Origin: Candidatus Parcubacteria bacterium | GTDB lineage: Bacteria > Patescibacteriota > Saccharimonadia > Saccharimonadales > Saccharimonadaceae | Assembly: GCA_023391075.1 (NCBI GenBank) | Contig: JAEWBQ010000004.1 | Span: forward strand, 60,379 to 84,378 | Direction: 5' to 3' | DNA: 24,000 bases | Shown here: positions 1 to 24,000 of the stretch, piece after piece | Numbering within the stretch: the stretch's first letter is position 1 | Layout of the letters: every line of letters begins with the position of its first letter | The notes under the pieces: generated by a model | Database searches by the model: none | Told to the model about the DNA's origin: nothing | Seen by the model: the letters and a program-made list of their open reading frames with translations, nothing else | Program-made: the position numbers and the translations under genes

Positions 1-42
1 CGGATCTTGCGGGTAATCTCCCGTTTGTAATCGTTCGGACAT
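1..42 (-). CDS. 5' end of an unidentified gene running off the left edge (MSERLQTGDYPQDP...)
   Basis: ATG at 42..40 is preceded by AAGGAG (rc of 48..53) with a 5-nt spacer. The frame stays open to position 1. Only 14 codons are visible, so no product can be assigned. Confidence 0.35.
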   Translation of the reverse strand, partial: MSERLQTGDYPQDP

Positions 43-91
43 AGCAACTCCTTGTTGTAATTGCCCAGTATGTCAAATTATGGGCTGCTAT

Positions 92-128
92 GCAACAAAA
101 ATATGCCACTCGAGGTAGAGTGGCATAT
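92..128 (-). terminator. Rho-independent terminator after the first SPW-like gene
   Basis: An 11-bp stem (atatgccactc 101..111 with gagtggcatat 118..128) has a 6-nt loop. On the minus strand it is followed by TTTTTGTTG (92..100). Confidence 0.6.
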
Positions 129-144
129 TCGAAGCTGACGCTGA

Positions 145-522
145 TTACGCGCGCTGAACGGCAGTTTCTGGCTGAGTTTTCGAAAACAGCACGACCAGGA
201 TGACTGCGATACCGACAGCGACGTGTGGCACCCAAACGTTCCAGGCCTGACCCGCGAAGCCAAACAGCCATGGTGACAGCAGCAGGAAGAGCGATGCTAC
301 GACATCAATAATTAGGTGCACAGGCATACCGATAACCTTGACGAGTCCCCATTCATAATTAGTGAACAGACTGTACAGGAAGAGGCCGATACCCAGGACA
401 ACCGGGATGACAACCGCTGGGCCGCCTACTGATGAGAAGCCGAAAATCATTGGGGCAAACATCAGGGCAATGGCAACCACGTAATCGAGGACACCGTGAA
501 CTTTGGTAGGAATAAAACGCAT
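145..522 (-). CDS. SPW-repeat-like 4-TM membrane protein, paralog 1 (125 aa)
   Basis: The start was moved to the internal ATG at 522, which has AAGGAG 8 nt upstream. The protein is MRFIPTKVHGVLDYVVAIALMFAPMIFGF...LLLSPWLFGF. The two halves look like an internal duplication, and there is an SPW motif in a TM helix. It is about half identical by eye to the 1290..1709 product. Confidence 0.8.
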   Translation of the reverse strand: MRFIPTKVHGVLDYVVAIALMFAPMIFGFSSVGGPAVVIPVVLGIGLFLYSLFTNYEWGLVKVIGMPVHLIIDVVASLFLLLSPWLFGFAGQAWNVWVPHVAVGIAVILVVLFSKTQPETAVQRA

Positions 523-551
523 ATATTGCTCCTTATTTAAGTTATGTGGCA

Positions 552-594
552 ATCATAGCGCGGCCAGCGCCAGGAGTTTGTAAGGAATATTACG
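552..594 (-). promoter_or_regulatory. Candidate promoter of SPW paralog 1: -10 TATGAT plus a Crp/Fnr-type box centred near -41.5
   Basis: On the minus strand TATGAT is rc of 552..557. After a 21-nt spacer (558..578) comes the box 579..594, which reads TGTAAggaataTTACG on the plus strand. The same layout recurs at 1740..1782. Confidence 0.45.
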
Positions 595-603
595 GACAAG
601 CCG

Positions 604-609
604 TATAAT
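604..609 (+). promoter_or_regulatory. -10 TATAAT of the Crp/Fnr regulator gene (leaderless geometry)
   Basis: TATAAT at 604..609 is followed by 6 nt (actggt) and then ATG at 616. No SD and no convincing -35 are present. The box at 579..594 occupies the -37..-22 region. Confidence 0.5.
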
Positions 610-615
610 ACTGGT

Positions 616-1239
616 ATGGATAATATCGACTTTGTCAAAGCCTTTCCTCTCCGGCCGTTCACTAAGGGCGAAGTACTCCTCAGTGAAGGCGACGCCGCGC
701 ATACGCTGCTTGCCATACAGACCGGATACGTTAAAGTAAGCGCGATTGACGACAGCGGCAGCCAAAAGTTGCTATGGATTGCGGGGCGCTACGACGTCAT
801 ACCGGTCGAGCGTATGTTCAGCATGCGGACGAATCTACGTTATTTTTATACCGCCCTCAGCAATGGCGCTGCCTACCATGTCGACAAGCAGACCTTCCTA
901 GACAAGGCAGCCGACTCCCCTGCGCTCATGACAGAAATCGCCCGTGGCATCAGTCAGCACTACGACGAGCTGCTCGAACGGCTGCAAGGCGCGGGGCACC
1001 TGACTGTCCGCGAGCGCTTGATTGCAGTCCTTCGCTACATTGTCCAACATTTCAGCAGCGACACTACTGTTGATTTGTATGAGCTCGGCCTGCGCCTAAC
1101 TCATCAAGATCTTGCCGACATGATCGGCACTACCCGCGAAACCACCTCGCTCACTCTGGCCCAGCTCAAGCGCGAGGGCATGATCGACTACGGCCGGGAT
1201 CATTTCACCATTCATACCGAGCAACTGCTAAGTGCATAA
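616..1239 (+). CDS. Crp/Fnr-family transcriptional regulator (N-terminal cNMP-binding-like domain plus C-terminal HTH)
   Basis: 207 aa. The C-terminal segment THQDLADMIGTTRETTSLTLAQLKREGMI is a typical Crp/Fnr HTH. The N-terminal beta-roll-like region is FTKGEVLLSEGDAAHTLLAIQTGYVKV. There is no FNR-type Cys cluster and no obvious RS/TA cAMP-contact motif. Confidence 0.9.
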   Translation: MDNIDFVKAFPLRPFTKGEVLLSEGDAAHTLLAIQTGYVKVSAIDDSGSQKLLWIAGRYDVIPVERMFSMRTNLRYFYTALSNGAAYHVDKQTFLDKAADSPALMTEIARGISQHYDELLERLQGAGHLTVRERLIAVLRYIVQHFSSDTTVDLYELGLRLTHQDLADMIGTTRETTSLTLAQLKREGMIDYGRDHFTIHTEQLLSA

Positions 1240-1241
1240 TA

Positions 1242-1271
1242 ATACGCCGCTCTTTGTATAGAGCGGCGTAT
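1242..1271. terminator. Hairpin between the convergent regulator gene and SPW paralog 2
   Basis: An 11-bp perfect stem (atacgccgctc 1242..1252 with gagcggcgtat 1261..1271) has an 8-nt loop. The minus-strand tail TTATTATGC is moderately U-rich. There is no U-run on the plus side. Confidence 0.5.
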
Positions 1272-1289
1272 CCATGGAGTAGCGACTGA

Positions 1290-1709
1290 CTACAACGCAG
1301 CGCGTGGATGGCGAGGCGTGTGGTGATGGCGGTGCCACTTGTGATCGGCGGCTTCGGTTTCAGGAGCCGAAATCAGCGTCACGATAATCAGGCCGATGCC
1401 CACGACGATATGCGGCAGCCACGCGTTCATCGCCTGATCGGCAAAGCCGAACAAGAACGGCGACAGCGCCAGAGCTGCGGCCAAGATCACGTCGATCATC
1501 ATGTGATATGGCACGCTGATGAGCTTGACGAGGCCCACTTCGTACTGCGTCAGAACGCTATAGAGCGCCAGCAGGATACCGAAAACGATCGGAATCACTA
1601 CTGCTGCTCCGCCGACGCTGGCGAACCCGAATAGAAACGGTGCCAAAATCAGCGCTAACGCTACTACTAAATCAATTATTCCATGTATTTTTGTCGGTAT
1701 CACTCGCAT
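1290..1709 (-). CDS. SPW-repeat-like 4-TM membrane protein, paralog 2 (139 aa) with a His-rich C-terminal tail
   Basis: The start was moved to ATG at 1709, which has AGGAGG 5 nt upstream (rc of 1715..1720). The protein is MRVIPTKIHGIIDLVVALALILAPFLFGF...ALSPFLFGF and ends DHKWHRHHHTPRHPRAAL. Confidence 0.8.
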   Translation of the reverse strand: MRVIPTKIHGIIDLVVALALILAPFLFGFASVGGAAVVIPIVFGILLALYSVLTQYEVGLVKLISVPYHMMIDVILAAALALSPFLFGFADQAMNAWLPHIVVGIGLIIVTLISAPETEAADHKWHRHHHTPRHPRAAL

Positions 1710-1739
1710 AGATCCCTCCTGGTTACCCTTTGTGCCTCT

Positions 1740-1782
1740 ATCATATCCCGGCCATATTAAGGTGTATGTTAAGTATTTTACA
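1740..1782 (-). promoter_or_regulatory. Candidate promoter of SPW paralog 2: -10 TATGAT plus a Crp/Fnr-type box centred near -41.5
   Basis: On the minus strand TATGAT is rc of 1740..1745. After a 21-nt spacer (1746..1766) comes the box 1767..1782, which reads TGTTAagtattTTACA on the plus strand. Confidence 0.45.
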
Positions 1783-1785
1783 TAT

Positions 1786-1813
1786 ATCAAAAACCGCCCG
1801 AATGGGGCGGTTT
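1786..1813 (-). terminator. Rho-independent terminator of rpsL-rpsG
   Basis: The stem pairs aaaccgccc (1791..1799) with gggcggttt (1805..1813) around a 5-nt loop. On the minus strand a T-run follows (TTTTTGATAT). Confidence 0.75.
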
Positions 1814-1832
1814 AAGACTGCGCGGGTTGTGA

Positions 1833-2312
1833 TTAGCCGCGGGCAAAGTGCGCGAATGCGCGGTTGGCTTCGGCCATCTTGTGTGTGTCTTCCTTCTTCT
1901 TGAAGGCTGCACCGGCTTCGTTGTAAGCATCAACGATTTCGAGTGCGAGACGCTGAGAGTATGGCATGCCGCTACGAGCGCGAGCTGACTGCACAAGCCA
2001 TGAGAATGCGTAATGCATCTGGCGGTGACCAGAAACTGGGAATGGAATCTGGTAGTTTGCGCCACCGACACGGCGTGACTTAACTTCAAAGTTTGGCGAA
2101 ACGTTCTTGAGTGCCTTTTCGAACACTGCGAGTGGATCTTCGCTATCGACTTTCTTAGCAGCGACTTCGAGTGCGGTGTAGACAGCACGCTCAGCAACAA
2201 GCTTCTTGCCGTCAAGCATCGACTTGTTGATCAGGCGCTGGACGAGCGGGCTCTGGTACTTGCGGTCTGGCTTTGGTACGCGAACGAGCGATTTGGTTAC
2301 TTTACGAGGCAT
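1833..2312 (-). CDS. rpsG: 30S ribosomal protein S7
   Basis: 159 aa, MPRKVTKSLVRVPKPDRKYQSPLVQRLINKSMLDGKK...NRAFAHFARG, a canonical S7. Its AAGGAGGA SD lies inside the rpsL 3' end. Confidence 0.98.
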   Translation of the reverse strand: MPRKVTKSLVRVPKPDRKYQSPLVQRLINKSMLDGKKLVAERAVYTALEVAAKKVDSEDPLAVFEKALKNVSPNFEVKSRRVGGANYQIPFPVSGHRQMHYAFSWLVQSARARSGMPYSQRLALEIVDAYNEAGAAFKKKEDTHKMAEANRAFAHFARG

Positions 2313-2314
2313 GA

Positions 2315-2728
2315 CTACTTGTCCTCCTTCTTAGCACCGTACTTCGAACGGCCCTGCTTGCGCTTTGAGACACCCTGGAGGTCCAGTGCACCACGAACGA
2401 TGTGGTAACGAACACCTGGAAGGTCTGGCACGCGACCACCACGCACGAGCACAACGGCGTGCTCCTGGAGGTTGTGGCCTTCACCACCGATATAAGCCCA
2501 AACTTCCTGACCGTTGGTCAGACGAACACGAGCAACCTTGCGGAGTGCCGAGTTAGGCTTCTTTGGTGTCTTGGTGGTTACCTTGATACAGACACCACGC
2601 TTCAGCGGAGCATCTTGATCGTAGTAACGAGTCTTGAGTGCGTTGTGGATGCGACCAAGTGCTGGAGACTTCGATTTCTTCGCAGCAGTCTTGCGTGGCT
2701 TACGCACGAGTTGGTTGATAGTTGGCAT
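2315..2728 (-). CDS. rpsL: 30S ribosomal protein S12
   Basis: 137 aa, [13 protein letters not shown]...[20 protein letters not shown]...[18 protein letters not shown], a canonical S12. The SD is ACAGGAG, 5 nt upstream of the ATG. Confidence 0.98.
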
Positions 2729-2881
2729 GAAAACTCCTGTTGTTCATGGTTAATGAGACGAGATTGTCTCTGGTTTTATGGGTTGGCCTCAGCATGACCG
2801 CGCCATCTTTACTCTTCGGCTGCCTATCGTGTGTACACATTCTCTCACGGCTAGACTCCAAAAAGTGGAAACTCATCTAAT

Positions 2882-2910
2882 ATCGTAGCAGATTAAGGTA
2901 ATTATTTCAA
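2882..2910 (-). promoter_or_regulatory. Candidate rpsL promoter (TTGAAA-17-TACGAT)
   Basis: On the minus strand the -35 TTGAAA is rc of 2905..2910 and the -10 TACGAT is rc of 2882..2887, with a 17-nt spacer. The same hexamer pair sits upstream of tRNA-Leu(CAG). This implies a leader of about 146 nt. Confidence 0.45.
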
Positions 2911-2920
2911 GATATGAAGG

Positions 2921-2970
2921 GAGCCCGGAGGCTCAACGAAGGGATTACCTTCGCGGGCCTTCACGGGCTC
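2921..2970 (-). terminator. Compound hairpin after island ORF F (T1)
   Basis: The outer stem pairs gagcccg (2921..2927) with cgggctc (2964..2970). The inner stem pairs cgaagg (2937..2942) with ccttcg (2948..2953). The tail CCTTCATATCTTG is only weakly U-rich. Confidence 0.4.
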
Positions 2971-2995
2971 AGGAACCGGCACGTACGCCGGACCG

Positions 2996-3280
2996 TCATG
3001 CCGGCTGCGGCGCAGCTGCCTTTGGGGCGGCCTGCGCCAACACGTTCGACAAACCGCACTTTGCAAGGCGCAAGCTTGCCGAGGTAGTTGCCTCGCACAG
3101 AGCATCGAGCACGGCCAGGGCGTCCTCGTAGTGCTTGTGCTCAAGGGCGGTTTCGACCTTGCTGCAGGCTTCGGAATGAGCCTCCCGATGCGGCTCGAGG
3201 CGGAACCTCACGTCGGCAACGGCAGCGGCGATGTTTGCCTGGGCCTGCCGGCGCTCTCCAACTGCATCAAAAGCTTTCAC
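2996..3280 (-). CDS. Island ORF F: hypothetical 94-aa Ala-rich, probably helical protein
   Basis: GTG start at 3280 with AAGGGG 6 nt upstream. Third codon positions are GC-rich. No domain is recognisable by eye. It has flanking signals in the same orientation (a weak promoter and terminator T1). Confidence 0.5.
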   Translation of the reverse strand: MKAFDAVGERRQAQANIAAAVADVRFRLEPHREAHSEACSKVETALEHKHYEDALAVLDALCEATTSASLRLAKCGLSNVLAQAAPKAAAPQPA

Positions 3281-3328
3281 AAGATTCCCCTTGTCTGTGT
3301 GCGGTCGCGGTGTTGCGATTCCTTTCCT

Positions 3329-3357
3329 AGCCTACGCCCCTCCTCACTAGGGGTCAA
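3329..3357 (-). promoter_or_regulatory. Weak candidate promoter for ORF F (TTGACC-17-TAGGCT)
   Basis: The -35 TTGACC is rc of 3352..3357 and the -10 TAGGCT is rc of 3329..3334, with a 17-nt spacer. There is an AT-rich stretch upstream. Confidence 0.3.
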
Positions 3358-3380
3358 ATACAAAATTTACAGCGTTATGT

Positions 3381-3441
3381 GGAAAACGAAAAGAGCCCGG
3401 GAAGAGCCATCTGCGACCATAGTCGCGGACTCTTTCCGGGC
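3381..3441 (-). terminator. Compound hairpin terminator after island ORF E (T2)
   Basis: The 12-bp outer stem (3395..3406 with 3430..3441) has one mismatch. The inner stem is ctgcgac/gtcgcgg (3411..3428). On the minus strand CTTTTCGTTTTCC follows. Confidence 0.55.
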
Positions 3442-3445
3442 ACAC

Positions 3446-3799
3446 CTACTGCTTGACGAAGTGTTGCTCAAGCAGATTTGCCAGGTCGGCGTGACCCTGC
3501 CTGCGCAGGTGCCGAGCAGCCCACTGGTATTGCTCATCTTCGAAGTACTGAAAACACAGTTCTTCGATGGCAAACACTTGGGCGAAATGCTCGATTTGCC
3601 GATCAGTCAGGCGGCCATTGCTGACACGCCGAACCTCCTCTTGCGCTCGTTGCGTACGCTGCTGGCGGGCGTTAATGTTTTCCATAACCTTCCCCCGTGG
3701 CTTGACTCCACAGCGCTCTACGGCTGGCGAGGTTGGTTTCACCTCCTTACGCCGTCTGCGCTTCAGCTTTTCCGTCGTTGAGCTCCCCAGCTTGCCCAT
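3446..3799 (-). CDS. Island ORF E: hypothetical protein (117 aa from ATG 3799; alternative 79-aa form from ATG 3685)
   Basis: The N-terminal region is basic (KLKRRRRKEVKP) and the C-terminal part looks helical. The alternative start at 3685 has GGGGGAAGG just upstream. The long N-terminal extension in the ORF track (to 3907) runs into terminator T3 and was rejected. Confidence 0.45.
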   Translation of the reverse strand: MGKLGSSTTEKLKRRRRKEVKPTSPAVERCGVKPRGKVMENINARQQRTQRAQEEVRRVSNGRLTDRQIEHFAQVFAIEELCFQYFEDEQYQWAARHLRRQGHADLANLLEQHFVKQ

Positions 3800-3904
3800 T
3801 GCATATCTTTCTGTCTCGTAGGTGCATGACACACGACCGCACGGTGTGGCCGAGCTGCCACTAGGATAGTCCTGCGCAACGAGAAACACAATAGGTTTTG
3901 ATCC

Positions 3905-3966
3905 CAAAAATCGAAACGCCCGCCGAACCAGCTGCTACTGGAATTCAGTAGGCGATTCGACGGGCG
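3905..3966 (-). terminator. Compound hairpin terminator after island ORF D (T3)
   Basis: The 11-bp outer stem (3917..3927 with 3956..3966) is fully paired only in the minus-strand RNA, through one G-U pair. The inner stem is ctactg/cagtag (3935..3951). On the minus strand GTTTCGATTTTTGGG follows. Confidence 0.6.
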
Positions 3967-3983
3967 GATGCCCAAGGGTGGTG

Positions 3984-4136
3984 TTACGACTCATTCTCAT
4001 CTGAATCATCGACGTCTGACTCCGGCTGTTCACCGGTTTCTTCCCGGTCAAGCCATTCTTCCGCCTTCGGAGCTTCACTGGCATAGAAACCAAATCCGCT
4101 TGGAGGCGTGAAGAGCTCGGGCTTATACCCTGCCAT
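3984..4136 (-). CDS. Island ORF D: hypothetical 50-aa strongly acidic protein
   Basis: ATG at 4136 overlaps the ORF C stop as TAATG, and AAGGAG lies 5 nt upstream. The protein is MAGYKPELFTPPSGFGFYASEAPKAEEWLDREETGEQPESDVDDSDENES. The upstream 28 codons in the ORF track were rejected. Confidence 0.5.
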   Translation of the reverse strand: MAGYKPELFTPPSGFGFYASEAPKAEEWLDREETGEQPESDVDDSDENES

Positions 4137-4474
4137 TACTTCTCCTTCTCGAGGATGAGATCGAACGTACGACACACAAGCTCGATCTCTTCGTTGATTT
4201 TCCCGATGCGACCCTCGCACGTCTGACGGCGAGAGCGCAGCGCTTCGTTGGGAGGAGGCGTCGGGATAAACGTCAGACGCACCCTGAGCCGACGGCGGAG
4301 CAGCACGAGGATCCGGATGAGGTCTTCGGGCGTGGAGACGGCGAGCAAATCCTTACTTGTGACCTCGCACACCGTGTGGTACCTGCCGTACACGACGCGC
4401 TTCAAGTAAGCAAGCTTTTCTTCACGTGTCGCTTCGTCGCTGACCCGCCCGACAGGCAGGGTATGCAGAGACAT
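4136..4474 (-). CDS. Island ORF C: hypothetical 112-aa protein
   Basis: ATG at 4474 has GAGAGGAAG 7 nt upstream and sits behind a near-consensus promoter. The protein has an Arg-rich middle (LLRRRLRVRL). No domain is recognisable. Confidence 0.55.
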   Translation of the reverse strand: MSLHTLPVGRVSDEATREEKLAYLKRVVYGRYHTVCEVTSKDLLAVSTPEDLIRILVLLRRRLRVRLTFIPTPPPNEALRSRRQTCEGRIGKINEEIELVCRTFDLILEKEK

Positions 4475-4519
4475 GAGTGTACTTCCTCTCAGTAGTAGAA
4501 ACCGCTTGGGACTTTGTAA

Positions 4520-4548
4520 ATTATATCACACTTTCGCTTATTTATCAA
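4520..4548 (-). promoter_or_regulatory. Near-consensus sigma70-type promoter for ORFs C-D (TTGATA-17-TGaTATAAT)
   Basis: The -35 TTGATA is rc of 4543..4548 and the -10 TATAAT is rc of 4520..4525, with a 17-nt spacer. A TG extended -10 dinucleotide is present. Confidence 0.6.
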
Positions 4549-4552
4549 TGCT

Positions 4553-4612
4553 CAGAAAAATGAAACGGCCCGCCGAGCGGGCCTGAGTTTTGGTAAACTC
4601 GGCGGCCGTTTC
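4553..4612 (-). terminator. Compound hairpin terminator after island ORF B (T4)
   Basis: A tight hairpin ggcccgc-cga-gcgggcc (4568..4584) competes with a longer stem, gaaacggcccgccgag (4562..4577) with ctcggcggccgtttc (4598..4612). On the minus strand GTTTCATTTTTCT follows. Confidence 0.6.
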
Positions 4613-4626
4613 AGCGGGCGATTGCC

Positions 4627-4845
4627 CTAGAGCTCGAGGTGATCGTACTTGCAGACCTGGGTCAGGAAGCGGTACAGTTCACGCTTGAGCGTGTTGTTCG
4701 GATTTCCAACCATTCTGTAGTAACCGATCATCTGATCGATCTTCTGCTGGTTGGTACGGTTCTTGTCGAGGCCGGGGACCTTCGCAGAGAAATACGCGAC
4801 TCCCTCGTCGAACGTCATAGCAGCAACATCTTTGGAGCGTGGCAT
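4627..4845 (-). CDS. Island ORF B: hypothetical 72-aa protein
   Basis: The start was moved to ATG at 4845. AAGAGG lies immediately after the ORF A stop, leaving a 10-nt gap. The protein is MPRSKDVAAMTFDEGVAYFSAKVPGLDKNRTNQQKIDQMIGYYRMVGNPNNTLKRELYRFLTQVCKYDHLEL. Confidence 0.5.
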   Translation of the reverse strand: MPRSKDVAAMTFDEGVAYFSAKVPGLDKNRTNQQKIDQMIGYYRMVGNPNNTLKRELYRFLTQVCKYDHLEL

Positions 4846-4855
4846 AGTGCCTCTT

Positions 4856-5146
4856 TCAGTCGGTTGAGTACATGGTTTTGAGCTGGAGCAGGAAGTCGCC
4901 AAGACGCTTCCATTCTTGCTCCCAATGGCGATGCTCCTGCTCGCTGCCTGCATGAATCAGGCGGTGATAGAAATACACCAACAATGCTTCGAGCTCACCG
5001 ATAAGCTCATCAATCGTCGTCACACAGACAAGGCTTGACTGGTGACTGCGATACCGATCAACGGTACGCTGGATAATCCGATGAGGTTCGGGGCGAACAT
5101 CCTTTTGGACGCGTGCCTCAACCTCCTCGTAGGACAGGATGGACAA
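4856..5146 (-). CDS. Island ORF A: hypothetical protein of about 96 aa, probably helical
   Basis: The proposed start is TTG at 5146, 4 nt after AAGGAG (rc of 5151..5156) and downstream of the predicted TSS. The ORF-track start at 5212 and the ATG at 5203 both lie inside the promoter and terminator sequence. The start is uncertain. Confidence 0.45.
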   Translation of the reverse strand: MSILSYEEVEARVQKDVRPEPHRIIQRTVDRYRSHQSSLVCVTTIDELIGELEALLVYFYHRLIHAGSEQEHRHWEQEWKRLGDFLLQLKTMYSTD

Positions 5147-5183
5147 TGTTCTCCTTTGGTATTCACCATTAAGGCTAATTACT

Positions 5184-5212
5184 ATTATAGCAGAAATAAG
5201 CATAAAAAGCAA
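5184..5212 (-). promoter_or_regulatory. Near-consensus sigma70-type promoter for ORFs A-B (TTGCTT-17-TATAAT)
   Basis: The -35 TTGCTT is rc of 5207..5212 and the -10 TATAAT is rc of 5184..5189, with a 17-nt spacer. The -35 overlaps the U-tract of the rpoC terminator. Confidence 0.6.
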
Positions 5213-5239
5213 TATCCCTGCTCTTTCGAACAGGGATAT
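5203..5239 (-). terminator. Rho-independent terminator of rpoB-rpoC
   Basis: A 9-bp stem (atatccctg 5212..5220 with cagggatat 5231..5239) has a 10-nt loop. On the minus strand TTGCTTTTTATG follows. It lies 24 nt past the rpoC stop. Confidence 0.7.
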
Positions 5240-5262
5240 ATACTTGTGTGAGGTTTTATTGC

Positions 5263-8200
5263 CTAGGCGGCAAATTCGACGTCTTCGGCGATTTCGCTAG
5301 CGAAATCTTCCTCTTCGTCTTCGTTGCGGGCACCAGTACCTACAGGAATCTTGCGACCGATGATCACGTTTTCCTTGAGGCCGTGCAGGCGGTCAGCGCG
5401 GCCACTTGTGGCAGCGTTGATGAGCACGCGAGTGGTGTCCTGGAACGATGCAGCTGACAGCCAGCTATCGCTCCAGATCGAAACCTTGGTGATACCGAGG
5501 AGCAGTTGGGTGTAGCGGATTAGTTCCTTACCCTCTGCAGCCAGTTCAGCGTTCGCTTCGACGACAGCCGCCTTAGAGACGATGTCACCGGTAACGAAGG
5601 CGCTGTCACCTGGGTCTTCCACCTGTACCCGGCTGAACATCTGACGCACGATGATCTCGAGGTGCTTGTCGGCAACGTCTTGACCCTGTGCGGCGTAGAT
5701 GCGGAGCACTTCGTTGATGATGTAGCGCTGGGTTGCTTCGGTACCCTTGAGGCGCATCAGGTCGTGCAGGTTGAGTGAACCGATCGTCAGGCGGTCGCCT
5801 GCTTCTACGGTGTCACCAGCCGATACGACGAGCTGAGTTGAACCAGGGATTTCGTAGCGAACCGGCGCACCGGCATTTGCAGCCAGAACGAGCGTGTTCT
5901 CAGCGACTTCAACGACACCGTCAAATGGTGCGACGAGTGGCTTCGCTTCGCCTTCAGCGGTCGCCAGGACATCACCGACCTTGACGTTGCTGCCCGACTT
6001 GACGTTGACCGTACGGCCTTCAAGTTCGATGCGTTCAACGTGGCCAGCTTCTGGCGTCACCTGAACGATATACTTCTTGCCATCTTCCCAGACATCTACC
6101 AGACCGGTGACTTCCGTCATGTAGGCCTGACCCTTTGGCGCACGAGCTTCGAAGAGCTCTTCGACACGAGGGAGACCCTGGGTGATGTCACCACCAGCCA
6201 CACCACCGGCGTGGAAGGTACGGAGCGTCAGCTGGGTACCAGGCTCACCGACTGACTGTGCAGCGATGACACCGACTGGCTGAGCGTTGTCGATCAGCTG
6301 GTTGGTCGCCATATCGATACCGTAGCTCTTACGTGGGATACCACGCAGGTTCTTGGTCGACAGAACGCTCTGGATCTTGACTTCCTTGATCGATTCGTCA
6401 GCTTCGATAGCGTTGGCGATCTCACGGGTGATCAGCTCGTTCTTGCCGATATGACCTGGGATGTCTTCGGCGGTGTAGCGGCCGTTAAGGCGGTTACTGA
6501 AGTCGATCATCGTCAGTTCGGTTTCTGAACGGTAGATTGAGTAACCATCGTCATCACCAGCTTCGTCTTCTACTGTAAAGACGTCCTGCGACACGTCGAC
6601 CAGACGGCGGGTCAGGTAACCTGAGTCAGCGGTCTTGAGGGCGGTGTCGATCAGACCCTTACGTGCACCACGGGTGGCGACGAACTGTTCGAGTGAGCTG
6701 AGGCCCTTCTTGTAGCTTGAGCGGATAGGCAGCTCGATTTCCTTGTTGGTGGCATCCACCTGGAGACCGATCATCGCGCTCGCCAGCTTCACGTTTGAGA
6801 TATCACCACGAGCGCCAGAGTTGACCATCACCGAAATGCTGGTGTCCATGCTCTTGAGCTTGTCTTGCAGGAATTCGGTAATCTTGCGGTCAACCGTACG
6901 CCATGTCGATACGGTCAAGCTGTAACGCTCTTCGTCGGTGATGAGACCTTGGTCGTACTGCTCAGAGATGAGCGCAGCCTTGGCGTCACCCTCTGCGATG
7001 AACGCAGGGATTTCTTCGAAGTGCAGGTAGTCGTCCATGCCGGTCGATACGGCAGCAGTCGTAGCGAAGCGGAATGCCAGGCCCTTCATGCGGTCGGCGG
7101 TCTTTGCAGTCATTTCAGCACCGTACTTGTCGAAGACCTGTGCGAGTACCTTCTTGAGCTGCTTCTTGCTCTGGATCGAGTTGTCATACGGGAAATCAGC
7201 CGGCAGGATTTCGTTGAAGAAGACGCGGCCGAGCGTGGTATCGCGGATCTGGCCCTTCGTGAAGACACGGATCGGTGTCTGGAGCTGGATCGTACCCTTG
7301 TCGTAGGCCATTTCAGCTTCGTAGACAGAGCTGTATGGCTTGATGCCTTCGGTCTGAGCGGCAGGCTTTTCGTATGTCAGGTAGTAGTTACCGAGGACAA
7401 CGTCCTGACCGATGTTGAGCACTGGCGAACCGTCGGCTGGCTTCAGCAGGTTGTTGGTTGCTGACATCAGCTCGCGAGCTTCTGCCTGTGCTTCATCGCT
7501 CAGTGGCAAGTGAACAGCCATCTGGTCACCATCGTAGTCGGCGTTGAAACCGTTGGCAACGAGTGGGTGCAGCTGGATTGCCTTACCTTCGACGAGAACT
7601 GGCTGGAAGGCCTGGATAGACAGACGGTGGAGTGACGGTGCGCGGTTGAGGAGCACGTACTTGCCTTCGATAACAGCGTCGAGTGCGTCCCAGACCAGTG
7701 CGTCACCGGCTTCGATCAGACGAGTAGCAGAACGGATGTTGTGCGCGTGCTCGCCACGGATCAGCCAGCTGATAACGAATGGCTTGAACAGTTCGAGGGC
7801 CATCTGTTTTGGCAGACCACACTGGTGGATCTTGAGCTTTGGACCGACGACGATAACTGAACGGCCTGAGTAGTCGACACGCTTACCGAGAAGGTTCTGG
7901 CGGAAACGACCCTGCTTACCCTTGAGCATGTCGCTGATTGATTTCAGACGGCGGCGGCCACCGGTCGCGTTAACGGCGCGGCCACCACGAGCGGCTGAGT
8001 TGTCAATCAGTGAGTCGACGGCTTCCTGGAGCATGCGCATTTCGTTGCGGCGGATGACTTCAGGAGCGTTGAGCTCGATCAGCTTCTTGAGACGGTTGTT
8101 ACGGTTGATGACACGGCGATAGAGGTCATTGAGGTCGCTGGTCGCGAAACGGCCACCGGTCAGCTGCACCATCGGACGGAGGTCCGGCGGGATGACTGGC

Positions 8201-9093
8201 AGGACGGTCAGGGCGAGGCTGTTTGGCTTGATGCCGGCAGCGTGCATACCCTCGAGCACCTTGAGGCGCTTAAGGAGCTTCTTTTCGCGCTGGCCCTTGG
8301 CTGATTCGACTTCCTCGCTCAGCTGCTTGATCAGCACTGGCAGGTCGATTTCGTCGAGCAGTGCCTTCAGAGCGACGCCACCCATACCAACCTTGACGAG
8401 TTCTTCGTACTCTTCTGGAAGTGCGCGGTAGTCAGTTTCGTTCAGCAGTGCGCCCTTTACGAGGCTTTCGAGCTGAGCTTTCTTGACGTTGTAGCTTTCG
8501 TTGAGGTCTTCGACTTCACGTGACTGCTGTTCAGCGAGTGTCTTGACGTCGGCACCTTCAACTTCGGCTTCTTTTTCGAAGCGCATCTTGATAGCCATGC
8601 GGCCAGCTTCGGTTTCGGCTTCGAGGTCGGCCAGGTACTGGTCGCGCTTCTCTGCCTCGACGTCGAGGATGACATAGGTAGCAAAGTAAGCGATGCGCTC
8701 GAGGTTACGAACCGTGATGCCGAGCAGCAGGCTCATCGCGCTTGGGGTGCCGCGCATGAACCAGATGTGTGCTACTGGAGCAGCCAGCTGGATGTGACCC
8801 ATGCGTTCGCGGCGAACGATGCTCTTGGTAACGAGCTCGCCATTCTTGTCGACGGCAGCTTCGCGAGAGCGAACGCCCTTGAGCTTGCTGTCGTGCGGGT
8901 TGATATCTTTGACTGGGCCAAAGATACGCTCACAGAACAGACCGTCGCGTTCTGGCTTCTGGGTGCGGTAGTTGATGGTTTCTGGCTTGGTAACTTCGCC
9001 GTAGCTCCATTTGAGGATGTCCTCAGGGCTAGCGACGGCCAGACGTACGGCGTCAAAGTCACCGATGCCGTTGGTGGCGACTACTCGACTCAT
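5263..9093 (-). CDS. rpoC: DNA-directed RNA polymerase subunit beta'
   Basis: 1276 aa with the catalytic NADYDGDQMAVH motif and other conserved beta' blocks (RRVINRNNRLKKL, GKRVDYSGRSVIVVGP). Its ATG overlaps the rpoB stop as TAATG. Confidence 0.98.
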   Translation of the reverse strand: MSRVVATNGIGDFDAVRLAVASPEDILKWSYGEVTKPETINYRTQKPERDGLFCERIFGPVKDINPHDSKLKGVRSREAAVDKNGELVTKSIVRRERMGHIQLAAPVAHIWFMRGTPSAMSLLLGITVRNLERIAYFATYVILDVEAEKRDQYLADLEAETEAGRMAIKMRFEKEAEVEGADVKTLAEQQSREVEDLNESYNVKKAQLESLVKGALLNETDYRALPEEYEELVKVGMGGVALKALLDEIDLPVLIKQLSEEVESAKGQREKKLLKRLKVLEGMHAAGIKPNSLALTVLPVIPPDLRPMVQLTGGRFATSDLNDLYRRVINRNNRLKKLIELNAPEVIRRNEMRMLQEAVDSLIDNSAARGGRAVNATGGRRRLKSISDMLKGKQGRFRQNLLGKRVDYSGRSVIVVGPKLKIHQCGLPKQMALELFKPFVISWLIRGEHAHNIRSATRLIEAGDALVWDALDAVIEGKYVLLNRAPSLHRLSIQAFQPVLVEGKAIQLHPLVANGFNADYDGDQMAVHLPLSDEAQAEARELMSATNNLLKPADGSPVLNIGQDVVLGNYYLTYEKPAAQTEGIKPYSSVYEAEMAYDKGTIQLQTPIRVFTKGQIRDTTLGRVFFNEILPADFPYDNSIQSKKQLKKVLAQVFDKYGAEMTAKTADRMKGLAFRFATTAAVSTGMDDYLHFEEIPAFIAEGDAKAALISEQYDQGLITDEERYSLTVSTWRTVDRKITEFLQDKLKSMDTSISVMVNSGARGDISNVKLASAMIGLQVDATNKEIELPIRSSYKKGLSSLEQFVATRGARKGLIDTALKTADSGYLTRRLVDVSQDVFTVEDEAGDDDGYSIYRSETELTMIDFSNRLNGRYTAEDIPGHIGKNELITREIANAIEADESIKEVKIQSVLSTKNLRGIPRKSYGIDMATNQLIDNAQPVGVIAAQSVGEPGTQLTLRTFHAGGVAGGDITQGLPRVEELFEARAPKGQAYMTEVTGLVDVWEDGKKYIVQVTPEAGHVERIELEGRTVNVKSGSNVKVGDVLATAEGEAKPLVAPFDGVVEVAENTLVLAANAGAPVRYEIPGSTQLVVSAGDTVEAGDRLTIGSLNLHDLMRLKGTEATQRYIINEVLRIYAAQGQDVADKHLEIIVRQMFSRVQVEDPGDSAFVTGDIVSKAAVVEANAELAAEGKELIRYTQLLLGITKVSIWSDSWLSAASFQDTTRVLINAATSGRADRLHGLKENVIIGRKIPVGTGARNEDEEEDFASEIAEDVEFAA

Positions 9094-12000
9094 TACGCGT
9101 CCTCCTTAATTGTTTCGATTTCGTCAATATCTTGAATGTTCATGCCGTCTTCGATGTCGCCGAATTCATCAGCTTCGTCGAGTACGGTTTCAGTGTCTTC
9201 GTCATCTGCGAATGAGACCTGAGCTGGCACAGACTTGTCTTCTGGACCGGCGTTAGCAATCACGTGCTCAGCGTCAACGACTTCGTCTTCTGATTCGTCG
9301 AGCAGGTCAACACGCAGACCGAGGCCTTGTAGTTCCTTCACGAGGACGTTGAAGCTTTCTGGCAGCTTCGGACCAACGATCGGCTCGTGCTTGATGATCG
9401 ATTCGTATGCCTTGGCACGACCGTAAACATCGTCGGACTTGATGGTAAGCATTTCCTGGAGCGTAGCGGCAGCACCGTATGCTTCCAGTGCCCACACCTC
9501 CATCTCACCGAAGCGCTGGCCGCCATTTTGTGCCTTACCACCGAGCGGCTGCTGGGTGACCATCGTGTATGGACCAGTCGAGCGGGCGTGGATCTTGTCG
9601 CTGACCATGTGGTGCAGCTTGATCATGTGCATGACACCGACAGTGGTGCGCTCTTCGAACGCTTCACCAGTACGACCGTCAAACAGCTGACTCTTACCAT
9701 CACGGGCGAGGCCGGCTTTTTCGAGCTCATCGGCGATCACTTCGTTTGGCACACCGTTGAATGGAGGCGTTGCAACCTTGTAACCAAGGGCGCGCGCAGC
9801 CATACCGAGGTGCGTTTCAAACAGCTGACCGATATTCATACGGCTTGGGACACCGAGTGGGTTGAGGACGACGTCGACTGGCGTACCGTCTTCCATGAAT
9901 GGCATGTCTTCGGTTGGGAGGATACGTGCGACCACACCCTTGTTACCGTGACGACCTGCCAGCTTGTCACCGACAGAGATCTTGCGCAGCTGTGCGACGA
10001 AGATCTGGATCTGCATCAAGACACCTGCCTTGAGTTCGTGACCGTTCTCACGTGAGAAGATCTTGACGCCGACGACCTTGCCGCCACCAGCATTGTTCAT
10101 GCGCTGTGAAGTATCGCGGACATCCTTGGCTTTTTCACCGAAGATGGCACGGAGGAGGCGCTCTTCTGAGCTAAGCTCCTGCTCACCCTTTGGCGTAATC
10201 TTACCGACGAGGACGTCACCGGCCTTGACCTCAGAACCGACTTGTACGATACCGTTTTCGTCGAGGTGGCGCAGTGATTCTTCTGATACGTTCGGGATAT
10301 CGCGGGTTACGATTTCCGGGCCAAGTTTGGTTTCGCGGACTTCAACAGTGTAGTCCTTGATGTTGATGCTTGAGAGGCCGTCTTCCTTGACGAGGCGGTC
10401 GCTCAGGACGATTGCGTCGTCCATGTTGTAACCGTTCCAAGGCATGAAGGCGACGAGCAGGTCGCGGCCGAGCGCGAGCTCGCCGTCAGCAACTGACGCA
10501 CCTTCGATCAGGGTGTCACCCTTCTTTACCTTGTCGCCGCGGTTAACGCGGGTCTTTTGGTTGATCGAGCGGTCGTCGTTGCTCTTCTCAAAGTGAGTCA
10601 GTTCGTAAATCTTGACGCCGTCTTTGTACTTGACGTGAACCTGGTCGCCGTCAGCACGAACGACTTCACCGTCGCCTTCGGCCATAACCAGCTGGCTGGT
10701 GTTCTGGGCGATTGACGCTTCGATACCAGTACCAACGGTTGGAGCTTCAGGATTGAGGAGCGGTACAGCCTGTTTCTGCATGTTTGAACCGGTCAAAGCA
10801 CGGTCTACACGGTCTTTCTCTACGAAAGGCACGAGGCTGGCGGTCGAACCGAGGATCTGCTTGTGCGCAGCGTCCATGAAGGTGATTTCGCTGGCGTCAA
10901 CCTGGCCAGGAGCGAGGCTGATACGAGCACTAACACGCTCGTCCTTGAACGTACCATCTTCGTTGAGTTCAACGCCGGCTTCAGCGATGACTTCGGTGAT
11001 TTCCTGTGAGGCGTCCATGTAGACAACTTCGTCAGTTACCTTGCCGTCGACGACGCGCAGGTATGGAGTTTCGATGAACCCGTATTCGTTAACACGAGCG
11101 TAGGTCGCAAGGTTGAGTACCAGACCGATGTTCGCGCCTTCTGGGGTTTCCACGGAACAGAGGCGGCCGTAGTGAGTTGGGTGGGCGTCACGAACGTCCA
11201 GACCAGCACGCTCACGCGAGAGACCGCCAGGACCCATCGAGCTGAGGCGGCGCTTGTGCGAAAGCTCGGCGAGTGGGTTGGTGTCGTCCATCAGCTGTGA
11301 CAGCTGTGAGCTGGCGAAGAATTCGCGAACCGCAGCGACCACTGGACGAGCGTTGATCAGCTGGCCAGGAGTGACCGTTTCGAGGTCAGACATAGACATG
11401 CGGTCCATAGCGTTACGCTGCATACGGAGCATACCGACGCGGAACTGGCGAGCAACGAGCTCACCGACCAGCTTGATGCGGCGGTTGCTGAGAGCGTCGA
11501 TGTCATCGGCAGCTTCCTGCGTATTGTTGAGGCGGATGAGCTCCTTGATAATGGCAACGAGGTCGCTCATCTGGAAAACGCGGTTTTCGCTAGTGTTCGC
11601 TACTTCCAGGCCGAGGCGCTGGTTGAGCTTGTAACGGCCGACGCGGCTGTAGTCGAAGCGCTTGAAGTCGAAGAACATGCGTTCGATCATGCTGCGGGCG
11701 TTATCGACGGTCGCCAGGTCACCTGGACGCAGGCGGCGGTAAACTTCGATCAGGGCTTCGTTTGCACCACGTGCAGCGTCCTTCTCAAGAGTTGCATCGA
11801 TGTACTTGGTTTCACCAGTGTCGACATCAGCAAAGAGTGCCTTGATGTCGCTCGTCTTGGCGTGGCCAAGTGCGCGCAACAATGTCGTAACAGGCAGCTT
11901 GCGGCGGCGGTCGATCTTGACGTAGAGTGCGCCGTTTGAAGCGGTCTCGAATTCGAGCCATGCACCGCGGCCAGGGATCAACTTGGCACCGTAATAGTTC

Positions 12001-12455
12001 TGGCCGGCAACAGAGTCAGCCGTGAAGAATACACCAGCTGAACGGATCAGCTGTGAAACGACAACACGCTCGGTACCGTTGATGATAAACGTACCGCGGT
12101 CGGTCATCCATGGGTAGTCACCCAGGTAGATTTCCTGTTCTTTGACTTCGCCAGTCACCTTGTTGGTCAGCTCGACCTTGGCATGCAGCGGAGCATCAAA
12201 GGTCAAGTTGTTTTCCTTGGCGTCCTGTTCGCTTGTCTTAGGGTCCTGGAACGCATAATCCTTAAACCGCAGTTCGAGCTTCTGACCGGTATAGTCCTCG
12301 ATTGGGTTAAGTTCTGCAAAAATCTCGCTCAAACCGGTCTCGACGAATTCTCGCCATGAGTCCTTCTGGTGAGCGATGAGGTTTGGTAGCGGCAAAGCCG
12401 TGTCATCCTTCGTAAAGAATACACGCTTCGTCGCGGTAGCCTTGGTTTGTGCCAC
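9093..12455 (-). CDS. rpoB: DNA-directed RNA polymerase subunit beta
   Basis: Conserved beta blocks are present (GRHGNKGVV, NMQRQAVPLL-like MQKQAVPLL, PSRMNIGQ, GGQRFGEMEVWALEAYGAA). I prefer the GTG at 12455, which has GAGGAG 8 nt upstream, over the ORF-track TTG at 12473. The acidic C-terminal tail is also seen in other Gram-positive-type beta subunits. Confidence 0.97.
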   Translation of the reverse strand: MAQTKATATKRVFFTKDDTALPLPNLIAHQKDSWREFVETGLSEIFAELNPIEDYTGQKLELRFKDYAFQDPKTSEQDAKENNLTFDAPLHAKVELTNKVTGEVKEQEIYLGDYPWMTDRGTFIINGTERVVVSQLIRSAGVFFTADSVAGQNYYGAKLIPGRGAWLEFETASNGALYVKIDRRRKLPVTTLLRALGHAKTSDIKALFADVDTGETKYIDATLEKDAARGANEALIEVYRRLRPGDLATVDNARSMIERMFFDFKRFDYSRVGRYKLNQRLGLEVANTSENRVFQMSDLVAIIKELIRLNNTQEAADDIDALSNRRIKLVGELVARQFRVGMLRMQRNAMDRMSMSDLETVTPGQLINARPVVAAVREFFASSQLSQLMDDTNPLAELSHKRRLSSMGPGGLSRERAGLDVRDAHPTHYGRLCSVETPEGANIGLVLNLATYARVNEYGFIETPYLRVVDGKVTDEVVYMDASQEITEVIAEAGVELNEDGTFKDERVSARISLAPGQVDASEITFMDAAHKQILGSTASLVPFVEKDRVDRALTGSNMQKQAVPLLNPEAPTVGTGIEASIAQNTSQLVMAEGDGEVVRADGDQVHVKYKDGVKIYELTHFEKSNDDRSINQKTRVNRGDKVKKGDTLIEGASVADGELALGRDLLVAFMPWNGYNMDDAIVLSDRLVKEDGLSSINIKDYTVEVRETKLGPEIVTRDIPNVSEESLRHLDENGIVQVGSEVKAGDVLVGKITPKGEQELSSEERLLRAIFGEKAKDVRDTSQRMNNAGGGKVVGVKIFSRENGHELKAGVLMQIQIFVAQLRKISVGDKLAGRHGNKGVVARILPTEDMPFMEDGTPVDVVLNPLGVPSRMNIGQLFETHLGMAARALGYKVATPPFNGVPNEVIADELEKAGLARDGKSQLFDGRTGEAFEERTTVGVMHMIKLHHMVSDKIHARSTGPYTMVTQQPLGGKAQNGGQRFGEMEVWALEAYGAAATLQEMLTIKSDDVYGRAKAYESIIKHEPIVGPKLPESFNVLVKELQGLGLRVDLLDESEDEVVDAEHVIANAGPEDKSVPAQVSFADDEDTETVLDEADEFGDIEDGMNIQDIDEIETIKEDA

Positions 12456-12586
12456 GCGGTAAACTCCTCGCAATAAATTGTTTTAGTGATAGAATCGGCG
12501 CCGAAGATCCTTGCTATGGTCGTGCCCGGCCGTTGCCACTTGACTGGGGACATAGATAACCACAACTACACTACTTCTTAGTACTT

Positions 12587-12615
12587 ATTGTGAAGCCTGG
12601 GAAGCAAATAGTCAA
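12587..12615 (-). promoter_or_regulatory. Candidate rpoB promoter (TTGACT-17-CACAAT)
   Basis: The -35 TTGACT is rc of 12610..12615 and the -10 CACAAT is rc of 12587..12592, with a 17-nt spacer. This implies a leader of about 125 nt. Confidence 0.4.
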
Positions 12616-12643
12616 GTAATTTACCGGATGATTTTACTAGGAA

Positions 12644-13387
12644 TTATGCTTCAATGTCCGCAATGACAATCGTGCCATCATCGATAATGTGAGAGGCGCT
12701 AAAAATCTTATTTACCGTAGCTACGGCGGTCTGACCTACGCTCCGTACTGCACTCTCCATCCACCATTGATACTCATCGTTCATGCCGTCAAATCCTATC
12801 GGTCCCAGCCCGTCCGTCGCAAACACCAGCCTATCGCCCTCACTCAGCCTCTCAAACCCCCAGATAGGCAGGTGCGAGTGAGTACTATTCGGCCTTAGTG
12901 TCAGACGGTCATGGTCTCCACCGAGGGCGTTCAAAAGTTGGTGACGCGCATTTGGGTCGTGCTGGGGCTGGGTCAGTTCATATAGGTCACCGGAAGCTGG
13001 CAAATAAAATAAACGCGAGTCGCCTGCGTGCAGCCATGCCACGTAACCATCGTCCGTTACGACGCTCCCCGTGAAGGTCGTTACTGATCCCGTCTCCTTC
13101 ACTGCCCTGTGCAGCTCACTGTATACCTCAGGCAGCGCCTCGAGGACGGCTTGGATACCCAGCCGAAACGAAGGTGCATACTTCACGAATGCTTCGCACG
13201 CTGCCTCTGCGGCAAGAGCGCCGTCGCTGCTTCCTCCTACCCCGTCAGCAACCGCAAAGAACTGTGTATCAACATCAGCTACCAGGCGGTCCTGTCCGCT
13301 TGGTTGGCCCGGCGGCAAGTCATAATGAAGAAGCTGCGCCACTTCCCGACGCGTGCGACTACGAAAAGCCACCTCGCCAATACTCAT
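12644..13387 (-). CDS. PP2C-family Ser/Thr protein phosphatase (247 aa)
   Basis: PP2C signature blocks are present: FAVADGVGG, HAGDSRLF, FATDGL, and C-terminal IIDDGTIVIADI. I prefer the ATG at 13387 over the SD-less TTG at 13417. Confidence 0.85.
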   Translation of the reverse strand: MSIGEVAFRSRTRREVAQLLHYDLPPGQPSGQDRLVADVDTQFFAVADGVGGSSDGALAAEAACEAFVKYAPSFRLGIQAVLEALPEVYSELHRAVKETGSVTTFTGSVVTDDGYVAWLHAGDSRLFYLPASGDLYELTQPQHDPNARHQLLNALGGDHDRLTLRPNSTHSHLPIWGFERLSEGDRLVFATDGLGPIGFDGMNDEYQWWMESAVRSVGQTAVATVNKIFSASHIIDDGTIVIADIEA

Positions 13388-13397
13388 TGTAAGGAGA

Positions 13398-13406
13398 TTT
13401 ATATCA
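13398..13406 (-). promoter_or_regulatory. Extended -10 (TGaTATAAA) 10 nt upstream of the PP2C ATG
   Basis: rc of 13398..13406 reads TGATATAAA. The 10 nt before ATG 13387 contain no SD on the sense strand. Confidence 0.4.
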
Positions 13407-13426
13407 CAAGTTATCAAACAATCAAA

Positions 13427-13732
13427 CTATACGGTGTGCGTCACGAGTAGGCTCACTACTACGAGGCTGTCGATCAGTATCCAGAGAATGTTCGAGACGA
13501 TCATCGGCATCACCCGGTGGCGCAGGCCATATATCAGGAACAGTCCAGCGCACAGTGCGAAACTAATCCATGAAATAATAGACACGCCATGCGCGTCACC
13601 TTCAATAATCTTAACAAGCTGCGGCAAAGCACTCATGGGGTATACCACTGAGACCACAAAGACTAATCGCGTCAAAATTTTATCGCCGGCTGGGGCGGTC
13701 TTTTTGTGTTTGACTGGAACAGGAGCAAGCAT
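13427..13732 (-). CDS. SemiSWEET / PQ-loop-like 3-TM small transporter (101 aa)
   Basis: The protein reads ...ILTRLVFVVSVVYPMSALPQLVKIIEGDAHGVSIISWISFALCAGLFLIYGLRHRVMPMIVSNILWILIDSLVVVSLLV. It has three TM helices, with a PQ motif at the end of TM1 as in bacterial SemiSWEETs. The start was moved to ATG 13732; the upstream 40 codons are Cys-rich junk. Confidence 0.7.
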   Translation of the reverse strand: MLAPVPVKHKKTAPAGDKILTRLVFVVSVVYPMSALPQLVKIIEGDAHGVSIISWISFALCAGLFLIYGLRHRVMPMIVSNILWILIDSLVVVSLLVTHTV

Positions 13733-13739
13733 AAGAGCT

Positions 13740-13745
13740 ATTATA
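13740..13745 (-). promoter_or_regulatory. -10 TATAAT 7 nt upstream of the SemiSWEET ATG (leaderless geometry)
   Basis: rc of 13740..13745 reads TATAAT. It is followed by agctctt and then ATG at 13732. There is no SD. Confidence 0.45.
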
Positions 13746-13783
13746 CATGACCCGCTACCCTTTCGTCCTTTTGGACTCGTCAG

Positions 13784-13801
13784 TGTAATTACGCAATTAC
13801 A
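13784..13801. promoter_or_regulatory. 18-bp palindrome TGTAATTacgcAATTACA, a candidate operator upstream of the SemiSWEET gene
   Basis: The arms are perfect over 7 bp with a 4-bp centre. It is intergenic and centred about 60 nt upstream of the proposed SemiSWEET start. Confidence 0.3.
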
Positions 13802-13895
13802 GAGGGTGTGTGCGATGACGGTTCGGTGGCATACACCACCACCCCGACACATCCTGTCGCACTCAGGGTTCTCCTTGCGGCTCTCGTGGCACCAG

Positions 13896-14150
13896 TTACT
13901 CTGTCGATAGCCGACGATACATCATGAAGGCTCCTGCAACAACCGCCACTGCCACAGTGGCAACATACCAGATAATACCGCAGCATATCACCAAGAGTAC
14001 GAATGCTAGGAAAAAAATGAACTTTAGCTTCACGTATTCGTCCGCCCCAAGGTGCCGCCTGTTTAACAGCCAGTCACGAACAGTGTGTTTTGATTCGACA
14101 ACCAAGTAAATCAAAGCGGCAAGTATCAGAAAGTTTACGAGCGCGTTCAT
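13896..14150 (-). CDS. Hypothetical small membrane protein (84 aa, 2-3 TM)
   Basis: ATG at 14150 is preceded by GGAGGATGAGGG. Hydrophobic segments include NALVNFLILAALIYLVV and FIFFLAFVLLVICCGIIWYVATVAVAVVAGAF. Confidence 0.5.
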   Translation of the reverse strand: MNALVNFLILAALIYLVVESKHTVRDWLLNRRHLGADEYVKLKFIFFLAFVLLVICCGIIWYVATVAVAVVAGAFMMYRRLSTE

Positions 14151-14170
14151 CGATCCCTCATCCTCCAGAA

Positions 14171-14194
14171 GAACGGCCAAGATTATGGCCGTTC
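14171..14194 (-). terminator. Hairpin after clpP (possible terminator or attenuator)
   Basis: A 9-bp stem (gaacggcca with tggccgttc) has a 6-nt loop. On the minus strand TTCTTCTGG follows, which is only a modest U-tract. Confidence 0.45.
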
Positions 14195-14234
14195 GTAGCA
14201 TAGCGACACGTCCGGTCGCCGTCAAGCACCAGTG

Positions 14235-14831
14235 TTATTCTTTGGTGATCATCCCGTCGATCAAGCCGTACTCGATCGCCTCTTCGGCGCTCATCCAGAA
14301 GTCGCGGTCGGCGTCTTTCTCTATCTTGGCAAGTTTTTGGCCGGTGTTCTTGGCGAGGATTTCGTTAAGGCGCTGCTTGAGGAACAGGCCTTCGCGCAGC
14401 GTGATTTCTTGATCACTAATCTTGCCCTGCGTACCGCTCGACGGCTGGTGGATCATGATACGGCTGTTTGGTAATGCGAAGCGCTTGCCCTTCGTACCGC
14501 TGCTTAGCAGAAAGGCACCCATGCTCGCCTGCAGGCCGATGCCGATCGTCTGTACATCCGGCTTGATGTACTGGATCGTGTCGTAAATTGCGAGGCCGTC
14601 GTAGACACTGCCGCCCGGGCTATTGATATAGAGCTTGATGTCTTTGTGCGGGTCCTCATAGGCAAGATGGATCAACTGTGCGACGACAATATTCGCCGTG
14701 TGCTCGTTGACATCCTCACCGAGGAAGATAATACGTTCGTTTAAAAGGCGCGAGTAAATATCAAAGGCGCGTTCGCCGTCTGACGTCTTCTCGATGACCG
14801 TGGGTACAAGATAGTTCGATGGCTTATTCAT
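14235..14831 (-). CDS. clpP: ATP-dependent Clp protease proteolytic subunit
   Basis: The Ser-His-Asp context is intact ([25 protein letters not shown]). With the ATG at 14831 the N-terminus is [16 protein letters not shown], which aligns with typical ClpP N-termini of about 197 aa. An alternative ATG is at 14837. The ORF-track start at 14900 would translate through the CIRCE element and was rejected. Confidence 0.95.
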
Positions 14832-14837
14832 ATACAT

Positions 14838-14843
14838 AGTATA
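14838..14843 (-). promoter_or_regulatory. -10-like TATACT 6 nt upstream of the clpP ATG (leaderless geometry)
   Basis: rc of 14838..14843 reads TATACT. It is followed by atgtat and then ATG at 14831. A possible -35, TTGCAG (rc of 14862..14867), lies in the CIRCE loop. Confidence 0.35.
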
Positions 14844-14851
14844 CACCCGAT

Positions 14852-14878
14852 TTAGCACTCGCTGCAATAGAGTGCTAA
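14852..14878. promoter_or_regulatory. CIRCE operator (HrcA-binding inverted repeat), a perfect match to the consensus
   Basis: TTAGCACTC-gctgcaata-GAGTGCTAA matches the canonical TTAGCACTC-N9-GAGTGCTAA at all 18 arm positions. It ends 8 nt upstream of the -10-like hexamer of clpP. Confidence 0.85.
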
Positions 14879-14899
14879 TAACAGATACGGCGTCTGCCA

Positions 14900-14928
14900 T
14901 TGCACGATCCTAACCTACGTGCTATCCT
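14900..14928 (+). promoter_or_regulatory. Candidate promoter of the small plus-strand ORF (TTGCAC-17-TGcTATCCT)
   Basis: The -35 TTGCAC is at 14900..14905 and the -10 TATCCT at 14923..14928, with a 17-nt spacer and a TG extension. Confidence 0.4.
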
Positions 14929-14969
14929 GACGGGGCAACTTCGCATTTCTAACTACCTGAGGAGGTACC

Positions 14970-15170
14970 ATGTCGAAGGAGCGTATTATTACCCTGGGCG
15001 ACTGCCTGGCTGAAGCGGGCGAGCTCGCCGTTGCGAAGGGAACCGTATTTGTCGGTTTCTGCTTCGCCGGGCTGAGCGTCGTCGCCAGTCTGCTCTACTG
15101 GCCGTACTCCGTGATCAACGAGCGCATCGCCTCGCGACGTCGGCCACTCCAGCTCACTTCTCACCGGTGA
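14970..15170 (+). CDS. Hypothetical 66-aa single-pass membrane protein
   Basis: ATG at 14970 has a strong SD (GAGGAGG) 4 nt upstream. The hydrophobic segment is TVFVGFCFAGLSVVASLLYW. The ORF has its own downstream terminator. Confidence 0.5.
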   Translation: MSKERIITLGDCLAEAGELAVAKGTVFVGFCFAGLSVVASLLYWPYSVINERIASRRRPLQLTSHR

Positions 15171-15214
15171 GCAGTCCCCGTACCCCTTTTGACACCGATG
15201 ATCATCAGGGGGGT

Positions 15215-15244
15215 AGCGAATCAGATGTTCTGATTCGCTTTTTC
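15215..15244 (+). terminator. Rho-independent terminator of the 66-aa ORF
   Basis: A 10-bp stem (agcgaatcag with ctgattcgct) has a 5-nt loop and is followed by TTTTTC. Confidence 0.75.
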
Positions 15245-15248
15245 ATTT

Positions 15249-15283
15249 CCAAATAAATACACCTCCGCGCCGGAGGTGTATTT
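15249..15283. terminator. Terminator of tig (U-tracts on both strands)
   Basis: The stem pairs aaatacacctccg with cggaggtgtattt (15255..15283) around a tight loop. TTTATTTGG follows on the minus strand and TTTTAG on the plus strand. Confidence 0.75.
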
Positions 15284-15294
15284 TAGTCAATCGA

Positions 15295-16581
15295 TTACTT
15301 CGAATTCAGCTTCACCAATTCATCAACCGTCTTCTCGGTCAGGAGTCGGTTGGCGATATCGCGTCGTGCTTCTGGGGTGTCGAGCTGACTCAGAACCTGT
15401 GGGCTATTTGCGTACTGCTTTTTATACAGTTCAACATGCTCATCAAGTTCTTTATCAGTAGCAGTCACCTTGAGTTCCTTGCTCAGTTCGGCCAGTACCA
15501 GACCAGCCTGAACGCGTGACTCAGCGATGTCGTGGACTTCTTTGTCGAGCCATTCTTCCTTGGTCTTGAAGCCCTTGCTTTCGATGTACTGGTCGAGCGT
15601 CGCACCCTGATACATCAGGTTCTGCATCATATCGGTTTCGATCGAACGCTCTTGGTCTTTAACCAGGACTTCTGGTGCCGCGACAGTACTGACATCGATA
15701 AGTGCCTTGACGAGATCGTCCTTGCGCTTTTCGCCAGCTTCACGCTCTTTTTGCTCGGTCAACTCGCGCTTGATGTCGGCTTTAAGTTCGTCGACGGTCT
15801 TAAAGGGACCAGCCTTGGCGGCAAAGTCATCATCAACCTTTGGTAAAACGACTTCCTTGAGCTCCTTGAGGGTGGTCGTAAAGGTTACCTTGGCACCCTT
15901 TAGTTCGGCCGCGTGGTAATCTTTTGGAAATTCCAGGTCGAGGTCAAATGTCTCGCCAGGCTTCTTACCAACGACCCCTTCTTCAAACCCGGGGATAAAC
16001 GAGTTGCTACCGAGTACAAGCGGATAGTCGTTACCCGTGCCACCATCAAAAGCAACGCCGTCTTTCTTGCCGATAAAATCGATCGTTGCTTCGTCGGTCA
16101 GCTTCGCCTCACGCTCGACGGCTTTCTTTTCAGACATGCCGTTACGCATACGTTCGATGATTTCATCGACTTCTTTCGCAGTAACGCTGATTTTTGCCTT
16201 CTCTACCTTGAGTGACTTGTAGTCGCCAAGGGTAACCTTAGGGATGATCTCGGTTTCGGCAGTGAATTCAAGTTCTTGGCCAGGAACGTACTTCTTGATT
16301 TCAACCGCAGGACGGTCAAGCGCCTGGATGTCTTCGGCCAGATACGCCTCAGCAACGGCTTTGCTTAGCGCGTCTTCGAGCGTCTGCTCGGCAAGCGCTT
16401 CGGGATTTACGTGCTTGGCAGCAACGCTAGCCGGTACATGACCGGCACGGAAGCCAGGAGCTTTTACATTCTTCGCAAGCTTCGTCAGGGCAACTTGTCC
16501 TGCCGCTTCGAGCTCTTCTTGGCCGAGGACGATCGTCAGCTCAACCTTGGTGTCGGATAGGTGTTTTACAGTTGTCTTCAT
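15295..16581 (-). CDS. tig: Trigger factor (ribosome-associated chaperone / PPIase)
   Basis: 428 aa with the N-terminal ribosome-binding motif region (APGFRAGHVP, an equivalent of GFRxGxxP), a central FKBP-like region (FIPGFEEGVVGKKPGE) and a C-terminal arm domain. Confidence 0.95.
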   Translation of the reverse strand: MKTTVKHLSDTKVELTIVLGQEELEAAGQVALTKLAKNVKAPGFRAGHVPASVAAKHVNPEALAEQTLEDALSKAVAEAYLAEDIQALDRPAVEIKKYVPGQELEFTAETEIIPKVTLGDYKSLKVEKAKISVTAKEVDEIIERMRNGMSEKKAVEREAKLTDEATIDFIGKKDGVAFDGGTGNDYPLVLGSNSFIPGFEEGVVGKKPGETFDLDLEFPKDYHAAELKGAKVTFTTTLKELKEVVLPKVDDDFAAKAGPFKTVDELKADIKRELTEQKEREAGEKRKDDLVKALIDVSTVAAPEVLVKDQERSIETDMMQNLMYQGATLDQYIESKGFKTKEEWLDKEVHDIAESRVQAGLVLAELSKELKVTATDKELDEHVELYKKQYANSPQVLSQLDTPEARRDIANRLLTEKTVDELVKLNSK

Positions 16582-16590
16582 ACTTGTTCT

Positions 16591-16599
16591 AATATAACA
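16591..16599 (-). promoter_or_regulatory. Extended -10 (TGtTATATT) 9 nt upstream of the tig ATG
   Basis: rc of 16591..16599 reads TGTTATATT. It is followed by agaacaagt and then ATG at 16581. There is no SD. Confidence 0.4.
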
Positions 16600-16632
16600 G
16601 ATATGAGGTGGGGCAACAAATCACCTCTAAGA

Positions 16633-17214
16633 CTAGTTGAAATCAATCAGCCGGGCGGCACGCATCATGTAGGTCGTGCGCGGACCAGACGGACAACCCT
16701 GAGATTCGACGCTCGTTAGGCTCGCGGCGTCATCAGCAGTCTGATTGGCGACGTACCAGAACAAACCATATTTGCCCGTATTTGTGCCACAAGGATAAAA
16801 CATCACTGACTGCGATCCATCTTTTACACTTGAGCTGTAGGCGGTATTTGGAGTAAATGAACTGCGCGTAAAGTTGGCTGGGATGAGATTCTGCGACCGA
16901 AGCATGTCCTCAAGAGAGCATGTATAGGCACCAGCAAAAATCCATCCTCCCGTACCGTCGCTGCAGTTTCCCGAGGCGTTCACCGCCACGGTTGAGCTCC
17001 AGCCTCCGAGTGGCCTTTGTCCTGTGTTAAGCCCCCATGTGCGTATGGCGGTCTCTAATTGCTGAGCAGCGTTTCGTGTGCGACTGTCCTGAGCACTGGC
17101 CTGAACCCCGTTATATGCGACGATCACGATCGCAGCAAGAATAGCGATAACGATGATCACGATGAGTAATTCAACGATTGTAAATCCAGGGGTACGCCGA
17201 GACACTTTAACCAT
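16633..17214 (-). CDS. Type IV pilin-like protein (prepilin-type N-terminal cleavage/methylation domain)
   Basis: The N-terminus is MVKVSRRTPG|FTIVELLIVIIVIAILAAIVIVAY. This is a class III signal with Gly at -1, Phe at +1 and Glu at +5, followed by a hydrophobic helix. The globular C-terminal part has four Cys, enough for two possible disulfides. Confidence 0.85.
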   Translation of the reverse strand: MVKVSRRTPGFTIVELLIVIIVIAILAAIVIVAYNGVQASAQDSRTRNAAQQLETAIRTWGLNTGQRPLGGWSSTVAVNASGNCSDGTGGWIFAGAYTCSLEDMLRSQNLIPANFTRSSFTPNTAYSSSVKDGSQSVMFYPCGTNTGKYGLFWYVANQTADDAASLTSVESQGCPSGPRTTYMMRAARLIDFN

Positions 17215-17224
17215 AACTGCTTTG

Positions 17225-17233
17225 ATGATATCA
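17225..17233 (-). promoter_or_regulatory. Extended -10 (TGaTATCAT) 10 nt upstream of the pilin ATG
   Basis: rc of 17225..17233 reads TGATATCAT. It is followed by caaagcagtt and then ATG at 17214. There is no SD. Confidence 0.4.
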
Positions 17234-17294
17234 CGAAATAGCTACGTGATGAAAATAGCCTGATAGGTTGCTCAGAGCGACAATGCGTTTGTAT

Positions 17295-18632
17295 TTATTC
17301 GAATAAATCAGCGTCAGGATCTTCCGCGCGGTGACGACGATCCTTGACCGTTGAAACGATACGCTCGAAGCTCAGCTTTTGCTCTTGGGCAGTAGAGGTG
17401 TCCTTGAACGTGTACACTTCCTTGCTAAGCTCGTCTTCGCCGACAAACAGGATGTATGGGACGTTCTTTTTGAGTGCAGTCTTGAGCTGCTTATCGAGCT
17501 TACGGCCTGTCACATCCAGCTCGGTCTTCACGCCTTCACTACGTAAATCGGCGGCAAGTTTAGCGGCACCGTCGGCGGAATCACCTAGCACGGCGACATA
17601 GACTTCGGTCGTAGGAGGTAATTCAGGTAAGAGCTTGTGAACCTGCAAAAACAATTCCGTCATCGTGAGGCCTGGAGCCATACCGACAGCCGAAATCGGT
17701 TCCGCACCAAACAAGCCGACAAGCCCGTCGTAGCGGCCGCCGCCGAACAGCGAGCGGTTATTGTCGGGGTGGGTGTCGAAGAATTCAAAGACGGTGCCGG
17801 TGTAATAATCAAGCCCACGCATCAGCGTGATGTCGAACACGGCGTTCTTGACGCCGGCATTTGAGAGGTGCGTGAATAGTTCCTGTACCTCCTGGACCGC
17901 GCTATTGCTGCGAATCTCATCAGGCAGTTCACTCATGCTTTTAGCACTCAGCAGCGTGGCAATCTTGGCAAGGCCGCCTGGCGCCATGTCGTCACCGAAG
18001 ATTGCGATTGCTTGATCACGAAAGTCCTCGTGCGAAATCTTGTTCTTGCGGTCGAACAGTTTGATCATGAGCTGAGCCTGGACGGCGTCGAGCCCGAGAT
18101 ACTGGGCCATCATGAAGTTAATGACCTTACGATTGTTGACCTTGATGACATACATATCATCCTTCGCACCAAACGTACGCAGGAAGTCTGCACCCATCGT
18201 GATAATCTCGGCTTCGGCCAGTACGCCGTCAGCCCCGAAGATATCGACATTCAGCTGCCAGAACTCACGTTCACGACCACGCTGCGGGCGCTCATACCGC
18301 ATAAAGTTCGCGATACTAAAGAGGCGTGCCGGATATGCCAGCTCCTGACGCTTGGCTGCGACCATACGACTGACCGATGGAGTCATCTCTGGGCGAATCG
18401 CAACCGTACGGCCGCCGCGATCAGTAAATTGATACGTCTGCTCACCGACCAGTTCCTGTCCAGACTTCGCGGCATAGACTTCGAGCGGCTCAAGGATCGG
18501 CGCACCATACTCTTCGTAGCCGTAACTTTCAGCCACATGGCGCCATTTGCCAAAAATATAATTTTGGATGCGTTTTTCGGCAGGGTAATAATCGCGCGTA
18601 CCCTTGTATGGCTGTGATGAAAGTGTACTCAT
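17295..18632 (-). CDS. hisS: Histidine--tRNA ligase
   Basis: Class II aaRS / HisRS blocks are present (KGTRDYYP, YQFTDRGGRTVAIRPEMTPSVSRMV, FWQLNVDIFG, GGGRYDGLV) with a C-terminal anticodon-binding domain. I prefer the ATG at 18632 over the upstream TTG at 18671. Confidence 0.95.
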   Translation of the reverse strand: MSTLSSQPYKGTRDYYPAEKRIQNYIFGKWRHVAESYGYEEYGAPILEPLEVYAAKSGQELVGEQTYQFTDRGGRTVAIRPEMTPSVSRMVAAKRQELAYPARLFSIANFMRYERPQRGREREFWQLNVDIFGADGVLAEAEIITMGADFLRTFGAKDDMYVIKVNNRKVINFMMAQYLGLDAVQAQLMIKLFDRKNKISHEDFRDQAIAIFGDDMAPGGLAKIATLLSAKSMSELPDEIRSNSAVQEVQELFTHLSNAGVKNAVFDITLMRGLDYYTGTVFEFFDTHPDNNRSLFGGGRYDGLVGLFGAEPISAVGMAPGLTMTELFLQVHKLLPELPPTTEVYVAVLGDSADGAAKLAADLRSEGVKTELDVTGRKLDKQLKTALKKNVPYILFVGEDELSKEVYTFKDTSTAQEQKLSFERIVSTVKDRRHRAEDPDADLFE

Positions 18633-18680
18633 AACAGAGACAATTGTTGCATATTTTACCGCAGAGAGCAAGGACGAGCG

Positions 18681-19322
18681 TTATCCGCGCAGCTGACGAT
18701 CCTCGCTCAGATGCGGACGCGTTGCATAGTATGCCAAAGACGACGAAGCCATTCGATGCTCGTTCCAGACATGACGAGCTTCCAAAAAATCTTCTGCCAG
18801 CTCCTCTCGATGCTGCACTATCGCCTCAGGTGCTGCGAGCTGCGAGCGGCGCAGTACGATGCCGACCGGTAGAACCGAGTGCTCACTCCCCAGCGCTTCT
18901 TGAAGCACAAGGCCGCCAAGCAGCCTCCGTTGCCGGTCAGTTAGCCCTAGCTCAAATATCAACAGCGTGTTTGGATTCTTGTTCGTATGACGCATATGCA
19001 TGCCGACAACCGGCAGATGGTCACTTTGAAGCTGCGCCAACCTCTTGCGTTCCTCGGCGAGCAGCTCGTTTTCTACCGGGTCGTAGCGGATGCCGTCGTT
19101 GTCGCTACGGTCATAATGAAATATCTTTGCATGCAGTGAGTGGAGGGTCGTGGCGCCGATCTTTGATGCCATGGGCATATCGGGGCGAGCCTCAGGGATC
19201 AAAAAACCGCGCACGGCGCGGTCAAGCTCATGGTTGGGCGTAAACCCAATACGGATCGTCTGCTCGCGACGCGGAGCAGGCTGGAGATACTCAAGCGGAC
19301 TCTTGTCAATCCTAGCCGTCAT
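18681..19322 (-). CDS. Hypothetical protein (213 aa), no domain recognised
   Basis: A long ORF packed tightly between the SpoU methyltransferase gene (27-nt gap) and hisS (48-nt gap) on the same strand. Its codon usage looks like that of its neighbours. Confidence 0.7.
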   Translation of the reverse strand: MTARIDKSPLEYLQPAPRREQTIRIGFTPNHELDRAVRGFLIPEARPDMPMASKIGATTLHSLHAKIFHYDRSDNDGIRYDPVENELLAEERKRLAQLQSDHLPVVGMHMRHTNKNPNTLLIFELGLTDRQRRLLGGLVLQEALGSEHSVLPVGIVLRRSQLAAPEAIVQHREELAEDFLEARHVWNEHRMASSSLAYYATRPHLSEDRQLRG

Positions 19323-19349
19323 CGTATCTTCAGTATGGAGTATAGGATT

Positions 19350-19955
19350 CTACTTCGTCAAGCGGTATTTTTGCGTCCAGGCATACATCATAATGCCCGC
19401 CGCTACGCCGACATTTACGGAACGGGTGCTGCCGAATTGCTCGATCATGACCATTTGCTCACTTGCGGCAATCATTTCCGGCGACAGGCCTGGCCCTTCG
19501 CCGCCAAATACCAGTACTGCCCGCTCAGGCAAGTTCACCTGCGACAGCGGTGCCGCACCAGGCTGGTTATCGACCGCGATGATATGCCGATCGCCCATAG
19601 CCGTCACAAAGTCAGCAACGGTCGCATGATGAACGATTTCGAGGTAGCGGTCCGTCACCATGGCGCCGCGCCTGTTCCAGTGCCGGCGGCCGATAATATG
19701 CACCGCCGCAACGTTAAACGCATTTGCGCTGCGCACGATCGTCCCGATATTCAGATCATGCTGCCAGTTTTCAATCGCCACGTGGAGGCCGGAGCTCCGA
19801 GCCGTCATATCAGCCTTTATCGCCTCGACCGTCCAATAGCGATACCCGTCCTCGACGTTACGCCGGTCACCGCGAGCGAGTAATTCCCTGTCGTAGCGCG
19901 GATCATCGGGCCATGGCAGCGGGTGCGGACCGACCCCGATCTCCTGTTCATTCAT
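19350..19955 (-). CDS. SpoU/TrmH-family (SPOUT) RNA 2'-O-methyltransferase
   Basis: SPOUT motifs are present: NIGTIVRSANAF, VLVFGGEGPGLS and IEQFGSTRSVNVGVAAGIMMY. Confidence 0.9.
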   Translation of the reverse strand: MNEQEIGVGPHPLPWPDDPRYDRELLARGDRRNVEDGYRYWTVEAIKADMTARSSGLHVAIENWQHDLNIGTIVRSANAFNVAAVHIIGRRHWNRRGAMVTDRYLEIVHHATVADFVTAMGDRHIIAVDNQPGAAPLSQVNLPERAVLVFGGEGPGLSPEMIAASEQMVMIEQFGSTRSVNVGVAAGIMMYAWTQKYRLTK

Positions 19956-19961
19956 AGACTC

Positions 19962-19967
19962 ATTATA
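19962..19967 (-). promoter_or_regulatory. -10 TATAAT 6 nt upstream of the SpoU-family gene ATG (leaderless geometry)
   Basis: rc of 19962..19967 reads TATAAT. It is followed by gagtct and then ATG at 19955. There is no SD at a usable distance. Confidence 0.45.
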
Positions 19968-20032
19968 CCCTCATCGACACGCGTCGTCCTGCGTGATACG
20001 CTAACAGTAGTAATACGTACACAAGGAGCCGT

Positions 20033-20857
20033 ATGGAATCACCCGTCCCCTCATCCCGCCCCGATTACATCAACAACCCTTTTACGGTTGCGGTGCGCGG
20101 TCTCAACCTGCTGTTTCTCCACGGCCAAAATATTGCGATACTACTGATCGTACTCGCCGTCTTAAACTACCTGCCCAATACTAACCGCTCAGCACCTACC
20201 CAGGCCGCCATACCCTCCTTACAGGCAGCTTTCAGTGCATTGCCGATTATCATCACTACAGGAGCTGTCGTCCTCGTCGTACTCCTCGTCGTTGCCGCCA
20301 TCATTAATGGTATATGCGGCTACACGACGGCGCGTATCGCACGGGGTGAATCGGTGACGCTTTCAGAAACGATAAAGGCGGTGTTTGCCCGCTTCGGTGA
20401 CGTACTTTTACTGCAGTTCTTACTAGCCCTGAAGCTGCTTGGATGGACCCTTCTCGGCATCGTGCCGGGCGTTATCATGTCTATCCGCTACACGTTTGCG
20501 ATGACCATCCTTTTCGACAAAGATGTTACTGGGAATGCCGCGATTAAGCAGAGCATTGCCTTGACGCGGCGCAGCTGGATTACGACGTTTGGTGCCTTGA
20601 CCGTCTTTAATGTCGTCACTTTCGGTATCATCACCTTACTGGTGCAGACAGCCTCATCAGCCATCCTTTACCGCCAATTCATCTCTACACCTAATGACGA
20701 GCGGCCAGCTCCGCACGGGCTGTCGATTGCCGCGTTGGTATTGTCGATTATAACGGTCGTCATTGTCGTCTTAGGGATCGCGGCACTCGTGGGGTATGGG
20801 GCGACTCACGGCTGGTTCCAGCCTGGTGGAACGGACGGCGCGTACCAAAAAGCATAG
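20033..20857 (+). CDS. Hypothetical polytopic membrane protein (274 aa, about 5-6 TM)
   Basis: ATG at 20033 has AAGGAG 4 nt upstream. There are several long hydrophobic segments. The family could not be identified by eye. Confidence 0.75.
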   Translation: MESPVPSSRPDYINNPFTVAVRGLNLLFLHGQNIAILLIVLAVLNYLPNTNRSAPTQAAIPSLQAAFSALPIIITTGAVVLVVLLVVAAIINGICGYTTARIARGESVTLSETIKAVFARFGDVLLLQFLLALKLLGWTLLGIVPGVIMSIRYTFAMTILFDKDVTGNAAIKQSIALTRRSWITTFGALTVFNVVTFGIITLLVQTASSAILYRQFISTPNDERPAPHGLSIAALVLSIITVVIVVLGIAALVGYGATHGWFQPGGTDGAYQKA

Positions 20858-20940
20858 CAAGCGCAACTATCACCTCGCATTGCTCGTGATCCTCTAGCTT
20901 TTCGGAGCACGGAGGCTCAAGGCACATATCATACACCAAA

Positions 20941-20970
20941 GAAAAGAGAGACCATATGGTCTCTCTTTTC
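20941..20970. terminator. Bidirectional rho-independent terminator
   Basis: A perfect 30-nt palindrome, gaaaagagagaccatatggtctctcttttc, has T-runs on both strands. It lies between the convergent membrane-protein gene and tRNA-Leu(CAG). Confidence 0.8.
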
Positions 20971-20972
20971 TT

Positions 20973-21059
20973 TGGTGCGGATGAGAGGACTTGAACCTCC
21001 ACGCTCTTGCGAGCACTAGCACCTGAAGCTAGCGCGTCTACCAATTCCGCCACATCCGC
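20973..21059 (-). tRNA. tRNA-Leu (anticodon CAG), class II with long variable arm, CCA encoded
   Basis: rc reads GCGGATG-TG-GCGGAATTGGTAGACGC-G-CTAGC-TTCAGGT-GCTAG-TGCTCGCAAGAGCGT-GGAGG-TTCAAGT-CCTCT-CATCCGC-ACCA. The cloverleaf folds by hand. Confidence 0.95.
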
Positions 21060-21083
21060 ATGTCGTGGAAATAATACTTACTT

Positions 21084-21112
21084 ATCGTACGCGGTTCGGA
21101 CGTATTTTTCAA
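21084..21112 (-). promoter_or_regulatory. Candidate promoter of tRNA-Leu(CAG) (TTGAAA-17-TACGAT)
   Basis: The -35 is rc of 21107..21112 and the -10 is rc of 21084..21089, with a 17-nt spacer. These are the same hexamers as the rpsL candidate promoter. Confidence 0.4.
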
Positions 21113-21116
21113 GAGG

Positions 21117-22745
21117 TTAATTCGCGAGAGATTGATCGGCTACCCGCGATACGTCATAGTCAGGACGGAGCTGCGAGACCAGCGTACGGATATCAACCGC
21201 CTGCTTTACCCCTGGATTTAATATTCCATGCGGATCAAAGATATGCTTTACCGCATCGAACAGCTCACGGACTTCCTTGTCCAGTTGTCGGTATGCCACC
21301 GGCGCTTTAATGCGGCCTTCACTCGCCTCGGCAATCACCGCACCGCGTGCGGTATCGACGATAGTTCCAAATTCATCGAGCAATTTGAAGATCTTCTGCT
21401 TGTCACTGACCTTGCTGAGCTGGAGATGTGGACGAGTATACCAGATATTGTCATTCATGTCCGCATACAGCCCGATCGTGACGTGATGCTTTGCAGCGAG
21501 AGCGTCGACGGCGTCGATGAACGCTTCGCGGTGTTCGGTCGGGACGAATACACCGTCAAGCAGCGGCGGCGCGGACACGCCCTTGGCATCAGGCCGGAGC
21601 GTATAATTCGTCACGTCGCGAATCGCGAGCAGCTTGCTGATATCCTCGTCATCCGAGGTCGTCACAAGCGCATCAGTCGGTTCTAGGCGTTTCAGTGCCT
21701 TCTTCAGCTGGCGCGCAGCCGCATGCTCGCTGAAATCTTCAAATACCGCCACGATAGCAGCTCGGTGATCAACGACCGATACTGCTGCGTACGTCTTTCC
21801 CTGCTTACCAGCCTCCTGAAACAACTCGCCATCGTAATATTCAAGAATAGACGGCTCAAGCTCATTCAGACCATCAGCTGCATCACGCGCCGCCTCGGCA
21901 GTCGGGAACGCCGCCACAAGCGCAGTACGTTTACTAGGAGCAAATTCTGCCTTCATGATCATTTCAGAAATGATACCGAGCGTACCCTGCGAACCGGTAA
22001 ACAGCGGCGTAAGGTCAAATGAGCCATCAGGACGCTTAACATCACGAAGCGCCGTATAGCCAATCGCGTCACGGGTATTCTCGCCGGCGAGCTTATCGAT
22101 AATTAACTCTTTGTTGTCCTCGATCAGGTTGTCCAGCTTACGGTAGATATCACCTTCGAAACCTGGCAGTCCTTTTTTCTTGCTAAGGTCACGCTTTGAC
22201 AGGCGCTCGGTTTGCAAAATGTCACCGTTTGCCAGTACTACCTCCAGCTGATGCGTCCAAGCGCGCATCGTGCCATAGCGTGCAGTACGGGAACCGCCCG
22301 CATTATTTGCCACAGCGCCGCCGATCGTACTATAGGCGTACGATCGCGGCAGAGCTGGCAGCATCATACCCTGGAGCAGAAGCATGTCGTGTAGCGCCTG
22401 CGCATTCATGCCTGGCTGTAAGCGAACCAGCTTTTGGCGCTGATCAAATTCGAGCGGCTGGTTCATGTGGGCAGTGAGTGCCAAAACGACTCCGCGCCCA
22501 ATTGCCGCACCCGTCTGATCTGTACCGCTGCCACGAGCCGTAATCGGCAACACGTGCCCCTTTTCGGCCAGCTGCCAGGCAAAGCGAGCTACTTTGCGGA
22601 TGTCATTGGTTACGCGTGGATAGACGACCATTTCGGGGGTTTGCTGCAGCACGCTCGCGTCCGTACTGAGCGCGGCGAGGATTGCGGGCTGAATCGAGAC
22701 TTCACCAAGGATATGTTCTTGCAAGTAGGCGGCAACTTTACTCAT
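21117..22745 (-). CDS. FAD-binding (PCMH-type, FAD_binding_4) oxidase / dehydrogenase, GlcD / D-lactate dehydrogenase-like
   Basis: 542 aa. The N-terminal FAD-binding region includes ITARGSGTDQTGAAIG, STIGGAVANNAGG and FTGSQGTLGIISE. The substrate cannot be inferred. Confidence 0.9.
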   Translation of the reverse strand: MSKVAAYLQEHILGEVSIQPAILAALSTDASVLQQTPEMVVYPRVTNDIRKVARFAWQLAEKGHVLPITARGSGTDQTGAAIGRGVVLALTAHMNQPLEFDQRQKLVRLQPGMNAQALHDMLLLQGMMLPALPRSYAYSTIGGAVANNAGGSRTARYGTMRAWTHQLEVVLANGDILQTERLSKRDLSKKKGLPGFEGDIYRKLDNLIEDNKELIIDKLAGENTRDAIGYTALRDVKRPDGSFDLTPLFTGSQGTLGIISEMIMKAEFAPSKRTALVAAFPTAEAARDAADGLNELEPSILEYYDGELFQEAGKQGKTYAAVSVVDHRAAIVAVFEDFSEHAAARQLKKALKRLEPTDALVTTSDDEDISKLLAIRDVTNYTLRPDAKGVSAPPLLDGVFVPTEHREAFIDAVDALAAKHHVTIGLYADMNDNIWYTRPHLQLSKVSDKQKIFKLLDEFGTIVDTARGAVIAEASEGRIKAPVAYRQLDKEVRELFDAVKHIFDPHGILNPGVKQAVDIRTLVSQLRPDYDVSRVADQSLAN

Positions 22746-22766
22746 GAATTTCCCTCATTTGGTACT

Positions 22767-22775
22767 ATCATACCA
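22767..22775 (-). promoter_or_regulatory. Extended -10 (TGgTATGAT) upstream of the FAD oxidase gene
   Basis: rc of 22767..22775 reads TGGTATGAT. A 21-nt leader follows, containing the SD TGAGGG. Confidence 0.4.
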
Positions 22776-22822
22776 CAAGCGCTATGCCATTGAATCGTAA
22801 TGTGGCATTTTTGCTAGGCAGC

Positions 22823-22831
22823 TGCTAGAAT
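22823..22831 (+). promoter_or_regulatory. Extended -10 (TGcTAGAAT) upstream of tRNA-Leu(UAG)
   Basis: TGCTAGAAT lies at 22823..22831, about 20 nt before the mature tRNA 5' end. The -35 is weak. Confidence 0.4.
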
Positions 22832-22851
22832 AAGAAAGTTCTATTCCGTCT

Positions 22852-22936
22852 GCGCGAGTGGTGGAATTGGTAGACACGCTAGCCTTAGGAGCTAGTGCCT
22901 CCGGGCGTGAAGGTTCAAGTCCTTTCTCGCGCACCA
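22852..22936 (+). tRNA. tRNA-Leu (anticodon UAG), class II with long variable arm, CCA encoded
   Basis: The sequence reads GCGCGAG-TG-GTGGAATTGGTAGACAC-G-CTAGC-CTTAGGA-GCTAG-TGCCTCCGGGCGT-GAAGG-TTCAAGT-CCTTT-CTCGCGC-ACCA. The cloverleaf folds by hand. Confidence 0.95.
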
Positions 22937-22945
22937 AGCAAAATT

Positions 22946-22967
22946 GATCTCTTCGGAGATCTTTTTT
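22946..22967 (+). terminator. Rho-independent terminator after tRNA-Leu(UAG)
   Basis: The hairpin gatctc-ttcg-gagatc is followed by TTTTTT. On the other strand it is also well placed after the lipoprotein gene, followed by AATTTTGC. Confidence 0.75.
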
Positions 22968-23013
22968 GTTGGCAAACCCTAACGCTCCTTCCATAAAATG
23001 CAAATACCACAAG

Positions 23014-23436
23014 CTAGCTACCACTCGGTTTGCAGTCGTAATACTGACTGTAGCCCGAGGGATACGTGCCCGGCCGGTAGTAGCCGGGCCACCCGGGATA
23101 CGTCACGTACCCGGGATGACTGTTGTCCGGCTGCGGAGCGGGAAGCTTTTCGGGAGCGGTCGCAGGATGCGCGACCTCGGGATGGGCCTCGCCGCTTGTA
23201 GCGTGGCCTCCTCCGGAGGTGCCACCGTCAGCTGCATGCCCGCCGGAAGATTCGTGTCCGCTGCCGCCACCATGTCCGCCACCACCACCTCCCTTCTCGG
23301 GAGCGTAGATAGCGAGGGTGACACTATTTGTCCCGATCGCGGTAGGGGTGTCGCACGACTTCTGCTGGCCACATGCCGTCAAGGACAGCGCGGCAAGGAG
23401 TGTGATTCCAGCCGCCGTAACCAATTTGCGAAACAT
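23014..23436 (-). CDS. Lipoprotein with a Gly/His-rich low-complexity region and a Pro/Tyr/Gly-rich C-terminus (140 aa)
   Basis: ATG at 23436 has GAAGGG 6 nt upstream. The signal peptide plus lipobox is MFRKLVTAAGITLLAALSLTA|C. The low-complexity region is GGGGGGHGGGSGHESSGGHAADGGTSGGGHATSGEAHPEVAHP, followed by PGYVTYPGWPGYYRPGTYPSGYSQYY. Confidence 0.7.
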   Translation of the reverse strand: MFRKLVTAAGITLLAALSLTACGQQKSCDTPTAIGTNSVTLAIYAPEKGGGGGGHGGGSGHESSGGHAADGGTSGGGHATSGEAHPEVAHPATAPEKLPAPQPDNSHPGYVTYPGWPGYYRPGTYPSGYSQYYDCKPSGS

Positions 23437-23488
23437 ATGTTTCCCTTCTTGCAAAGATGATTTGAGGTCCGATGATCTATCAATTATA

Positions 23489-23517
23489 ATTATATCACAA
23501 AAACTGGTATTTGTCTA
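23489..23517 (-). promoter_or_regulatory. Near-consensus promoter of the lipoprotein gene (TAGACA-17-TGaTATAAT)
   Basis: The -35 TAGACA is rc of 23512..23517 and the -10 TATAAT is rc of 23489..23494, with a 17-nt spacer and a TG extension. A second TATAAT follows in tandem (rc of 23483..23488). Confidence 0.6.
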
Positions 23518-23530
23518 TAACCAGGCACAA

Positions 23531-23552
23531 ATAAAAAACGCCCGAAGGCGCC
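23531..23552 (-). terminator. Rho-independent terminator of rsmD
   Basis: The minus strand reads gcgcc-uucg-ggcgu followed by TTTTTTATTTG. It lies 11 nt past the rsmD stop. Confidence 0.65.
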
Positions 23553-23562
23553 TGGACTTTCT

Positions 23563-24000
23563 CTACTCTTCTCGGCGGTAGAAGGTGAGGTGTGCGTTTC
23601 CATAACTACGATTGTCCACCACAACAACTCCGGTTTTGGTCGGTACCTCACCCCTACCTGGGTGTGATAATATCATAAGCCCATTGGGTTTGAGTAGCCC
23701 TAAGAGCTTCTGCGCTGTGGAAAACTGAGGATCATGATACGGCGGATCGGCGAAAATAAGGTCAAATTGCGAGCTGCCAGCAGTCTCAATCCAGTTTGCA
23801 ACAGTAGTACGAATCAGAGTCGTTTCGTCTTCACAATTTAGTGTTGTAATATTTGCAGCGAGTACTTTTTGAGCGATGCGGTCACGTTCGATAAACGTCG
23901 CGTGACGCGCCCCGCGACTCAGCGCTTCGAGTCCCAGTGCGCCTGTACCAGCAAAAGCATCTAGCACCTCGGCTCCATCCACGAACCCAGCCAGACTGTT
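23563..24000 (-). CDS. rsmD: 16S rRNA (guanine966-N2)-methyltransferase RsmD, 3' part; the gene continues past the right edge
   Basis: The SAM motif VLDAFAGTGALGLEALSRGA and the catalytic DPPY (FADPPY) are present. The frame stays open upstream of the ORF-track GTG through position 24000 (..NSLAGFVDGAEVLDAF). Confidence 0.85.
   Translation of the reverse strand, partial: NSLAGFVDGAEVLDAFAGTGALGLEALSRGARHATFIERDRIAQKVLAANITTLNCEDETTLIRTTVANWIETAGSSQFDLIFADPPYHDPQFSTAQKLLGLLKPNGLMILSHPGRGEVPTKTGVVVVDNRSYGNAHLTFYRREE

What the first reader, a model, noticed from the sequence alone, without database searches (positions are those of the whole stretch)
2911..5212. Accessory mini-island of six small orphan ORFs between rpoC and rpsL, built as four self-contained promoter-ORF-terminator cassettes
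Seen in the sequence: the 2.5 kb between the rpoC stop (5263) and the rpsL start (2728) holds six minus-strand ORFs of 50-117 aa. I recognise no domain in any of them. They form four units. Unit A+B runs 4627..5146, C+D runs 3984..4474, E runs 3446..3799 and F runs 2996..3280. Two units begin with near-consensus promoters (TTGCTT-17-TATAAT and TTGATA-17-TGaTATAAT). Each unit ends in a long compound hairpin followed by a U-tract. The island is tightly bounded. Its first -35 overlaps the U-tract of the rpoC terminator, and its last hairpin abuts the -35 of the rpsL candidate promoter. By eye, ORF F and its surroundings are more GC-rich than the flanking core genes. Established knowledge: the rpoBC to rpsL-rpsG junction is among the most conserved neighbourhoods in bacteria, and it normally holds at most one small conserved gene. 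Inference: this is a lineage-specific insertion of independently and probably strongly expressed small proteins next to the RNA polymerase genes. Their function is unknown. Candidates include small regulators or modulators, anti-defence or host-interaction factors, or toxin/antidote-like pairs. This is the best candidate in the window for an undescribed system.
Basis: partly seen in the sequence, partly recalled or inferred. Interest (0 to 1): 0.7.

Follow-up and report, generated by a model that had tools for sequence, protein, structure and literature searches.

The report
Fast-evolving orphan small genes, rpoC–rpsL hotspot
Between the RNA polymerase and ribosomal-protein genes of an uncultured Saccharibacteria bacterium lie six real small genes found only in its closest relatives; their function is unknown, they evolve fast, and they sit at a junction whose contents differ between most species of this group.

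Summary
Six minus-strand ORFs (96, 72, 112, 50, 117/79 and 94 aa) lie between rpoC and rpsL, in four units that each have a promoter-like site and a hairpin plus U-tract.

They are real genes. Metagenome contigs from close relatives, with identical RpsL, keep them open and in synteny, with dN/dS of 0.1–0.4. An automatic gene caller picked the same six.

The host is Candidatus Saccharibacteria. The six families are orphans:
- A full HMMER scan of 1.84 billion proteins found only 12 representatives, all from this clade.
- Pfam, NCBIfam, PHROGs, PADLOC, PDB sequences and Foldseek gave nothing.

The models are all-helical, and no transmembrane-strength hydrophobic segment was found.

The junction is not conserved in this group. 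In 60 species representatives the rpoC–rpsL gap runs from 71 to 4986 bp and holds unrelated cargo.

Within the clade, promoter and terminator blocks are 76–94% identical, with compensatory stem changes. The proteins between them range from 78% identity to unrecognisable, and similarity relationships change from unit to unit.

C and D are translationally coupled, oppositely charged, and apparently fused in one relative, so they probably form a complex.

No mobile-element, integron or phage signature was found, and composition is host-like.

Function remains unknown; a lineage-specific accessory or conflict-type role is the best guess.

The parts
5212..5239 (-). rpoC intrinsic terminator (12-bp stem; the U-tract 5211..5202 overlaps the -35 of the first island unit)
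   Evidence: The stem shows compensatory changes in L001 and L005 (block T0).
5184..5212 (-). Promoter-like site P0 of unit A+B (TTGCTT-17-TATAAT)
   Evidence: Read from the sequence. Invariant in L001 and L005 (block T0). Not listed by the scanner.
4856..5146 (-). ORF A, 96 aa, acidic (pI 5.8), TTG start with an AAAGGAG ribosome-binding site
   Evidence: Orthologues at 52-66% aa identity with dN/dS about 0.2. Called as 96 aa on L091. Modelled as helical with low to moderate confidence.
4627..4845 (-). ORF B, 72 aa, basic (pI 9.2), 10 nt after the A stop
   Evidence: 78% aa identity and dN/dS 0.15 against L005. Distant homologues in L008 (126 aa, E 2e-5) and L092 (77 aa, E 1e-12). pLDDT 70-86, helical.
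4556..4583 (-). Terminator after B (7 G-C pairs plus GTTTCATTTTT)
   Evidence: Conserved in L001, L005 and L008 (block T1).
4520..4548 (-). Promoter-like site P1 of unit C+D (TTGATA-17-TGnTATAAT, 11 of 12 consensus positions, extended -10)
4136..4474 (-). ORF C, 112 aa, basic (pI 9.4), modelled with four helices and conserved Arg80, Arg83 and Arg89 on the long last helix
   Evidence: dN/dS 0.25-0.39; pLDDT 80-91 over residues 11-110. hhalign against the positional counterpart Z family gives probability 64%.
3984..4136 (-). ORF D, 50 aa, net charge -12.5, conserved GY.P...P(S/A)GFG.YA...EWL motif followed by an acidic low-confidence tail; its start overlaps the C stop (TAATG)
   Evidence: A single ORF in L093 contains a C/Z-like part and a D-like part.
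3906..3966 (-). Terminator after D: a long compound hairpin (3966..3917) plus TTTCGATTTTT
   Evidence: 21 predicted pairs, 3 with compensatory changes across six relatives. Also present in L010, where the rpsL promoter follows it directly.
3863..3891 (-). Promoter-like site P2 of unit E (TTGTGT-17-TATCCT)
   Evidence: Read. The hexamers are conserved in L001, L005, L008 and L009 (block T2). Weak -10; inference only.
3446..3799 (-). ORF E, 117 aa, pI 10.2: a basic N-terminal 38 residues plus a helical domain with a conserved FQYFED motif. An alternative start at 3685 (79 aa) has a strong ribosome-binding site.
   Evidence: The ATG at 3799 is conserved and there are no indels over the 114 nt down to 3685 in seven variants, with a third-position excess. 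Gene callers prefer 79 aa.
3383..3441 (-). Terminator after E: compound hairpin (3441..3395) plus TCTTTTCGTTTT
   Evidence: 17 predicted pairs, 2 with compensatory changes across seven relatives.
3329..3357 (-). Promoter-like site P3 of unit F (TTGACC-17-TAGGCT), followed by a conserved 5' leader
   Evidence: Read. Conserved in six relatives, including those that carry the dissimilar 120-aa F' at this position (block T3).
2996..3280 (-). ORF F, 94 aa, Ala-rich, helical, GTG start
   Evidence: dN/dS 0.11-0.38; sequence held in the NCBI, ENA and Logan collections; pLDDT 81-92.
2921..2970 (-). Hairpin after F, with a weak U-tract, abutting the rpsL promoter
   Evidence: Conserved after both F and F' (block T4).
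2882..2910 (-). rpsL promoter-like site (TTGAAA-17-TACGAT) marking the right boundary of the island
   Evidence: The leader 2729..2880 is about 90% conserved within the clade and about 72% in other species.

Best explanation
The region is a clade-restricted (roughly genus-level) cluster of six genuine small protein genes in a Candidatus Saccharibacteria genome. It lies in a site whose contents differ between species of this group: the stretch between the rpoC terminator and the rpsL promoter.

Shown:
- The genes are translated-type ORFs under purifying selection, but their proteins change several to more than ten times faster than those of neighbouring genes.
- They have no relatives outside the clade.
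- They are predicted to be helical proteins, and none has a transmembrane-strength hydrophobic segment.
- The promoter and terminator blocks between them are conserved better than the proteins.
- Similarity between lineages changes from unit to unit.

Inferred:
- Four insulated sigma-70-type units (A+B, C+D, E, F) are transcribed independently and probably at a high level.
- The two very conserved flanking genes and the conserved intergenic blocks serve as homology arms for allelic exchange between related strains. This keeps the site variable without any mobile-element machinery.
- C and D, and probably A and B, act as heteromeric pairs. The short acidic D binds the arginine-rich helix of basic C.
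- The set has a lineage-specific accessory role of the kind that evolves fast, such as conflict, addiction, immunity or host interaction. It is not a core role in transcription or translation.
For: Real genes:
- The ORFs are kept open and syntenic in L001-L010 and L091-L095.
- dN/dS is 0.1-0.4 for all six.
- Gene-caller calls match the six ORFs.
- Antisense open stretches are not conserved.

Host: the 80 best-matching loci from the genome scan are almost all labelled Saccharibacteria or Saccharimonadales.

Orphans:
- phmmer against 1.84e9 representatives found 12 hits, all belonging to the island's own families.
- tblastn found nothing in the 80 fetched species-representative loci.
- No match in JGI metagenomes, IMG/VR, phage records or plasmid records.
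- No match in Pfam, PHROGs, PADLOC or NCBIfam.
- No fold neighbour in PDB or BFVD.

Hotspot:
- The gap is 71-4986 bp, median 1247, in 60 species.
- The 68 gap ORFs of at least 100 aa fall into 37 clusters; Pfam hits among the cargo include pilin, LamG, LysM, hydrolase and kinase families.

Fast protein evolution against a normal background:
- Island dN is 0.13-0.5, against 0.00-0.09 in rpoC, rpsL, rpsG, the SPW genes and crp.
- Background dS in the non-ribosomal neighbours is already 0.66 to saturated.

Conserved regulatory blocks: intergenic blocks are 76-94% identical, with compensatory stem changes.

Mosaicism:
- L005 groups with the window for A+B but with L001 for C through F'.
- L008 shares F with the window but has other genes at the A and B positions.
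- L010 lacks E and F.

C-D pairing:
- The TAATG overlap.
- Net charges of about +4.7 and -12.5.
- A single ORF joining both parts in L093.

Native composition: GC3 and codon fit are within the host range.
Against: - No expression, proteomic or interaction data exist. Promoter strength is inferred from consensus matches alone.
- AlphaFold gave no confident C-D interface; the D part has pLDDT below about 60.
- The fused ORF rests on one short contig assembled from a public sequencing run (L093) and could be an assembly or frameshift artefact.
- Recombination is inferred from incongruent similarities among only three to six lineages, with saturated dS. No formal test was run.
- Synteny maintained across dS of about 0.7-1 fits ordinary vertically inherited lineage-specific genes at least as well as conflict systems.
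- The functional class is a guess.
Confidence: 0.6

Rival explanations
1. A+B and C+D are type II toxin-antitoxin-like addiction modules, and E and F are solitary relatives or regulators. One partner of each pair is a growth inhibitor that is neutralised by direct binding of the other.
For: - Two bicistronic pairs of small genes carry opposite charges: acidic A with basic B, and basic C with very acidic D.
- C and D are translationally coupled through the TAATG overlap.
- Each pair has its own promoter-like site.
- The pairs sit in a variable hotspot and diverge fast.
Against: - No match to any toxin or antitoxin family in Pfam, NCBIfam or PADLOC.
- The models are all-helical and have no fold neighbour.
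- No DNA-binding antitoxin domain was found.
- By eye there is no obvious operator palindrome at the promoters.
- Synteny is stable across a whole clade rather than patchy.
- A natural C-D fusion would be unusual for a classical module.
Confidence: 0.15
2. The proteins are conflict factors of another kind: anti-phage defence, immunity against toxins of the host bacterium or of competitors, or intracellular modulators used in the epibiotic lifestyle. An arms race drives their rapid divergence.
For: - High dN against a normal background.
- Allelic classes that differ between close lineages.
- Location in a site where gene content turns over across the whole group.
- Regulatory blocks conserved more strongly than the proteins.
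Against: - dN/dS is below 1 throughout, and no site-level test was possible.
- No PADLOC or PHROG match.
- No N-terminal hydrophobic or transmembrane-strength segment, so no sign of export.
- Nothing in the neighbourhood suggests defence.
Confidence: 0.15
3. The proteins are lineage-specific accessory factors of the transcription or translation machinery, for example a delta-like acidic-tail factor or a basic ribosome- or RNA-binding protein. They are encoded next to rpoBC and rpsL for co-regulation.
For: - Position between rpoC and rpsL.
- Near-consensus promoter-like sites.
- The acidic, low-confidence tail of D and the K/R-rich N-terminus of E.
- From my own knowledge, Bacillus carries ybxF at the same junction.
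Against: - The genes are restricted to one narrow clade and evolve several to more than ten times faster than neighbouring genes.
- Other Saccharibacteria carry unrelated cargo, or almost nothing, at this junction.
- No similarity to delta, epsilon, omega, L7Ae or any ribosomal protein family.
Confidence: 0.07
4. The region is a remnant of a mobile element (an integron-like cassette array, prophage or integrative element), or it consists of non-functional ORFs.
For: The array has a cassette-like look: small same-strand ORFs, each followed by an inverted repeat.
Against: - No attC core-site pairs were found (0 observed).
- By my reading of the translations, no integrase is evident among the window ORFs of at least 90 aa; this was not profile-tested.
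- There are no meaningful flanking direct repeats, only a 16-nt pair at 81% identity.
- Composition is host-like.
- No phage, plasmid or IMG/VR similarity.
- The hairpins are followed by U-tracts and behave as terminators.
- The ORFs are under purifying selection.
Confidence: 0.03

Closest known systems
Core-gene-flanked integration or variability hotspots of bacterial chromosomes, including the 'defence hotspots' described in E. coli and Pseudomonas (from my own knowledge, not checked in papers here)
   Same: - The same two conserved flanking genes appear in many genomes, with unrelated content between them.
- No dedicated mobility genes are present, so turnover is plausibly by homologous recombination in the flanks.
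   Different: - The flanks are rpoC and rpsL, which in most bacteria form a tight, conserved junction.
- The cargo here is six orphan small genes with no recognisable defence or mobile function.
- Conserved internal promoter and terminator blocks may act as additional exchange points.
Type II toxin-antitoxin modules
   Same: Small bicistronic, translationally coupled pairs with opposite charge, each with its own promoter-like site, sitting in a site whose content varies.
   Different: - No homology or fold match to any known toxin or antitoxin.
- Predicted to be all-helical.
- Inherited in synteny within the clade.
- Apparently fused in one relative.
ybxF (rplGB, an L7Ae-like protein) between rpoC and rpsL in Bacillus (from my own knowledge)
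   Same: A small gene occupies the same junction.
   Different: ybxF is a single conserved K-turn-binding protein of a universal family. Here there are six clade-specific orphans with no L7Ae signal.
Integron gene-cassette arrays, including clusters of attC sites without an integrase
   Same: Small same-strand ORFs of unknown function, each followed by an imperfect inverted repeat, with content that varies between strains.
   Different: - No attC core sites.
- The repeats are followed by U-tracts and act as terminators.
- Each unit has its own promoter-like site.
- No integrase was seen.
Orphan or taxonomically restricted genes of Patescibacteria (CPR) genomes
   Same: Short, fast-evolving proteins without database relatives, in a reduced epibiont genome.
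   Different: Here six of them are clustered, individually insulated by conserved regulatory blocks, and sit at a defined hotspot. That makes them unusually tractable to study.

Membership tests
Core-gene-flanked variable hotspot | The same conserved flanking genes are adjacent to the site in many genomes | tested here: met
   rpoC 3' end and rpsL were both found, in the same orientation, in 60 of 80 species-representative loci.
Core-gene-flanked variable hotspot | Gene content between the flanks differs among genomes | tested here: met
   The gap is 71-4986 bp. The 68 ORFs of at least 100 aa fall into 37 clusters, and Pfam content is diverse. None is homologous to the six ORFs.
Core-gene-flanked variable hotspot | Evidence of exchange (phylogenetic incongruence) inside the site | tested here: inconclusive
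   L005 resembles the window in A+B and L001 in C through F'. L008 shares F with the window but not A and B. There are few lineages, dS is saturated, and no formal test was run.
Type II toxin-antitoxin module | Two adjacent, co-oriented, co-transcribed small genes | tested here: met
   A and B are 10 nt apart. C and D overlap by 1 nt. Each pair has one promoter-like site and one terminator.
Type II toxin-antitoxin module | The toxin belongs to a known toxin superfamily by sequence or fold | tested here: not met
   No Pfam, NCBIfam or PADLOC hit below E 0.01 apart from one meaningless 15-bit match. Foldseek found no hit at E <= 0.001.
Type II toxin-antitoxin module | The antitoxin has a DNA-binding domain (RHH, HTH, AbrB or Phd-like) | tested here: not met
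   No such Pfam or NCBIfam domain in any of the six proteins or in four positional variants.
Type II toxin-antitoxin module | Growth arrest by one partner, relieved by the other | not testable with these tools
   Needs expression experiments.
Integron cassette array | attC sites with R''/R' core sequences (RYYYAAC ... GTTRRRY) after each cassette | tested here: not met
   0 core-site pairs in 2700..5300 on either strand.
Integron cassette array | Promoterless cassettes expressed from a common promoter, with an intI integrase nearby | tested here: not met
   All four units have promoter-like sites conserved in relatives, two of them near-consensus. By my reading of the translations, no integrase is evident among the window ORFs of at least 90 aa; this was not profile-tested.
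Intrinsic (Rho-independent) terminators | A G+C-rich hairpin immediately followed by a U-tract, with pairing maintained in relatives | tested here: met
   Compensatory changes in 3 of 21 pairs (after D) and 2 of 17 pairs (after E). The element after F has a weak U-tract.
Prophage or phage-derived island | Similarity to phage proteins or DNA, plus integrase or att repeats | tested here: not met
   Negative in PHROGs, IMG/VR, BFVD, phage records and repeat search.
RNA polymerase accessory subunits (delta, epsilon, omega) or the L7Ae-like YbxF | Sequence membership in the corresponding Pfam or NCBIfam families | tested here: not met
   No hits. Binding to RNA polymerase or ribosomes is not testable here.

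The most novel reading that the evidence does not exclude
The six proteins, or at least the C/D and A/B pairs, are founding members of undescribed conflict or addiction systems specific to Saccharibacteria. Examples would be a new all-helical toxin with an acidic-tail antidote, or factors that modulate the epibiont-host interaction. The conserved promoter-terminator blocks would act as a built-in cassette-exchange scaffold that lets strains swap alleles by natural transformation.
Probability: 0.15. Interest if true: 0.7.

Novelty: new member of a known kind. Interest (0 to 1): 0.35.

Why it matters
Saccharibacteria have tiny genomes, so 2.3 kb of retained, apparently well-expressed orphan genes is likely to matter for their lifestyle. 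The locus gives a compact, well-delimited test case for what taxonomically restricted small proteins do in CPR bacteria: six genes and four units with conserved regulatory blocks.

It also shows that the rpoC–rpsL junction, usually treated as a fixed landmark, is a site of gene turnover in this group. That is useful to know both for annotation and as a possible neutral or permissive insertion site for genetics in these organisms.

As it stands, the result is descriptive, because no function is established.

Tried and rejected
1. Two homologous-protein searches with the six proteins concatenated returned nothing. They are invalid as evidence. Exact copies of B and F are in that collection, so the word filter evidently fails on such queries. 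The third search (Z-type protein of L094) found only itself.
The concatenated six proteins were accepted instead.
Both models are therefore single-sequence fusions, C+D and A+B+E+F. Inter-protein contacts in them are not interpretable.
6. I first read the high island dS as a sign of import from distant lineages. This was rejected after the neighbouring non-ribosomal genes gave dS of 0.66 to saturated.
7. Integron attC sites, Rfam families, flanking repeats, phage or plasmid DNA and foreign composition were all negative.
8. Literature searches found nothing on this junction or these proteins.

Full report
**What is there.** On the minus strand, rpoC ends at 5263 and rpsL starts at 2728. Between them lie six ORFs:
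- A: 4856..5146, 96 aa, TTG start behind AAAGGAG.
- B: 4627..4845, 72 aa.
- C: 4136..4474, 112 aa.
- D: 3984..4136, 50 aa. Its ATG overlaps the C stop as TAATG.
- E: 3446..3799, 117 aa. An internal start at 3685 behind GGGGGAAGG gives 79 aa.
- F: 2996..3280, 94 aa, GTG start.

The rpoC terminator (5239..5212) runs directly into TTGCTT-17-TATAAT (5212..5184). An 11-of-12 extended -10 promoter-like site lies at 4548..4520. Hairpin plus U-tract elements follow B, D and E, and a hairpin with a poorer U-tract follows F and abuts the rpsL -35 at 2910. Weaker promoter-like sites precede E (3891..3863) and F (3357..3329).

**Are they genes?** An exact look-up of RpsL retrieved ten metagenome contigs with identical RpsL (L001-L010). 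Later look-ups added L091-L095.
- The island aligns at 71-80% nucleotide identity, while the flanks align at 90-94%.
- All six ORFs are kept open in the same frames at 48-78% amino-acid identity.
- Nei-Gojobori dN/dS is 0.1-0.4 for every family.
- A gene caller on a contig identical to the window called 96, 72, 112, 50, 79 and 94 aa.
- Antisense open stretches, including a 287-codon one in the window, are not conserved.
- For E, the ATG at 3799 is present in seven variants, the 114 nt down to the internal ATG carry no indel, and third positions vary most. The long form is therefore plausible, although gene callers prefer the short one.

**Whose genome is it?** A scan of one genome per GTDB species with the RpoC C-terminus returned 80 loci, almost all labelled Candidatus Saccharibacteria or Saccharimonadales. 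The best matches were 93-95% identical.

**How widespread are the six families?**
- tblastn against those 80 loci found nothing at E <= 0.01.
- A full HMMER pass of the six concatenated proteins over 1.84 billion cluster representatives found 12 proteins. All are the window's own proteins or their island counterparts.
- JGI metagenomes, IMG/VR, phage records and plasmid records gave nothing.
- Pfam, PHROGs, PADLOC and NCBIfam gave no credible hit for the six proteins or for four positional variants.
- Profiles of the C/Z and E/W families found nothing among PDB sequences.
- Two early word-index searches with concatenated queries are void, because exact members exist in that collection.

- C is modelled confidently, with pLDDT 80-91 over residues 11-110. 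Its four helices cover residues 17-32, 40-44, 49-68 and 77-103. D is modelled with low confidence.
- B (pLDDT 70-86) and F (81-92) are helical. A and E are helical with low to moderate confidence.
- Foldseek against PDB and BFVD gave no match at E <= 0.001.
- None of the proteins has a transmembrane-strength hydrophobic segment.
- A is acidic and B basic. C is basic (net charge about +4.7) and D very acidic (-12.5).

**The junction is a hotspot.** In the 60 species representatives where both flanks were captured, the rpoC-rpsL distance ranges from 71 to 4986 bp, with a median of 1247; 12 are under 400 bp. The 68 ORFs of at least 100 aa found there fall into 37 clusters. Their Pfam content is varied: pilin N-methyl motif, LamG, LysM, RCC1, cyclopropane synthase, alpha/beta hydrolases, PAP2, diacylglycerol kinase and Ham1. 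Several recurrent families have no annotation. Outside the clade, only the rpsL leader and promoter and, in one or two representatives, the last bases of rpoC and its terminator resemble the window. The premise that this neighbourhood is invariant therefore fails for this group. The six genes are this clade's version of a variable site.

**Pattern of variation inside the clade.**
- The intergenic blocks (terminator, promoter and 5' leader) are 76-94% identical, with compensatory changes in the stems.
- Several of these blocks are more conserved than the ORFs they separate, which are 54-80% identical in most comparisons between the main lineages (L001 and L005 reach 83-91% in C to E). They are also more conserved than synonymous sites of neighbouring genes.
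- Protein change is fast. Island dN is 0.13-0.5. It is 0.00-0.02 in rpoC, rpsL and rpsG, and 0.03-0.09 in the adjacent SPW and crp genes.
- Background dS in those less biased neighbours is already 0.66 to saturated, so the island's dS is not exceptional.
- Composition and codon usage are host-like.
- Content differs unit by unit:
  - L001 has an unrelated basic 72-aa protein in place of B and a 120-aa F' in place of F.
  - L008 has a 98-aa X and a 126-aa B homologue (E 2e-5).
  - The Z family aligns collinearly with C by hhalign (probability 64%).
  - L010 carries an E-like W (E 0.004) and lacks E and F.
  - Other counterpart pairs are not significantly similar.
- L005 is nearest the window in A+B but nearest L001 in C through F'. 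All three are about equidistant in rpoC. This suggests exchange with breakpoints in the conserved blocks, but it was not formally tested.

**Interpretation.** The evidence establishes a clade-restricted cluster of real, fast-evolving, helical small proteins with no transmembrane-strength segment, arranged in four units in a class-wide variable site, without mobile-element features. How they work is inferred. The units are probably transcribed independently and strongly. A-B and C-D probably form heteromers. The role is probably accessory and possibly conflict-related. Toxin-antitoxin, defence or immunity, and transcription or translation factor readings are each possible, but none passes a membership test. 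The finding is genuine but, for now, descriptive.

Noticed in passing
window 145..2312; L001 7245..13243: The str operon is also interrupted downstream. After rpsG come an SPW-domain membrane protein, a divergently oriented Crp/Fnr regulator and a second SPW protein. In L001, fusA follows about 3.4 kb after rpsG, behind two further unannotated genes.
   Followed up: partly
window 2729..2880: The rpsL 5' leader (about 150 nt, with a hairpin at 2755..2770) is about 90% conserved in the clade and still about 72% identical in other Saccharibacteria species (L011, L013, L019, L040). There is no Rfam match, so it may be an undescribed ribosomal-protein leader.
   Followed up: partly
window 3700..3799 (minus strand): Inside the 5' part of ORF E, two nucleotide blocks are invariant in seven variants, including at third codon positions: AAGCTGGGGAGCTC and the Shine-Dalgarno-like CAAGGAGGTGAAAC. 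No start codon follows the second block at a suitable distance. Their meaning is unknown.
   Followed up: partly
L093 160..600: A single 146-aa ORF appears to join a C/Z-like protein to a D-like motif region. It comes from one 1.2-kb contig assembled from a public sequencing run (SRR26329232), so an assembly error or frameshift is not excluded.
   Followed up: partly
L014, L018, L033, L039, L059 (gap ORFs); L023, L040, L045, L047, L049, L064, L066, L068: In other Saccharibacteria the same junction often holds a recurrent acidic protein of about 230-265 aa. In others it holds a protein of about 330-360 aa that looks N-terminally anchored by eye; the same family also occurs on the opposite strand. 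No Pfam family was shared by more than three of the 55 gap ORFs scanned.
   Followed up: partly
L028 1564..1890: A species representative with a 90% identical RpoC C-terminus has a 108-aa ORF in the junction with a marginal match to the E/W profile (E 0.027 among 14,758 six-frame ORFs). The E family may therefore be somewhat older than the clade.
   Followed up: partly
window 12644..13417 (minus strand): A gene for a PP2C-type phosphatase, rather than rplJ-rplL, lies directly upstream of rpoB. The Pfam annotation (PF13672) comes from the corresponding gene on L002.
   Followed up: no
window 23014..23454 (minus strand): A 146-aa ORF has a lipoprotein-like N-terminus and a Gly/His-rich low-complexity core (GGGGGGHGGGSGHESSGGH).
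   Followed up: no
tool behaviour: The word-indexed protein search returned 8000 candidates and no hits for concatenated queries, although exact matches for parts of the query are in its collection. Negative results from long or composite queries should not be trusted.
   Followed up: yes
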